A stretch of 64,000 nucleotides of DNA from Roseateles sp. Lineage in GTDB: Bacteria; Pseudomonadota; Gammaproteobacteria; Burkholderiales; Burkholderiaceae_C. The stretch spans positions 9,308-73,307 of the forward strand of contig NZ_DASWYS010000050.1 of assembly GCF_036404855.1 (NCBI RefSeq), written 5' to 3'. The first letter of the stretch is position 1; every line of letters begins with the position of its first letter. The position numbers were made by a program, and so were the translations under genes. The notes below the pieces were generated by a model. The model saw only the letters and a list, made by a program, of their open reading frames with translations, was not told the origin of the DNA and searched no databases. Positions 1 through 64,000 of the stretch are shown here, piece after piece.

Positions 1-310
1 TGGGCAGCAGCGGGATGGTGATCAGCAGGAAGATCTTGCGCCGGCCGATCTTGCGGCCCACCCAGGTGTGGCGCAGGTTGTCGGACACGTAGCCGATCAG
101 CGGGCAGGTGATGGCTTCCAGCAGGCGTGGCAGGCCAAGGATCAGCCCGGCCTCGACGGCGCTGAGGCCGCAGAAGGTCGTGAAGAAATAGAACAGCCAG
201 CCGGTGATGACCGCCTGGGCGCCTGCGCCCAGCATGTCGCCGCTGCCCCAGCCCCAGTAGTTGATCCAGTTCGGCTCTCGGGCCGCGGGGTGCAGGTTCT
301 TTTGCTGCAT
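1..310 (-). CDS. GPH-family (MelB/TogT/RhiT-like) MFS sugar transporter; N-terminal part only, runs off the window start
   Basis: Not in the ORF track; my translation from ATG at 310 is MQQKNLHPAAREPNWINYWGWGSGDMLGAGAQAVITGWLFYFFTTFCGLSAVEAGLILGLPRLLEAITCPLIGYVSDNLRHTWVGRKIGRRKIFLL. It has hydrophobic helices and the GPH loop motif 'P-x-IGYxSD...GRR', and starts 7 nt after the GH105 stop. Confidence 0.85.
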   Translation of the reverse strand, partial: MQQKNLHPAAREPNWINYWGWGSGDMLGAGAQAVITGWLFYFFTTFCGLSAVEAGLILGLPRLLEAITCPLIGYVSDNLRHTWVGRKIGRRKIFLLITIPLLP

Positions 311-317
311 GTCGGCC

Positions 318-1481
318 TCAGATGAAACGGACGAGCAGTTCGCCCATGGCCAGCAGCGCCATCGCCTGGCCGAACGGCATGGACGTCAGCGGGATGTCCT
401 TGTATTCCTGCAGCGTGTTGAACACCGGCGTGCCGAAGCTGACCTGCGTCAGCTCGCCCGCTTCGTTGATGTGCTTTCGCACGGCCAGCGCAGCCTTCAC
501 GCCGAAGGCTTCATAGTCTTTGGAGATGTAGCCCTTGCGGACGGCTTTCAGGATGCCGTAGGCGAAACCGGCCGAGGCTGCAGCTTCGTCGTACGAGGTC
601 GGGTCGTCCAGCAAGGTGGGCCACAGACCTGACGGCGACTGGAACTGGGCCAGCGCCTTGACCTGTGCTTCCAGCGTCGTGACCAAGAACTGGCGGAAGG
701 CATCGCCCTCGGGCAGGTTCAGCAGCTCGATGAACTCCGGGATGACGATGGTGACCCAGGAGTTCCCGCGTGCCCACAAGGCGTTGGCGAAGTTGTGGCG
801 GCCTTCGAAGGTCCAGCCATGGAACCACAGGCCGGTCTTGCGGTCAGCCAGGTACTTGATGTGGACGAGGAACTGGCGCTTGGCCTCTTCGATGTAGTGC
901 GGGCGGTTCAGCAGCAGGCCGAACTTGGCCAGCGGCAGCACCGACATCATCAGCGTGTCGTCCCACAGCTGCTGGTGATTCACGCTGTTGTAGACGATGT
1001 GCTGGAAGCCACCTTCCTCGGTGCGTGGCAGCTCGTTGTAGACCCATTCAGCCCAGCGGTCGATGTAGGGCAGGAAGCGGCGGTCGCCGGTCCGGTCGAA
1101 TAGGTAGGCCAACGTCAGAAAGGGCGCCACCGGGTTGATGTTGCGGCTGGGCATGCCTTCTTTGAAGCGCGCCTCGAACCAACTGATCATGATGTCCCAG
1201 GCCTTGGGGTCACCGGTCAGCTCCCAGACCTTGTAGACGCCGTACAGGCCCACGCCGTGCGTCCACTCGAAGCCGTTCCAGCCCTTGGTGTCCAGCACGC
1301 GACCGTCGTCCAGGCGCAGCAGGAACTTGCCGTCGGTGTCCTCGATGTTGATCAGGTTGTGGATCAGGCGGTCGATGGCGCCTCGGATGTCATCGCGATC
1401 CGCGCCCAGGTGAGCCGTGTGATGGGCCAGCAGCGGGTGGATCTTGGAGGAATCGACGGGCTTGAGGATCTGCTTGGACAT
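318..1481 (-). CDS. GH105 unsaturated rhamnogalacturonyl hydrolase (YesR/RhiN-like), cytoplasmic
   Basis: Motifs WEWTHGV-like 'FEWTHGVGLYG', 'LWDDTLMM' (catalytic Asp region), 'HGW...WARGNSW', 'SFGT'; no signal peptide. Confidence 0.9.
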   Translation of the reverse strand: MSKQILKPVDSSKIHPLLAHHTAHLGADRDDIRGAIDRLIHNLINIEDTDGKFLLRLDDGRVLDTKGWNGFEWTHGVGLYGVYKVWELTGDPKAWDIMISWFEARFKEGMPSRNINPVAPFLTLAYLFDRTGDRRFLPYIDRWAEWVYNELPRTEEGGFQHIVYNSVNHQQLWDDTLMMSVLPLAKFGLLLNRPHYIEEAKRQFLVHIKYLADRKTGLWFHGWTFEGRHNFANALWARGNSWVTIVIPEFIELLNLPEGDAFRQFLVTTLEAQVKALAQFQSPSGLWPTLLDDPTSYDEAAASAGFAYGILKAVRKGYISKDYEAFGVKAALAVRKHINEAGELTQVSFGTPVFNTLQEYKDIPLTSMPFGQAMALLAMGELLVRFI

Positions 1482-1504
1482 GGTCTTGTCTCTCTGTGTA
1501 CTGC

Positions 1505-3907
1505 TTAGAGGTCCAGCTCAGCCGGCATGAGGCCGGGGGCGCTGACGCGCAGGCGCGCGGGTTGGGTCTTGTCGGTGCGGCGCAGGATGGCGAGGCCGCG
1601 GCCTTCGTAGGCCGCATGCTCGGCATCACGCGGATCATCCACGTCCGCAAGGTTGCCATTGCCGATGCCGAGGATTTCCAGCGGGCCGGCGGGATCGAAG
1701 CGCAGGCGCTGGGCGGCGTCGGGTACGCGCCGGCCCTGGGCGTCGACGACGAAGAAGGCAATCTGCTCGATGCCGTCCTTGGTCGGGGCGACCCGCTGCA
1801 GCTCGATGCGCGCGGCCGCGCCGGCGGTCTGCAGCTTGACCTCAGCGGCGGCCTTGCCGTCCTTGAGCCCCACGGCCTTCAGCTCGCCGGCTTCGAAGGG
1901 CATCGTCCAGCTCAGGATGCCTTCGACGGCATCCATGGCCTTTTGCGTGCCCACCAGCTTGCCGTTCAGCCACAACTGCACCTCGGGCGTGTTGGCATAG
2001 GCGGACACAACCATGGACTCTCCCGCCGGCCAGTTCCAGTGCTCCGCCACCTTGGCGCGCTTTTGCTGGTCCAGCAACGGCGTTCCCTGGCCGGATTGCG
2101 ATGCGACCAGCGTGGCCGAGGCGGTGGCGGCCGCCAGATAGACGACGGGTTGCTCGCTCCACAGGCTGGCACGGAAGGCGCCGCGCGGCTTCATGAAGCC
2201 GGCCAGGTCGAAGAGGCCGAAATCCGCTGCGCGTAGCGGCCAACGGCCGGCTTCGCCGAGGTAGTCGAAGCCGGTCCACAGGAACTGAGCGCTGATGTAA
2301 GGCGTGTCGCGCACGATGGCCCAGGCCCGGTAGTCGTGGCGGTTCTCGCTACCGTAGATGACGCGTTTCGGGAACTTCGCGTGGTCGGCCGAGTAGCGGG
2401 CCTCCTGGTAGTTGTAGCCGGCCACGTCGAAAAGACCGCCAAAGCCGACGGCATCGCTCATTTCCACCGAAGCCATGGCGACAGTGACGGGGCGCGTCGG
2501 GTCCATGCGGCGCACGGCGTCCACCAGCGGTCGGCCCCAAAGCACCAGGTCGCTGGCCGGCGGCGCTGCGGGGCGGTACTTGGCGCCTAGCACCGGATGG
2601 GAGAACGGATCGTTGGGGTAGTCGACCTCGTTGCCGACGCTCCACATGACGATGCTGGGATGATTGCGGTCGCGCCTCACCATGTCCTCGATGTCGCGCA
2701 CGCCCCAGGCCGCGAACTCCTCGCCATAGCCCTGGCGGCCGGGAACGCCGACGTTCCAGCCCTCGATCCACTTGTTCTTGGTAGGCGTGAACTCGTCGAA
2801 GGCCTCAGCCTGCACCAGGAAGCCCATGCGATCCGCCAGATCCAGCAGTTCGGGCGCTGCTGGGTTGTGGCTCGTGCGGATGGCGTTGACGCCGATGTCC
2901 TTGAGCTGCTGCAGCCGGCGCTCCAGTACCGCCACCGGCACGGCAGCACCCAGGCTGCCGGCATCGTGGTGCAGACAGACGCCCTTGATCTTGAGTGGCT
3001 GGCCGTTCAGGAAGAACCCCTGGGCGGCGTCGAAGCGGAAGTTGCGGATGCCGAAGGGCGTCGTGGTCTGGTCGACGGGCCTGCCGTCCACCAGCACTGT
3101 CTGGCGCAGCGTGTAGAGCCGCGGCGCCTCCGGCGACCAGCGCTGCGGTTCGTTGACGACGAGTTTCTGGCTCAGTGTGCGGCGCTTGCCAGCCGCGAGG
3201 CTGGCCCGGGCCTCGCGCGTGGTGACGACGCGGCCGTCCGGCGCGATCAGCTCGGCGCGCAGCGTGAACTGGCGCTCGCTCGCCGCAGCGTTGATCAGCT
3301 CGGCCTCGGCCTTCACGTCTGCCCGGGCCGCGCTGACCTGGGGCGTCGTCACGTAGCTGCCCCAGGGCGCGATATGAAGTGCGTCCGTGAAGCTCAGTCG
3401 TGCGTCGCGGTAAATGCCGGAGCCGGTGAAGTAGCGCGAATCCGTCTGCCGCGAGTGGTCCACGCGGACAGCCAGCACGTTCGGGCTGCCGTCGAACTTC
3501 AAGTACGGCGTCAGCTCGAACTGGAAGCTGCTGTAGCCATTGGGGCGGCCGCCCACGTACTGGCCGTTGATCCAGACCTGGGCATGGTCGTAGACACCGT
3601 CGAAGGTGATGCGCGCGACTCGGCCCTTCTGCTCGGTCCCCAAGGCGAAGCTGCGGCGGTACCAGCCAATGCCGCCGGCCGCGTAGCCGTTGCCGCTGCC
3701 GTATTCGGCACGGAAGGGCTCGTGCTGGCTCCAGTCGTGCGGCACGCGCACGGCCTGCCAGCCGCTGTCGTCGAAGGCCGGCTGCATGGCAGCGCCGGGG
3801 TCGCTCTTCTGGAAGCGCCAGCCGCTGACCAGCGTCTGCTCCTGGCGCTGGGCGATGGCGGCGCCGGCAAGCGCCAGCAGAGCGATGGCGAGGCGGGTGC
3901 GGCGCAT
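1505..3907 (-). CDS. Secreted GH2 glycoside hydrolase (beta-galactosidase-like)
   Basis: Signal peptide MRRTRLAIALLALAGAAIAQ; GH2 motifs 'GVCLHHD', 'IRTSHNP', 'WSVGNE' (acid/base), 'YGSEN' (nucleophile), 'FLWTGFDYLGE'. Confidence 0.92.
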   Translation of the reverse strand: MRRTRLAIALLALAGAAIAQRQEQTLVSGWRFQKSDPGAAMQPAFDDSGWQAVRVPHDWSQHEPFRAEYGSGNGYAAGGIGWYRRSFALGTEQKGRVARITFDGVYDHAQVWINGQYVGGRPNGYSSFQFELTPYLKFDGSPNVLAVRVDHSRQTDSRYFTGSGIYRDARLSFTDALHIAPWGSYVTTPQVSAARADVKAEAELINAAASERQFTLRAELIAPDGRVVTTREARASLAAGKRRTLSQKLVVNEPQRWSPEAPRLYTLRQTVLVDGRPVDQTTTPFGIRNFRFDAAQGFFLNGQPLKIKGVCLHHDAGSLGAAVPVAVLERRLQQLKDIGVNAIRTSHNPAAPELLDLADRMGFLVQAEAFDEFTPTKNKWIEGWNVGVPGRQGYGEEFAAWGVRDIEDMVRRDRNHPSIVMWSVGNEVDYPNDPFSHPVLGAKYRPAAPPASDLVLWGRPLVDAVRRMDPTRPVTVAMASVEMSDAVGFGGLFDVAGYNYQEARYSADHAKFPKRVIYGSENRHDYRAWAIVRDTPYISAQFLWTGFDYLGEAGRWPLRAADFGLFDLAGFMKPRGAFRASLWSEQPVVYLAAATASATLVASQSGQGTPLLDQQKRAKVAEHWNWPAGESMVVSAYANTPEVQLWLNGKLVGTQKAMDAVEGILSWTMPFEAGELKAVGLKDGKAAAEVKLQTAGAAARIELQRVAPTKDGIEQIAFFVVDAQGRRVPDAAQRLRFDPAGPLEILGIGNGNLADVDDPRDAEHAAYEGRGLAILRRTDKTQPARLRVSAPGLMPAELDL

Positions 3908-3909
3908 GT

Positions 3910-6900
3910 TTAACGCTGCAGGCTGCGTGGCTGCGCCACGGCTTCCAGCGGCACGCCGCCGCGGGACACGGCCAGCGGCACCAGGCGCACGGCCTCCAGC
4001 GCATTGGCCGCGTCACCGTCGGTGGTGACGGCCAGCGTCAGCGTGTTGTCGCCGTTGGAGTTCAGGATGCCTGGCGGCATCACGAAGACGCGCTGCGGGC
4101 CGATGTGGGCAATGAACTGACCCAGGTTCCAGCCGTTTACGAAGATCAGTGCGCGGTTTTCGCGCTCCGAGCGCGGCTTGCTGGTGTCGCCGAAGGCCAG
4201 TCCCAGTTGCACGTCATGGCCTTGTGGCAAGTCCAACTTGAAGTTGGTGCGCAGCCAGTACGTGCCGGCGGCGGGCGGGGCGGCGCCTGGCGTCGTCGCG
4301 TCCCAGCCGGCCTGCGACTTGGCGGGGTCGACCGGGAGGTGCCAGCCCATGCGTTCCCCCTGAAGGCCACCATTGTTGAGTGGGCCGCGGACGAGGTCGG
4401 CAATGTCCTCGCCGCCTTTGTTGCCCTGGATCTTCCAGGCGATGGTGGTGCCAAAGCGCTGGCCGCCCTTGGGCGCCAGCGACGCGGAGATCAGGCCGCG
4501 GGCCTCCTTGTGCACGTCGTCAGCGAACAGGTCCCAGTTGTGCGAGTTGTTGCGTACGACGACGGCGATGACGTGCTCGCCAGCCGGCAGGTCCTTCAGC
4601 AGATGTCTGAAGGTGTCGGTTGTCTCGGGGAAGGGGCGGCCGGTGTCGTGGTCCTGTTGGCCGACGAACTTGCCATCCACCCAGACTTGGATCATGCCGG
4701 CGCCGCCGCCGCCGAAGAACAGCTCCAGCTGCAGCGGTTTGGTGTCGCTTGTCGTGAAGCGGCCGCGGTACCAGACGTCGCCGTGGTGGAAGCCGTAGTC
4801 GCTCATCGCCAGCACCGGTTGGCCCCGGTCGGGCGCGGTGTAGACGTTGGCGGCAGACACGGCAGCGTCGGCCTTGCGCCAGCCGCTGTCGTCAAACTTG
4901 GGGTCTGCTTCCAGCGAGTCGAAGCGGCGTGTCCACGCGGTCTGAGTGAGGTCGGGCAGTTGGATGGCGGCCGGACCTGCCAACGTGACGCGGGCAACCA
5001 GGCTGTGGTCTTGCGCAGCCGCGGCGACAGTCTGGCCGTTGAAACTCAGTGCATTGATGCCTTCGGGCACCCAGGCGCGCAGCGTGCTTGCCTGCGTCGT
5101 GTCGCCGGTCAGTTGCAGGGTCCTGCCGCTGAAGGCGGCCGTGCGCACCAGTGCCGGGCTACGCACCAGCACAGCCTGGTCACCCGCCTTCAGGCGCCAG
5201 AACTCCCAGCCGGTCTTCTCGTCGGCCAGCAGCAGCAGCAGCGGTGCGCGGCCGCCGCCGCTGATCAGTAGCTCGGTCAGTTCGCTGTGGCGGTAGTTCA
5301 GCCGCAGGTCTCCGCGCTGGGCATCCCAAAGCGTCTGGGCCTGGCCGCGCAGCACCTGCACCTTGGGTTGGCTGGTGTAGCGAAGGACGGTCTCGCCGTC
5401 GTCGCCATTGCGGCCGTAGAGCAGTGCCACGTCGCGGGCACCCTGCTGCAGCTGCGCCTGCAGCTCGCTAGTGCTGTAGACCAGGTGCTGGCGCTCAAGC
5501 GCGTAGCTGGCCAGCAGCATCTTGGCGTCTTGGCCGGTCAGCGTCAGCTTGCCGGCCTGCGGCACCTGGTAGTTGCCGTCACGTGTCTGCAACTTGAAGC
5601 CGAAGGCCTCGCTGCCGGTCAGGTGGTTGTGCTGGGCCAGCAGCACGTGGCTGCCGAGCGCCTTGTTGACGTTGTGATAGAGCCTGATCTTGGCGTTGCC
5701 GGGGTCCAGCACCTCACCCTTGTCCATCGCCGCAAGCACGGGCGTGGCAGCCTGCACGAAGCCGCCCATCTGCTTGAGTACCAGCGCCTTGTCGCGCATC
5801 ACGCGCGACTCGTTGATGGGCGAGCCGTAGTCGTAGCTGGTGTAGACCACCGGTCCGCCCAGCCAGCCCCAGCTGGTTCCGCCGTAGGCCATGTAGATGG
5901 AGTGGATGGTCAGCGAGTTGATCAGGCTGCCGCCGTAGACCACGCGCTGGTAGCCCGGCCCCTGGCGCTTGGCCGTGCACTCGTACGTGCCGTTGCTGCC
6001 CCAGTAGTCGAACCAGCCCGCGCCGATCTCGGCGACGAAGCCCGGCGTGTTGGGCGAGGCGAGCGAGCCGACCTTGGGGAAGTTTCGACCGTAGATGCCC
6101 CAGTCCTGCACCGGCGCTGGTGCGCCGGGCGTGCCGTGCACGTCGCAGATGCCGCCGGGGTAGCCGTCGAAGGCGTAGAGGTCCGTCGGGCCGGGGTTGG
6201 CGAACGGGGCGGTGGAGTTCTTGGGCGTCCAGTCCGGCAGCCGCGATGCGGCGTTGTGGAACAGCGGCACGGTGATGCCGTCGGCGCGCGCCTTATCCGC
6301 CAGGTGTTGCATGTGCCGGATGTTCTTGGGGTTCACCGCGAACAGCTCGTTCTCCAGCTGGTAGGCGATGACGTTGCCCGTGCCATTGGTGATCTGGTGG
6401 CGGGCCAGAATGGCGTTGATCTGCGTCATCCACTCGTCGGTGGCGGCCTGGTACTCGGCTGCGTCGGTGCGTGCCTCGACACGCTGGCGCAGCAGCCAGC
6501 CGGGGAAGCCGCCGGCCGTCAGCTCCGCATTCACATACGGCCCCATGCGGGCGATGACGTAGAGGCCCTCTTCCTCGGCCATCTGGATGGCGCGCTCAAT
6601 GTTGCGGATGCCTGTGAAGTCGTAGTGGCCCGGCTTGGCCGAGTGGTAGCCCCAGCTGAAGTAGAAGGCCACGGCATTCAGGCCGGACGCCTTCATCTTC
6701 TGCAGCACGTCGCGCCACAGGCTGGGCGAGGGCAGACGGAAGGGATGGAACTCGCCGCCGAAGATCATCTCGCGCTTTCCGTCGATGATCAGCGAGTGGC
6801 GGTCCCAAGTGATGGTCTTGGGCTTGGCCTTGGGTGCCGTCGCGCGGTCCAGCTGCGCGGTGTCCTCGGAGATGACGGTGAAGTGGCGCACGCTGCCTGA

Positions 6901-7818
6901 CACTCCGCCCAGCTCTTTCTTGGGCGTCCAGGTCTGGAGACCGTCGAAGCTGTCGGAATACCAGTAGCGCTTCGTCATGTAGTCATCGAAGTAGATGCGC
7001 CAGCCCGGCTTGCCATCCGCGCCCTTGATGGGCACCAGTGCCTGGCCTTCCGACGGGCCACCCCAGCCGGCCCAGTCGCCGGTCTTTTGCATGGTCCAGG
7101 GGCCGTCCAGGGACGGGGCGGTCGCAAGCTCGATGAACTTGGTCGTTTCGTTCTTCGCGAACGCGACGTAGCGCCCTTCGTGCGGGATGACGAAGGTGTC
7201 GATGTAGTTGTTCTCCAGCCCCCGCATGGGCACCGGGTCGCCGAACTTCGTGAAGCTGGCATCCAGCGCCTTCACGGAGTAGGCCGCGAACGGGCCCTGC
7301 GTGCCGGCCTTGGACAGGCTCACGATCAGCTTCAGGCTGCCGTCGGATTCGCGGAACCACTCGGGTGCCCAGACGTTGCTTACGCCCGGCAGCCTGACTG
7401 GCACGTCGGCCACGTGTGTCCAGCTCTTCAGGTCCACCGATTTGGCGATGCCGAAGGTGGAGCCCGACCAGTTGGTCGTGTAGGCGATGTAGTAGAGGCC
7501 GTCGGCCGCGCGGATGATCGACGGATCGCGCAGCAGGTCCTTGGGCGGTTGATAGACCTCCGAACCCAGCGAAGTGAAGGTGACGCCGTCCGCTGACGAG
7601 AACAGGCTCAGCTTGTTCTGCGAGGTGGCCATGAAGGCCGACATCAGGAAGGTCTTCTCGCCCTTGGTGGCTGCCAGCGGTGCCTTGGCCTGCGTTGCGC
7701 CGAGGGTGGTGGGCGCCTGGCCCGGCAGATCCTGCGCGCCGGCCGCGGCACACATCAACAGCGAGGCGAACCAGATAGCGGTGCGGTTCGGCAGGGCGGG
7801 CGGCAGGACAGCAGGCAT
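3910..7818 (-). CDS. Secreted two-catalytic-domain glycosidase: GH43-like beta-propeller fused to a GH35 beta-galactosidase with C-terminal beta-sandwich domains
   Basis: N-terminal signal-like segment. GH43-type motifs 'LRDPSI', 'WAPEW', 'YIDTF', 'SEGQAL'. GH35 motifs 'GGEFHPFRLP...W', 'ARMGPYVNAE', 'QLENE', 'FVAEIGAGWFDYWG', 'YTSYDYGSPI'. Confidence 0.88.
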   Translation of the reverse strand: MPAVLPPALPNRTAIWFASLLMCAAAGAQDLPGQAPTTLGATQAKAPLAATKGEKTFLMSAFMATSQNKLSLFSSADGVTFTSLGSEVYQPPKDLLRDPSIIRAADGLYYIAYTTNWSGSTFGIAKSVDLKSWTHVADVPVRLPGVSNVWAPEWFRESDGSLKLIVSLSKAGTQGPFAAYSVKALDASFTKFGDPVPMRGLENNYIDTFVIPHEGRYVAFAKNETTKFIELATAPSLDGPWTMQKTGDWAGWGGPSEGQALVPIKGADGKPGWRIYFDDYMTKRYWYSDSFDGLQTWTPKKELGGVSGSVRHFTVISEDTAQLDRATAPKAKPKTITWDRHSLIIDGKREMIFGGEFHPFRLPSPSLWRDVLQKMKASGLNAVAFYFSWGYHSAKPGHYDFTGIRNIERAIQMAEEEGLYVIARMGPYVNAELTAGGFPGWLLRQRVEARTDAAEYQAATDEWMTQINAILARHQITNGTGNVIAYQLENELFAVNPKNIRHMQHLADKARADGITVPLFHNAASRLPDWTPKNSTAPFANPGPTDLYAFDGYPGGICDVHGTPGAPAPVQDWGIYGRNFPKVGSLASPNTPGFVAEIGAGWFDYWGSNGTYECTAKRQGPGYQRVVYGGSLINSLTIHSIYMAYGGTSWGWLGGPVVYTSYDYGSPINESRVMRDKALVLKQMGGFVQAATPVLAAMDKGEVLDPGNAKIRLYHNVNKALGSHVLLAQHNHLTGSEAFGFKLQTRDGNYQVPQAGKLTLTGQDAKMLLASYALERQHLVYSTSELQAQLQQGARDVALLYGRNGDDGETVLRYTSQPKVQVLRGQAQTLWDAQRGDLRLNYRHSELTELLISGGGRAPLLLLLADEKTGWEFWRLKAGDQAVLVRSPALVRTAAFSGRTLQLTGDTTQASTLRAWVPEGINALSFNGQTVAAAAQDHSLVARVTLAGPAAIQLPDLTQTAWTRRFDSLEADPKFDDSGWRKADAAVSAANVYTAPDRGQPVLAMSDYGFHHGDVWYRGRFTTSDTKPLQLELFFGGGGAGMIQVWVDGKFVGQQDHDTGRPFPETTDTFRHLLKDLPAGEHVIAVVVRNNSHNWDLFADDVHKEARGLISASLAPKGGQRFGTTIAWKIQGNKGGEDIADLVRGPLNNGGLQGERMGWHLPVDPAKSQAGWDATTPGAAPPAAGTYWLRTNFKLDLPQGHDVQLGLAFGDTSKPRSERENRALIFVNGWNLGQFIAHIGPQRVFVMPPGILNSNGDNTLTLAVTTDGDAANALEAVRLVPLAVSRGGVPLEAVAQPRSLQR

Positions 7819-7952
7819 GGGCAGACCGGGAGTGCGTGGATCCGAGGCCAGTGTCCCCGCGTTTGTCCGTGCGAATCGATCAAACGCTTGCGAGAAAGGC
7901 CGCTTCCGAGGTCGCTGCGGGGCTTTGCCCAGACCCGGCGAAAATGCTGCCC

Positions 7953-9107
7953 ATGTTCAGTTTCTTTAAGAAGTCGGCTCCGGCCCCTGCGCCCGCCCAA
8001 GGGCCCGAGCTGTTGCCCGAGGGGTGGGCCGTCAAACCGGCCCGCACGCCCGCCTCCGCGCCCGTGGCGCCCTCCCTCGCACCCGTTGCCGCGCCGGCGA
8101 TGCCGATCGCGCCGCCCGCAGAAATGGCGCCGATTGCTGCGCCCGTGGCGGCTCCGGTGGTTGACGTACCTCCGCCGCCCGCGGTGGTGCAGGCGCCCGC
8201 CGCGCCGCCGCGCCAGAGCTGGATGGAGCGTCTGCGCGCCGGTCTGCGCAAGACCGGAGGCAGCATCGCCGGCGTGTTCAGCGGTGCCAAGATCGATGAG
8301 CAGCTCTATGAGGAGCTGGAGGAGGCGCTGCTGCTGGCCGACACCGGCGTGAAGGCCACGCAATTTCTGCTGGACGACCTGAAGCGCCGCGTGAAGGAGG
8401 CCCGGGTCACTGAACCACAAGCCGTGCGTGGCCTGCTGGTGGATGCTCTGGCGGAACTGCTGGCGCCGCTGGAGAAGGGGCTGGAAGTTGGCCGCCACAC
8501 GCCCACCGTGATGATGGTGGTGGGCGTCAACGGCGCCGGCAAAACCACGAGCATCGGCAAGCTGACTCGCCACCTTGCCGAGGCCGACCAGCGTGTGCTG
8601 CTGGCCGCCGCCGACACCTTCCGCGCCGCCGCGCGCGAGCAGTTGGGCGTGTGGGCCGACCGTGCCAAGGTCGAGATCATCAGTCAGGAGGGCGGCGACC
8701 CGGCGGCCGTGTCCTTCGACGCGGTGAACGCCGGCCGCGCGCGCGGCGCCGATGTGGTCATCGCCGACACGGCGGGCCGCCTGCCGACGCAGCTGCACCT
8801 GATGGAGGAGCTGAAGAAGATCCGCCGCGTCATCGCCAAGGCTCAGGAGGGTGCACCGCACGAGGTGCTGTTGGTGGTGGATGGCAACACCGGCCAAAAC
8901 GCGCTGAACCAGGTCAAGGCCTTCGACGAGGCTCTGGGCCTGACCGGGCTGATCGTCACCAAGCTGGATGGCACGGCCAAGGGCGGTGTGCTGGCAGCCA
9001 TCGCGCGCGAGCGGCCGGTGCCGGTCTATTTCATCGGCGTCGGCGAGAAACTGGAAGACCTCGAGACCTTCAGCGCCCGCGAGTTTGCGCGGGCCTTGCT
9101 GGAGTGA
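7953..9107 (+). CDS. ftsY: SRP receptor GTPase FtsY
   Basis: MFSFFKK start, Pro/Ala-rich N-terminus, 'GVNGAGKTT', 'DTFRAAA', 'DTAGR', 'TKLDGTAKGG'; start placed at the ATG of MFSFFKK. Confidence 0.97.
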   Translation: MFSFFKKSAPAPAPAQGPELLPEGWAVKPARTPASAPVAPSLAPVAAPAMPIAPPAEMAPIAAPVAAPVVDVPPPPAVVQAPAAPPRQSWMERLRAGLRKTGGSIAGVFSGAKIDEQLYEELEEALLLADTGVKATQFLLDDLKRRVKEARVTEPQAVRGLLVDALAELLAPLEKGLEVGRHTPTVMMVVGVNGAGKTTSIGKLTRHLAEADQRVLLAAADTFRAAAREQLGVWADRAKVEIISQEGGDPAAVSFDAVNAGRARGADVVIADTAGRLPTQLHLMEELKKIRRVIAKAQEGAPHEVLLVVDGNTGQNALNQVKAFDEALGLTGLIVTKLDGTAKGGVLAAIARERPVPVYFIGVGEKLEDLETFSAREFARALLE

Positions 9108-9508
9108 GGCGCGGTCCCGGGGTCTTGATCCGCGGCATCTTGTTGGTCGCCGCCGTGTTGGCCGGCGCTTTCAGCGGGCCGATGGCGCTGGCCTCGGCGG
9201 CTGCCAGCCAGCCGCCCATGACCTGGAGCGAGCTCGCGTTCATGGCCATCGGTGCCCTGGTGGGCCTGCCCCTGGTGTTGGGGCTGCAAGCCATGCAGGG
9301 CAACTTCAACGCATTGCGGCTCGGCTGGGCGCTGTTCCTTTACGTGGCCGTCTATTGCGCGGCCGCCGGACTGGCTGCGCTGGTCGTCGCGCTACGCGGC
9401 CCGGGCGTGGAGCCGCATGCGTTCATGTTCCTGGTGTTGGGCACCGCGATGCTGGGCGGCCTGGCCCTGGTGCGCCTTGTCTTCAGGCACCGCTTCGCGG
9501 TTCGCTAG
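9104..9508 (+). CDS. Hypothetical small membrane protein (~4 TM)
   Basis: A GTG overlapping the ftsY stop (GTGA) opens a ~134-aa, strongly hydrophobic frame (the 3' part of track ORF 8651..9508); start uncertain. Confidence 0.6.
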   Translation: MRRGPGVLIRGILLVAAVLAGAFSGPMALASAAASQPPMTWSELAFMAIGALVGLPLVLGLQAMQGNFNALRLGWALFLYVAVYCAAAGLAALVVALRGPGVEPHAFMFLVLGTAMLGGLALVRLVFRHRFAVR

Positions 9509-9522
9509 CCGCCACCGCGGGG

Positions 9523-10902
9523 TCACATCCCCGGCAGGCCCTTCATGCCGCCCATGCGCTTCATCATCTTCATCAGGCCGCCACCCTTCATCTTCTTCAT
9601 CATCCCCTGCATCTGGTCGAACTGATTCAGCAGGCGGTTAACGTCCTGGATCTGCACGCCGGCACCGGCAGCGATGCGACGCTTGCGGCTGGCCTTGCTC
9701 TTGCCGTCCATCAGCAGTGCCGGATGGGCACGCTCCTTGGCGGTCATCGCGCGCAGGATGCCTTCCATGCGCTTCATGTCGCGCTCGGCGCGATCCATAT
9801 CGGCCTGGCCGGGCTGCTTGTTGCCCATCATGTTTTGCGGCAGCTTGTCCATCAGGCCACCGAGGCCGCCCATCTTCTTCATCTGAGCGATCTGCTGCAG
9901 GAAGTCGTTCAGGTCGAAGCCGCTGCCGCTCTTGAGTTTCTCGGCCATGGCCTGGGCCGAGGCCATGTCCACGCTCTGCGTGACCTGCTCGACCAGGGCC
10001 ACGATGTCGCCCATGCCCAGTACGCGGCCGGCGTGGCGCTCGGCGTCGAACACCTCTAGGCCGTCGATCTTCTCGGACACGCCGGCAAACTTGATGGGCG
10101 CGCCGGTGACCTGGCGCACTGAAAGCGCCGCGCCGCCGCGCGAGTCGCCGTCCAGCTTGGTAAGGACCACGCCCGTCAGCGGCAGCGCTTCCTTGAAAGC
10201 CTTGGCGGTGTTGACCGCATCCTGGCCCTGCATGGCGTCGACGACGAACAGCGTCTCGACCGGATTCAGCGTCGCGTGCAGCTCCTTGATCTCGGCCATC
10301 AGCGCTTCGTCGATGGCCAGTCGGCCAGCCGTGTCGACCAGCAGTACGTCGACGTAGTGGCGCTTGGCGTAGTCGAGAGCTGCCAGCGCGATGTCACGCG
10401 GCTTCTGGTCGGGTGTGGACTCGAACCACTCGGCACCGGCCTGGCGCGTGACCGTCTTCAACTGCTCGATGGCCGCCGGTCGGTAGACGTCGGCGGAGAC
10501 CGTCAGCACCTTCTTCTTGCGCTTCTCGATCAAGTGCTTGGCGAGCTTGGCCGTCGTGGTCGTCTTGCCGGCGCCCTGCAGGCCGGCCATCAGGATGACG
10601 GCGGGCGGCTGCGCAGCGAGGTTGATATCGGCCACACCCTCACCCATGGTCGCGGCGAGTTCCTTGTGCACGACCGAGACCAGCACCTGGCCCGGGTTCA
10701 GTGAGCCCACCACCTCCTGCCCCAGCGCCTTTTCCTTGACTCGCGCGATGAAGTCGCGAACGACGGGCAGGGCCACGTCGGCCTCTAGCAGGGCCATGCG
10801 CACTTCGCGCAACATGTCCTGCACGTTGCTCTCGGTGATGCGGGCCTGGCCGCGCATCGTCTTCACGAGGCGACTCAGGCGGTCGGTGAGGTTGGAAGCC
10901 AT
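9523..10902 (-). CDS. ffh: Signal recognition particle protein Ffh
   Basis: MASNLTDRLS start, 'GLQGAGKTTT', 'DTAGRL', 'TKLDGDSRGG', Met-rich M domain. Confidence 0.98.
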   Translation of the reverse strand: MASNLTDRLSRLVKTMRGQARITESNVQDMLREVRMALLEADVALPVVRDFIARVKEKALGQEVVGSLNPGQVLVSVVHKELAATMGEGVADINLAAQPPAVILMAGLQGAGKTTTTAKLAKHLIEKRKKKVLTVSADVYRPAAIEQLKTVTRQAGAEWFESTPDQKPRDIALAALDYAKRHYVDVLLVDTAGRLAIDEALMAEIKELHATLNPVETLFVVDAMQGQDAVNTAKAFKEALPLTGVVLTKLDGDSRGGAALSVRQVTGAPIKFAGVSEKIDGLEVFDAERHAGRVLGMGDIVALVEQVTQSVDMASAQAMAEKLKSGSGFDLNDFLQQIAQMKKMGGLGGLMDKLPQNMMGNKQPGQADMDRAERDMKRMEGILRAMTAKERAHPALLMDGKSKASRKRRIAAGAGVQIQDVNRLLNQFDQMQGMMKKMKGGGLMKMMKRMGGMKGLPGM

Positions 10903-10946
10903 GGGATGGAGAAGGGCCGGTCCCGCAGAATGGCGGAGGCCAAAAG

Positions 10947-10952
10947 TACACT
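10947..10952 (+). promoter_or_regulatory. Putative sigma70 -10 element (TACACT), 6 nt before the ATG; probable leaderless start
   Basis: TACACT-gcagcc-ATG with no Shine-Dalgarno between them. Confidence 0.45.
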
Positions 10953-10958
10953 GCAGCC

Positions 10959-11846
10959 ATGAGTTTATCGCCCGCCCTTCTCGCTGATGCTGGAGGCGCC
11001 GCCTCCGGTGCCCATGCCGTCGGACCGGGTGTGGCGCTTGCGGTGGCCAGCGCACTGGCATTGCTGGGCTACGTCTGGGTGGGGTTGCTGCGTGCCCGCG
11101 CCTCCGAGGGCGAGGCCGTCGTGCGGCGCCCGCTGCGCTCGGTGCCGCCCATGGCCCTGGCCTGGACGGCGCAGTTCGTCGCCCTTTTCATCGACATCAG
11201 CGGCTACGGCTTGGAGACGCGCGGCGCGCGCTTCGGCTTCGCGCCGGCGCTGTCGATGACGATCTGGCTGGTGCTGACGGTCTACCTGATCGAGAGCCGC
11301 TTCCTGCCCCTACACAGCGTGCGCCGCGTGCTCGCCTGGATTGCCGCGGCTGCAGTGCTGCTGGCCTGGAGTTTCCCCGGTGAGAGTCGGCCGCTGGCGG
11401 CGTCGCCCTGGGCTCCGCTGCACTGGGTTCTGGGCTTGGCGTCCTACGGGCTCTTCGGCGTGGCCGTGCTGCATGCGGCGCTGATGAACCGGGCCGAGGC
11501 GCAGTTACGCCAGAAGCATGCTTCGTCCGGCGGTCTGCCGTTACTGCAGTTGGAGCGGCTGACCTTCCAGTTCGTGGCCGCTGGAGTCGGCGTGCTGTCG
11601 CTGGCCATCTTTCTGGGCTGGTGGTTCACACCGGCCTGGCATTGGGACCACAAGAACCTGCTCGCGGTGTTGGGCTGGTCGGTGCTGACCGGTCTGCTCG
11701 CCGGGCGGCGAATCTACGGGTGGCGTGGCCGGCGCGCCACGCGCTGGCTCTACGCCGGCGCGGCGTTGCTGTTGCTGTCCTATGCCGGCTCGCGATTCGT
11801 GCTGGAGGTCATCCTGCAGCGCGGCATCAACGGGGGGGGCGCATGA
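10959..11846 (+). CDS. Cytochrome c assembly family inner-membrane protein (CcsA/YpjD-like)
   Basis: Multi-TM; 'WAPLHWVLGLASY', 'LPLLQLERLTF', 'WDHKNLLAVLGW', 'GWRGRRA'; divergent from ffh as ypjD usually is. Confidence 0.85.
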   Translation: MSLSPALLADAGGAASGAHAVGPGVALAVASALALLGYVWVGLLRARASEGEAVVRRPLRSVPPMALAWTAQFVALFIDISGYGLETRGARFGFAPALSMTIWLVLTVYLIESRFLPLHSVRRVLAWIAAAAVLLAWSFPGESRPLAASPWAPLHWVLGLASYGLFGVAVLHAALMNRAEAQLRQKHASSGGLPLLQLERLTFQFVAAGVGVLSLAIFLGWWFTPAWHWDHKNLLAVLGWSVLTGLLAGRRIYGWRGRRATRWLYAGAALLLLSYAGSRFVLEVILQRGINGGGA

Positions 11847-12088
11847 AGTACCTGCTGCTACTTCTGCTGCTGGGTGTCCTGTTCTTCGTGCTGGGAGCCC
11901 GGCGTCCTCGTCCGCGCGAGCCCGAATCGCGCACGCCATCATCGCCGCCGCCCGCCACGCCGAAGGCCATGCTGCGTTGCGCCGAATGCGGCATGCATCT
12001 GCCCGCCGACGAAGCGCTGCCGGGCAAGGGCGGCGTGTTTTGCAGTGCCGCGCACCGGGCCAGTTTCGAAGCCCGGGACCAGGCTTGA
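11843..12088 (+). CDS. PP0621-family small membrane-anchored zinc-finger protein
   Basis: ATGA overlap with the upstream stop; N-terminal TM MKYLLLLLLLGVLFFVL; 'MLRCAECGMHLP...FCSAAH'; lies directly before pilS. Confidence 0.85.
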   Translation: MKYLLLLLLLGVLFFVLGARRPRPREPESRTPSSPPPATPKAMLRCAECGMHLPADEALPGKGGVFCSAAHRASFEARDQA

Positions 12089-12090
12089 GC

Positions 12091-13758
12091 GTGGGCGCCC
12101 TGGACGGCGAGGGCGGCTGGTTCGTCGAGTCCGCGCCGGCCGAGCCTGCCGAGAGCAGCGCCAGTTTCAGGCGCCTGTACCGCGCCTTCGTCGCCGCGCG
12201 CGCCGCGCTGGGCCTGGCACTGATCGCGGCCCAGCTGATTGCAGCGGCCCTGGGCACGTCGCCGGCCGCCTCGACGCTGGCGCTCAGCGCTTCCTACGCC
12301 GCGGCTGCGGTCGCGCTGTGGCTGCTGCCGCAATTGCGTCGCGGCGCGACGGCGCGCAGCCTATCCCGGATCAGCAGCCCGCACTGGTGGAGCGCCATCG
12401 GCATCGATCTGATCCTGTTCGGCGCGTTGCATGCGCTGGACTCCAGCGGCGTGAACTACGGTGTCCTCTTTGTCATGCCGGTGCTGATGGCGGCCGTGCT
12501 GAGCCCGCGTCTGCTGGCTCTAGCGACAGCCGCGATGGCGACGCTGGGGCTGCTGGGGGCGGCGGCATGGTCGGTGCTGTCGGGCGTTGACGTTGGCCTG
12601 AAGACGACGCAGGCGGGGCTGGTGGGTAGTGGCCTGTTCGCCGTCAGTCTGTTGGCCGGCGAGCTCAGTGCGCGCCTGGCTCGTGAGGAGAAGGCGGCGC
12701 GCGGTAGCCTGGCTCTGGCGCGTCAGCAGGAGTTGCTGAACCGCTTGGTCATCGACGAGATGCAGGAGGGTGTGCTGGTTGTCGACCGTCGCGGCCGCGT
12801 GCGGGCGATGAACCCGGCTTCGCGTGCGCTCCTGGGTGCGGCCAGCGGCGAGCTGAGCTGGCAATTGCGCGGTCGTGCCGACTGGCAGCCGCTGGTGCAG
12901 GCACTGGAGCACGCCTACGCAGGCGGCACGGGCGGAGCAGGGACGGAGCTCGACGTGGCACTGCCGCTGGATGGCGGCGCCAGCCGCAGCTTGCGCCTGC
13001 GCCTGCGCTTCACGCGCCAGCGCGAGGGCAGCGAGGAACTGTGCGTGCTGTTCGTGGAGGACAACCGCGAGCTGCTGGCTCGCACCCGTCAGGAGAAGCT
13101 GGCCGCCATGGGCCGCGTGTCGGCCGGCATCGCGCACGAGATCCGCAACCCGCTGGCGGCCATCGCGCAGGCCAATGCGCTGCTGGCCGAGGATGCGAGT
13201 GGCGCGCGTGCCGAGCAGCTGACGCGTATGGTGGCCTCCAACGTGCAGCGTCTCAAGCGTCTCGTCGACGACGTTGGCGAGCTCGCACCCAGTATGCAAC
13301 CGGCCACGACGAGCCTGGACGTCAGTGCGCTGGTGCAGGAAACCTGCGAGGACTGGGCCCAGGTCAACGGCGTGGCGTCTGGCGGGCAGGCCCGCTTCGT
13401 GTTGCAGATCGGGGCGCCTGGGTTGAAGGGATTGTTCGACGCTGAACACCTGCGCCGCGTCCTCGTGAACTTGCTGGACAACGCGCACCGCCATGCCGAC
13501 TCGGTCCCGAGGGCGATCGGCGTCACACTGGCGCGTCGGGGCGAAGGGCTGGAGCTCGTGGTGCGCAGCGCTGGCGCGCCGGTGCCGATGGAAATTGAGC
13601 GCCACCTCTTCGAGCCCTTCTTCTCGACGCGCAGCCGCGGTTCGGGTCTGGGCCTCTATATTTGCCGTGAGCTTTGCGAGCGCCACGGTGCCCGCATCGA
13701 GTACCGCCGAGCTGTTGAGGCGGCCGCCAACGAGTTCAGCGTCCTAATGCGCACATGA
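12091..13758 (+). CDS. pilS: PilS-like sensor histidine kinase
   Basis: About 6 TM helices, PAS-like segment 'EGVLVVDRRGRV', H-box 'IAHEIRNPL', N-box 'NLLDNAHRH', 'FEPFFSTRSRGSGLGL'; start uncertain (12085 or 12091). Confidence 0.85.
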   Translation: MGALDGEGGWFVESAPAEPAESSASFRRLYRAFVAARAALGLALIAAQLIAAALGTSPAASTLALSASYAAAAVALWLLPQLRRGATARSLSRISSPHWWSAIGIDLILFGALHALDSSGVNYGVLFVMPVLMAAVLSPRLLALATAAMATLGLLGAAAWSVLSGVDVGLKTTQAGLVGSGLFAVSLLAGELSARLAREEKAARGSLALARQQELLNRLVIDEMQEGVLVVDRRGRVRAMNPASRALLGAASGELSWQLRGRADWQPLVQALEHAYAGGTGGAGTELDVALPLDGGASRSLRLRLRFTRQREGSEELCVLFVEDNRELLARTRQEKLAAMGRVSAGIAHEIRNPLAAIAQANALLAEDASGARAEQLTRMVASNVQRLKRLVDDVGELAPSMQPATTSLDVSALVQETCEDWAQVNGVASGGQARFVLQIGAPGLKGLFDAEHLRRVLVNLLDNAHRHADSVPRAIGVTLARRGEGLELVVRSAGAPVPMEIERHLFEPFFSTRSRGSGLGLYICRELCERHGARIEYRRAVEAAANEFSVLMRT

Positions 13759-15203
13759 CTACTGCCACGCTCCCGCGCCTGCTGGTCGTCGACGACGAGC
13801 CCGACTTGCGCACGCTCTACGAGCTGACGCTGCTGCGCGAAGGCTATGAGATCGATAGCGCCGGCACGGTCGCCGAGGCGCTGGCGCACTTGCAGGGCGC
13901 CACCTACAGCGCCGTGATCACCGACATGAAGCTGCCCGACGGGTCGGGCCTGGAGCTGCTGCGTTGGCTGGACCAAGCGGGCCGGCCTGAGAAGGCCATC
14001 GTCATCACCGCCTTCGGTTCGGCTGAGAACGCGGTGGAGGCACTCAAGGCTGGCGCCTATGACTACCTGACCAAACCCGTCGATCTGCGTCAGTTCCGCC
14101 TGGTCGTCGGCTCGGCACTGGGACGGGTGGCGCCCGCCCCGGCACCGGCGGCGGAGGAAAAGCCGGCATTGGCGACGGCCTCGGCGCAGCGCTTGGTGGG
14201 CGAGTCGCCGGCCATGCGTGCGGTGCGGTCGCTGATAGACAAGGTCGGGCGCAGCATGGCGCCGGTACTGGTGCAGGGCGAATCGGGCACGGGCAAGGAG
14301 CTGGTTGCGCGCGCCATCCACGACCACGGTGCGCGCGCCGGCCAGCGCTTCGTCGCGGTCAACTGCGGTGCCATCCCCGAGAACCTGCTCGAGGCTGAGT
14401 TCTTTGGCTACCGTAAGGGCGCCTTCACCGGCGCCAACGAGGACCGAGAGGGGTTCTTCCAGGCCGCCGACGGCGGCACGCTGTTCCTGGATGAGATCGG
14501 CGACCTGCCGCTGGCCATGCAAAGCAAGCTGCTGCGCGTTATCCAGGAGCGCTCCGTGCGGCCTGTGGGTGCGACAGCGGAGAGTCCGGTGAACGTGCGC
14601 ATTCTGAGCGCGACGCACAAGGATCTGGCGGCCGAGGTGGCGGCCGGCCGCTTCCGTCAGGACTTGTTCTACCGCCTCAACGTCATCCAGATTCGCGTGC
14701 CACCGCTGCGCGAGCGGCTGGAGGATCTTGGCCTGATCGGGGCGCGTGTGCTCGCGCGCATCGCGCAGGATGCAGGCGTGTCGCCCACGCCGCGCCTGAC
14801 GGTCGCAGCGCTGCAGACGCTCTCACGCTACGCATTCCCAGGCAACGTCCGCGAGCTGGAGAACTTGCTGCATCGCGCGCTGGCTCTGGCTGGCGGCGAG
14901 TGGATCGACACCGACGACCTCGGCCTGCCCGAGACGTTGCTGGACGAGGACCGCAGTGAGTCGCAGTTCGCCGCGCTGGAGGTTCCGCTTGCCGTCGAGC
15001 CGGGGAGCGAAGGGCTGGCATTGCAGGAAGAGCTGCCGAGTGATCTGGCGCGTTATCTCGACGAGGTCGAACGCAGCATCCTGCTGCGCGCGCTGGAGCT
15101 GCACCGCTTCAACCGGACCGCGGCGGCGGCCAGCCTCGGACTGTCGTTGCGCCAGATCCGCTATCGCATGGCGCGGCTGGCGATTTCGGCGGGCGACAGC
15201 TGA
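13755..15203 (+). CDS. pilR: PilR-like sigma54-dependent response regulator
   Basis: REC domain ('VVDDE', 'TDMKLPDGSG'), AAA+ 'GESGTGKE', 'GAFTGA', 'FLDEIG', Fis-type HTH. Confidence 0.9.
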   Translation: MTTATLPRLLVVDDEPDLRTLYELTLLREGYEIDSAGTVAEALAHLQGATYSAVITDMKLPDGSGLELLRWLDQAGRPEKAIVITAFGSAENAVEALKAGAYDYLTKPVDLRQFRLVVGSALGRVAPAPAPAAEEKPALATASAQRLVGESPAMRAVRSLIDKVGRSMAPVLVQGESGTGKELVARAIHDHGARAGQRFVAVNCGAIPENLLEAEFFGYRKGAFTGANEDREGFFQAADGGTLFLDEIGDLPLAMQSKLLRVIQERSVRPVGATAESPVNVRILSATHKDLAAEVAAGRFRQDLFYRLNVIQIRVPPLRERLEDLGLIGARVLARIAQDAGVSPTPRLTVAALQTLSRYAFPGNVRELENLLHRALALAGGEWIDTDDLGLPETLLDEDRSESQFAALEVPLAVEPGSEGLALQEELPSDLARYLDEVERSILLRALELHRFNRTAAAASLGLSLRQIRYRMARLAISAGDS

Positions 15204-15496
15204 GACGCTTCGCCAAAGCGGTTTGTTGGCCGCCGTTGCCCATCAAGGCCTGAAAGACCGAAGGGGCGCTCACGATTCGACACACAACAAGCCTCGGGAT
15301 TTGCCCTGCTTGATTCCATCGCATGCGGCGTCGCGATGGCTGGCGACATCTCGCAAACCCAGCACTGGCGCGGGCTCGCGACCCGCGGCGGCCCGCCAGC
15401 CCAGCGCTGATGCGGGTTGCGCACTTTGACCCCCGATCTCATCGGGCCAAGGCGGGCGCCTTGCGATTTTTCCCGACGGATTGTGGCCAGGGTTTG

Positions 15497-15543
15497 ACAC
15501 TAGGGGTAGTGCTTGAGAGGGGTGGAAGCCATAGATATAGTGT
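15497..15543. promoter_or_regulatory. Tandem NrdR boxes upstream of nrdA
   Basis: ACACTAGGGGTAGTGC (15497-15512) and GCCATAGATATAGTGT (15528-15543) resemble acaCwAtATaTwGtgt; starts are 31 bp apart. Confidence 0.7.
15513..15541 (+). promoter_or_regulatory. sigma70 promoter for nrdAB
   Basis: TTGAGA (15513-18), 17-bp spacer, TATAGT (15536-41); the -10 lies inside NrdR box 2. Confidence 0.65.
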
Positions 15544-15773
15544 CCCCTCGTGATATCCTGCTGACCCAGTCGATCCCATGACCATCCCCTTGGATTCGCT
15601 GTCCGCCGTGGCCTGGCCGCGGCGGCATTGCGCCCAAGGCACCAGCCGGAATGCCGGCCTGGCAATGGAGCGGCAGGGACGAAACACCCCACTGAAGCAA
15701 CGCACGATGCGCCGGCCCACCCCCGGGTTGTTGCCGCGCATTTGCCCGTCATTTCTCGATAAAGGATCTCCTT

Positions 15774-18692
<2,919 letters not shown>

Positions 18693-18703
18693 TCGAAGCA
18701 GCG

Positions 18704-18731
18704 GCACGAACTTGTATAGACAAGTTCGTGC
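18704..18731. repeat. Perfect 12-bp inverted repeat in the nrdA-nrdB spacer
   Basis: GCACGAACTTGT-atag-ACAAGTTCGTGC. Confidence 0.8.
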
Positions 18732-18849
18732 TGCATGTTTTCGATGTCCTCGCGCAACAAAGATTGCGCGAATGATGCAAATAGCAGTTGCTGGTTCTTG
18801 TTGATTTGCTCCAGCACTGCCGATAATTCGAAGCGATAGGAAGCACACC

Positions 18850-20022
18850 ATGCTGGATTGGGACGAAGACCTGAAGTCCACCGACACCTCTACCGCGAAG
18901 CCTCTCGCGGCCATGCCTTCGGCGACGCACGCATCGGCGTCTCCGCGCGAAGCTGCCAGCGTCTCGATCCCTGCTCCCCAACTGTCTGGCGAAGCCACCA
19001 CCGCGCGTCGCGTGAAGGCCGCCGACAAGCGCATCATCAACGGCCAGACCGACGTCAACCAGTTGGTGCCGTTCAAGTACAAGTGGGCCTGGGAGAAGTA
19101 CCTCGCCACCTGCGCCAATCACTGGATGCCGCAGGAAGTGAACATGAGCCGCGACATCGCGCTCTGGAAGGACCCCAACGGCTTGACCGAAGACGAGCGC
19201 CGCATCATCAAGCGCAACCTCGGCTTCTTCGTCACGGCCGACTCGCTGGCTGCCAACAACATCGTGCTGGGCACCTATCGCCACATCACGGCGCCCGAGT
19301 GCCGCCAGTTCCTGTTGCGTCAGGCATTTGAAGAAGCCATTCACACGCACGCGTACCAGTACATCGTGGAGTCGCTGGGTCTCGATGAGAGCGAGATCTT
19401 CAATGCGTACAACGAAGTCCAATCCATCCGCGACAAGGACGAGTTCCTGATCCCGTTCATCGACGCGATCATGAATCCGACCTTCAATACCGGCACGCCT
19501 GAGAACGACCAGACGCTGCTGAAGTCGCTGATCGTGTTCGCCTGCCTGATGGAAGGCCTGTTCTTCTACGTCGGCTTCACGCAGATCCTCGCGATGGGTC
19601 GCCAGAACAAGATGACCGGCGCCGCCGAGCAGTATCAGTACATCCTTCGCGACGAGTCGATGCACTGCAACTTCGGTATCGACCTCATCAACCAGATCAA
19701 GCTTGAGAACCCGCACCTGTGGACGGCTGAGTTCAAGGCCGAGATCAAGGCGTTGTTCCTGAAGGCCGTCGAGCTGGAGTACCGCTACGCCGAGGACACC
19801 ATGCCGCGTGGCGTGCTGGGTCTCAACGCCTCGATGTTCAAGGGCTACCTGCGCTTCATTGCGAATCGTCGCGCGGTGCAGATCGGCCTCGAAGCGCTGT
19901 TCCCCAACGAAGAAAACCCCTTCCCGTGGATGAGCGAGATGATCGACTTGAAGAAGGAACGCAACTTCTTCGAGACCCGCGTCATCGAGTATCAATCGGG
20001 CGGGGCCCTGAGCTGGGATTGA
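18850..20022 (+). CDS. nrdB: Ribonucleotide reductase beta subunit
   Basis: 'NHWMPQEV', 'ADSL', 'EEAIHTHAY' (radical Tyr present), 'EGLFFY', 'RDESMH', 'NFFETRV'. Confidence 0.97.
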
Positions 20023-20231
20023 TCTCCCAGCCTTAACAAGATCAAGACCTGGCCAATGCAGTCACCGAGCGAAACCCGCATCAACACGCAAGACGTGGCG
20101 GGGCTGCATGGCGATCCCATTCACCGTACCGAGGCGTTCCTCCTGAGCGACTCTCGGACGGTGAATAGCCGTATCCACGCGGACCGGTCCGTGTGGGACG
20201 GTGACTTTTCCACTTGATCAAGGAGAAAACC

Positions 20232-20756
20232 ATGGCAACTGCAAAGACCCCGGCTAAGGCCGCACCGAAGAAGGCCGCCGCCAAGAAGGCCACGCCGGCC
20301 AAGAAGGCTGCACCCGCGAAGAAGGCCGCTCCGGCCAAGAAGGCGGCTCCGGCAAAGAAGGCCACTCCGGCGAAGAAGGCCGCTCCGGCGAAGAAGGCTG
20401 CGCCCGCCAAGAAGGCCACTCCGGCCAAGAAGGCTGCGCCCGCCAAGAAGGCCACCCCGGCCAAGAAGGCTGCACCCGCCAAGAAGGCCGCTCCGGCCAA
20501 GAAGGCTGCTGCGCCCAAGAAGGCTGCTGCCAAGCCTGCCGCTAAGAAGGCCGCTGCACCCAAGAAGGCCGCTGCCAAGCCTGCTGCGAAAAAGCCTGCT
20601 GCCAAGAAGGCTGCTGCGCCCAAGAAGGCTGCTGCTAAGCCCGCCGCTGCCGCCAAGCCTGCCGCTGCTGCCAAGCCCGCTGCTGCTGCTCCGGCTGCCA
20701 AGACGGCGCTGAGCCCGCAAGCTGCTTGGCCCTTCCCGACCGGCAACAAGCCCTAA
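20232..20756 (+). CDS. Histone H1-like Lys/Ala/Pro-rich nucleoid protein (BpH1-like)
   Basis: AGGAG RBS at 20221; 12 PAKKA(A/T) repeats; C-terminal tail LSPQAAWPFPTGNKP. Confidence 0.9.
   Translation: MATAKTPAKAAPKKAAAKKATPAKKAAPAKKAAPAKKAAPAKKATPAKKAAPAKKAAPAKKATPAKKAAPAKKATPAKKAAPAKKAAPAKKAAAPKKAAAKPAAKKAAAPKKAAAKPAAKKPAAKKAAAPKKAAAKPAAAAKPAAAAKPAAAAPAAKTALSPQAAWPFPTGNKP
20295..20510 (+). repeat. 12 x 18-bp coding tandem repeat (PAKKAA/PAKKAT)
   Basis: Counted directly from the translation and the DNA (CCGGCCAAGAAGGCYGCN-like units). Confidence 0.9.
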
Positions 20757-20815
20757 TCAGGCGATCAGCTGACACACTGACCGGGCGGTTGACCGCCCGG
20801 CCCGTCAAATCAGCC

Positions 20816-20850
20816 AACCCGGCCCGAGTCTCTCGGTGCCGGGTTTTTTT
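20816..20850 (+). terminator. Rho-independent terminator after the H1-like gene
   Basis: AACCCGGC...GCCGGGTT stem with inner CCGAG/CTCGG, followed by T7; a second hairpin (CCGGGCGGT/ACCGCCCGG) lies at 20781-20800. Confidence 0.85.
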
Positions 20851-21157
20851 CGTGGCGCGTCCGACATCTGCCTACTCTGGTAGGTGCAAGTCCTCCTCAG
20901 CGCGTCACGACGAACGAAGCGCAGCGCCATCGCATGCGCGTATGACCGGGCACGCAGAGCGAGCGTGAAAGAGGCAACGAGGCGATGAGCAAGCACCGGA
21001 TGGAAGCGATGCCGACCAGGGCGGTCATGAACCGCGAAGCTCTCGTGATCCAAGCGCTCAGGGCAACGAGCCACGCACACGTCGCAGCTCGGGTCGGCTC
21101 TGGGCAGCGTTCGCCAAGCCTGGAAGACGTGAGCCGACCGCGCGAGCTCGCGGCGCC

Positions 21158-22111
21158 TCAGGGGTAGAAGATGTTGACGCTGTAGCCGCTGACACGTTGG
21201 CCGCCGGTGCTGAAGACGAGGCTTAGAGCCTGCTCTGACTCGGCGTTGATCTGCGTGAGCGCCGGGCTCATGGCTTCAGGGCCCATGACGCGGCGTGCGA
21301 GCGGGGCACCGTTGGCGTCGGTCAGGCTCAGCTCGATGGAAGGGGCCGCGACATCCACGCCGGTCTTGTTGCGCAGCGCCAGATTGAGCTTGTAGCCGCC
21401 GCTGCCGATGGGATTCAGCGAGGTGGCGTCGATGCTCAGGGCTTCGATGCGTTTCCAGGGCTTGATCTCACAACCCGCAATCCCGCACAGGGCATTGAGC
21501 GGCTCGCGCAACGGTGGATGCAGCGCGGCGAGGGCGTGGCGGAAGTGCAGCGCGACCTGCAGGGCCAGCAGAACGACCAGCAGCAGCGACAGGCCTGCCA
21601 AGGCCAGGCGGACACCGGGCCGGTTCCAGCGTGCGCTGCTCTCGGCCCGGCGCATGAACTCCGGCATGACAGGCGCCGCAGTCGCCGCGAGTGCGGGTTC
21701 GGCCGCCATGCTGGGCGTGGGTTCGGGCGTGTGGACGGGCGGCATCTGCGCCGCGGCATGATCCTCGTCGACCCAGCGTGGTTCGTGCCGGGCGATATCC
21801 GGCGAAGGCCAGCCCGTGGGCAAGGCCTCCGGGTGCGGCTCGGGCTCGGGTGGCGGCATCCAGGGCTGCTGCGGCTCGAAGGCCGGGGCCGGGGCCGGAG
21901 GAGGTGGCGGCGAAGGCTCAGGTTCCGCGGCCTGCGTGAACTGGGTGGGCCAGGGCGGGGGCGCGTCGCGCTCGATGTCGAACAAGAGCTCTCGGGCGTC
22001 AAAGATCTCGGCGCATCGACCGCAGCGCACCCAGCCGTCGGAGACGCGCAGCTGGTCCTCGACGATCCTGAAGATCGTTCCGCAGGCGGTGCAGCGCGTC
22101 GCGAGGCTCAT
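21158..22111 (-). CDS. Zinc-ribbon (MJ0042-type) and DUF3426 domain protein
   Basis: 'TRCTACGTIFRI...GWVRCGRCAEIF', Pro-rich linker, one TM, 'LCGIAGC', 'P.IELSLTD'; downstream of prmA. Confidence 0.88.
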   Translation of the reverse strand: MSLATRCTACGTIFRIVEDQLRVSDGWVRCGRCAEIFDARELLFDIERDAPPPWPTQFTQAAEPEPSPPPPPAPAPAFEPQQPWMPPPEPEPHPEALPTGWPSPDIARHEPRWVDEDHAAAQMPPVHTPEPTPSMAAEPALAATAAPVMPEFMRRAESSARWNRPGVRLALAGLSLLLVVLLALQVALHFRHALAALHPPLREPLNALCGIAGCEIKPWKRIEALSIDATSLNPIGSGGYKLNLALRNKTGVDVAAPSIELSLTDANGAPLARRVMGPEAMSPALTQINAESEQALSLVFSTGGQRVSGYSVNIFYP

Positions 22112-23004
22112 GTGTGACGTCGGGCTGTCATCAGGATCCAGCCATCTTCTTCGTCGCTGACGTCGAGCTTCAGCCACGGCGCATAGGCGGCCTTCAGTTC
22201 GTCGGCCTGGCGGCTGAGAATGCCGGCGAGGATCAGGTCACCACCCGGCGCGACGTGGGCGCAGAGCAGCGGTGCGAGCAGCTTCAGCGGAGTGGCCAGG
22301 ATGTTGGCGATGACCAGCGGGTACTCGCCCCGGGCCAGCTCGGGCAGGCCCGGATTCAGCGTGACGCCGTTGGCCGTCGCGTTGTCGCGTGAGGAATTGA
22401 TGGCCGCCGGGTCGATGTCCACCGCGTCGATGTCGTGCGCGCCGTGCAATGCCGCGCCGATGGCGAGGATGCCGGAACCGCAGCCGTAGTCGAGCACGCG
22501 AGGCCATCGCTGCGCATGCGTCGCAATCCAGCGCAGGCACATCCGAGTTGTTGGATGCGTGCCCGTGCCGAACGCCAAGCCCGGGTCCAGCCGCATGACG
22601 CGCTGAGCCTGTGGCGGTGCTTGATGCCAACTCGGCACGATCCAGAATTCCGGCGTGATCTCGACCGGCGCGAACTGGCTTTGCGTCAGGCGCACCCAGT
22701 CCTGCTCAGGCACAGCCTGGATGGCCTGGACATGCACGTCGGCCGCCCAGTCCTGGGCGAGGATCAGCGTCGCGGCTTCGGTTGCCTCGGGTTCGGTGGG
22801 GAAGAGCGCCTTGACGACCGAGCGCTCCCATCCAGCCTTGGGCGCCGGCATGCCGGGCTCGCCGAACAAGGCCTGCTCGGCGTCGGTGTCTGCGTCGGCA
22901 TCCTCCACCGACACCGCCAGGGCGTCGATCTCCATCAGCGCATCGCTGACGATCTCGACGTCCGCCTCGCGGCAGACGAGGGCAAGCTCAAACAGGTTGC
23001 TCAT
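22108..23004 (-). CDS. prmA: Ribosomal protein L11 methyltransferase
   Basis: 'DPGLAFGTGTHPTT', 'VLDYGCGSGILAI', 'ANILA'. Confidence 0.97.
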   Translation of the reverse strand: MSNLFELALVCREADVEIVSDALMEIDALAVSVEDADADTDAEQALFGEPGMPAPKAGWERSVVKALFPTEPEATEAATLILAQDWAADVHVQAIQAVPEQDWVRLTQSQFAPVEITPEFWIVPSWHQAPPQAQRVMRLDPGLAFGTGTHPTTRMCLRWIATHAQRWPRVLDYGCGSGILAIGAALHGAHDIDAVDIDPAAINSSRDNATANGVTLNPGLPELARGEYPLVIANILATPLKLLAPLLCAHVAPGGDLILAGILSRQADELKAAYAPWLKLDVSDEEDGWILMTARRHT

Positions 23005-24353
23005 CAGCGTTTGTGGGCGGCCATCCAGCCTTCGAGGTAGTGGATGGAGGTGCCACCTTCGATGAACTTGGCGTCGGCCATCAGCTCGCGATGCAGCGGG
23101 ATGTTGGTCTGAATGCCCTCCACCACTGTCTCGCTCAGCGCGATGCGCATGCGGGCCAGAGCCTGCTCACGCGTGTCGCCGTGGACGATGATCTTGCCGA
23201 TCATGGAGTCGTAGTTGGGCGGCACGAAGTAGTTTGTGTAGGCGTGCGAGTCCACGCGCACGCCGGGACCACCGGGGGCGTGCCACATCGTGATGCGGCC
23301 GGGCGAGGGTGTGAACTTGACCGGGTCCTCCGCGTTGATGCGGCACTCGATGGAGTGGCCCTTGAGCTCGATCTGGCGCTGCGTGAACGGCAGCTTCTCG
23401 CCGGCGGCGATCTTGATCTGCTGCTGCACGATGTCGATGCCGGTAACCAGCTCCGTGACCGGATGCTCCACCTGCACGCGGGTGTTCATCTCGATGAAGT
23501 AGAACTCACCGTTCTCGTACAGGAACTCGAAGGTGCCAGCGCCGCGATAGCCCATCTTCTTGCAGGCAGCGGCGCAGCGGTCGCCCACCTTCTCGATGGT
23601 GCGGCGGGGGATGCCGGGAGCCGGCGCTTCCTCGATGATCTTCTGGTGGCGGCGCTGCATGGAGCAGTCTCGCTCACCCAGCCACACGGCGTTCTTGAAG
23701 GTGTCGGCGAGGACCTGGATCTCCACGTGGCGTGGGTTCTCCAGGAACTTCTCCATGTAGACCTCGGGGTTGCCGAAGGCCGCACCTGCTTCGGCGCGCG
23801 TCGTTTGCACGGCATGCACCAGGGCCGCCTCGGTGTGCACCACCCGCATGCCGCGGCCACCGCCACCGCCGGCGGCCTTGATGATGACCGGGTAACCCAC
23901 CGAGCGGGCGATCTTGATGATTTCCTTCGGGTCCTCGGGCAGGGCGCCCTCGGATCCGGGCACGCAGGGCACGCCGGCCCGGATCATGGCCTGCTTGGCC
24001 GAGACCTTGTCGCCCATCATGCGAATGGACTCGGGCGTCGGGCCGATGAAGGTGAAGCCGCTGCGCTCTACGCGCTCGGCGAAGTCGGCGTTCTCGCTGA
24101 GGAAGCCGTACCCGGGGTGGATGGCCTCGGCGTCGGTCACCTCCGCCGTGGCGATGATGGCCGGCATGCTGAGGTAGCTCTGGGCCGAAGGCGCGGGGCC
24201 GATGCAGACCGCCTCGTCGGCGAGGCGCACGTACTTGGCGTCGCGGTCAGCCTCGGAATAGACGACGACAGACTTGATGCCGAGCTCGCGACAGGCGCGC
24301 TGGATACGCAACGCGATCTCGCCGCGGTTGGCGATAAGAACCTTCTTGAACAT
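23004..24353 (-). CDS. accC: Acetyl-CoA carboxylase, biotin carboxylase subunit
   Basis: 'ANRGEIA', '[10 protein letters not shown]', 'GGGGRG', '[10 protein letters not shown]', 'YDSMIGK'. Confidence 0.98.
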
Positions 24354-24362
24354 CAGAAGTCC

Positions 24363-24830
24363 TTACTCAATCACGAACAGCGGCTGACCGAACTCGACCG
24401 CCTGGCCGTTCTCGCACAGGATCTTGGTGATCGTGCCGCTCTTGTCGGCCTCGATCTCGTTCATGATCTTCATCGCCTCGATGATGCAGATGGCTTCGCC
24501 TTCCTTGACCTGCTGCCCAATGTCGGCGAAGGGCTTGGCGTTGGGGCTGGAGGCGCGATAGAAGGTGCCGACCATGGGCGACTTGACGATGTGGCCGGTC
24601 TCGACCGGTGCGGCGGCTGAAGGCGCAGCGGCGGCCATCGGTGCGGCGACGGGCGCGGCAGCGGTGACGACCGGCGTGGCCGGTGCCGTGGCATAGACCG
24701 GCTGCACGGCGATGGCGGCCGGGTCGGACTTGACGATGCGGACCTTGCCGTCGGCCTCGGTGATTTCCAGTTCAGAGATATTGGATTCCGAGACGAGGTC
24801 GATGAGGGTTTTGAGCTTGCGCAGGTCCAT
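24363..24830 (-). CDS. accB: Biotin carboxyl carrier protein
   Basis: 'SPMVGTFY', '[10 protein letters not shown]'. Confidence 0.98.
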
Positions 24831-24890
24831 CGTGGCTCCAGGCTGTGTTGTTGTTGTGGGGGGAAAGAAAAAAGCGGCGCGAACGCAGTG

Positions 24891-25334
24891 TCAGGCGCCG
24901 GCTTCCAACGATTCGAGGGCGTGGCGCAGCGCGAGGCGGTAGCCGTTCGCGCCGAGGCCGCAGATCACACCTACCGCCAGCTCGCTCACGTAGCTGTGAT
25001 GGCGGAAAGCCTCGCGGCGGTGGATGTTGGACAAATGAACTTCGATGAAGGGCAGCGCCACCGCCGCCAGCGCGTCGCGGATGGCGACGCTGGTATGCGT
25101 GTAGGCAGCCGGGTTGATGATGATGAAACGCGTGCCGTCGGTGCGCGCAGCCTGGATGCGGTCGACCAGAGCCCCTTCGTGGTTGCTTTGGAAGCTGCTC
25201 AGCTTGGCGCCGGCATTCGTTGCGATCGCGCCGAGTTCGGCGTCGATCTGCGTGAGTGTCTGCGCGCCGTAGACCTCGGGCTCGCGGGTGCCGAGCAGGT
25301 TGAGGTTGGGGCCATGCAGGACGAGAACTTGCAT
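24891..25334 (-). CDS. aroQ: Type II 3-dehydroquinate dehydratase
   Basis: '[18 protein letters not shown]', 'QSNHEG', '[10 protein letters not shown]', 'EVHLSN'. Confidence 0.97.
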
Positions 25335-25443
25335 CAAACACGTAGCGGCTCGTCTGCCCTGAGGTCTAGAGAGCCGCCACTAAATTGAGGAAGGGCGAAC
25401 TTTACGCGTTTTGGCGCCGATTTCCCGCCGGATAGGGAAATTC

Positions 25444-25965
25444 TCAGTTTTCAGTCAGTAGCCTCAGATCTGCGAGGTGACTGACCCCCAAACGGCGCCA
25501 ACGGATCTCACCCGTCTCGTCGAAGGCGACTGAAAAGGGCAGGCCGCCGGCCGGATTGCCCAGTTCGCGCACCAGCCCCAGACCTTCCGGGCCGGCCAAG
25601 GCGATCGCGAAATCCAGTGGCGACTTCTGCAGAAAGGCCTTGACCGGCTCGGCTTGGTCCACCGCCAGGCCCAGCACCTGCCAGCCCTTGCTTTTGGCCT
25701 CGTTGTAGAACTGATTGATCTCCGGCAGCTCCTTCACGCAGGGCGGACACCAAGTCGCCCAGAAGTTGACGAGCAGCGGCCGGCCGCGCCAGCGGGTGAC
25801 GTCTACGTCGGTGCCGTCCAGGCTGGGAAAGCGTCGCGCCCAGAAGGCCTGCGCGGCGGCGGACGCCTCCGGCGGGTGGAATCGGTGCCAGGCGAAGCCC
25901 GCGCCGAGGGCGGCGGCGCCGAGACCGGCGCCGGTCAGGAGGAGACGGCGGTTGATGAGGCTCAT
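25444..25965 (-). CDS. TlpA-family thiol:disulfide oxidoreductase with a Tat-like N-terminus
   Basis: 'NRRLLL' plus hydrophobic stretch; 'VNFWATWCPPCVKELP'; 'GGLPFS'. Confidence 0.9.
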   Translation of the reverse strand: MSLINRRLLLTGAGLGAAALGAGFAWHRFHPPEASAAAQAFWARRFPSLDGTDVDVTRWRGRPLLVNFWATWCPPCVKELPEINQFYNEAKSKGWQVLGLAVDQAEPVKAFLQKSPLDFAIALAGPEGLGLVRELGNPAGGLPFSVAFDETGEIRWRRLGVSHLADLRLLTEN

Positions 25966-26558
25966 TCGGAGGTGTCCAGCAAAGTCTGCAGGGCGGCCAG
26001 GTCGCCGCGCTCGGTCTGGCCGCGTGAATCGGGTTTGAGGGCTCCGCGCAGGTCGTCGAAGTCCAGGATGGTCAGGCACAGCGTCACCCGCTCGCCTAGG
26101 GCGGGGCAGGGCGCATCCAGGATGAGCATATCCACCGGCCGGCCTCGGCTGGCCGTGGCCTCGGCGACGTCGAAGCTCAGTCCGCGATTGAGCAGCTCGA
26201 TCTCGGCGGCCTTGCTGTCATCGCAGTAGAGCTGCAGATGGACATTGGACAGGCGCGTGGCAGTGCCGCGCCAGACGGCGCCAGCAAGGTGGGGGCGGAA
26301 CTCGGCCAGGCGCGCCATCCACTGCGCGGCCAGCTCGCGCAGCGCGCGCAGCTCCGCCGGCTGGGTGTCGCCGTGGAAGATGGCAATGTGCTCGCGCACG
26401 GCGCCCTCCACCTCATCGTTGCCGGGCAGGGCGGCGCGCGGCGCCCCCAGATCGCGGGCGGCGCGCTGTTTGGCGGGGCCCCAGTCCATGCCCTCGTCGA
26501 CGATGAGGCGGGCCGCCATTGCGGCGATCTCGGCAGTGATATCGGTGCCGTCGCTCAT
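25962..26558 (-). CDS. Conserved hypothetical protein with a degenerate nucleotidyltransferase-like fold
   Basis: 'AEIAAMAARLIVDEG.DWG.AK.RAA', 'LAGAVWRGTATRLSNVHLQLY'; overlaps the flanking genes by 4 nt. Confidence 0.75.
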   Translation of the reverse strand: MSDGTDITAEIAAMAARLIVDEGMDWGPAKQRAARDLGAPRAALPGNDEVEGAVREHIAIFHGDTQPAELRALRELAAQWMARLAEFRPHLAGAVWRGTATRLSNVHLQLYCDDSKAAEIELLNRGLSFDVAEATASRGRPVDMLILDAPCPALGERVTLCLTILDFDDLRGALKPDSRGQTERGDLAALQTLLDTSE

Positions 26559-27271
26559 GGCAACTGGGCGCTATTCATGCGGCCGGTGATGATGCTGGCG
26601 CGGCCCATCACGTAGGGCGATGTCGGTTGGCGCTCGAAGCGCTTGGGCGCGGGCAGCATCACGGCCAGACGCGCGGCCTCGAAGGCGCCGAGGCGGGCCG
26701 CGTCGACGTGGAAATAGTGGCGCGCCGCGGCCTGGGCGCCGAACAGGCCTTCGCCCCATTCGACGTTGTTCAGGTAGATCTCGAGGATGCGGCGCTTGTC
26801 GAGCAGGCCTTCGAGCATCAGCGTCAAGACCAGCTCCTGGCTCTTGCGCAGCAGGGTGCGCTCACCGGAGAGGAACAGGTTCTTGGCGAGTTGCTGCGTG
26901 ATTGTCGAGCCACCGATGACCTTGGCAGAGGTCCTGCCCCGCGCCTCGGCGCGGGCCTGCGCCTTTTCGTTCTTCTTCCATGCGCCCTTCAGGGCGTCCC
27001 AGTCGACACCGCCATGCTCGGCGAAGGAGTCGTCCTCGCTGGCGATGACTGCGCGCTTGAGCGTCGCCGGCAACTGGGCGTCATCCACCCATTGCTGGGC
27101 CCAGGCGACCTGGTGCTTCTCACCGAGCAGGCGAAGGGCCTCGCTGCGCTGGAAGCTGGTTGACTGCGGCGCAACGAAACGCATCAGTGCAATGCGGCCA
27201 GCAAACCAGACCTGCAGGCACAGCACGGCCAGCAGCATCACGGCCAGCAGTCGGCCGAGGTGGCGAATCAT
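26555..27271 (-). CDS. mtgA: Monofunctional peptidoglycan glycosyltransferase
   Basis: '[10 protein letters not shown]', '[15 protein letters not shown]', 'RKSQE', '[12 protein letters not shown]'. Confidence 0.95.
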
Positions 27272-28095
27272 GGCGTGGCCCCGAGTTCGGACCGGATGGC
27301 AGCCAGCACCGGCGCCGTGTCTGGGCGCACGCCGCGCCAGAAATAGAAGGCCTCGGCCGCCTGCTCGACCAGCATTCCCAGGCCGTCGCGCGGCTCGGCG
27401 CCGTGGGCGGCCGCCCAGTTCAGGAAGCCCTGCGCCTTGGGGCCGTACATCATGTCCAGCGCGAGGGCGCCCGGTTTGAGCACGCGGGAATCCACGGGCG
27501 AGTCGGCTCCCGCCAGGCTGGTGCTGGTCGCGTTGACGACGACGTCCTGCGCGGCGGGTGCGTCGGCCAGCGTCGTTGCAGTCAGCGGCACGCCCAGGTG
27601 GGCATGGCTGGCGACCAGCGCCTGGGCTTTGTCCGGCGTGCGGTTGACGATGCAGATGTTCGCCGGGCCCGCGGCGATCAGGCTGCCCAGCACGCCGGCC
27701 GCAGCGCCACCGGCACCGACGAGCAGCAACTGCAGGCCCGCCAGCGGGCGGCCCGCGTTGCGCTGGAGATCGTTGACGAGCCCGGCGCCGTCGGTGTTGT
27801 CACCCACCCAGCCATCGGCGTCGAAGCGCAGTGTGTTGACGGCGCCGCCAAGCTGTGCGCGCTCGGTGCGCCTGGCGGCCATCGCGAAGGCGTCGAACTT
27901 GAAGGGCACGGTGATGTTGCAACCCTTGGCGCCGGAGGCCGCGAAGGCGCGCAGCGTGGGGACGAAGCCGTCCAGCGGCGCCAGCAGGCGTTCGTACGTC
28001 AGCCACTGCCCGGTCTGCGCGGCAAACATCGCGTGGATGGCCGGGGAGCGGCTGTGCGCGACGGGGTTGCCGACCACCGCATATCTATCGGTCAT
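27268..28095 (-). CDS. aroE: Shikimate dehydrogenase
   Basis: '[10 protein letters not shown]', 'NITVPFK', 'AVNT', 'GDNTDG', 'GAGGAA', 'GMLVEQAA'. Confidence 0.97.
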
Positions 28096-28946
28096 GGGTT
28101 CTGTCCGGTCAAGGTTGCTTCCAGCCCTTCGTCGCGGGTGAACTTGAAGCGCGAGGTGATGACCAGCACCTCGGCGCCGCGCAGCATCTCGGCGCTGAAA
28201 TTGCCGAAGGGCGAGGCGGCCTGCACGATGGCGATGGCGCGGCGGTCCAGCGTCGCATTGCCGCTGGAGGCCACGATCTCGGTCTCGATGACTCGGCCCT
28301 TGTGGTCGATGTGGATGTTCATCGTCAGCTCGCCGTAGAGCTTCTTGCCGCGTGACTCGGGAAAGTCGCGCGTGCCGCGCTCCTCGATGCGGCGCCGCAG
28401 GCCATCGTAGTACTGGGCGTAGACGACCTCGCGCGTGGCCGGGCTGACGTAGCGCTTCTTCGGCCGGGCGTTCTCCGCGTTGACGCGCTTCTCGATCTCG
28501 GCGAGCAGATCAACCAGCTGGCGGCGCTTCTCGGCCAGGGCGCGCTCGGCGGCGTCGCTCTTCTCGCGTCTGGGGTCAGGAGGGGGCAGCAAGGCCAGTT
28601 CGCGCCTCACCTGCGTCAGCAGCAGCTGCTGCTGGCGCTGCAGCTGGGCGATCTGCGAACTCTGCGCCTCTGCCGAGTCACCCATCTCGTTGTGGCGTGC
28701 AGGCGGCAGTGGCGACGTGGCGCGGCCGGTCTCGACGCTGCCGCCGCCGGCGAGGCTGGCCTGGGCCAGGGCGGCCGCCTTGGTCGGTGCCTCGTTGGAG
28801 CGCGTGTTGACGAGGATGACCTCCAGCGGCGTGTCCTGGAAGATGCGGTTGAAGGCCTCGGGAGCGGCGATGCGCAGGCTCAGCAGCGCCCCGTGGACGC
28901 CGAGCGAAAACGCGAGCGCGATCTGCAGCGTGCTCGGCCGGCGCAT
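28092..28946 (-). CDS. TonB-family (TonB C-terminal domain) membrane protein
   Basis: N-terminal TM 'ALAFSLGVH', coiled-coil, C-terminal 'G...IHIDHKG...SSGN..LD..A..IVQ.ASPF'; start placed at MRRPST. Confidence 0.8.
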
Positions 28947-28947
28947 C

Positions 28948-30981
28948 TCAGCCCTGGGCGGCAGCCGGCTCGGACTCACCGGCGCCGTCGTTCAGGTCGA
29001 TGGCCAGCGCGATCGGGGCCGCAGCAGCTTCGAGTTCATCCTCATCGCCCTCGGGCTCATCGGTGGCTGCGGCCTCGTCCAAGCGCTCGATCAGCGTCGC
29101 ATGCACGTCCAGCGTCATCTCGTCCAGGCCGGTGATGCGCACCTTCACATGGCTGCCGCGCGGCAGGCTCTCGCAGCCCAACGCCTTGAAGACCAGCGGC
29201 AGGTCATCGGCGCGCACCAGGCCTTCCTTCATGACGGCGGCGGTCAGTTCGTTCGTGCCATTCTGCTGTAGCCAGCGCAGCGTCCAGAAGCGCTCGATGC
29301 TGTTCTGGAATCCGTTGTACGCCATGTAGGCGGACTCGAAGCCCGAGATGATGGAGAACAGCTGCGCGTCCTTGGGCTTGAAGGGCGCGACGAGCGCTGC
29401 CGTCTTGCCGTGACGGGCGCAGGCAATGATCTGCCATTGATTCACCAGGTCGACGTAGCGGCGCAGCGGCGACGTGGCCCACGTGTACTGCGCCACGCCC
29501 ATGCCGGCATGCGGCAGGGGCTTGACGCCCATGCGCACCTTGATGCCAGGCGCCAGGCTGGCCTGGCTGCGGTAGATGCCCGGCAGGCCCAGCTCGGCCA
29601 GCCAGCCGCCCCAGGCGGAGTTGGCCATGATCATGGCCTCGGCCACGATCAGGTCCAGCGAACTGCCGCGCGCTCGCACGCCGATCTCGATGGACTCGGT
29701 ACCGTTGGGCGCTTCCATGCGCTCGCCGGCGAGGCGGAAGTTGTAGTCCGGCCGGTTGAAGGTCTCGGGCTTGCCGCGGACGATCTCACGCTGGGCCTTG
29801 AGATGCTTGGCCAGGCGCCAGGCAAAGGCCAGCTCGGGCGCGAAGGCGTAGTCGGCCGGCGCCTCGCCGGCGAGCGTGGCGTCCGTGACGATGCCGTCCA
29901 GCTTGTCGTGGCGCAGGTTGGCGGCGATGGGCACGCGCTCCAGCTTGGTTTCGCGCGACCTGACCTCGAACGACGCCTCGTCCAAGGTGAAATAAATGGA
30001 CACGGCCGGGCAGTCACGGCCTTCGATCAGCGTGTAGGCCTGTACGACGTCGTCAGGCAGCATGGTGATCTTCCAGCCCGGCATGTAGACGGTGGACAGG
30101 CGCTCGCGGGCCACCTTGTCGACGGCCGAGTCCGGCGTGATGGCCAGGCCCGGCGCCGCGATGTGCACCCCGAAGACCACGGTGCCGGTGCCCAGACCCT
30201 GCACCGAGAGCGCATCGTCAATCTCGGTGGTCTGCGAATCATCGACGGAGAAGGCGCGCACTGGCGCGAGGGGAAGTTCTTCCTTGATCTCGGGCGCGGC
30301 CAGGGCCGGGAAGCCCGTGCCTTTGGGAAAGTTCTCAAACAGGAAGCGCTTCCAGTGGAACTGGTAGGCGCTAGTGATGGCGCCCGCGGCCTGCAGCAGG
30401 TCCAGCGGCGCCTTGTGCGAGCGCTTGCTGGCCTCGACGACGGCCTTGTACTCCGGTCCGTTCTTGTCGGGTTTGAAGAGGATCTTGTAGATCTGGTCCT
30501 GGATGGGTTGGGGGCACGCGGCCTTAATCAATTCCTCGGCCCAGGCCTCGATCTGCAGTTGCTGCTGACGCTTGCGCTCGATGCCCAGCAGCGCAGCCTT
30601 GACTGTTTCCTCGGGCGCTTTCTTGAACTGGCCCTTGCCAGCTCGGCGGAAATAGTGCGGCGCGTCATATAGGCGAAAGAGAGCGGCGGCCTGCGGCACG
30701 ACGCCAGCCTTGGCATCGAAGTAGTCGCGGGCGAGGTCGGCGAAGCCAAACTCGCCCTCGGGCGCGAACTCCCAGGCGAGATCGAGGTCGATCTCGTCAG
30801 CCAGCTTGCGGGCCTCGGCTAACAACATGGCGGGCGCCGGTTGCTCGAACTTCAGCAGCGCGTTGGCGGACTTCACCTTCACCCGCTTGCCGGAGTCCAG
30901 TTCCACCTGCAGCGAGGCGTCGGCCTCAGACATCACCCGGCCGGCGAGGAATTTGCCGGCATCATCAAACAGCACAAACAT
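28948..30981 (-). CDS. RNB-domain exoribonuclease (RNase II family)
   Basis: 'FSVDDSQTTEIDDALS', 'STVYMPG', 'WATSPLRRYVDL'. Confidence 0.92.
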   Translation of the reverse strand: MFVLFDDAGKFLAGRVMSEADASLQVELDSGKRVKVKSANALLKFEQPAPAMLLAEARKLADEIDLDLAWEFAPEGEFGFADLARDYFDAKAGVVPQAAALFRLYDAPHYFRRAGKGQFKKAPEETVKAALLGIERKRQQQLQIEAWAEELIKAACPQPIQDQIYKILFKPDKNGPEYKAVVEASKRSHKAPLDLLQAAGAITSAYQFHWKRFLFENFPKGTGFPALAAPEIKEELPLAPVRAFSVDDSQTTEIDDALSVQGLGTGTVVFGVHIAAPGLAITPDSAVDKVARERLSTVYMPGWKITMLPDDVVQAYTLIEGRDCPAVSIYFTLDEASFEVRSRETKLERVPIAANLRHDKLDGIVTDATLAGEAPADYAFAPELAFAWRLAKHLKAQREIVRGKPETFNRPDYNFRLAGERMEAPNGTESIEIGVRARGSSLDLIVAEAMIMANSAWGGWLAELGLPGIYRSQASLAPGIKVRMGVKPLPHAGMGVAQYTWATSPLRRYVDLVNQWQIIACARHGKTAALVAPFKPKDAQLFSIISGFESAYMAYNGFQNSIERFWTLRWLQQNGTNELTAAVMKEGLVRADDLPLVFKALGCESLPRGSHVKVRITGLDEMTLDVHATLIERLDEAAATDEPEGDEDELEAAAAPIALAIDLNDGAGESEPAAAQG

Positions 30982-30998
30982 AGGCGGGCGATTGTCCC

Positions 30999-31589
30999 TT
31001 ACGCCAGCAGGTGCCTGACGACGCCGGGCAGGTGGACGTCGAAGTCCGTCAGACCATGGTCGCCGCCTTCCAGCACCTCGCCGTCACAGCCGGCGTAGCG
31101 GGCCAGCATCTCATGCCAGTCCAGCAGCTCGTCACCCTTGGCGATCAGGGCGTAATACCGTGCCGGGGCCGTCAGCCGCGCGGGCGGCGTCAGCGCAGCG
31201 AGCTCGGCCACATGCTGTGCAGTGAAGTTGAACTGCAGCTCGGGATCGTGCCAGGCGGTCAGCGTGCCGATGTGGCGGGACAGGTCGCGTGCAGGAGCCA
31301 CGGCCGGATTCAGCACCGCCACGCGCCAAGCGCGGTGGGCAGGCTGTTCGGCCAGTGCGGTCGCGTAGAAGCCACCCAGCGAACTCCCGACGACAGCGGC
31401 GCCTTGCGTCGGCCAGTCGGCCACGAGGCGGGACACAAGGTCCATGGCGGCCAGGGGGGAGGGCGGTAGTTGCGGGCAGACGAAGACCAGACCCGGTCGC
31501 CCGGCGGCCCACGCCGCCATGCGGCGCGCCTTGGCCGATGCCGGCGAAGAGCGGAAACCGTGCAAATAGAGCAGATGTGTGAGATCCAT
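30999..31589 (-). CDS. YqiA/YcfP-family alpha/beta esterase
   Basis: 'LLYLHGFRSSP.S.KA', 'VGSSLGGFYA', 'NPAV', 'KGDELLD', 'EGGDH'; start placed at MDLTH. Confidence 0.92.
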   Translation of the reverse strand: MDLTHLLYLHGFRSSPASAKARRMAAWAAGRPGLVFVCPQLPPSPLAAMDLVSRLVADWPTQGAAVVGSSLGGFYATALAEQPAHRAWRVAVLNPAVAPARDLSRHIGTLTAWHDPELQFNFTAQHVAELAALTPPARLTAPARYYALIAKGDELLDWHEMLARYAGCDGEVLEGGDHGLTDFDVHLPGVVRHLLA

Positions 31590-31704
31590 GACGGAAGTTT
31601 TGAGCGGAGCTTTGTGCAGCCTGCGACGCAAGCGGAATTCATTTGACTCGAGTGTCGCTGCCCGCCACAGTCCCTGCCTTTTCCCATCCTCGGACCCGTT
31701 ACCC

Positions 31705-34368
31705 ATGATTCCGACGCCTCGAACCGCCCTGGCCACCGCCATCCTGTTCGCGCTTGCCGCGGTTGCACAAGCCCAGACCCCGCCCAACGGTGCCGCCTCG
31801 GTGCCACCGGCAGCGGCAGCCGCTGCCGCCGCCGCCGCTGCTGCAGCACCCAAGCCCTTTGCTGACGTGATCAAGGGTGCAAAGGAGCAGCCCGGCCTGT
31901 TCCCGATCTGGCGCAAGGACGAGAAGGTCTGGATCGAGATCCCCAAGGAAGCCTTCAACAAGCCTTTCCTGTTCAGCGTCAACGTGGCCAACTCGATCGG
32001 CGAGCGCGGCTTCTACGCCAGCCAGATGCTGGGCGATGAATTGGCCGAATGGCGCCGCATCGGCAATCAGGTCCAGCTGATCGCGCTGAACACCAAGTTC
32101 CGCTCCGACAGCGCCTCCAGCAAGCAGGCCCTCGAGCAGGCTTTCTCGCCCAGCCTGATTGCCGGCACGCCGGTGGCCAGCGCCGAGCACCCGGACCGCA
32201 AGTCGGTACTGGTGGACGCCAGCGGCCTGCTGCTGGGCGACATCCCCGGCTACTCCACGCGCCTGGAGATGGCCTACCGCCTGCCGTTCGCACCCGATCG
32301 TGCCAATTCCTACATCGAGGCCACGCGTGCCGACGCCCAGATCTCGACCCTGACCTCGCGCGTGCACTTCGCCACGCCGCGCATCCCGGCACCGTCGTTG
32401 GTGCCCGCGCCCGTGCCCGTGCCGACGCCGCCCCAGGCCACGCCGGACCCGCGTTCGATGTTCTTCAGCTTCGTCTACAGCTTCCGCGCGCTGCCCGAAA
32501 AGCCGGCCGCCGTGCGCCATGCCGACCCCCGTCTGGGTCATTTCATGGAGAGCTACAGCAACCTCGGTGACGATCTCAAGGCCAACCCGCGCGTGCACAT
32601 GGTGGCTCGCTGGCGCCTCGAGAAGAAAGACCCGAGCGCGGCCCTGTCCGAGCCGGTGCAGCCCATCGTCTACTGGATGGACAAGAACATCCCCGCGAAG
32701 TACCGCGCCTCGGTCAAGGCCGGCATCGAAGAGTGGAACAAGGCCTTCGAGAAGATCGGCTTCAAGGACGCCGTGCAGGCCAGGCAGCAGCCCGATGATG
32801 CCGACTGGGACAACATGGACTCGACGCATGCGTCCGTGCGTTGGTTCACCGGCGCCGATGTCGGTTTCGCCATCGGCCCGAGCAACAAGGACCCGCGCAC
32901 CGGCGAAATCCTGGATGCTGACATCGGCATGAGCGACGTCTTCGGCCGCGGCTCACGCCGTCTGGCCGCCGACGACGTGCTGCCTGGAGGCCAGCCGGCG
33001 CTGACAAGCTGGATGGGTGAGCGCAGCCTGCATCTGGCCGAGCAGCAGTGCAGCTACATGGCCGATCAGGCCCACGAGTTCGGCTTTGCGCTGGACCTGT
33101 TGGCACTGCGCGACGGCCTGGAGATGGACGGCCCCGAGGCCGAGGCGTTGGCTCAGGCCGTCGTCAAGGACGTGGTCATGCACGAAGTCGGCCACACGCT
33201 GGGCCTCAAGCACAACTTCAAGTCGTCCACGACCGTCACCCAGGCCCAGCTGAAAGACAAGGCCTTCACCGATGCACATGGCATCTCCAACTCGGTGATG
33301 GACTACAACGCCTACAACCTGCCGCTCAAGGGTGAGGCCAAGACCACTGTCACCAACACGACGCTGGGCGCCTACGACTACTGGGCCATTGAGTACGCCT
33401 ACAAGCAGATCCCGGCCGAACAGGAAGCCGCCGAACTGGCCAAGATCGCGGCCCGCTCGACGGAGCCTCTGCTTGCCTACGGCGACGACTTTGACCAAGG
33501 CGTCGGCGGTCCCTATGACGGCTTCGACCCGCGCAGCAACCAGCGCGATCTTGGCGACGACCCGCTGGCCTACGCCAAGAAGCGCCTCAAGCTCAGCCAG
33601 GAACTGTGGGATCGCGTGCAGTCGCGTCAGGCCACCGTGGGTGACGACCCGCTGCGCAACCGCCGCTCGATCGCAGAGTCCTTCCGCCAGATGGGCATGA
33701 CGGCCAACAACGTCAGCAAGTACGTGGGCGGCATGTATGCCGAGCGCGTGGTGCCGGGCGTTACGAGCGGCCCGGCCTTCAAGCCGGTGGAGAACGCGCA
33801 GCAGCGCGAGGCGCTGCGCTTCATTGCCAGCGGCCTGCTGTCCAGCGACTCGTTCAAGTTCAAACCCGAGTTCCTCGCCACGCAGACGCTGGACTACAAC
33901 GAGTGGGACCGCGGCCTGCCGCTGTCCATCCCGGACGCCGTCGCTGCACTGCAGGGCCGCGTGCTGGACCGCCTGATGTCGCCCAACACGGCGCGCCGCC
34001 TCATCGAGCAGGGTGCCTATCTGCCCGAAGCCCAACGCAAGGGTGCTGTGTCGCTCAGCGAGGTCTACGGCGCACTGCAAGGCGCGATCTTCAGCGAGCT
34101 CAAGACCGGCGCCGAGATCGATCGCATGCGTCGCAGCCTCCAGCGCGAGTACCTGCGTCGCCTGCAGGCGCAATTGAACCGCTCGACCAACGGCGCGACG
34201 GTCTATGCCGATGCCTTCTCGATGGCGCGCTGGCATGCCAACCTGCTGGCCAACGACCTGCGTGCGGCGGCGGCCAAGCCGGGGCTGTCGGTCGAGACCC
34301 GCGCCCACGTGGTTGAGATGCAGGACATGCTGAGCTCGATGCTGAAGGCCTCGCTGACGCGCAGCTGA
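31705..34368 (+). CDS. Secreted zinc metalloprotease (metzincin; DUF5117/DUF5118/DUF4953-type architecture)
   Basis: Signal peptide, Ala-rich linker, 'RHADPRLGHF', 'PIVYWMD', 'DPRTGEILDADI', 'HEVGHTLGLKHN', Met-turn 'SVMDY'. Confidence 0.9.
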   Translation: MIPTPRTALATAILFALAAVAQAQTPPNGAASVPPAAAAAAAAAAAAAPKPFADVIKGAKEQPGLFPIWRKDEKVWIEIPKEAFNKPFLFSVNVANSIGERGFYASQMLGDELAEWRRIGNQVQLIALNTKFRSDSASSKQALEQAFSPSLIAGTPVASAEHPDRKSVLVDASGLLLGDIPGYSTRLEMAYRLPFAPDRANSYIEATRADAQISTLTSRVHFATPRIPAPSLVPAPVPVPTPPQATPDPRSMFFSFVYSFRALPEKPAAVRHADPRLGHFMESYSNLGDDLKANPRVHMVARWRLEKKDPSAALSEPVQPIVYWMDKNIPAKYRASVKAGIEEWNKAFEKIGFKDAVQARQQPDDADWDNMDSTHASVRWFTGADVGFAIGPSNKDPRTGEILDADIGMSDVFGRGSRRLAADDVLPGGQPALTSWMGERSLHLAEQQCSYMADQAHEFGFALDLLALRDGLEMDGPEAEALAQAVVKDVVMHEVGHTLGLKHNFKSSTTVTQAQLKDKAFTDAHGISNSVMDYNAYNLPLKGEAKTTVTNTTLGAYDYWAIEYAYKQIPAEQEAAELAKIAARSTEPLLAYGDDFDQGVGGPYDGFDPRSNQRDLGDDPLAYAKKRLKLSQELWDRVQSRQATVGDDPLRNRRSIAESFRQMGMTANNVSKYVGGMYAERVVPGVTSGPAFKPVENAQQREALRFIASGLLSSDSFKFKPEFLATQTLDYNEWDRGLPLSIPDAVAALQGRVLDRLMSPNTARRLIEQGAYLPEAQRKGAVSLSEVYGALQGAIFSELKTGAEIDRMRRSLQREYLRRLQAQLNRSTNGATVYADAFSMARWHANLLANDLRAAAAKPGLSVETRAHVVEMQDMLSSMLKASLTRS

Positions 34369-34387
34369 TCGTCATCGCTTCGCTCAC

Positions 34388-34415
34388 AAGGCCGGCCGCT
34401 GCGCCGGCCTTTTTT
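34388..34415 (+). terminator. Rho-independent terminator
   Basis: AAGGCCGGC/GCCGGCCTT stem followed by a T run. Confidence 0.85.
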
Positions 34416-34452
34416 GCTCGCTAGCATGTGCTTCTCTGCCTCAGGAAACCCC

Positions 34453-34848
34453 ATGACCAGCACGTCCACGCCCTACCTTCCCGACCATCTTGGCATCGTC
34501 GTGACCCGCAATGCGGGCGGCGAGGTGCAGGGCGAGATGCCGGTGCGGCAGCAACTGATGGCGCCCAACGGCTTTCTGCATGCAGGCAGCGTCGTCACGC
34601 TGGCCGACAGCTGCGCCGGCTATGGCTGCATGGCCCACCTGCCGAGTGGTGCTGTCGGCTTCACGACCGTGGAGCTGAAGTCCAACTTCCTGGGCACCGC
34701 GCGTGACGGCACGGTGGAATGCGCGGCGCGGCTGGTGCACGGCGGGCGCACGACGCAGGTCTGGGACGCGGTGGTGACGCACCGGGAGACTGGCAAGACC
34801 ATGGCCCTGTTCCGATGCACGCAGATGGTGCTGTACGGGAAAGGCTGA
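34453..34848 (+). CDS. PaaI-family hot-dog thioesterase
   Basis: 'NGFLHAGSVVTLADS', 'TVELKSNFL', 'GGRTTQVW'; AGGAAA RBS. Confidence 0.9.
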   Translation: MTSTSTPYLPDHLGIVVTRNAGGEVQGEMPVRQQLMAPNGFLHAGSVVTLADSCAGYGCMAHLPSGAVGFTTVELKSNFLGTARDGTVECAARLVHGGRTTQVWDAVVTHRETGKTMALFRCTQMVLYGKG

Positions 34849-34891
34849 TCTCCCGCGGGCCGGCGTGGTCGGGCGGCGCCTGCTCGGGTCC

Positions 34892-36271
34892 TCAGGCGTG
34901 GGCTGCCAAGCCTTCCAGCAGCTTGTCGTGAATGCCGCCAAAGCCGCCGTTGCTCATGCATAGAAGATGGTCGCCCGGCTTCGCGGCCTTGATGACAGCG
35001 GCCACGAGCGCATCGACGTCCGCGCCGACGAATGCCTGGGTGCCCATGGGCGCCAGCGCTTCCTTGGCGTCCCAGCTCAAGCCCTGCTGGTTGCAGAAAG
35101 CCAGGTCGGCCTCCTCCAGCGCCCAGGGCAGTTGGGCCTTCATGGTGCCCAGCTTCATCGTGTTGGAGCGGGGCTCGAAGATGGCCAGGATGCGCTCGGC
35201 CGGTGCGATGCGACGGCGCAGACCGTTGATGGTGGTGCGGATGGCCGTCGGATGGTGGGCGAAGTCGTCGTAGACCTTGATACTGCCGCCTTCGCGTCGG
35301 GCCTCGCCACGTAGCTCCATGCGGCGGCGCACGTTCTGGAACTCGGCCAGCGCAGCGGCCGACTGTTCGGGCGTCACGCCCACATGCTCGGCAGCGGCGA
35401 TGGCTGCCAGCGCATTGAGCTGGTTGTGCTCGCCAATCAATCCCCATTCGACGCGCGCGACCTTCAGACCGCCGCGCAGCACATCGAAGGACTGCGGCTC
35501 GCCGCGGGCGCGCAGCATGCCGGCCTCTTCCTTCTTGGCGCCGAAACGCTGCACCTCGCTCCAGCAGCCGCGCGCTATGACGCGCTGCAATGCCTCCTCG
35601 CGGGCGTTGACGACCAGGCGGCCGCTGGCCGGCACGGTGCGCACGAGATGGTGGAACTGGGTCTCGATGGCGGCCAGGTCCGGAAAGATGTCGGCGTGAT
35701 CGTGCTCGAGGTTGTTCAGGATGGCCGTGCGCGGGCGGTAGTGCACGAACTTGCTGCGCTTGTCGAAGAAGGCCGTGTCGTACTCGTCGGCCTCGATGAC
35801 GAAGCTCTTGCCTTCTCCAAGTCGAGCCGACACGCCGAAGTTCTGTGGCACGCCGCCCACCAGAAAGCCCGGCTTCAGCCCTGCATGCTCCAGGATCCAC
35901 GCCAACATGGACGTCGTCGTCGTCTTGCCATGCGTGCCGGCCACGGCCAGGACGTGGCGCCCCTGCAGAACATGCTCGGCCAGCCATTGCGGGCCGGAAA
36001 CATAGGGCAGGCCGGCGTCGAGGATGGCCTCCATCAGCGGGAATCGTTCGCCGCGCGTGACCACGTTGCCGATGACGAAGACATCCGGCTGGAGCTCCAG
36101 TTGCTCGGCGCCGAAGCCGGTGATCAGTTCGATGCCCAGGGCCTCGAGCTGGGTGCTCATGGGCGGGTAGACGTTCGCGTCGCAGCCCGTCACGCGGTGG
36201 CCGGCCTCGCGCGCAAGCGCCGCCAGCCCCCCCATGAAGGTGCCGCAGATACCGAGGATGTGCAAGTGCAT
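34892..36271 (-). CDS. mpl: Murein peptide ligase Mpl
   Basis: 'HILGICGTFMGG', 'AGTHGKTTT', 'EADEYDTAFFDKRSKF', 'DDFAHHPTA', 'FEPRSNTM'. Confidence 0.97.
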   Translation of the reverse strand: MHLHILGICGTFMGGLAALAREAGHRVTGCDANVYPPMSTQLEALGIELITGFGAEQLELQPDVFVIGNVVTRGERFPLMEAILDAGLPYVSGPQWLAEHVLQGRHVLAVAGTHGKTTTTSMLAWILEHAGLKPGFLVGGVPQNFGVSARLGEGKSFVIEADEYDTAFFDKRSKFVHYRPRTAILNNLEHDHADIFPDLAAIETQFHHLVRTVPASGRLVVNAREEALQRVIARGCWSEVQRFGAKKEEAGMLRARGEPQSFDVLRGGLKVARVEWGLIGEHNQLNALAAIAAAEHVGVTPEQSAAALAEFQNVRRRMELRGEARREGGSIKVYDDFAHHPTAIRTTINGLRRRIAPAERILAIFEPRSNTMKLGTMKAQLPWALEEADLAFCNQQGLSWDAKEALAPMGTQAFVGADVDALVAAVIKAAKPGDHLLCMSNGGFGGIHDKLLEGLAAHA

Positions 36272-36299
36272 GGCGATCAGCCCCGTAGGGCGTGGGAAC

Positions 36300-37586
36300 T
36301 CAGCGCAAGGCGGTGCGTGCGGCCGCGAGGGTGGCATCGATGTCGGCCTGGGTGTGGGCGGCCGATACGAAACCTGCCTCGTACAAGGCCGGAGCAAGAT
36401 AGATGCCGGCATCCAGCATCGCGTGGAAGAAGCGGTTGAAGCGCTCCTTGTCCGTGGTCATCACGGTCGTGTAGTTCTGCGGCAGCTCCGGCAGCAGGAA
36501 GAAGCCAAACATGCCGCCTTCGCAGTCGGCGCTGAAGGGCACGCCGTTTTCAAGAGCGACCGTCTTCAGGCCATCGACCAGCAGGCGCGTCTTGGCGGAC
36601 AGCGACTCGAAGAAGCCGGGTTTCTGGATCTCCCGCAGCGTTGCCAGACCGCAGGCTGTGGCCACCGGATTGCCTGACAGCGTGCCGGCCTGGTAGACGC
36701 CGCCCAGCGGCGCCAAGTGCTGCATGACCTCGCGCCTGGCGCCGAAGGCCGCCAGCGGCATGCCGCCGCCAATGACCTTGCCGAAGGTGGAGATGTCGGG
36801 TGCGAAGCCGGGGATCAGCTTGGCGTAATGGGCCTGTGCGGAGCCCAGGCCGACGCGAAAGCCCGTCATGACCTCGTCCAGCACAAGCAGCGCGCCATGC
36901 TGCGTGCACAGGCGCCGCAGTGCCGTCATGAAGGGCACGGAGGCACGCACGAAGTTCATGTTGCCCGCGATGGGTTCGATGATGACGCAGGCCAGTTCGT
37001 GGCCGGCTTCGTCGAACGCGGCTTCCAGCTGCTCCACGTTGTTGTATTCGAGGACCAGGGTGTCCGCCGCCGATCCGGGCGTGACGCCTGCACTGGTGGG
37101 GTGGCCGAAGGTGGCCAGGCCCGAACCGGCCTTCACGAGCAGCGCGTCGGTGTGGCCGTGGTAGCAGCCCTCGAACTTGATGAACTTGTGCCGGCCTGTG
37201 GCGCCGCGCGCCAGGCGGATGGCGCTCATCGTCGCTTCGGTGCCGGAGCTCACCAGGCGCACCTGATCCATGCTGGGCACCAACTTGAGGATCTCCTCGG
37301 CCAGCTCAATCTCGCGCTCCGTCGGTGCGCCGAAGGAGAAGCCCTCAGTGGCGGCCTTCTGCACCGCCTCCAGGACGGCCGGGTGGCCGTGGCCCAGGAT
37401 CATGGGACCCCAGGAGCCGATGTAGTCGATGTAGCGCTTGCCTTCGGCGTCGACGATATAGGCCCCTTCGCCGCGGGCGATGAAGCGCGGCGTACCGCCG
37501 ACGGCGCGGAAGGCGCGCACGGGAGAGTTCACGCCGCCGGGGATGACGCGCGCGGCGCGCTCGAAGAGCTCGGAATTGCTAGCCAT
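36300..37586 (-). CDS. hemL: Glutamate-1-semialdehyde 2,1-aminomutase
   Basis: '[12 protein letters not shown]', 'SGTEATM', 'GCYHGH', 'DEVMTGFR', 'FGKVIGGG', 'GTLSGNP'. Confidence 0.98.
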
Positions 37587-37606
37587 GGGAAAAGGGAATC
37601 AGGGAG

Positions 37607-38554
37607 TCAATGCATGCGCCGCGGCGTTTTCGGCGGCTGCTCGGGTTCGGGGTCGGGCTCGAAGTCCGGTGGCTCGCCACCTTCCTCGTCCGCCGTGGGC
37701 AGGGCCCAGAAGAAGCGGTCGGGGATGACGTTGCCCATGCCCGGGCGGAAGCCCGCGTCCAGCGACTGGTCGAGGAAGGACAGGGCCTCGCTGACCGCCG
37801 AGTGCAATTCGGCACCCACCGATAGCAGCGCCGCCAGCGCTGCCGACAGCGTGTCGCCGGCGCCGACGAAGGCGGTCTCGAAGCGCTCGAACTTTTCGCC
37901 AGTGATGGGGCCTTGCGCATTGGCAAGCACGTTGTCCACGTACTGGTTGGGCAACTGCACGCCGGTGACCAGTACATGCTGGGCACCAGCCTGCGCGGCG
38001 GCGACGGCCAACTCGCGTGCCGAGGGACTGCGCTCGCTGTCCCAGTCGGGCAACAGGAAGTCAGTCATGGTCTTGTGGTTGCCCACCAGCACGGCGGTCT
38101 GCGGCAGCACCAGCTCGCGCAGCGCATCCAGGTAGCTCTGCTGTTCGTCCTCGTCGATCCATGCGATCGCAGGCAGGTAGGTGACCAGCGGAACATCCGG
38201 GTAGTCGCTCAGAACCTCGGCCACTGCGCTGACCGCCTCGGCGTTGCCGAGGAAGCCGACCTTCCAGGCCGTGATGGGCACGTCTTCCAGGATGTGGCGG
38301 GCCTGCTCGGCGACCGTGTCGGCGTCGAGGTTCTCGTGCTCGAAGACCTCGGCGGTGTCGCGCAGCACGACGGCAGTGACGACGGGCAGGCAGTGCGCAC
38401 CCATGGCGGCGATCGTTGCAACGTCGCCGGCAAGGCCGCCTGCACCGGACGCGTCGCTGGCGTTGAAGCTCAGTACGCAGGCCGGCGGCGGGCTTTCCTG
38501 TTCGTCTTGGGGGGCATCGACCTCGGGGTCGGCGGTGTTGGGTGTTGGGCTCAT
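37607..38554 (-). CDS. ThiD-like (ribokinase-fold) kinase
   Basis: 'SDASGAGGLAGD', 'WKVGFLG', 'LVGNHKT', 'VLVTG', 'GAGDTLSA', 'GFRPGMG'; start placed at MSPTP. Confidence 0.8.
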   Translation of the reverse strand: MSPTPNTADPEVDAPQDEQESPPPACVLSFNASDASGAGGLAGDVATIAAMGAHCLPVVTAVVLRDTAEVFEHENLDADTVAEQARHILEDVPITAWKVGFLGNAEAVSAVAEVLSDYPDVPLVTYLPAIAWIDEDEQQSYLDALRELVLPQTAVLVGNHKTMTDFLLPDWDSERSPSARELAVAAAQAGAQHVLVTGVQLPNQYVDNVLANAQGPITGEKFERFETAFVGAGDTLSAALAALLSVGAELHSAVSEALSFLDQSLDAGFRPGMGNVIPDRFFWALPTADEEGGEPPDFEPDPEPEQPPKTPRRMH

Positions 38555-38715
38555 GGGGAAGTCATGGCGGGCGCGGCCGAGAAGCTGCCGCAAAGCGTGG
38601 AGTCTGCCGCTAAAAGGGCGTTTCCGAGGCCCTGGGCACAGGCGTTTGCCCTCAGCATTGCGCTCTCGGGCCCTGGCTAGAATGATTTGATTGTAGTGAG
38701 CAAACTCTGAGCACC

Positions 38716-38889
38716 GTGAGCGAACCGAGTACCTGGATGTGCCTGATCTGTGGATGGATCTATGACGAAGCCACGGGCGATCCCGAGCATGGCATTGCGC
38801 CCGGCACTGCCTGGGCCGATGTCGACATGAACTGGACCTGTCCCGACTGCGGCGCGCGCAAGGAAGATTTCGAGATGGTGCGCATCTGA
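38716..38889 (+). CDS. Rubredoxin (57 aa; absent from the ORF track)
   Basis: My translation from GTG: (M)SEPSTWMCLICGWIYDEATGDPEHGIAPGTAWADVDMNWTCPDCGARKEDFEMVRI, with two CxxCG motifs. Confidence 0.95.
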   Translation: MSEPSTWMCLICGWIYDEATGDPEHGIAPGTAWADVDMNWTCPDCGARKEDFEMVRI

Positions 38890-38950
38890 CCCTGCCTCAC
38901 GGGCGGCCGAATGGGGCTGGCCTCGAGCTGAAGTTCCCAGGAGACGACGT

Positions 38951-39340
38951 TTGAACGAGCAAGTTTCCGGTGCGGGACCCACCCGCATCCTGGTCATCGA
39001 CGACAGCAACACCATCCGTCGCAGTGCGGAGATCTTCCTGAAGCAGGGGGGTCACGAGGTGGCTCTGGCCGAGGATGGCTTCGATGCGTTGGCCAAGCTG
39101 GGCGATTTCCATCCCGATCTTGTGTTCTGCGACATCCTGATGCCGCGTCTGGATGGGTATCAGACCTGCGCCATCATCAAGCGCAACCCGCAGTTCTCGG
39201 GAGTGCCGGTGATCATGCTGTCATCGAAAGACGGCCTCTTCGACAAGGCCCGCGGACGTATGGTGGGCTCGCAGGACTACCTGACCAAGCCCTTCACCAA
39301 GGACCAGTTGCTTCAGGCGGTGCTGCAGCACCGGCCCTGA
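38951..39340 (+). CDS. pilG: Pil-Chp response regulator PilG
   Basis: TTG start after AGGAG; 'IDDSNTIRRSAE', 'DILMPRLDGYQTC', 'LSSKDGLFDKARGR'. Confidence 0.95.
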   Translation: MNEQVSGAGPTRILVIDDSNTIRRSAEIFLKQGGHEVALAEDGFDALAKLGDFHPDLVFCDILMPRLDGYQTCAIIKRNPQFSGVPVIMLSSKDGLFDKARGRMVGSQDYLTKPFTKDQLLQAVLQHRP

Positions 39341-39366
39341 GAAGCGCCCATCGAGAGAGAACTGCC

Positions 39367-39732
39367 ATGAGCATTCATAACATCCTGCTGGTTGACGACT
39401 CCAAGACAGAGCTGCACGCGCTGTCGGAGATGCTGGGCAAGCGCGGCTTCAACGTGCGCACCGCGGAGAACGGCGAGGAGGCCATGAAGCGCCTGGCCGA
39501 GGCCAGGCCCGACCTGATCCTGATGGACGTCGTCATGCCGGGCCAGAATGGCTTCCAGCTGACGCGTGCCATCACACGCGACGAGCGTTATGCCGGCGTT
39601 CCCGTGATCATGTGCACCAGCAAGGGCCAGGAGACCGACAAGGTCTGGGGTATGCGCCAGGGTGCCAGCGACTACGTCGTCAAGCCCGTCAAGGCCGAAG
39701 AGCTGCTGGCCAAGATCAAAGCCCTCGGCTGA
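39367..39732 (+). CDS. pilH: Pil-Chp response regulator PilH
   Basis: 'VDDSKTE', 'DVVMPGQNGFQLTR', 'TSKGQETDKVWGMRQGA'. Confidence 0.95.
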   Translation: MSIHNILLVDDSKTELHALSEMLGKRGFNVRTAENGEEAMKRLAEARPDLILMDVVMPGQNGFQLTRAITRDERYAGVPVIMCTSKGQETDKVWGMRQGASDYVVKPVKAEELLAKIKALG

Positions 39733-39734
39733 AC

Positions 39735-40265
39735 ATGGCGAACAAGACGGCACTCCGCGAGCTGCAGCAGCGTCTGGCCGAGCGCATGCAAGCTGCGCGG
39801 GAGCAGACGCTGATCGCGAACTGGCTGGCCGTGGAATGTGCCGGCGTCGGTTTGCTGTTTTCACTGAAGCAGGCCAGCGAGATCTTCGCGCCCGTGCCGA
39901 TCAAGCCCGTGCCCTATGCCAAGCCCTGGCTGGCTGGCGTGGCGAATCTGCGCGGCGGTCTGTTCACGGTGGTCGACTTGGCCGTGTATCTCGGCCTGCG
40001 CGACCCTGCCCCCGGCCGTGCCGTGCCGACACAGAGCCGCCTGGTGTCGTTGGGCAGCGACCTGAACCTGAACTGCGCGCTGCTCGTGGACCGGCTGGCC
40101 GGCCTGCGCAGCGACGAGCAATTGCCGCGGGCCGCACAGCAGCCGGCCGGGCCGTTGCCGCGTTTCGCCGGCGCACTGCACTGCGACGAAGCCGGCCGCC
40201 ACTGGCAAGAGATCGATCTCGAGGCGTTGTCGCGGCAGGAGAACTTCCTGCACATCGTCGCCTGA
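39735..40265 (+). CDS. pilI: CheW-like adaptor PilI
   Basis: 'VPYAKPWLAGVANLRGGLFTVVDL'; lies between pilH and the MCP. Confidence 0.9.
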   Translation: MANKTALRELQQRLAERMQAAREQTLIANWLAVECAGVGLLFSLKQASEIFAPVPIKPVPYAKPWLAGVANLRGGLFTVVDLAVYLGLRDPAPGRAVPTQSRLVSLGSDLNLNCALLVDRLAGLRSDEQLPRAAQQPAGPLPRFAGALHCDEAGRHWQEIDLEALSRQENFLHIVA

Positions 40266-40337
40266 TGGGCGCTCCGTTTCCAAGCTTCAAGCCGCGCGTT
40301 GACGCGGACATCGCAAACACTGAAGGACGAGGGTGAG

Positions 40338-42692
40338 ATGAGCCTGCTGGACAAACTCAGGGGAAAGCCCGAAGCCGATGACCTGCCGCTGCCGCCGCCG
40401 GAAGGTGGCGACACGACCATCGATTCACGCACCAACGGCGGCTTCGATGCCAGCCGCAATCCCGACTCCACCCTGGTCGGCGGCGAGATTCCCACGCGTG
40501 CGGAGATGCCGTCCATCATTTCGCAGGCCTTGCCGTCCGAGCCCGGCCCGATCAGCGAGTTTCCGCCTAGCAATACGATGGGCTTCGCGCCCACCACGCA
40601 GGCGGCCGATCCCACCCAACTGCCGCCCCCGGCCGCTCCCGCCGCCGGAAAGCTTGGCGAGTTCTTCGGCCGTCATCGTCAGCGCGTGTTGACCGCGCTC
40701 GTCGCCCTGGGCTTCATCGGCACGGCCATCTCCGTCAGCCTGGTGCTGGTGTCGTCGAACCGCAGCGCGGCTCAGGTGCGCGCCTCAGGTCAGGCGCTGA
40801 TGCATTCGCAGCGCATGGCCAAGTCCGTGTCCGCGGCCCTGGTCGGCAATCCGACGGCCTTCGCGGAACTGCGCGAATCGGTCAGCACGCTCAGCGGTGT
40901 CGTTAACAACCTGCGCACGGGTGAGGGGGACCTGGCCATTGCGCCCGCCGCCGTGCAGCCGACGCTGGAATCCCTGACGCCGCTGGTCGAGCGTGCCGAG
41001 AAGAACGGCAAGATCGTTCAAGCCCAGGAGAAAATCCTGACCCAGGTGGGTCAGGCATTGCGCGCCATCAATCGTCAGTCCAGTGACCTGCTGGAAAGCG
41101 CCGAGGCCGTGTCGTCCCAGGCCTTGCAGATCGGTTCGTCCGCGGGCGAGGTCTCCGCGGTCGGCCAGCTCGTCATGCTGACCCAACGCATCGGCAAGAG
41201 CGCCAACGAGTTCCTGACGCAGGAAGGTGTCAGCCCCGAAGCTGTGTTCCTGCTCGGCAAGGACTTGAACTCCTTCAAGCTCATCACCGAGGCCCTGATC
41301 AGCGGCAGCCCCGAGCTGCGCCTGAACGCCGCACGCGACCCGCAGCTCAAGGAACGCCTGCAAACCCTGCTCAAGCAGTACGAGCAGACCCGCACCCAGG
41401 CCTCCGCAATTCTGGGCAACCTTCAGGGTCTGGTGTCCGCCCGCGAGGCGCAGACGGCCATCCTGAACGACTCTGAACCGCTGCGCAAAGGCCTGGAGCA
41501 GGTCGCCGGCGAGCTGGAAAAGTCGGGTGGTGCCAGTTGGGGCCTGACCCTGCTGCTGTTCCTGTCGCTTGTGGCGCTTGTCGTCGGTGCCGGTGGGTTC
41601 CTGCGCCTCTTCGTGGCTGACCAGTCCGAACGCGCCGCGCTCGCCGAGGCCCAGCGCCGCGAGGCCGAGGCCCAGGAGCAGGAGGCCAAGCGCGTCAATG
41701 ACGCCAACCAGGCGGCCATTCTGCGGCTGATGAACGAACTGGCCAGCGTCGCCGAGGGCGATCTGACGCAGCAGGCGACGGTGACGGAAGACATCACCGG
41801 CGCGATTGCCGACTCCGTGAATTACACGGTGGAGGAACTGCGCAACCTGGTCGGCCAGGTGCAGGCCACCGCGGCTCGCGTGACGGACACGACCGGCGCC
41901 GTGGACCAGACTTCCACCGACCTGCTTGCCGCTTCCAAGGAGCAACTGCACGAGATCCGTGCGACCGGCGAGGCCGTGCTGGGCATGGCGAACCGGATCA
42001 CGGAGGTGTCCGCCCAGGCGCAGACGACGGCCGAGGTGGCGCGTCAGAGCCGTCAGGCCGCCGAGCAAGGTCTTTCTGCGATGCAGAACAACATCGCCGG
42101 TATGAACACCATCCGCGACTCCATCCAGGAGACCTCCAAGCGCATCAAGCGCCTGGGCGAGTCGTCCCAGGAAATCGGTGAGATCACGGAGCTGATCTCG
42201 GACATTACCGAGCAGACCAATGTGCTGGCTCTGAACGCAGCCATTCAGGCCGCGTCCGCCGGCGAGGCGGGCCGCGGCTTCTCGGTGGTGGCGGAAGAAG
42301 TGCAGCGCCTCGCGGAACGCTCCGGCGACGCGACGCGCCGGATTGCCGCACTGGTCAAGACCATTCAGACCGACACCCACGACGCCGTGGCCGCCATGGA
42401 GCGCTCAACGCGCGGCGTGGTGGAAGGTACGCAACTGTCCGACGCGGCCGGCAAGGCGCTGGAGGACATCGACAGCGTGTCGCGCCAGTTGGACCAGCTG
42501 ATCGTGCGCATCTCCTCGCAGGCTCAGCAGGAGGCCGCGCATGCCAACGACGTCGCCTCCAACATCCAGCACATTTTTGCGGTGACCGAGCAGACCTCCG
42601 AAGGCACGCGTTCCACTGCCCAGATGGTGCATGAGCTGTCGCGCTCGGCCGAGGCGCTGCGCACGTCCGTGTCCCGATTCAAGGTCGCCTGA
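40338..42692 (+). CDS. pilJ: Methyl-accepting chemoreceptor PilJ
   Basis: Two TMs, periplasmic repeat 'MLTQRIGK', HAMP '[10 protein letters not shown]', hairpin '[34 protein letters not shown]'. Confidence 0.95.
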
Positions 42693-42733
42693 TCGGCGCC
42701 CCCGCACACCGCACCGAGCAGAAAGCCCACCGC

Positions 42734-45700
42734 ATGGACAGCTCCCTGCGCGACTCCGAACTCCCGGCCGACCTCAGCCCGTTGGCCTGGGTGCAGGAGG
42801 AACTGCGCCGCTCCCTGGAGTCGGTACACAAGACCCTGCGCCGCCTCGTTCGCGATGGCAGCGACAGCCGGCACGCCGCGTTCGGCGCCGATGCCCAGCC
42901 CAGCCCTCCGCTGCAGCAGGCGGCGGCGCAACTGCACCAGGTCAGCGGTGTGCTGTCGCTGGTCGGCCTGCCGGCTGGCGCCAGCGTGCTGCGTGCCGCC
43001 GAGATCGCCGTGGCCCGCTTGGCAGAGCGGCCCCTGGAGGTCGAGGCGAGCACCGTCGATGCCATCGAACGCGCGGACTTCGCATTGCTGGCCTATGTCG
43101 CCCGCCTGCTGGCCGGCAACAAGACCTCGTCGCTGGCCCTTTACCCGGGCTATCGCGCCCTGCAGCAGATCAACGGCGCTGAGCGCATCCATCCCGCCGA
43201 CCTGTGGCAGTTCGACTGGGCTTGGCGCAGCATCCCGCAGGAAGCCGGCGTGTCGCCGCGCGCGCCCGATACCGTGCGCGCGCCCTTCGAGGCTGCGCTG
43301 CTGCGCCACATGCGGGAACCCAGCTCCACGCACGCGGCCAACCTGTCAGGCCTTTGCGCTGGCCTTGCTGCCGCGCTGCCGGCCGGCACGTCGCGTACGC
43401 TGTGGCAATTGGCTGCGGCCGTCTTCGAGGGCCAGGCGCTGAAGCTGCTGGGCAGCGATGCCTACACGAAGCGCCTGGGCTCCAAGTTGCTGCACGAACT
43501 GCGGGTGATTGGCCAGGGCGACCAAGCCGACCCGGCGCGTGACCGGCTGGCTCAAGACCTGCTGTTTTTCTGCGCCCAGTGCCGCGTCACCCAGGGGGCT
43601 GGCCCGCGCCTGATGGCCGTTCACGAAGCCTACCGTCTGACGGATGAGCAGGCCGGTGACTACGAAGATGCCAGCCTGGGCCGCATCGACCCGGCCTGGG
43701 TCGCGCAGGCCAAGCGCCGCGTGCTGGCCGCCAAGGAAAGCTGGTCCAGCGCCGCTGAGGGCGACCAGCACCGGCTGAGCGGCCTGGACGAGCAGTTCGC
43801 CGCGCTGTCCGATTCCCTGACTCGCCTGTTCCCGAGTGGCGAGGTGCTGGCCCAGACGCTGCAGCGCGCCGTCGTCGCGACGTTGCGCTCGCGCGCCGCA
43901 CCGTCGCCCGCGCTCGCGATGGAAGTCGCTACCAGCCTGCTCTATGTTGAAGCCGCGCTGGAAGACGCCGCCTTCGATCAGCCCGAGCAGGCCGACCGCG
44001 TGCGCCGCCTGGCGCGCCGCGTTGAGGCCGTTGCTCACGGCGAGGCGGCCGAGCCGCTGGAAGACTGGATGGAGGACCTGTACCGCCGGGTCTCTGACCG
44101 CCAGACTCTGGGCAGCGTCGTCCACGAACTGCGCGCCAGCCTGTCGGAAATCGAGCGCCAGTGCGACGAGTACTTCCGCAGTCCTACCCAGCGCGAGCTG
44201 CTGATTCCCGTGCCCGGCCAACTGCAGGCCATGCGCGGCGTGCTCAGCGTGCTGGGCCTGGACCAAGCCGCCCACGCCACCGTCCGCATGCGCGACGAGA
44301 TCGACGGCCTGGCCAACACCGAGATCGACTTCAATCGCCCCGGCGCGCGTGACGTCTTCGAGCGCCTGGCCAACAACCTCGGCGCCCTCGGCTTTCTCAT
44401 CGACATGCTCAGCGTCCAGCCGCAACTGGCCAAGCGCATGTTCCAGTTCGACGAGATCAGCGGCCGCCTGGACGCCGTCATGGGCCGCCGCGAAGGGGCC
44501 GTGGAGCTTCCCGATTTCGAGGCTAGCGGCTTCCACGTCGACCTTGAGGCCGAGTCGCCTGCCGCCCCCGCCCCCGGTGCGGCCATGGATGCGACGCAGC
44601 CCCTGCACGTCGACTTCGGCAGCCTGGATCTGCCCGATCTCAGCCTGCCTGATGTCGACCTTTCGCAGCCCGCGCTGGCCGTCTCGCCGGTGGTCGCGCC
44701 GCCTCCGCTCGCGCCCAGCGTTGCCGACGACCCGGAGATGCGCGAGATCTTCCTGGAGGAGGCCGACGAAGTTATCGCCAACGCGCGTGCAGCGTTGGCC
44801 GAGCTGCACCAGCAGCCCAGCGACCACGGCCAGCTCACCGTCGTGCGCCGCGCCTTCCACACGCTCAAGGGCAGTGCCCGCATGGTGGGCCTGAACGACT
44901 TCGGCGAAGGCGCCTGGGCCTGCGAGCAGCTCTACAACGCCCGCCTCGCCGAGGCCAGCCCGCAGGCCGATGCTGCTCTGATCGGCTTCACGACCGAGGC
45001 GCTGGACTATTTCGCTCATTGGCGCCAGCAGATCGCCGGCACCGAGCCGGGCCACAGCCTGCCCGACCCGCTGCGCCGCAGCGCCGATTCACTGCGTTTG
45101 CAGGGGCAGTCCCTGCCGCTGGACTGGTCCGCGGAAGCTCCGGTGACGGAAGTCGTCGAACCCGCGCCCGAGCCCGTTGTCGCCGAGCCGATCGAGACGG
45201 TAGCGGTGCCGGTGCCTGAGCCCGACTACGTGCTCGAGCTGGACATGCCGGATGCCGAAGCCGGTCTGCCGGTGCCCGAGGTCACAGTCGATCTCGATGC
45301 GGCGCAATGGCTGGCCGACGAACCCACGCTTGACCTCTCTGTCCCGACCCACGCGCCGACCGAACCCCTGCCACTGCCCACGCCACAGCGCGAGGAGCAG
45401 ACGCTGGCCAACTTTGGTGTCATCCTGGACCTGGACGATCCCGAACCTGTCGTCGTCCCCGAGCAGCCCCTGGCCGAGATTCCGCCCAGGCCCGAGGAGG
45501 TCACGCTCGCCCTGCCCAGGCTGGTGGTCGACAACGAGGCTGCCGCGATCGAGGCAGAGCCGGAGCCAGTGGACCCGGACGAGGGCTTCAAGGTCATCGG
45601 TCCGCTGCGCATCAGCATCACCCTGTTCAACATCTTCCTGAACGAGGCCGACGAGCTGTCGCGCAAACTCTCCATCAGTCTGGCGGAATGGGCGGCCGAG

Positions 45701-48562
45701 CTGGCCCAGCCCGTGCCGGCCAGCTGCGAGGCCCAGGCCCATGCCCTGGCTGGCAACGCAGCGACAGTTGGTTATGAGGAGCTGTCCGCGCTGGCCCGCG
45801 AGTTGGAGCACACCCTGGGCCGCGCCCAGCGCGCCACGCGTTACGAGGAGGCCGACGCCGAGCTCTTCGTGCGCGCTGCCGACGACATCCGCCGCCTGCT
45901 GCACCAGTTTGCGGCTGGTTTCCTGAAGCCCAACGACCCCGAGGTCATCAGCCGCCTGCATGCCTACGAGCCGCAGGAGGAGTCGCTCACCGCCGCCGCC
46001 GAGCTGGACGGGCTGGACGGGCTGCCTGTCGAGGATGGCATCGAGATGCCGGTGGCCGAGGCCATCGAGGTCGTTGAACCTGCATCCGAGACCGTGCTGG
46101 CGTTGGAGTCCGAGCCTGAGACGACACCGTCCGCCGAGCCCGAACCAACATCGTCGATGGAGCCGGAACCCGAGCCCGGCCTGCCCGACAACATCGAGCC
46201 GGACCTCTACCCGATCTTCGAGGAAGAGGGCCGTGACCTGCTGCAGCAGTTGCATGGCGCCCTGCGAGACTGGCTGGCCCATCCGGGCGAGCTGGGCCGC
46301 TCGGACGCCTGCATGCGTGCCCTGCACACCTTCAAGGGGGGCGCTCGCCTCGCCGGCGCCATGCGCTTGGGCGAGCAGGCCCACCATCTGGAGTCGGCCA
46401 TCGAGGCCGTGCTGCGTGACGGTCATGCCGATCACGCTCGGGTTCAAGCGCTGCAGCACGAGGGCGATGCGCTTGAGCATGCCTTCGAGGAACTGGGCCG
46501 CAGCCTGACAACTGCTGCTGCGGCACCGCTCGTGCCCGCTGTCGTCACGCCGCCAGCGCCGGTTGCGCGGCCAGTGGTCGCCGTCGAGGCGCCGCAGGCC
46601 CAGCCCGCTGCCACGGCCGACAGGGCCGGCGAGCAGATCCGCGAGATCGACTGGAGCCGCTTCACCGACAGCGCCGAGATCGCTGCCGGCAGCGACAACC
46701 TGGCCATCGGCCTGGCCCAGGTGCGCGTGCGCGGCAGCCTGCTGGAGCGCATGGCCACTCAGGCCGGCGAGGTCAGCATCCGCCGTGCGCGGATGGAGTC
46801 CGAGCTGGCCCAGATGAAGGGTGCCCTGCTGGACCTGGACGACAACCTCGAGCGACTGCGCGCGCAGTTGCGCGAGCTGGAGTTGCAGGCTGAGGCCCAG
46901 ATGCACATCCAGCAGGAGATGGCGCAACAAGGCGGCCGCGAGTTCGACCCGCTGGAGTTCGACCGCTACACCCGGTTCCAGGAACTGACACGCATGCTGG
47001 CCGAGTCGGTCGGTGACGTGGCCACGTTGCAACGCGCGCTGGGTCGCAACGTCCAGACTGGCGAAGACGAGCTGGCTGCCCAGTCGCGGCTGACGCGAGA
47101 ACTGCAGGACGACCTGCTGCGCACCCGCCTGGTCGAGTTCGACTCCATCGGCGAGCGGATGCATCGCGTCGTGCGCCAGGCCGCCCGGGACAGTGCCAAG
47201 CAGGTCAGGCTGGAGATCGCCGGCGGCCAGACCGAGCTGGACCGCTCGGTGCTGGAACGTACCGCGGGCGCTTTCGAACACCTGCTGCGCAACAGCGTCG
47301 CTCATGGCATCGAGACGCCAGATGTGCGCACTGCCGCTGGCAAGGACCCGGTCGGCACGCTGCGCATCGACGTCAGCCAGCACGGCAATGAAGTGTTGCT
47401 GAAGTTCTCCGATGACGGTGCCGGCCTCAATCTCGCCCGCATCCGCGAGCGCGGCCTGCAATTGGGCCTGATCACGCCCGACGCCGAGCCCGACGATGCC
47501 CAGCTCCAGCGCATGATCTTCGCGCCGGGCTTTTCGACCGCCAGTCAGGTCACCGAGCTGAGCGGCCGCGGCATCGGCATGGACGTTGTGCGTGCCGAGG
47601 TTGGCACGCTGGGCGGCAGCATCGAAACCACGTCGGCGGCCGGGCAGGGCACCAGCTTCCTGCTGCGCCTGCCGCTGACGACGGCGCTGACGCAGATCGT
47701 GCTGCTCAAGAGCGCGGATCAGGTTGTCGCCGTGCCGGCGGCGCTGATGGCGTCCGTGCAGCGCGTGCCGGTCGAGGCGGTAGAGCAGGCTTACGCCACC
47801 GGCAGGCTGTTGCATGCGGGGCTGGAAATGCCGTTCTACTGGCTGGGCGGCCTGCTGGGCCACGCAGGCCGCGGCCATGTCCATGGCCGCCATGCGCACG
47901 TCGTGCTCGTGCACAGTGCCCAGGCTTCCCTCGCCCTGCACGTGGACGAGGTGGTTGGCAACCAGGAAGTCGTTGTCAAGAACCTCGGCGCCCAGCTCAA
48001 CCGCGTGCCGGGCCTGGCGGGCATCAGCCTGCTGGCCTCGGGCGAGGTGGCGCTGATCTACAACGTCGTGGCGCTGGCCGACTGGTATGGCGTTGAGGCC
48101 CGGGCTCGCCTGGCCGCGGCCCATGCCCTGGCCCAGTCGTCGGCCCCGCTGCAGGCGGAGCCGGTGGCCGAGGCAGAGCAGGCGCCGCTGGTGCTGGTCG
48201 TCGACGATTCGCTGACGGTGCGCCGCGTGACGCAGCGCTTCCTGGAGCGCGTGGGCCTGCGCGTTATGTTGGCCAAGGACGGCCTGGACGCGATGGAGAA
48301 GCTGGCCGGCGACGAGCTGCCCGCGGTGGTGCTGTCTGACATCGAGATGCCTCGCATGGACGGCTTCGACCTGGTGCGCAACATGCGCGCCGACTCGCGG
48401 CTGGCCGGCCTGCCGGTGATCATGATCACCTCGCGCATCGCGCAGAAGCATCGGGACTACGCCGCCCAGCTCGGTGTGGACCACTATCTCGGCAAGCCCT
48501 ATGACGAGGACTACTTGCTCGGCCTGATCCAGCAGTACACCCACCGGACCCAGGCGGCCTGA
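42734..48562 (+). CDS. chpA: ChpA/PilL-type CheA hybrid kinase (multiple Hpt, HATPase, CheW, REC)
   Basis: Hpt motifs 'FHTLKGSARM' and 'LHTFKGGARL', 'FDPLEFDRYT', 'HLLRNSVAHGIE', 'GRGIGMDVV', C-terminal REC 'SDIEMPRMDG'. Confidence 0.93.
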   Translation: MDSSLRDSELPADLSPLAWVQEELRRSLESVHKTLRRLVRDGSDSRHAAFGADAQPSPPLQQAAAQLHQVSGVLSLVGLPAGASVLRAAEIAVARLAERPLEVEASTVDAIERADFALLAYVARLLAGNKTSSLALYPGYRALQQINGAERIHPADLWQFDWAWRSIPQEAGVSPRAPDTVRAPFEAALLRHMREPSSTHAANLSGLCAGLAAALPAGTSRTLWQLAAAVFEGQALKLLGSDAYTKRLGSKLLHELRVIGQGDQADPARDRLAQDLLFFCAQCRVTQGAGPRLMAVHEAYRLTDEQAGDYEDASLGRIDPAWVAQAKRRVLAAKESWSSAAEGDQHRLSGLDEQFAALSDSLTRLFPSGEVLAQTLQRAVVATLRSRAAPSPALAMEVATSLLYVEAALEDAAFDQPEQADRVRRLARRVEAVAHGEAAEPLEDWMEDLYRRVSDRQTLGSVVHELRASLSEIERQCDEYFRSPTQRELLIPVPGQLQAMRGVLSVLGLDQAAHATVRMRDEIDGLANTEIDFNRPGARDVFERLANNLGALGFLIDMLSVQPQLAKRMFQFDEISGRLDAVMGRREGAVELPDFEASGFHVDLEAESPAAPAPGAAMDATQPLHVDFGSLDLPDLSLPDVDLSQPALAVSPVVAPPPLAPSVADDPEMREIFLEEADEVIANARAALAELHQQPSDHGQLTVVRRAFHTLKGSARMVGLNDFGEGAWACEQLYNARLAEASPQADAALIGFTTEALDYFAHWRQQIAGTEPGHSLPDPLRRSADSLRLQGQSLPLDWSAEAPVTEVVEPAPEPVVAEPIETVAVPVPEPDYVLELDMPDAEAGLPVPEVTVDLDAAQWLADEPTLDLSVPTHAPTEPLPLPTPQREEQTLANFGVILDLDDPEPVVVPEQPLAEIPPRPEEVTLALPRLVVDNEAAAIEAEPEPVDPDEGFKVIGPLRISITLFNIFLNEADELSRKLSISLAEWAAELAQPVPASCEAQAHALAGNAATVGYEELSALARELEHTLGRAQRATRYEEADAELFVRAADDIRRLLHQFAAGFLKPNDPEVISRLHAYEPQEESLTAAAELDGLDGLPVEDGIEMPVAEAIEVVEPASETVLALESEPETTPSAEPEPTSSMEPEPEPGLPDNIEPDLYPIFEEEGRDLLQQLHGALRDWLAHPGELGRSDACMRALHTFKGGARLAGAMRLGEQAHHLESAIEAVLRDGHADHARVQALQHEGDALEHAFEELGRSLTTAAAAPLVPAVVTPPAPVARPVVAVEAPQAQPAATADRAGEQIREIDWSRFTDSAEIAAGSDNLAIGLAQVRVRGSLLERMATQAGEVSIRRARMESELAQMKGALLDLDDNLERLRAQLRELELQAEAQMHIQQEMAQQGGREFDPLEFDRYTRFQELTRMLAESVGDVATLQRALGRNVQTGEDELAAQSRLTRELQDDLLRTRLVEFDSIGERMHRVVRQAARDSAKQVRLEIAGGQTELDRSVLERTAGAFEHLLRNSVAHGIETPDVRTAAGKDPVGTLRIDVSQHGNEVLLKFSDDGAGLNLARIRERGLQLGLITPDAEPDDAQLQRMIFAPGFSTASQVTELSGRGIGMDVVRAEVGTLGGSIETTSAAGQGTSFLLRLPLTTALTQIVLLKSADQVVAVPAALMASVQRVPVEAVEQAYATGRLLHAGLEMPFYWLGGLLGHAGRGHVHGRHAHVVLVHSAQASLALHVDEVVGNQEVVVKNLGAQLNRVPGLAGISLLASGEVALIYNVVALADWYGVEARARLAAAHALAQSSAPLQAEPVAEAEQAPLVLVVDDSLTVRRVTQRFLERVGLRVMLAKDGLDAMEKLAGDELPAVVLSDIEMPRMDGFDLVRNMRADSRLAGLPVIMITSRIAQKHRDYAAQLGVDHYLGKPYDEDYLLGLIQQYTHRTQAA

Positions 48563-48569
48563 GCACCCG

Positions 48570-49607
48570 ATGTCCCAGGTTGTCGATCACCTCGCCGAAC
48601 TGACCGGATTCCGTGACCGCGACGTCATGGACGTCACGCTGGTCATGGCCCTGCGTGATCTGCTCGAGCCGGAGTCTGTGGCCATTTACCGCTGCGTCGG
48701 CGAGCCGGGCGAGGAGCGTTGGCTGACTCGCGCCCACCTGCGCGCGGGCGATGCCGTGGCGTCGGCTGACCCGCTTTGGGCCAAGCCCACGGCGCTGCCG
48801 CTGGCGACCACCCATCCGCTGCGCCTGGAGGCTATGCGCAGCCGCGCGGTGACCCAGGTGGTCCAGGGGGGACAGTGGTTGTACCTTTTCCCCATCGCGA
48901 CCGAGCGCGACGTCATCGGCGTCATCGAGATCTTGTCCACGCGCCGCCTTGGCACAGGCGCGCAGCGAATGGTCAGCAGCGTGCTGCGGATCTATCACAA
49001 CTTCCAGGGCCTGCTTGACTACTCCGAGCGCGACACGCTCACCGGCCTGCTGAATCGCAAGACCTTCGACGAGAGCTTCCTGAAGGTGCTGTCCGACATC
49101 CCGGCCAAGCACGAGGTCAAGTACGAGGCCGAGGACCGTCGCCACGAGACGGCCACCCCGCACTATGTGCTGGGCGTCATCGACATCGACCACTTCAAGT
49201 CCGTCAACGACCGCTTTGGCCACCTCATCGGCGACGAGGTGCTGCTGCTGCTTTCCCGCCTGATGCGCGGCTCTTTCCGCTTTCACGACCTGCTCTACCG
49301 CTTTGGCGGCGAGGAATTCGTCGTGCTGATGCGTTGCGACGAAGAGATCCACGCCGGCGATGCCTTTGAGCGCCTGCGCGTGAACACCGAGCGTTACGTC
49401 TTCCCGCAGGTCGGTCGCATCACGGTCAGCATCGGCTTCACCGAGGTACGCGCCGGGGATTCGCCGGCAGCGGCCTTCGAGCGAGCTGACAAGGCCGTCT
49501 ATCACGCCAAGGCCCACGGCCGGAACCAGGTGCACAACTACGCAGCCCTGGTCGCCGGGGGCATCATCCAGGAAGCCACGCAGCTCAGCGACGTCGAGCT
49601 GTTCTGA
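48570..49607 (+). CDS. Diguanylate cyclase (GAF-like N-terminus plus GGEEF)
   Basis: 'DTLTGLLNR', 'IDIDHFKSVNDRFGH..GD', I-site RFHD five residues before GGEEF, 'AD.A.Y.AK..GRN'. Confidence 0.92.
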   Translation: MSQVVDHLAELTGFRDRDVMDVTLVMALRDLLEPESVAIYRCVGEPGEERWLTRAHLRAGDAVASADPLWAKPTALPLATTHPLRLEAMRSRAVTQVVQGGQWLYLFPIATERDVIGVIEILSTRRLGTGAQRMVSSVLRIYHNFQGLLDYSERDTLTGLLNRKTFDESFLKVLSDIPAKHEVKYEAEDRRHETATPHYVLGVIDIDHFKSVNDRFGHLIGDEVLLLLSRLMRGSFRFHDLLYRFGGEEFVVLMRCDEEIHAGDAFERLRVNTERYVFPQVGRITVSIGFTEVRAGDSPAAAFERADKAVYHAKAHGRNQVHNYAALVAGGIIQEATQLSDVELF

Positions 49608-50043
49608 TCCGGCCCAGTTGGGCGGGTCTGCGCCAACGGTCGCTTCTCTCCTCGGGCGCCGCGGCCTGGTGTGGTTGGTTGCCCGCGATGACTGCTTGAG
49701 AAGCCCGCTGTGGCCATGCGACGTTGGGCGTGCACTGCGTACGTGATGAACACGAAGCGCCGGCTCGGGCGCTCTTGGCATGCCGACGGGTCACGGTCAG
49801 CTACGAGGAAGCCATGTGTTCTTGCGGCCTCCGTCCAGACTGGGGGGCGCGGCTATTGGGGCGTTCGTAGGCACTGCCGAGGAAGCACGGCGTCAACTTG
49901 CTGGCCTGCCAGCTCCGGTCCAATGCTTACAGTGCCACGCCTGAGGCGAAGGCAGCGGGCGCCAAAGCTCAGCACGGGACCTGGCGTCTATGCCAGCATC
50001 CTCAGCGTCACGCTGACCTGCGGCTGGCCGGCCGGCGCGGTGT

Positions 50044-51486
50044 CTAGACTTTGCGGCTCTTGACGACTGCGTAGCGCGCCAGCGTCTGCTCCCGGGCCGC
50101 CGCGTGGTCGACGATGGGGCGCGGATAGTCCACCCCCTGCATCGCGAGCGGCACCCGCTCCCAGGGGGCGTGGATGGCTTTGCCATCCAGGGCCGCCAAC
50201 TCGGGGCAGTAGCGGCGGATGAAGAGCCCCTTGGCGTCGAATTTCTCGCTCTGCGCAGTGGGGTTGAAGACGCGGAAGTAAGGTTGGGCGTCGCAGCCGC
50301 TGCTGCTGGCCCATTGCCAGCCGCCGTTGTTGGCTGCCAGATCGAAGTCCAGCAACTGCCGCGCGAACCAGGCCTCGCCGCGGCGCCAGTCCAGCCCCAG
50401 GTCCTTGCTCAGGAAGCTGGCCGTCACCATGCGCAGGCGGTTGTGCATGTAGCCTGTCTGGCTGAGCTGGCGCATGGCCGCGTCCACCAGCGGGTAGCCG
50501 GTGCGTCCCTCGCACCAGGCCTGGAAGAGGGTGTCGGCCTGCGGGCCGGTGTCCCAGCGAATCGAGTCGTACTCGGGCCGGAACGAGGCCGTCATCGCGT
50601 GCGGGTGGTGGTGCATGACCTGGTGATAGAAATCGCGCCAGATCAGCTCAGACAGCCACACCTCGGCGCCATGGTCGCCGCCCTGCATGCGCTGGTGGGC
50701 GATCCGCGCCAGGCGGCGGATGGACACGGTGCCGAAGCGCAGGTGCACGCTCAGGTAGCTGGGGCCCTTGAGGGCCGGGAAGTCTCGTCTGGCGTCGTAG
50801 GCGTCGATGCGGGCCAGGAAGTCGTCCAGCAGCGTTTCGGCGCCTCGGCTCCCCTGGCCGACATGCCTCGTCAGGCCTGCTGGCTCGAAGCCGATGTCCC
50901 GCAAGGCCGGAACGCCGAGGGCCAGGTTGCTCTGCGCCAGCGCGCCCGCATGCCGCTCGACCGGGTAGCTGCTCAGATAGAACCCATCCACCTTGCGCAG
51001 CCAGGCGTTCTTGTAGGGCGTGAACACGCTGTAAGGCCCGCCGGTGGCCGTCATGACCTCGCGGCGTTCGAAGATGACATGGTCCTTGAAGCTGCGCAAC
51101 TCGACGCTGAAGCTGCGCAGCCGCTCGGCCACGCGGGCGTCGCGTGCCAAGGCCTGCGGCTCGTCGTCGTGGTTGGTGAACACGGCCTGCACGCCCAGCT
51201 CTGCCGCCAGCCGGGGAATTTCGTCGGTGGCGCAGCCATGACGGACGATCAGCGCGCCGCCCAGTTGCCTCAGGTCCTCGTCCAGCACCCGCAGCGCGTC
51301 GAGGATGAACTCCACACGCCGGTCGGCCCGCGGCAGGGCGTCCAGGATGTCGCGGTCCAGCACGAAGGCGCAGAACACCTGCCTGGCACCCCGCAGAGCC
51401 CGATAGAGCGCGGCCTGGTCGTCCGCGCGCAGGTCGCGGCGGAACCAGACGAGGGCACGGTCGACGAGCTCGGCGGAGGGTTTCAT
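50044..51486 (-). CDS. phrB: CPD DNA photolyase (cryptochrome/photolyase family)
   Basis: 'LVWFRRDLR..D', 'LSVHLRFGTVSIR', 'ELIWRDFY', 'GYMHNRLRM', 'DFDLAANNGGWQW', 'RVFNP'; Trp-triad equivalents present. Confidence 0.93.
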   Translation of the reverse strand: MKPSAELVDRALVWFRRDLRADDQAALYRALRGARQVFCAFVLDRDILDALPRADRRVEFILDALRVLDEDLRQLGGALIVRHGCATDEIPRLAAELGVQAVFTNHDDEPQALARDARVAERLRSFSVELRSFKDHVIFERREVMTATGGPYSVFTPYKNAWLRKVDGFYLSSYPVERHAGALAQSNLALGVPALRDIGFEPAGLTRHVGQGSRGAETLLDDFLARIDAYDARRDFPALKGPSYLSVHLRFGTVSIRRLARIAHQRMQGGDHGAEVWLSELIWRDFYHQVMHHHPHAMTASFRPEYDSIRWDTGPQADTLFQAWCEGRTGYPLVDAAMRQLSQTGYMHNRLRMVTASFLSKDLGLDWRRGEAWFARQLLDFDLAANNGGWQWASSSGCDAQPYFRVFNPTAQSEKFDAKGLFIRRYCPELAALDGKAIHAPWERVPLAMQGVDYPRPIVDHAAAREQTLARYAVVKSRKV

Positions 51487-51508
51487 ACCCACAGAATAAA
51501 ATGTCTTC
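51487..51508. promoter_or_regulatory. Putative bidirectional promoter with overlapping -10 elements
   Basis: 22-bp spacer; TAAAAT (+, 51497-502) and TATTCT (-, 51493-98), each 6 nt before an ATG. Confidence 0.55.
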
Positions 51509-52087
51509 ATGCCCGCCGATCGGATCGTCCTGACCAACCAGTTCCTCATCGCCATGCCCGGCATGGCCGACGAGGCTTTTGCCGGGACGGTGGTCTACCT
51601 CTGCGAGCACAACGACAACGGAGCACTGGGCCTCGTCATCAACAAGCCCATCTCGTTGACGCTCGGCCATCTGTTCGAGAAGGTCGAGCTGAGCCCGCCG
51701 GCCGAGCCGCTGGCCGACAGCCCGGTCTTCTACGGCGGCCCCGTGCAGACCGACCGCGGCTTCGTACTGCACGAGCCGCTTGACGAGGAAGGCGGACACT
51801 ACAACGCGACGCTGGCTGTGCCGGGCGGCCTGGAGATGACCACCAGCCGCGACGTGCTGGAGGCTCTGTCCAATGGCGCCGGCCCCAAGAAACTGCTCGT
51901 CACGCTGGGCTACAGCGGTTGGGCGGCTGGCCAGCTGGAAGAGGAAATCGGCCGCAACGGCTGGCTGACGGTGGACGCCTCGCCCGCCATCATCTTCGAC
52001 ACGCCGGTGGAGCAGCGCTACGAGAAGGCCCTGGGCTTGCTGGGCATCGATCCGCGCATGCTGAGCTCGGATGCCGGTCACGCATGA
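51509..52087 (+). CDS. yqgE: YqgE/AlgH (UPF0301) family protein
   Basis: 'FLIAMPGM', 'GALGLVINKP', 'GGPVQTDRGFVLH', 'LGYSGWAAGQLEEEI..NGWL'. Confidence 0.95.
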   Translation: MPADRIVLTNQFLIAMPGMADEAFAGTVVYLCEHNDNGALGLVINKPISLTLGHLFEKVELSPPAEPLADSPVFYGGPVQTDRGFVLHEPLDEEGGHYNATLAVPGGLEMTTSRDVLEALSNGAGPKKLLVTLGYSGWAAGQLEEEIGRNGWLTVDASPAIIFDTPVEQRYEKALGLLGIDPRMLSSDAGHA

Positions 52088-52491
52088 GGCCTGACGTGGC
52101 CTCCGCCGATCCCGCCCGACTCCAGTCCTTTCTTGCTTTTGACTTTGGCCTGCGCCGAATCGGCGTGGCCAGTGGCACGCGCCTGCTCGGCTCGGCGGAG
52201 CCGCGCGGCACCATCCAAGGTGGCGATTTCGACGCCATCGCTGCCCTCATCAAGACGTGGCAGCCTGACGCCCTCGTCATCGGCGTGCCCAGACACCCCG
52301 ATGGAGCGCCGCATGAGATGACGGCCAAGGCGCGCAATTTCGGTCGCAGGCTGTCCGGCCGCTACCACCTTCCGGTCTTCGAGGTGGACGAGCGCTACAC
52401 CAGCGTCGAAGCCGAGGCGGAAGGCGCCCATGATGTGGATGCCGCGGCCGCCGCACTGATCCTGGAACAGTTTTTTCGAGAACACCCATGA
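52084..52491 (+). CDS. ruvX: YqgF/RuvX RNase H-fold nuclease
   Basis: 'LAFDFGLRRIGVA', 'VIGVP', 'VDERYTS', 'VDAAAAALIL'. Confidence 0.95.
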   Translation: MRPDVASADPARLQSFLAFDFGLRRIGVASGTRLLGSAEPRGTIQGGDFDAIAALIKTWQPDALVIGVPRHPDGAPHEMTAKARNFGRRLSGRYHLPVFEVDERYTSVEAEAEGAHDVDAAAAALILEQFFREHP

Positions 52492-52973
52492 GTGAACTGC
52501 TGCTCGATGCCGAGGCCCTGTACCTCGAGCTGAAGAAAGGGGTGCAGCGCCTGCTGACATCCGACACCGCCCTTGTTGGCATCTGGAGCGGCGGTGCCTG
52601 GCTGGCCGAGCGCCTGGCAGCCGATCTTGGCGTCGCGGCGGGCACCATCTCAAGCGCGCTGCACCGCGACGACTTCGGCTCGCGCGGCCTGGCCAAGGCC
52701 GACCACACGACGCTGCCCTTCGACGTCAACGGCCGCGACATCCTGCTCATCGACGATGTGCTCTACACCGGCCGTACGACGCGCGCCGTCATCAACGAGT
52801 TGTTCGACTTCGGACGCCCGGCGCGCGTGCAGCTCGCCGTGCTGGTGGACCGCGGTGGCCGGGAGCTGCCCATCGAGCCGGCGTTCTCGGCGGCGCGCGT
52901 CACGCTGAAGGCTGACCAGAGCCTGCGCCTCGCCCGCGGCGAAGACCGACGATTCACGTTCGAGGTGAAGTGA
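52488..52973 (+). CDS. pyrR: PyrR-like regulator / uracil phosphoribosyltransferase
   Basis: 'LHRDDF', '[16 protein letters not shown]', '[11 protein letters not shown]'. Confidence 0.93.
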
Positions 52974-53935
52974 TGCTCAGCAAACGCAACCCTCAACTGA
53001 ACAAGCACGGCGAGCTCATCCACTTGCTGTCCGTCGAAGGCCTGCCGCGCGCGGTCATCGAGCAGATCCTGGACACGGCGGGCAGCTTCCTCTCTGTCAA
53101 CGACCGTGAAGTCAAGAAGGTGCCGCTGCTGCGCGGCAAATCGGTGTTCAACCTGTTCTTCGAGAACAGCACTCGCACGCGCACCACCTTCGAGATCGCT
53201 GCCAAGCGGCTGTCCGCGGACGTCATCAATCTCGACATCGCACGCTCCTCCACCGCCAAGGGCGAGACGCTGCTGGATACGGTGGCCAACCTCAGTGCCA
53301 TGCATGCCGACATGTTCGTGGTACGCCACAGCGAGAGCGGCGCACCCCACCTGATCGCCCAGCACTGCGCGCCGCATGTGCATGTGGTGAACGCCGGTGA
53401 CGGCCGCCATGCACACCCGACTCAGGGCCTGCTGGACATGTACACGATCCGGCACTTCAAGAAGGACTTTCGCAACTTGACGGTCGCCATCGTCGGCGAC
53501 ATCGTCCACTCGCGCGTCGCACGCTCGGACATCCACGCACTGAACATCCTCGGCGTGCCCGAGATCCGCGCCGTCGGTCCGAAGACTCTCGTGCCTGGCG
53601 ACCTGCGTGACATGGGCGTGCGTGTCTGCCACGACATGGCCGAGGGGGTGAAGGATGCCGATGTCGTCATCATGCTGCGTCTGCAGAACGAGCGCATGAA
53701 CGGCGGCATGCTCCCCAGCAGCGGCGAGTTCTTCAAGCACTTCGGCCTGACGCCGGACAAGCTGGCGTTGGCCAAGCCCGATGCCATCGTCATGCATCCC
53801 GGGCCCATCAATCGCGGCGTGGAAATCGCGTCCCAAGTGGCGGACGGCAAGAGCAGCGTCATCCTTCCTCAAGTGACATTCGGCATCGCTGTCCGAATGG
53901 CTGTCATGGCCATCCTCGCAGGGAACGAAGCATGA
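52973..53935 (+). CDS. pyrB: Aspartate carbamoyltransferase catalytic subunit
   Basis: '[12 protein letters not shown]', '[16 protein letters not shown]', 'LRLQNER', 'MHPGPINRG'. Confidence 0.98.
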
Positions 53936-55236
53936 AGATCCTCATCAAGGGCGGCCGGCTGATCGATCCGGCATCCAACCTCGACCGCGTCGGCGACGTC
54001 GCCATCGCCAACGGTCGCATCGTTCATCTCGGCGACGTCAGCGACTTTGGCGCCGAACGCACGGTGGACGCCACCGGCCTCATCGTCGCCCCTGGCCTGG
54101 TGGACCTTTGCGCCCGGCTGCGCGAGCCTGGTCACGAGCACGAGGGGCTGCTGGAAAGCGAACTCGCCGCAGCGGCTGCAGGCGGCGTGACCAGCCTCGT
54201 CTGTCCGCCCGACACCGACCCGGTACTGGACGAGCCTGGTCTGGTTGAGATGCTGAAGTTCCGCGCTCGCAAGCTCAGCCGCTGTCGCCTGTTCCCGCTG
54301 GGTGCGCTGACGCGTCAGCTGCAGGGTGCTGCGTTGACCGAGATGGCCGAGCTGACGGAGGCCGGTTGCATCGGTTTCTCACAGGCCGAGGTGCCCATCA
54401 AGGACACGCTGGTGCTCAGTCGCGCGCTGCAGTACGCGGCGACTTACGGCTATGCCGTCTGGCTTCGCCCGCAGGACTTCTACCTCGGCGGTGGCGTGGC
54501 CGCCAGCGGCGCGGTGGCCACGCGGCTGGGCTTGTCGGGCGTGCCGGTCAGTGCCGAGACGGTGGCGCTGCACACCATCTTCGAGCTGGTCCGCGCGACT
54601 GGCGCGCGCGTGCACCTGTGCCGCATCAGCAGCGCCGCGGGCGTCGAACTGGTGCGCGCGGCCAAGAAGGAAGGACTGCCCGTCACGGCGGACGTGTCCA
54701 TCAACTCCCTGCACCTCAGCGATGTCGACATCGGCTACTTCGACTCGGCCATGCGCCTGACGCCACCGCTGCGCCAGGGCCGTGACCGCGACGCGCTGCG
54801 CGCCGGCCTCGCTGACGGCACCTTGGATGCCCTGGTGTCCGACCACATGCCCGTGACCAGTGACGAGAAGGCGGTACCCTTCGCCGAAGCCACGCCGGGC
54901 GCCACGGGCCTGGAGCTGCTGCTGAGCCTGGCCCTGCGCTGGGCAGGGGATGGCGGGCTGCCGCTGCAGCGCGCGCTGGCCGTCGTCACGGCCGAGCCCG
55001 TGCGCGTGCTTGGCAGCGCGTTGGGTTCGCTGTCGGCCAGCGCCGGCCGCCTGGTCGAGGGCGGCGTGGCCGATGTCTGCGTCTTCGACGCCAGCGCGAG
55101 CTGGGCCGTCGCACCCGAGGCACTGGCCAGCCAGGGCAAACACACCCCGTTCGCCTTCGCGTCCAGCGGCTTCGAGCTGCCAGCACGTGTACGCTGCACC
55201 CTGGTTGCGGGCCACATCGCTTTCGAAACCGAATGA
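53932..55236 (+). CDS. Dihydroorotase-like protein, probably the catalytically inactive PyrC' scaffold of ATCase
   Basis: Amidohydrolase fold, but '[14 protein letters not shown]' replaces the DxHxH Zn motif and 'VHLCRISS' replaces HxxHxS; coupled to pyrB. Confidence 0.88.
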
Positions 55237-55955
55237 GGGCCGTATGGCGCCTCGCGCGCCTCGCGCCCCATGTGCTGCACGGTCTGTGGATCGTGAGCCG
55301 GCACTTTGGCCGCATGACGCCTGCGCGGCGCCATGAGCGCATCCGGTGGTGGTCGATCAAGACGCTGCGACTCCTGGGCATCGAGCTCAAGGCTTCGGGG
55401 CAGGCGCTTCCGGCCGGACACTTGCTGGTGGCAAACCATGTGTCCTGGCTCGACATCGCCGGCATCCATGCGGTGCTGCCGCAAGCCCGTTTCGTGTCCA
55501 AGTCGGACGTGAAGCACTGGCCGCTGATTGGCACCCTGGTGGACGGCGCGGGCACGCTCTTCATCGAACGGGCCAGCAAACGAGATGCGCTGCGTGTCGT
55601 CCATCAGACGGCCGAAGCGCTGAAGAATGGTGATTGCGTGGCCGTCTTCCCCGAAGGCACGACCGGCGCCGGCCCGGAGCTGCTGCCCTTCCACGCCAAC
55701 CTGCTGCAGGCCGCCATCACGACCGGCGCGCCCGTGCTGCCCGTCGTGCTGCGCTGGTACGAGCCCGGCGAGCGCTTCAGCGCTTCGGCGCGCTTCATCG
55801 GCGACATGACGCTGGCCGAGAGCCTGTGGCGCATCGCGTCCGCGCGGGGCCTAGGCATCGAGATCCAGGTGCTGCCCAGCGTGGCAACCGAGAACCTGGA
55901 TCGGCGCGGGTTGGCCGCGGCGCTGAGAACGCTGATCGCGGCCAAGCTGGGCTGA
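55233..55955 (+). CDS. Lysophospholipid (1-acylglycerol-3-phosphate) acyltransferase
   Basis: 'VANHVSWLD', 'FIER', 'VFPEGTT'. Confidence 0.93.
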   Translation: MRAVWRLARLAPHVLHGLWIVSRHFGRMTPARRHERIRWWSIKTLRLLGIELKASGQALPAGHLLVANHVSWLDIAGIHAVLPQARFVSKSDVKHWPLIGTLVDGAGTLFIERASKRDALRVVHQTAEALKNGDCVAVFPEGTTGAGPELLPFHANLLQAAITTGAPVLPVVLRWYEPGERFSASARFIGDMTLAESLWRIASARGLGIEIQVLPSVATENLDRRGLAAALRTLIAAKLG

Positions 55956-55971
55956 GCCGCTGCGCCCGCCC

Positions 55972-57450
55972 TCAGCCCGCTGAGGGCGGAAGTGACGGCG
56001 TGGCACAGAGCGTTGATCGCGGACTGCTCTGCCCCTGCGTCAGCATCTGGCGGGCCGCCTCGCCGAGCAGCTTCAGCCCGGCCAAGCGCGTGGCGTCCAG
56101 GGGGTGCGCCGCCGTCAGGCGAAGGCATTGGTCGAAGCGCCCAGTCGGACTGAAGACGGCACCCGGCACGAAGGTGTAGCCGTGGGCCTGGGCCTGCGCG
56201 AGCAGATCCGAGGTTGCCAGGTTGCCTGGCAGCGTTACCCACAGCGTGTAGCCCGCCTCACCCGCCGAGACGCTGGTGCCCGGCGGGAAGTGCTGCTTCA
56301 CCGCCCGGGTCCAGGCGGCCACCTGCTGGCGCAGGCGCAAGCGCAGCCGTCGCAGGTGGGTGTCGAATCCATTGCCCGACAGGAACTCGGCGAGCACGTC
56401 ATCGGTCATGCGGGGAATCAGTTCGCCATGCACCGTTCGCGCCGCGCGCAGCCGCAGGCGGTGGCGTGCGCTGACAACGTAGCCCAGGCTGAAGCCAGGG
56501 CCGGTGATGCAGGCCAGGCTTGAGCAGTAGATCACCACGTCGTCGGCATCGAAGGACTTCAGCGGGCGCGCCCTCTCCGTGCCCCGATGCAGCGCCCCCA
56601 TCAGGTCGAACTCGATGGCGGTGACGCGATGTGCCCTCAGCAGCTCGACCAGAGCCTGCTTCTGGGCGTCGCTCATTGGGCCGGCAGCCGTGGCGAGGAG
56701 GCCGAGGTCGATCACGCAGACGGTGGGCCGCGCCTGCACCAGGAACGCAGCCATCGCGGCGACCATGTCGCCCCCCGTCGAGGGAGCAGGCAGCTCCAGG
56801 GGGTGCAACCCCAAGGCAGTCACGACCTCCAACACCCTCAGCGAGCCCGGGGACGCCACGGCGACGCAGTCGCCGTCCTGGGTCAGCAGGCTCAGGCACA
56901 GCTGCAGGGACTCCCCGTCGCCGTGGGTCAGGACCACGTCTTCGGGATCGGCTCGCACACCCGTGCGACCCAGTCGCCCGGCAAGCTGCTCGCGCAGGGC
57001 CTGGCTGCCGAAGACGGAGCCTGCGGCCAGCGTGGCGACCTGGGTTCGCAGGCAGGCTGCCACCAGCTGTCGCAAGGCGGCCAGCGGCAGCAGCGCCGGT
57101 GGCAGGGCGAGATGGCCGAGCGACACCAGGCCGTCGCGTGTGGCTGCCTGCGCCATCAGGCGTTGGCGCCTTTCCTCCAGCTGTAGTGCAGGCGCCGAGC
57201 CCGGCGGCGCCTGCCTTGGCGGACTGTCTCCCGAGGTGAGCACGAAGAAGCCACGCCGGGGGCGGGACTCGATCCAGCCCGCGTCTTCCAGTCGGTGCAA
57301 AGCGTGGGTCACGGTGGCCAGGCTCATCCCGTGTGCGTCGCACAGGTCCCGGACCGAAGGCAGCCGGTCGCCGGGACGGTAGCGGCCTTCGCGCAGGGCC
57401 TGTGTCAGCAAATCGGCAAGCGCCAGGTAGAGATGCGGGCGGGACGTCAC
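55972..57450 (-). CDS. MocR/YdcR-type GntR regulator with a degenerate aminotransferase (PLP) domain
   Basis: wHTH 'LYLALAD...G.YRPGDRLPSVRDL...SLATV..A...LE..GWIESRPRRGFFV'; aminotransferase-like C-terminus ending 'FVPGAVFS...CLRL'; GTG start at 57450 is an estimate. Confidence 0.88.
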   Translation of the reverse strand: MTSRPHLYLALADLLTQALREGRYRPGDRLPSVRDLCDAHGMSLATVTHALHRLEDAGWIESRPRRGFFVLTSGDSPPRQAPPGSAPALQLEERRQRLMAQAATRDGLVSLGHLALPPALLPLAALRQLVAACLRTQVATLAAGSVFGSQALREQLAGRLGRTGVRADPEDVVLTHGDGESLQLCLSLLTQDGDCVAVASPGSLRVLEVVTALGLHPLELPAPSTGGDMVAAMAAFLVQARPTVCVIDLGLLATAAGPMSDAQKQALVELLRAHRVTAIEFDLMGALHRGTERARPLKSFDADDVVIYCSSLACITGPGFSLGYVVSARHRLRLRAARTVHGELIPRMTDDVLAEFLSGNGFDTHLRRLRLRLRQQVAAWTRAVKQHFPPGTSVSAGEAGYTLWVTLPGNLATSDLLAQAQAHGYTFVPGAVFSPTGRFDQCLRLTAAHPLDATRLAGLKLLGEAARQMLTQGQSSPRSTLCATPSLPPSAG

Positions 57451-57528
57451 GGTCTTGGCGACGAGCGGAAGAGGGAGCGAACGATATCGGCAGTTGGCCC
57501 CGTTGGATGGATGCACGGACCCCCGACC

Positions 57529-57558
57529 GCCATCGATACAGCCGCCTGTATCGATGGC
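57529..57558. promoter_or_regulatory. Perfect 13-bp inverted repeat between the divergent regulator and MFS genes; candidate operator
   Basis: GCCATCGATACAG-ccgc-CTGTATCGATGGC. Confidence 0.6.
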
Positions 57559-57637
57559 CAGGAGGTCGTGCTGGGTCTGCCGCAGTCGGAGTCCGATACC
57601 TAGAGTCCCGACGCCCGACACTCCCAGGACATCCTGA

Positions 57638-58921
57638 ATGACTTCATTGGTGGACTCCCTGCGCCACTGCCCGCCCGCCGCGCGCCGGCTCCTGGCCGGC
57701 GAGATGGCCGGATTGCTGGCGACAGCCAGCACCCAGACCACCCTGGCTTGGTGGATCGCGCATTCGGGCGGGTCCGGGGATCTTGCGCGCCATGGCTTGG
57801 TGATCGCGGTTTGTGCGATGGCGGCGATGCCCCTCCTGTCGCCGATGGGGGATCGCTGGTCCAAGCGCCGGGTGGTTCAGGCGGCGCGCGGCCTGTTGTT
57901 GCTCGAGGCACTCGCGCTGGCCATGCTGGCGGGCATGGATGTCTACAGTTTGTCGACGCTTTGCTTCTGCGGCGCCTTGTCGGCAGTCGTGACCGCGGCG
58001 CTTGCGCCGACCCAGGCCAGCATGCTGCCTGAGTTGGTTGGCGTGGATCGTCTGCCTGACGCGATCCGGTTGCGCCGCGGGTGCCAGGCCATGGGTGGAC
58101 TGGCAGGCCCGGCCGTGAGTGGCGCCTTGCTGGCGACGGACGGCATTGCGGCGGCCATGGTCGGGGCGTTGTTGTTGACGCTCGTCGCGGCAGCCGCAGC
58201 GATGTGGCTTGGCCCGCCCGGAGTTGCGCCAACCGCTGCCGCGGCGGGCGGATGGCTGGGCGACATGGGTGCTGGTTTGCGCGCCAAGTGGCGCGTTCCC
58301 GTCGACCGGTGGTGGACGCTGACGGGCGCCTTGATGATGGTGTTCTTCCTGCCGGCCACCGGCATGCTGCTGCCGCTGCGGCTGCAGGCCCTGGGCCTGT
58401 CCGGCGGCTGGCTCGGCGCGTGCAGTGCCTCGCTGTCGCTGGGCGTGATGGCCGGCATCGCGGGCCTCGCCGATGCGCTCATTCGCCGGCTGGGCCGTGT
58501 GCGCAGCATTGCGGTGGCGATCGGCGTCTGCGCAGGCGCCATGGCCGCAGCAGGAGCATGCGCCCAGCCTCTGGCGCTGCTTGGCTGCTATGTGCTGATG
58601 GGCATGTGCATGTCGGTCACCCAGCTCGTGGGCCAGACCCATCGCGCACTTGCGGTTCCGGAACACTTCCGGTCGCGCATGGCGGCTGCGCAACTGGCCC
58701 TGGCTCAGCTGGCGGCCAGCGTGGCGCCGGCGGTCGCGGGCGTCCTGCTGACGCTCTGGCGCGTCGAGGCGGTGTATCTCTGCATGGCGATGGGCTTCCT
58801 GGCCAGCGGCGCGTTGCTGCTTGCCGTGCCGGAGCTTCGGCCCTTCCTTCGGCTCGATCACGAGCAGGTGAGGAACTGGTACGGGCGGCAGTACCCGGAG
58901 GCCTTCGGGCCAAGGCAATGA
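57638..58921 (+). CDS. MFS transporter (DHA3/MefA-like exporter)
   Basis: About 12 hydrophobic helices, motif A-like 'SPMGDRWSKRR', 'LAGPAVSGALL', C-terminal 'VPEHFRSRM'; AGGA RBS. Confidence 0.85.
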   Translation: MTSLVDSLRHCPPAARRLLAGEMAGLLATASTQTTLAWWIAHSGGSGDLARHGLVIAVCAMAAMPLLSPMGDRWSKRRVVQAARGLLLLEALALAMLAGMDVYSLSTLCFCGALSAVVTAALAPTQASMLPELVGVDRLPDAIRLRRGCQAMGGLAGPAVSGALLATDGIAAAMVGALLLTLVAAAAAMWLGPPGVAPTAAAAGGWLGDMGAGLRAKWRVPVDRWWTLTGALMMVFFLPATGMLLPLRLQALGLSGGWLGACSASLSLGVMAGIAGLADALIRRLGRVRSIAVAIGVCAGAMAAAGACAQPLALLGCYVLMGMCMSVTQLVGQTHRALAVPEHFRSRMAAAQLALAQLAASVAPAVAGVLLTLWRVEAVYLCMAMGFLASGALLLAVPELRPFLRLDHEQVRNWYGRQYPEAFGPRQ

Positions 58922-58981
58922 GCCGCGGGCGTGCCATCGGGATGCCCCGATGGCCCGAGCAGATTTCGGGTGATGCTTGCC

Positions 58982-59002
58982 TATAATTTGCTAATTGGCA
59001 AA
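58982..59002 (+). promoter_or_regulatory. -10 element (TATAAT) followed by a palindromic operator for the SdpR-like repressor
   Basis: TATAAT at 58982-87; TTTGC-TAATTG-GCAAA at 58987-59002 covers the predicted start site. Confidence 0.65.
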
Positions 59003-59012
59003 ATAGCGAATC

Positions 59013-59324
59013 ATGGACAAGGTGTTCAAGGCTTTGAGCGATCCGACGCGGCGGCGCGTCCTGCAGCTGCTGCGTGAGCGGGAGATGACGGCTGGCGAGC
59101 TGGCCGATTGCTTCGACCTGTCCAAGCCGACGCTGTCGGGCCACTTCGCCGTGCTGCGCGAGGCCGACCTCGTGAGTTCCGACCGTACCGGAACCACCAT
59201 TACCTATCGGCTCAACGTGTCGACGCTGGAGGAAGCCCTGCTGGGCTTCGCAGAGGCTTTCGGCATCGGCGAGGCCAAGGCGAAATCGTCATCCCCACGC
59301 AAGGCAGGAGGCTCCCATGTTTGA
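59013..59324 (+). CDS. ArsR-family autorepressor (SdpR-like)
   Basis: 'VFKALSDPTRRRVLQLL...MTAGELAD.FD.SKPTLSGHFAVLREADLV...GTTI.Y.LN.S.LEE'. Confidence 0.9.
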   Translation: MDKVFKALSDPTRRRVLQLLREREMTAGELADCFDLSKPTLSGHFAVLREADLVSSDRTGTTITYRLNVSTLEEALLGFAEAFGIGEAKAKSSSPRKAGGSHV

Positions 59325-59979
59325 ACGTTATGGAACTCGCATCCAGGTCGCCCTGATCGCCGTCATGGCGCTGGCAGGCGCCTGGGCCTTCATGCAGCTG
59401 CCGGCGGGGACTCAGGTGCCGGTGCACTTCAACGCGCTGGGAGAGGCCGATGGCTGGGCCGCCGCAGGGCTGGGCCTCTTCATGCTGCCACTGCTGGCCT
59501 TGGGCCTGCTCGGCCTGCAATGGGTGCTGCCGCGGCTGGATCCGCGCGGCGAGAACCTTCGCAAGTCCGGCAAGGCGCTGGCGACGATCTGGCTTGCGGT
59601 CACGCTGCTGCTGGCGCTGGTGCAGGCCCAGGTCGTGGCGATGTCGCTCGGTCAGGCCGGCCCGGCGCCTCGTCTACCCATGCTGTTGATGGGAGGCCTG
59701 TTCGTCCTCATGGGCAATGTGCTGGGCAAGCTGCGCTCCAACTACACGGTGGGCATCCGCACGCCATGGACGCTGGCCAACGAGCGCGTCTGGGACCAGA
59801 CCCACCGCTTCGCCGGCAAGGTGTTCGTCGTGGCCGGCCTGCTGCTGGTGGCGCTGTCGATGTCGCCGCTGCCGCCGCAGTGGCAGGCTGCGGCCATCTG
59901 CGGCACGGCACTGGCTGCCGCGGCGGTGTCGGTGCTCAAGTCCTACTGGCTGTGGCGCCGGCAGCAGGGTGGGGCCTGA
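59317..59979 (+). CDS. SdpI/YfhL-family immunity-like membrane protein (DUF1648 plus SdpI)
   Basis: 'VPVHFNALGEADGW', 'GNVLGKLRSNYTVGIRTPWTLANERVWDQTHRFAGKVF'; overlaps the repressor gene. Confidence 0.9.
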   Translation: MFERYGTRIQVALIAVMALAGAWAFMQLPAGTQVPVHFNALGEADGWAAAGLGLFMLPLLALGLLGLQWVLPRLDPRGENLRKSGKALATIWLAVTLLLALVQAQVVAMSLGQAGPAPRLPMLLMGGLFVLMGNVLGKLRSNYTVGIRTPWTLANERVWDQTHRFAGKVFVVAGLLLVALSMSPLPPQWQAAAICGTALAAAAVSVLKSYWLWRRQQGGA

Positions 59980-59985
59980 GCGAGA

Positions 59986-60744
59986 TCAGTTCATCCAGCG
60001 CAGCCCGGCCCGGGTGTCGCCGCGCGGACGGTATTCCAGGCCGACTGCGCCGTTCCAACCGCGTGCATCGAGCAGGGCCAGTTCGGCCGCGTACTCGCCC
60101 GCCTCGGGCTCATGACGGCCATCGACGCCGGCCACCTGCACATGCCCCAAAAGGTCCAGATCCAGCGCCCGGGCAAGGTGGCTGAGCGATTCGCCGCCTT
60201 CGGTGATGCGGCAGTGGTAGAGGTCCAGTTGCAGCTTCACGCGCGGCGAGTCCAGCGCGGCCAGCAGTGCCAGAGCATGGGACTGTCGATGCAGGAAGTA
60301 ACCCGGCATGTCGCGGCGGTTGATGGGCTCGACGGTCAGCGTCAGCCCGGCTGGCGCCCGCGCCGCGGCCCAGGTGAGGTTGGCCAGCCACGTGGCGCGC
60401 GTGTCGGCATCGACTTCAGCAAGCCCTGACATGATGTGCATGACGGGCGCGCCGGCCTGCTGCGCCAGCTCGAAGCCGCGCAAGCAGTTCTCGCGGAACT
60501 CCGCCTCGCGCCCGGGCAGGGCGGCGAGGCCACGATCGCCCTGCGCCCAGTTGCCCGCGGGGGCATTGACGAGCGCGACGGGTAGGCCGCCCAGGCGAGC
60601 GAGCAGCGCCTCGCGGTTCTCCAGGTGGGCGAGCAGCAGTTCGACGCGGTAGAAGCCGTCGGTGCGCGCGGCGTCGATGCGATCAAGGTAGGCCAGCTCA
60701 GGGTAGAGCCAGTCCAGGTTGGCGGCGAAGCGGGGCGGGATCAT
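59986..60744 (-). CDS. Hydroxypyruvate isomerase (Hyi/OtnI) family TIM-barrel protein
   Basis: 'RFAANL.WL', 'GDRGLAALPGRE.EF', 'EPINRRDMPGYFL', 'DLYH', 'HVQVA...RHEP', 'GLEYRP'. Confidence 0.9.
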   Translation of the reverse strand: MIPPRFAANLDWLYPELAYLDRIDAARTDGFYRVELLLAHLENREALLARLGGLPVALVNAPAGNWAQGDRGLAALPGREAEFRENCLRGFELAQQAGAPVMHIMSGLAEVDADTRATWLANLTWAAARAPAGLTLTVEPINRRDMPGYFLHRQSHALALLAALDSPRVKLQLDLYHCRITEGGESLSHLARALDLDLLGHVQVAGVDGRHEPEAGEYAAELALLDARGWNGAVGLEYRPRGDTRAGLRWMN

Positions 60745-61364
60745 TTGGATTCCGCCACCAGGGCCGGGTTCAGGCGCGGATCGTTGTACATCTTGAATTG
60801 CCGGTAGATCTTGAAATAGGCCCGGCCGGCGCGGGCGTCGGCCAGCAGTTCGTCAAAGCAGTTGCCCAGGTCTGCGCGCTGCTGCGTCAGCTGCTGCAGC
60901 CGCTCGCCGCAGAGCTGCCGATGCGCATCGTCGACGTCGGTGCGCAGCGTCTGCTCGCGCATCGCGGCGATCTTGAGGCCGAGGATGGAAATGCGGTCCA
61001 GCATGGCGCCGGCGGTCTCGCTGTTCAGCCGCACGCCGCCCCGTACGGTCGAGCGGGGCAGAGGGCTGGCAAGCGTCTGCGGGTCGACGAGGTGCAGCGC
61101 GCTGAGCAGGAACTCGTCGATCCGTTCGATGGCGTCGTTGCGAGCCTGGTTGTGGCGGTCGATGGCGCGCTTGTTGGCAACGATCTCGGCGTCTGCGGCC
61201 AGCGTGCGGCGCGCCAGATCCTCCTGGGCCCACAGGCAGCGGTTGTGGAAGTGGTTGGCGGCGATGCAGCCGGCAAGGTCCGTGGTCTCGGCGGCCACCG
61301 GGGGCTCGGCGAGTGCCTGATCGTGCGCGGCGGTGATGTCGGCGGAGGAAGGCAGGGAGATCAT
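60741..61364 (-). CDS. DUF4254 domain protein
   Basis: 'N..LWAQED.AR', 'KRAIDRHNQARND.IERID', 'SET.G..LDRISIL.LK', 'FKIYRQFKMYNDP'; ATGA-coupled to hyi. Confidence 0.85.
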   Translation of the reverse strand: MISLPSSADITAAHDQALAEPPVAAETTDLAGCIAANHFHNRCLWAQEDLARRTLAADAEIVANKRAIDRHNQARNDAIERIDEFLLSALHLVDPQTLASPLPRSTVRGGVRLNSETAGAMLDRISILGLKIAAMREQTLRTDVDDAHRQLCGERLQQLTQQRADLGNCFDELLADARAGRAYFKIYRQFKMYNDPRLNPALVAESK

Positions 61365-61402
61365 GGGGCGCGAGAATCTCACACCACTCTGAATGTTTGC
61401 TG

Positions 61403-62404
61403 ATGATAGAAGCCCGGCCCTTGATTGTTCGCCTGCGCAATTTCGTCGGAGACACGGTGTTGAGCCTGCCGGCGCTGCGGCTGCTGCAAGGGCGGGGCTA
61501 TCGCCTGGAGCTGGTGGGCAAGGGCTGGGCGCGAAGCTTGCTGGAGGCCGAGGGGTGGACAGTGCACGTCCGGCCCGATGGCCTGCGCGAACGTGTCGCG
61601 CAGTTGCGCGAGCTGCGGCGGCACCTTTTGGCCGAGGACCCGGGTTTCGATGCGCGCTCGAACACGCTGCTCCTGCCCTACGCCTTTTCGGCCGCGCTGG
61701 ATGCGCGCCTGGCCGGGTTGCGGGCTGAAGGGCATGCAGGGGAAGGCCGCAGCTGGCTGCTGCGGCGCGCCCACCCGCGCCGCGAGGGCCAGCACACGCT
61801 GGAGGAATACTGGGAGCTGGCCTGCGACTTCCTCGGGATCTCGGCCGAGCCGCCGGAGAGCATCGGCAAGCAGGTCAGCGAGGCGCAGCGAGTGCAGGCA
61901 CGGGCGCTGTTGGCCGCGCAGGGCATCGAGCCGGGCCGCTTCGTGCTGATCTGCCCGTTTGCCAACGGTCGCGTGGAGTTCCTGGAGCGCAGCTGGCCGG
62001 CTTTCCCGGATTTCGTGCGGCGCCTGCATGCTGCGGGGCGTCGGGTCGTCATCGTTCCGGGGCCGGCCGAGGTTCAGGGGGCCAGGGACCTGTACCCCGA
62101 CGCCACCCGCCTTGATGGCGTGACGCTGGCGGTTTACAGCGCGCTGCTGCAGCTGGCCGGTGTCGTTGTCGCCAACGATACCGGGCCGGCCCACATGGCC
62201 GCGAGCGTGGGCGCGCGGCTGCTGAGCATCTGGGGGCCGGTCGACCCCGACCGCTGGGCGCCGTGGGGGTCCACGGTCACACTGCTGCGGCGCCAGCCCG
62301 GTTGGGTCGGTGTCGACGAGGTCCAGTCAGCCGTGGATCAGGCCTTGCCCTGGGCCGCGATGGCGGCGGCGGCCTTGGCGGCCGCTTCGGCGTCGCCCAG
62401 GTAG
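61403..62404 (+). CDS. GT9 glycosyltransferase (LPS heptosyltransferase/WaaF-like)
   Basis: '[15 protein letters not shown]', 'AALDARLAG', 'HTLEEYWEL', '[16 protein letters not shown]...IWGP'. Confidence 0.85.
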
Positions 62405-63081
62405 TAGCTCTTGATGGGCTTGAGGTTGGCGTCCAGCTCGTAGACCAGCGGGATGCCGTTGGGGATGTTGACACCGACGATGGCGTCGTCGGCGATGCCG
62501 TCCAGGTACTTCACCAGCGCGCGGATGCTGTTGCCGTGCGCGGCGATCACGACGCGCTGGCCGCTCTTGATCGTCGGTGCAACGGTGTCGTTCCAGAACG
62601 GCAACACGCGAGCCACGGTGTCCTTCAGGCATTCGGTCAGCGGCACGTCGCCGTCGGCCAGGCCGGCGTAGCGGCGGTCGCCGCGCTCGCTGCGCGGGTC
62701 CGTCGCTTCCAGCGCCGGCGGCGGCGTGTCGTAGCTGCGACGCCAGATCAGCACCTGTTCTTCGCCGTACTGCTTGGCCATGTCGGCCTTGTTCAGGCCC
62801 TGCAGCGCGCCGTAGTGACGCTCATTCAGGCGCCACGAATGGCGCACCGGCAACCAGGTGCGGTCCATCTGGTCCAGGCAGTGCCACAGCGTCCAGACGG
62901 CGCGCTTGAGCACCGACGTGTAGGCGATGTCGAAGTCGTAGCCTGCTTCCTTCAGCAGCCGGCCGGCCGTCTTGGCCTGCTCCACGCCGGTGGGCGTCAG
63001 GTCCACATCGGTCCAGCCGGTGAAGCGGTTTTCCAGGTTCCAGGTCGATTCGCCGTGGCGAATGAGGACGAGCTTGTACAT
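62338..63081 (-). CDS. gpmA: 2,3-bisphosphoglycerate-dependent phosphoglycerate mutase
   Basis: '[10 protein letters not shown]', 'LNERHYG', 'AHGNSIRAL', 'NIPNGIP'. Confidence 0.98.
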
Positions 63082-63115
63082 GGGCGAGAGTCGCGCAGGT
63101 GGTGGGAAGCGGCGG

Positions 63116-63136
63116 ATTATCCGACCCGGCGATAAT
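63116..63136. promoter_or_regulatory. Back-to-back GATAAT -10-like elements for gpmA (-) and rhodanese-grxC (+)
   Basis: ATTATC (63116-21), 9 bp, GATAAT (63131-36). Confidence 0.45.
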
Positions 63137-63169
63137 CATCGGCTTCGTTGAATTACACGGGATGCTTGC

Positions 63170-63580
63170 TTGAACTTCCTGATCGAGAACTGGTTTTTGC
63201 TCGTCGCTGCCGTCGTGTCCGGCGGCATGCTGCTCTGGCCCATGCTGGTGTCGGGCTCGCGGGGCGCCGCCGTCGGCCCTGCCGAGGCGGTGCAGCTGAT
63301 CAACCGTGAGAAGGGCGTGCTCATCGACGTCAGCGAGCCCGAGGAATTCGCCAAGGGCCATGCGGTCGGCGCGCGCAACATTCCCTTTGGCCAGATCGAG
63401 GGCCACAAGTCCCTGCCCAGCAACAAGGCCCTGCCGCTGGTGTTGGTGTGCCCGACCGGCGCACGCGCTGGGCGTGCTGCTGGCATGCTTCGCAAGCTGG
63501 GCTACGAAAAGGCCCGCGTGCTGGCAGGCGGCCTCAAGGCTTGGCGCGACGCCAATCTGCCGGTCGAAAAGTCCGCCTGA
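63170..63580 (+). CDS. Membrane-anchored rhodanese-domain protein (YibN-like)
   Basis: TTG start, N-terminal TM, 'IDVSEPEEFAKGH..GA.NIP', 'VCPTG.RA', 'LAGGL.AW'. Confidence 0.9.
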   Translation: MNFLIENWFLLVAAVVSGGMLLWPMLVSGSRGAAVGPAEAVQLINREKGVLIDVSEPEEFAKGHAVGARNIPFGQIEGHKSLPSNKALPLVLVCPTGARAGRAAGMLRKLGYEKARVLAGGLKAWRDANLPVEKSA

Positions 63581-63615
63581 GCGGGCTTTCGCAAGGCTTC
63601 CGAGAGGATTGGTGA

Positions 63616-63876
63616 ATGGCTTCCGTCAAGATGTACACAACCCTGGTCTGCCCCTTCTGCGTCCGCGCCAAGATGCTGCTGAAGCAGCGCGGCGTGAGCC
63701 AGATCGACGAGATCCGCGTCGACCTGAACCCGACCGAGCGCCAGGCCATGATGGACAAGACAGGCCGCCGCACGGTGCCGCAGATCTTCATCGGCGACAC
63801 CCATGTCGGGGGGTGCGACGACCTGATCGCGCTGGATCAGCGGGGCGGGTTGGTGCCCTTGCTCCAGTCGGCTTGA
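63616..63876 (+). CDS. grxC: Glutaredoxin 3
   Basis: 'CPFC', 'TVPQIFIG', 'GGCDDL'. Confidence 0.95.
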   Translation: MASVKMYTTLVCPFCVRAKMLLKQRGVSQIDEIRVDLNPTERQAMMDKTGRRTVPQIFIGDTHVGGCDDLIALDQRGGLVPLLQSA

Positions 63877-63992
63877 TTTCAAGCCCGGGCAAGCCCCGGG
63901 CGGCCTGTCACGGGCCGTCGCCCATAATCCGCATACCGCCCGCAGCATGCCGTCTGCGGGCTTTTGTTTGACGCTCCGCTAGAAAGAGTCCC

Positions 63993-64000
63993 ATGGCCGA
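63993..64000 (+). CDS. Probable start of secB (truncated by the window end)
   Basis: ATG GCC GA after an AGAAAGAG RBS-like sequence and CATAAT at 63923-28; the identity rests only on the usual gpmA-rhodanese-grxC-secB synteny. Confidence 0.45.

Follow-up and report, generated by a model that had tools for sequence, protein, structure and literature searches.

The window analysed here, a stretch of Roseateles sp. DNA of 64 kb, carries on its reverse strand a gene for a MocR-like regulator and, divergent from it across a shared intergenic region, a gene for an MFS transporter that is presumed to be the regulated gene (Table 1). An earlier note on this DNA had reported an uninterrupted frame for the regulator, and inspection of the open reading frame from its GTG start at 57450 bore this out. 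Homologue N-termini begin at the same aligned position (VTSRP.../MSERP...); the database gene call (P0001) is 549 aa long and its N-terminus is over-extended across the operator. We recovered the gene on contigs of four independent metagenome runs, with the same sequence present in sludge, soil and groundwater. Because these contigs differ from the window by 0 to 6 SNPs and carry no indels, the regulator sequence is no assembly artefact, and the Cys codon at 56509-56511 discussed below is unchanged in all four.

Table 1. Features of the regulator gene, the MFS gene and the region between them. Residue counts give the amino acid followed by the number of sequences; the outgroup is the 23 nearest PLP-intact relatives.
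Feature	Position	Strand	Remarks
CDS, MocR-like regulator	55972..57450	-	492 aa, stop included; start agrees with aligned N-termini in 27 genomes
Fold-type-I aminotransferase-like sensor domain, residues ~88-470, without PLP site	56041..57189	-	phmmer versus PDB, Foldseek
Arg444, substrate-carboxylate Arg kept	56119..56121	-	Arg 91/91 clade, 5/5 transitional forms, 23/23 outgroup
Ser321, phosphate-binding Arg position	56488..56490	-	Clade S68/N11/G7; outgroup R23
Cys314 codon (TGC), Schiff-base Lys position	56509..56511	-	Cys 92/92 clade, Lys 23/23 outgroup
Phe281-Asp282-Leu283-Met284, in place of D-D-V-Y (pyridine-N Asp, O3' Tyr)	56599..56610	-	
Ala253, O3' Asn position of N-P motif	56692..56694	-	Clade S28/A25/R23; outgroup N23
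Asp178, acid in phosphate-binding loop	56917..56919	-	Clade E66/D15; outgroup A21
His113, clade-specific invariant	57112..57114	-	His 89/89 clade; outgroup S19; loop aligned with 1x0m GGLP segment
GntR-type winged helix-turn-helix (wHTH), residues 7-70	57241..57432	-	Pfam PF00392 E=8.1e-19; AF2 pLDDT 84-92
Conserved GCCGATATCGTT element	57480..57491	-	~30 nt upstream of regulator start; G(C/G)TATCGT conserved there
Predicted box 3, GTGCATCCAT, 3 mismatches	57507..57516	-	Direct repeat, 25 bp from box 2
Predicted operator palindrome GCCATCGATACAG-cgcc-CTGTATCGATGGC (boxes 1, 2)	57529..57558	.	13-nt arms, 100% complementary
Conserved CCTAGAGT, candidate MFS -10 (TAGAGT)	57599..57606	+	32 nt before ATG
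MFS transporter, 427 aa, presumed regulated gene	57638..58921	+	Pfam MFS_1 E=4.8e-22, MFS_3 E=1e-6

Domain architecture and fold of the regulator

By architecture the regulator belongs to the MocR/GabR subfamily, with a wHTH, a linker and an aminotransferase fold. The wHTH is intact, as had been claimed (Pfam GntR, E=8e-19). Searches of the sensor domain against the PDB with phmmer matched 1x0m and 3aov (E~1e-24) and GabR (1e-8). The AF2 model has a mean pLDDT of 84.8, with linker residues 77-86 below 50, and Foldseek aligned it to LysN (2egy) at TM 0.83-0.86 and over its full length to GabR (4n0b) and PdxR (7zla), so that the fold proposed to be retained is confidently predicted.

Profile searches place the protein less readily. 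PF00155, the Pfam model for class I/II aminotransferases, gave no match in the window protein at E<=0.01; a precomputed match is still present in about half of the members of its clade, described below. The window protein also scored below the curated cutoffs of all six NCBIfam MocR equivalogs tested (bits/cutoff: PdxR 193/320, YczR 162/487, EhuR 128/480, MocR 104/650, GabR 66/600, PtsJ 58/573), the best-scoring named model being PdxR.

Loss of the PLP site

Residue equivalences were taken from HMMER alignments to the solved aminotransferases 1x0m, 3aov and 2egy. In these, Cys314 falls on the Schiff-base Lys (Lys312 in GabR, Lys258 in AspAT), the D..Y pair corresponds to Phe281 and Met284, the phosphate-binding Arg to Ser321 and the Asn to Ala253. 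The motifs quoted in the earlier note are all present: LLATAAG at residue 251, IEFDLM at 279, CSSLAC at 309, which is encoded in the window as quoted (TGC TCA AGC CTG GCC TGC), and PGFSLGY at 318. They had been fitted without gaps to a YdcR/MocR consensus, and this fit holds for the nearest PLP-intact relatives, which carry FQNPLG, IEDDVYAEL, CSSFSK(S/C)L and PGYRIGW in the same ungapped columns.

Three lost PLP contacts can be added to those already listed: the position of the ring-stacking aromatic, Phe or Tyr, has become Ser or Pro in the clade (Ser203 here), the Ser preceding the Schiff-base Lys is Ala313 in the window protein, and an acid, Asp178, stands in the phosphate-binding loop. As judged from these alignments, the PLP cup is taken apart at eight canonical positions. 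The statement that every key PLP-binding residue has been lost is correct for Lys, Asp, Tyr, Asn and Arg and a slight overstatement as a whole, because two contacts, Ser311 and Gly177, are still there. Ser311 is the equivalent of AspAT Ser255, and the retained Arg444 that of AspAT Arg386. The replacements are not all alike within the clade. Position 281 reads C70/F13/S3/R3/L2 against D23 in the outgroup, and position 284 reads M69/L18/F5 against Y21/F2; the range of residues at the Asp position (Cys, Phe, Ser, Arg, Leu) indicates that the pocket is not uniformly fixed.

The earlier note had also considered that PLP might be bound through another Lys. No Lys is newly conserved in the clade, and the sole conserved one, Lys298, is found in the PLP-intact outgroup as well. 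It is very improbable that a B6 vitamer is held in some non-canonical way, whether PLP as a thiohemiacetal of its aldehyde with Cys314 or pyridoxal or pyridoxamine without a covalent bond. Thiols can add reversibly to aldehydes, and both the overall fold and the location of the pocket are kept, but every element of the phosphate cup is gone or charge-inverted (Arg to Ser, Ser to Ala, Ala to Asp/Glu), no N1 Asp, no O3' Asn or Tyr and no stacking aromatic is left, and the Pfam aminotransferase model no longer matches the window protein.

A clade of Cys-bearing homologues under purifying selection

The clade comprises 92 homologues (41-100% identity), with Cys at the Lys position in all 92 and an MFS gene in every complete locus; Lys is retained in all 23 of the nearest PLP-intact relatives. 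For Cys314 the window and 24 genome loci use TGC, and one locus (L031) uses TGT. The Cys clade was found in the Sphaerotilaceae (Roseateles, Pelomonas, Paucibacter, Mitsuaria, Rubrivivax, Aquabacterium, Piscinibacter) and one Chitinimonas genome. Transitional homologues from Chitinimonas and Parachitinimonas have lost Lys, Tyr and Arg and kept Asp and Asn.

Among 14 pairs, dN/dS ranged from 0.05 to 0.27 over the whole gene and from 0.09 to 0.28 in the sensor domain; both the wHTH and the aminotransferase fold are under purifying selection. Simultaneous loss of many catalytic-site residues can resemble decay, and a pseudogene or a neutrally evolving paralogue would be one account of this gene. 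We give that account practically no weight: the frame is intact, dN/dS lies at 0.05-0.28, 92 homologues carry the same substitutions, synteny and operator are conserved, and the metagenome variants are point changes only. The clade-wide Cys pattern and the dN/dS values refute neutral decay, and with it the possibility, raised at the outset, that all homologues keep the Lys while this copy drifts.

At least 97% conservation within the clade is seen at 35 of the 492 positions, Cys314 among them, and Cys314 is one of about ten highly conserved positions that differ from the outgroup consensus. Newly fixed at positions equivalent to the pocket are His113, Arg205, Glu208, Arg338, His341 and Gly342. 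These positions bear on whether the domain still senses anything. An EnuR Lys302His variant that does not take up PLP still dimerises and represses constitutively (PMC8739950), so a Lys-less MocR protein could be simply signal-blind. The aminotransferase-like domain would then only dimerise and bend DNA in a constitutive repressor, activator or autoregulator, the output being set by the regulator's own level or another factor and Cys314 being a structural pocket filler; the variation within the clade at the former PLP positions 253, 281, 203 and 321 is in keeping with this. We nevertheless consider it unlikely. Cys314 is invariant (92/92) across 41-100% identity, and together with the newly fixed positions and the still invariant Arg444 this points to a pocket that has been re-specified rather than relaxed; a permanently repressed transporter gene, moreover, would not persist in every complete locus examined.

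If the pocket does sense, Cys314 might act as a thiol switch for oxidants, electrophiles or a soft metal, through disulfide formation, S-alkylation or coordination, with the MFS protein exporting the compound; possible partners are Cys309, at C-x4-C spacing, and Cys281. Cys and His have accumulated at positions aligned to aminotransferase active-site residues: Cys314 and His113 are invariant, Cys309 is present in 89/92 and Cys281 in 70/92. Against this, the PLP-intact outgroup has Cys309 as well (22/23), which takes this residue out of the innovation, position 281 holds Phe in the subclade of the window protein, this protein included, and MFS exporters of this type are not known as typical metal pumps. 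We rate a thiol switch as decidedly unlikely.

The divergent MFS gene

The gene divergently upstream codes for an MFS homologue (44-77% identity) in 26/26 complete loci of the Cys clade, and for the MFS protein in the window; the MFS relatives have the same narrow taxonomic spread as the regulator clade. All-against-all clustering of the flanking ORFs of 34 loci gave no third conserved neighbour. Regulator and MFS gene, on this synteny, most likely form a self-contained, co-evolving two-gene module. The proposal that the regulator controls a divergent exporter finds support in the MFS gene at every complete locus and in the conserved shared operator described below; the word exporter is presumed from a weak family resemblance (DHA3/EntS-like), with 28 bits to MFS_3 and NCBIfam scores of 94 against a cutoff of 320 for TIGR00900 and 44 against 324 for EntS. 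We found no solved relative of the MFS protein, and 92 homologues bear generic names only.

At loci of the Chitinimonas viridis type, whose regulators lack both Lys and Cys, the neighbours (DinB, UDG, DUF218 and a P-type ATPase) were uninformative. The homologues of Chitinimonas koreensis and Parachitinimonas have divergent ORFs of 51 aa, which were considered as a possible conserved small partner and rejected, being neither mutually homologous nor represented elsewhere. In RNA-seq data the homologue locus of Piscinibacter sakaiensis is covered by one long low-depth contig, which could be DNA carry-over.

The shared intergenic region and predicted operator

The intergenic region contains a perfect palindrome with one exact CTGTATCGAT copy in each arm; the 64 kb have no others. 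With box 3 these two copies give a layout of one inverted and two direct copies. At least one copy of the box (<=2 mismatches) is present in each of the 28 orthologous intergenic regions, and the 8-mer core ATCGATAC in 28/28. A predicted operator of three to four boxes is thus maintained throughout the clade. Boxes 2 and 3 are 24-25 bp apart, start to start, in 25/28 regions, that is, wherever both were detected, and within 13-kb loci box matches are almost restricted to the intergenic region. The commonest MocR operator has a pair of direct boxes together with an inverted one, usually with a TGT core (PMC5320631); the predicted operator, which lies close to the regulator gene, likewise combines direct with inverted repeats of a box whose core is TGT. 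Boxes like CTGTATCGAT also occur upstream of PLP-intact gammaproteobacterial relatives at ~31% identity (L036, L039, L041), which suggests that the DNA specificity is older than the loss of the cofactor.

We infer that the conserved GCCGATATCGTT element is a fourth half-site and/or the -10 of the regulator promoter. On the MFS side, the ACTCTAGG/CCTAGAGT 8-mer is found in 15/28 intergenic regions, with variants in most others, and CCTAGAGT might be the -10 of the MFS promoter. A strict scan gave no sigma-70 promoter in 57400-57700, so this assignment is weak and the choice between activator and repressor logic is a guess.

Proposed mechanism

The earlier note had read the concerted loss of the PLP site as the mark of a repurposed, cofactor-independent sensor, and this reading gains support from the Cys found in 92/92 homologues, the dN/dS values, the fold, the MFS synteny and the operator. 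With a probability of roughly 0.7, as estimated from these comparisons, the gene encodes a functional, PLP-independent regulator of the MocR/GabR type that is paired with the divergent MFS gene in a two-gene module. In our model, which follows GabR and PdxR and their divergent targets, a head-to-tail regulator dimer would bind the CTGTATCGAT boxes, repress its own promoter through the boxes beside its start and control the MFS promoter. The canonical MocR effector forms an external aldimine with PLP. Here a small molecule would instead enter the remodelled pocket directly and switch the mode of DNA binding. By sequence equivalence to AspAT and LysN, the pocket would be lined by Cys314, His113, Arg205, Asp/Glu178, Met284, Phe/Cys281 and the carboxylate clamp Arg444; the ligand would most likely be anionic, bear a carboxylate and be moved by the MFS protein, and Cys314 could either touch the ligand or react through its thiol.

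A bolder version, which we hold only tentatively and think more doubtful than not, makes Cys314 the active sensing residue in place of the Schiff-base Lys. The effector, be it thiol-reactive, a metal or a compound with a carboxylate, would be caught directly by this residue in a pocket rebuilt with His113, Arg205 and Arg444, and the co-evolved MFS exporter would be switched on. The clade would then be the first natural PLP-free MocR lineage, with the Chitinimonas and Parachitinimonas proteins as living intermediates.

Significance

MocR/GabR regulators are held in the literature to be PLP-dependent by definition. A 2019 classification found the PLP Asp and Lys conserved in all MocR clusters (PMC6677901), and the Schiff-base Lys is strictly conserved in 278 EnuR proteins (PMC8739950). 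In the full-text literature searched, no account of a MocR clade without the Lys turned up, an earlier passing mention being possible. One branch of a family defined by its cofactor thus seems to manage without that cofactor, and public records that name many of the clade proteins "PLP-dependent aminotransferase family protein" are probably wrong for the Cys clade. With fold, DNA-binding head and operator kept and the cofactor site gone, the system suggests that the aminotransferase fold can act as a cofactor-free sensor, and the natural series from PLP-intact proteins, through those that have lost Lys, Tyr and Arg, to those with every contact gone and Cys acquired would trace the change. The Cys-sensor reading, if true, would give this fold a new sensing chemistry. 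The regulator and MFS gene are present in culturable Rubrivivax gelatinosus, Roseateles and Piscinibacter sakaiensis, which should make the ligand and the transported compound findable by experiment.

Comparison with known MocR-type regulators

The closest PLP-intact proteins, P0098-P0120 (Lysobacter, Marilutibacter and others; 34-36% identity), match the regulator in length and in ungapped motif spacing and share its CSS..(K/C), PG..G. and LRL motif frames. They differ in keeping Asp, Asn, Lys and Arg in 23/23 each, plus Tyr (Y21/F2), and in not being linked to this MFS gene. In one gammaproteobacterial relative (L036) the divergent gene is PhzF-like and not the MFS gene, a parallel to the 'PdxQ' regulons (PMC5320631).

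GabR of Bacillus subtilis (4n0b, 4mgr) is built like the regulator, from a GntR wHTH, a linker and a fold-type-I aminotransferase-like domain, at low sequence similarity (phmmer E=1e-8). It controls a divergent target through repeated boxes and regulates itself (PMC6522883). In GabR, PLP sits on Lys312 and GABA is detected as the external aldimine, whereas the regulator has Cys at this position and no PLP cup. PdxR (Bacillus clausii and others; 7pq9, 7zla) shares with the regulator the divergent gene pair and the same three-motif layout, with two of the motifs direct and the third inverted, in the divergent intergenic region (PMC10450172). PdxR has PLP as effector and acts on genes for PLP synthesis; the regulator, in contrast, has no PLP site and a presumed MFS target.

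In having such a target the regulator resembles NorG of Staphylococcus aureus and the YczR-YczE pairs, which act on efflux pumps or membrane proteins and not on amino-compound catabolism (PMC6677901; PMC4944035). The targets of NorG, however, are several unlinked pumps, YczR still has the PLP Asp and Lys (PMC4944035), and neither has been reported without a PLP site. BioL, described as an 'unusual MocR-type' regulator, was considered as a precedent and set aside, as it is unusual for other reasons (PMC12704756). A further parallel, to the missing Schiff-base Lys, is EnuR Lys302His, which without this residue folds, dimerises and represses (PMC8739950). That variant is an engineered loss of signal in an otherwise intact PLP cup, whereas the loss described here arose in nature, extends through the whole clade and is accompanied by newly fixed residues.

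The regulator reading frame and its fold

The regulator frame lies where the earlier note had placed it and is unbroken, and its GTG start is backed by homologue N-termini from 27 genomes, which fall at the same aligned residue. Public data give the protein cluster of this gene (P0001) a length of 549 aa, with a start 57 codons ahead of the homologue-supported GTG, so that it spans the operator; this call is probably an over-extension from a mis-called start.

Pfam identified a GntR winged helix at residues 7-70 (E=8e-19), bearing out the intact wHTH read earlier from the sequence, and assigned no aminotransferase model to the regulator at E<=0.01. In a sequence search of solved structures, residues 88-470 aligned to class-I aminotransferases (1x0m and 3aov at E~1e-24, LysN 2egy at 6e-20) and the full chain aligned with PdxR and GabR. 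We built an AlphaFold2 model on a 14-sequence alignment (pLDDT 84.8, pTM 0.74), in which low confidence is limited to the linker and termini. Foldseek matched this model to LysN at TM 0.83-0.86 and to GabR and PdxR over their full length, indicating that the aminotransferase fold is retained.

Coordinates of features in the window and in related genome loci (L-numbers)
Feature	Sequence	Position	Strand	Remark
Regulator CDS	window	55972-57450	-	GTG start, 492 residues, frame uninterrupted
Additional part of P0001	window	57451-57621	-	upstream of the GTG
Codon 178	window	56917-56919	-	
Codon 281	window	56608-56610	-	
Box 3, degenerate	window	57507-57516		GTGCATCCAT; 25-bp spacing as expected
Perfect palindrome, 13-nt arms	window	57529-57541 and 57546-57558		intergenic
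MFS transporter gene	window	57638-58921	+	divergent from regulator
pyrB, dihydroorotase-like (pyrC-like) and PlsC-type acyltransferase genes	window	52970-55955	+	4-nt overlaps at 53932-53935 and 55233-55236
ArsR-type HTH gene	window	59013-59324	+	8-nt overlap with next gene
SdpI/YfhL-family membrane protein gene	window	59317-59979	+	
Long regulator frame	L002	6001-8241		Roseateles MAG
CTGTATCGAT-like boxes	L036, L039, L041	~5876-5942		upstream of PLP-intact gammaproteobacterial relatives (31% identity)
PhzF-like gene	L036	5022-5816	-	divergent from PLP-intact relative

Replacement of the PLP site

Alignment to solved aminotransferases places CSSLAC over ..SFSK, so that Cys314 occupies the Schiff-base Lys position; IEFDLM over VEDDPY or VEDDAY, with Phe281 at the pyridine-N Asp and Met284 at the O3' Tyr; PGFSLGY over PGFRIGW, with Ser321 at the phosphate Arg; and LLATAAG over FQNP.G, with Ala253 at the O3' Asn. 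The CSSLAC codons in the window DNA are as the earlier note quoted them, and the consensus that it had used is real: at the same alignment positions, without gaps, the nearest PLP-intact relatives carry IEDDVYAEL, CSSFSK(S/C)L, PGYRIGW and FQNPLG.

Column statistics were compiled for 92 members of the Cys clade (the regulator and homologues with Cys at the Lys position), 5 transitional forms (homologues from Chitinimonas and Parachitinimonas having neither Lys nor Cys) and the outgroup of 23 PLP-intact relatives. Where the outgroup has a ring-stacking Phe/Tyr, the Cys clade has Ser/Pro; the Ser adjoining the Schiff-base Lys is replaced by Ala; and in the phosphate loop a small residue (Ala in the outgroup) gives way to Glu or Asp, putting negative charge at the would-be phosphate site. 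The claim that every key PLP residue had been lost thus stands for most positions and fails for Ser311 and Gly177, which are still present and which the clade keeps together with the substrate-carboxylate Arg444 (91/91).

Two ways of keeping the cofactor were weighed. Binding of PLP through another Lys, which the earlier note had raised against its own reading, is unlikely because the Cys clade has gained no new conserved Lys, its sole fixed Lys (Lys298) being equally fixed in the PLP-intact outgroup. Non-canonical binding of B6 is also unlikely, as the phosphate cup is destroyed and acidified.

At two former PLP contacts, Asp178 tends to pair with Phe281 in the window's subclade and Glu178 tends to accompany Cys281 in most other Cys-clade members, a pattern that may reflect size compensation.

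Conservation and selection

From 5.8 billion proteins searched, ~94 homologues were recovered, with identities of 41-100%; they belong to Pelomonas/Roseateles, Paucibacter, Rubrivivax, Aquabacterium, Piscinibacter and Chitinimonas. Far from all retaining Lys, these homologues have Cys at that position in 92/92 cases, versus Lys in 23/23 of the next relatives; for Cys314 the window and 24 genome loci use TGC, and one locus uses TGT. Conservation within the clade reaches at least 97% at 35/492 positions, Cys314 included, and ~10 of these differ from the outgroup consensus (Cys314, Gly342, Arg338 and Ala336 among them). Conservation among residues present is 92-100% at His113, Arg205, Glu208 and His341, which are clade-specific as well.

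Over 14 pairs, pairwise Nei-Gojobori dN/dS was 0.05-0.27 across the whole gene; restricted to the sensor domain it was 0.09-0.28, and these values speak against neutral evolution of this copy. Contigs with this gene also turned up in independent metagenome runs from sludge, soil and groundwater; they differ by 0-6 point changes, lack indels and leave the Cys codon intact. By these sequence measures the regulator is under selection, and a pseudogene is excluded. Concerted loss of the PLP site with the fold kept, as first proposed from the window, agrees with the structural model and its Foldseek matches, with dN/dS and with the clade-wide Cys; the pocket has been re-specified, not relaxed.

In one Roseateles MAG (L002) the regulator frame has 746 codons versus the usual ~470; the usual stop is absent and the frame extends across the region opposite the plsC-like gene, which may be an assembly error or genuine read-through.

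A two-gene module with an MFS transporter

We scanned relatives in one genome per species, which gave 48 loci, and searched these with the window neighbours. The search that the earlier note had suggested, for homologues sharing both the Lys-to-Cys change and the MFS neighbour, found the two together in 26/26 complete Cys-clade loci: each of them, including that of the single Chitinimonas genome whose regulator has Cys, has an MFS homologue (44-77% identity) upstream of the regulator in divergent orientation. The sole Cys-clade locus with no MFS ends at a contig edge. No such MFS was found at the Lys-less, Cys-less Chitinimonas/Parachitinimonas loci, and all-against-all clustering of flanking ORFs gave no third conserved gene. 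The MFS family is as narrowly distributed as the Cys clade. The regulator and MFS form a two-gene module in which Cys and transporter travel together.

The MFS weakly resembles DHA3/EntS-type proton antiporters, and no solved structure of any relative was found. Other window neighbours (pyrB, pyrC-like, plsC-like acyltransferase, ArsR, SdpI-like and Hyi-like genes) are common only to the two closest Roseateles genomes, both MAGs, whose PyrB is 98-99% identical; this match also assigns the window to Roseateles/Pelomonas. The ArsR-type and SdpI-family genes just downstream of the MFS are an SdpR/SdpI-like repressor-immunity pair, which shares this restricted distribution.

The operator

The regulator-MFS intergenic region of the window is 187 bp long and holds a perfect palindrome whose core, CTGTATCGAT, has only two exact copies in the 64 kb, both in the palindrome. 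An 8-mer core, ATCGATAC, occurs in 28/28 orthologous intergenic regions, usually as one inverted box and two direct boxes followed by a G(C/G)TATCGT element ~30-40 nt before the regulator start. The direct boxes are spaced 24-25 bp start-to-start wherever both were detected (25/28), and within 13-kb loci the boxes are nearly restricted to this intergenic region. The commonest MocR operator has a TGT core and combines two direct boxes with a single inverted one (PMC5320631), and the PdxR operator between pdxR and pdxST has the same two-direct-plus-one-inverted design (PMC10450172). Similar boxes upstream of PLP-intact relatives and transitional Chitinimonas genes indicate that the DNA specificity predates cofactor loss.

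A strict sigma-70 scan found no promoter in the intergenic region; a conserved CCTAGAGT 32 nt before the MFS ATG may be the -10 of the MFS promoter. At L036, one of three loci of PLP-intact gammaproteobacterial relatives with CTGTATCGAT-like boxes, the divergent PhzF-like gene resembles the 'PdxQ' regulons of Suvorova and Rodionov.

A possible stepwise loss of the PLP site

In the five transitional homologues the Schiff-base position is Thr, Ala, Val or Leu and the Tyr and Arg are also gone; three of them retain IEDD and NFPNP, hence the Asp and Asn. These are possible evolutionary intermediates. The Chitinimonas and Parachitinimonas loci that have lost Lys, Tyr and Arg (L025-L027, L030, L032, L034, L049 and L050) lack both Cys and a divergent MFS, and some retain the PLP Asp and N-P motif; their neighbours vary (ABC exporter, GNAT, DinB/UDG/DUF218, P-type ATPase).

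When 1.84 billion representatives were searched exhaustively with a profile, 65,576 proteins proved MocR-like. At 50% identity the Cys clade amounts to only ~4 clusters and is therefore narrow. Lys is absent from 13 of the 150 nearest such clusters, so this MocR branch has lost it repeatedly, and the Cys clade is the largest and most thoroughly remodelled case among the clusters examined. Lys-less cluster proteins include P0269, P0303, P0307 and P0312, as well as P0241, P0345, P0214, P0216 and P0217. A separate Lys-to-His set among the 13 has FSH, LAH, YSH or CAH at the Lys site and His, Asn or Gly in place of the phosphate Arg.

Proposed mechanism

We favor, at a probability of about 0.7, a functional, PLP-independent, ligand-responsive local regulator of the MFS. 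The dimer would bind the operator boxes, autoregulate and control the MFS promoter, and an effector would bind the rebuilt pocket directly, not via a PLP aldimine. Retained Arg444 with gained Arg205 and His113 suggests an anionic, carboxylate-bearing ligand. Cys314 could serve as a ligand contact or a reactive thiol; specifically Cys-based chemical sensing is doubtful, far less certain than PLP-independent regulation itself. The chief alternative, a ligand-blind scaffold, is how the engineered EnuR Lys302His mutant behaves (PMC8739950), but pocket residues have become newly fixed and the transporter has stayed beside the regulator, both of which speak against it.

Relation to known regulators

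By architecture and operator the regulator falls within the MocR/GabR subfamily, and by the cofactor criterion outside it. With no named NCBIfam equivalog does it reach the cutoff, the highest score being that for PdxR (193 bits vs 320). Because loss of catalytic or cofactor sites by enzyme-derived sensor domains is a familiar evolutionary theme, the Cys clade is not categorically new; it is a tractable system of specialist interest that contradicts the working definition of the MocR family. The PLP Asp and Lys have been treated as conserved across all MocR clusters (PMC6677901), and a Lys-less MocR clade is not described in the literature searched, although an earlier paper outside that set may mention one briefly. 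NorG and YczR were already examples of MocR regulators tied to pumps or membrane proteins, but these retain, or are assumed to retain, PLP.
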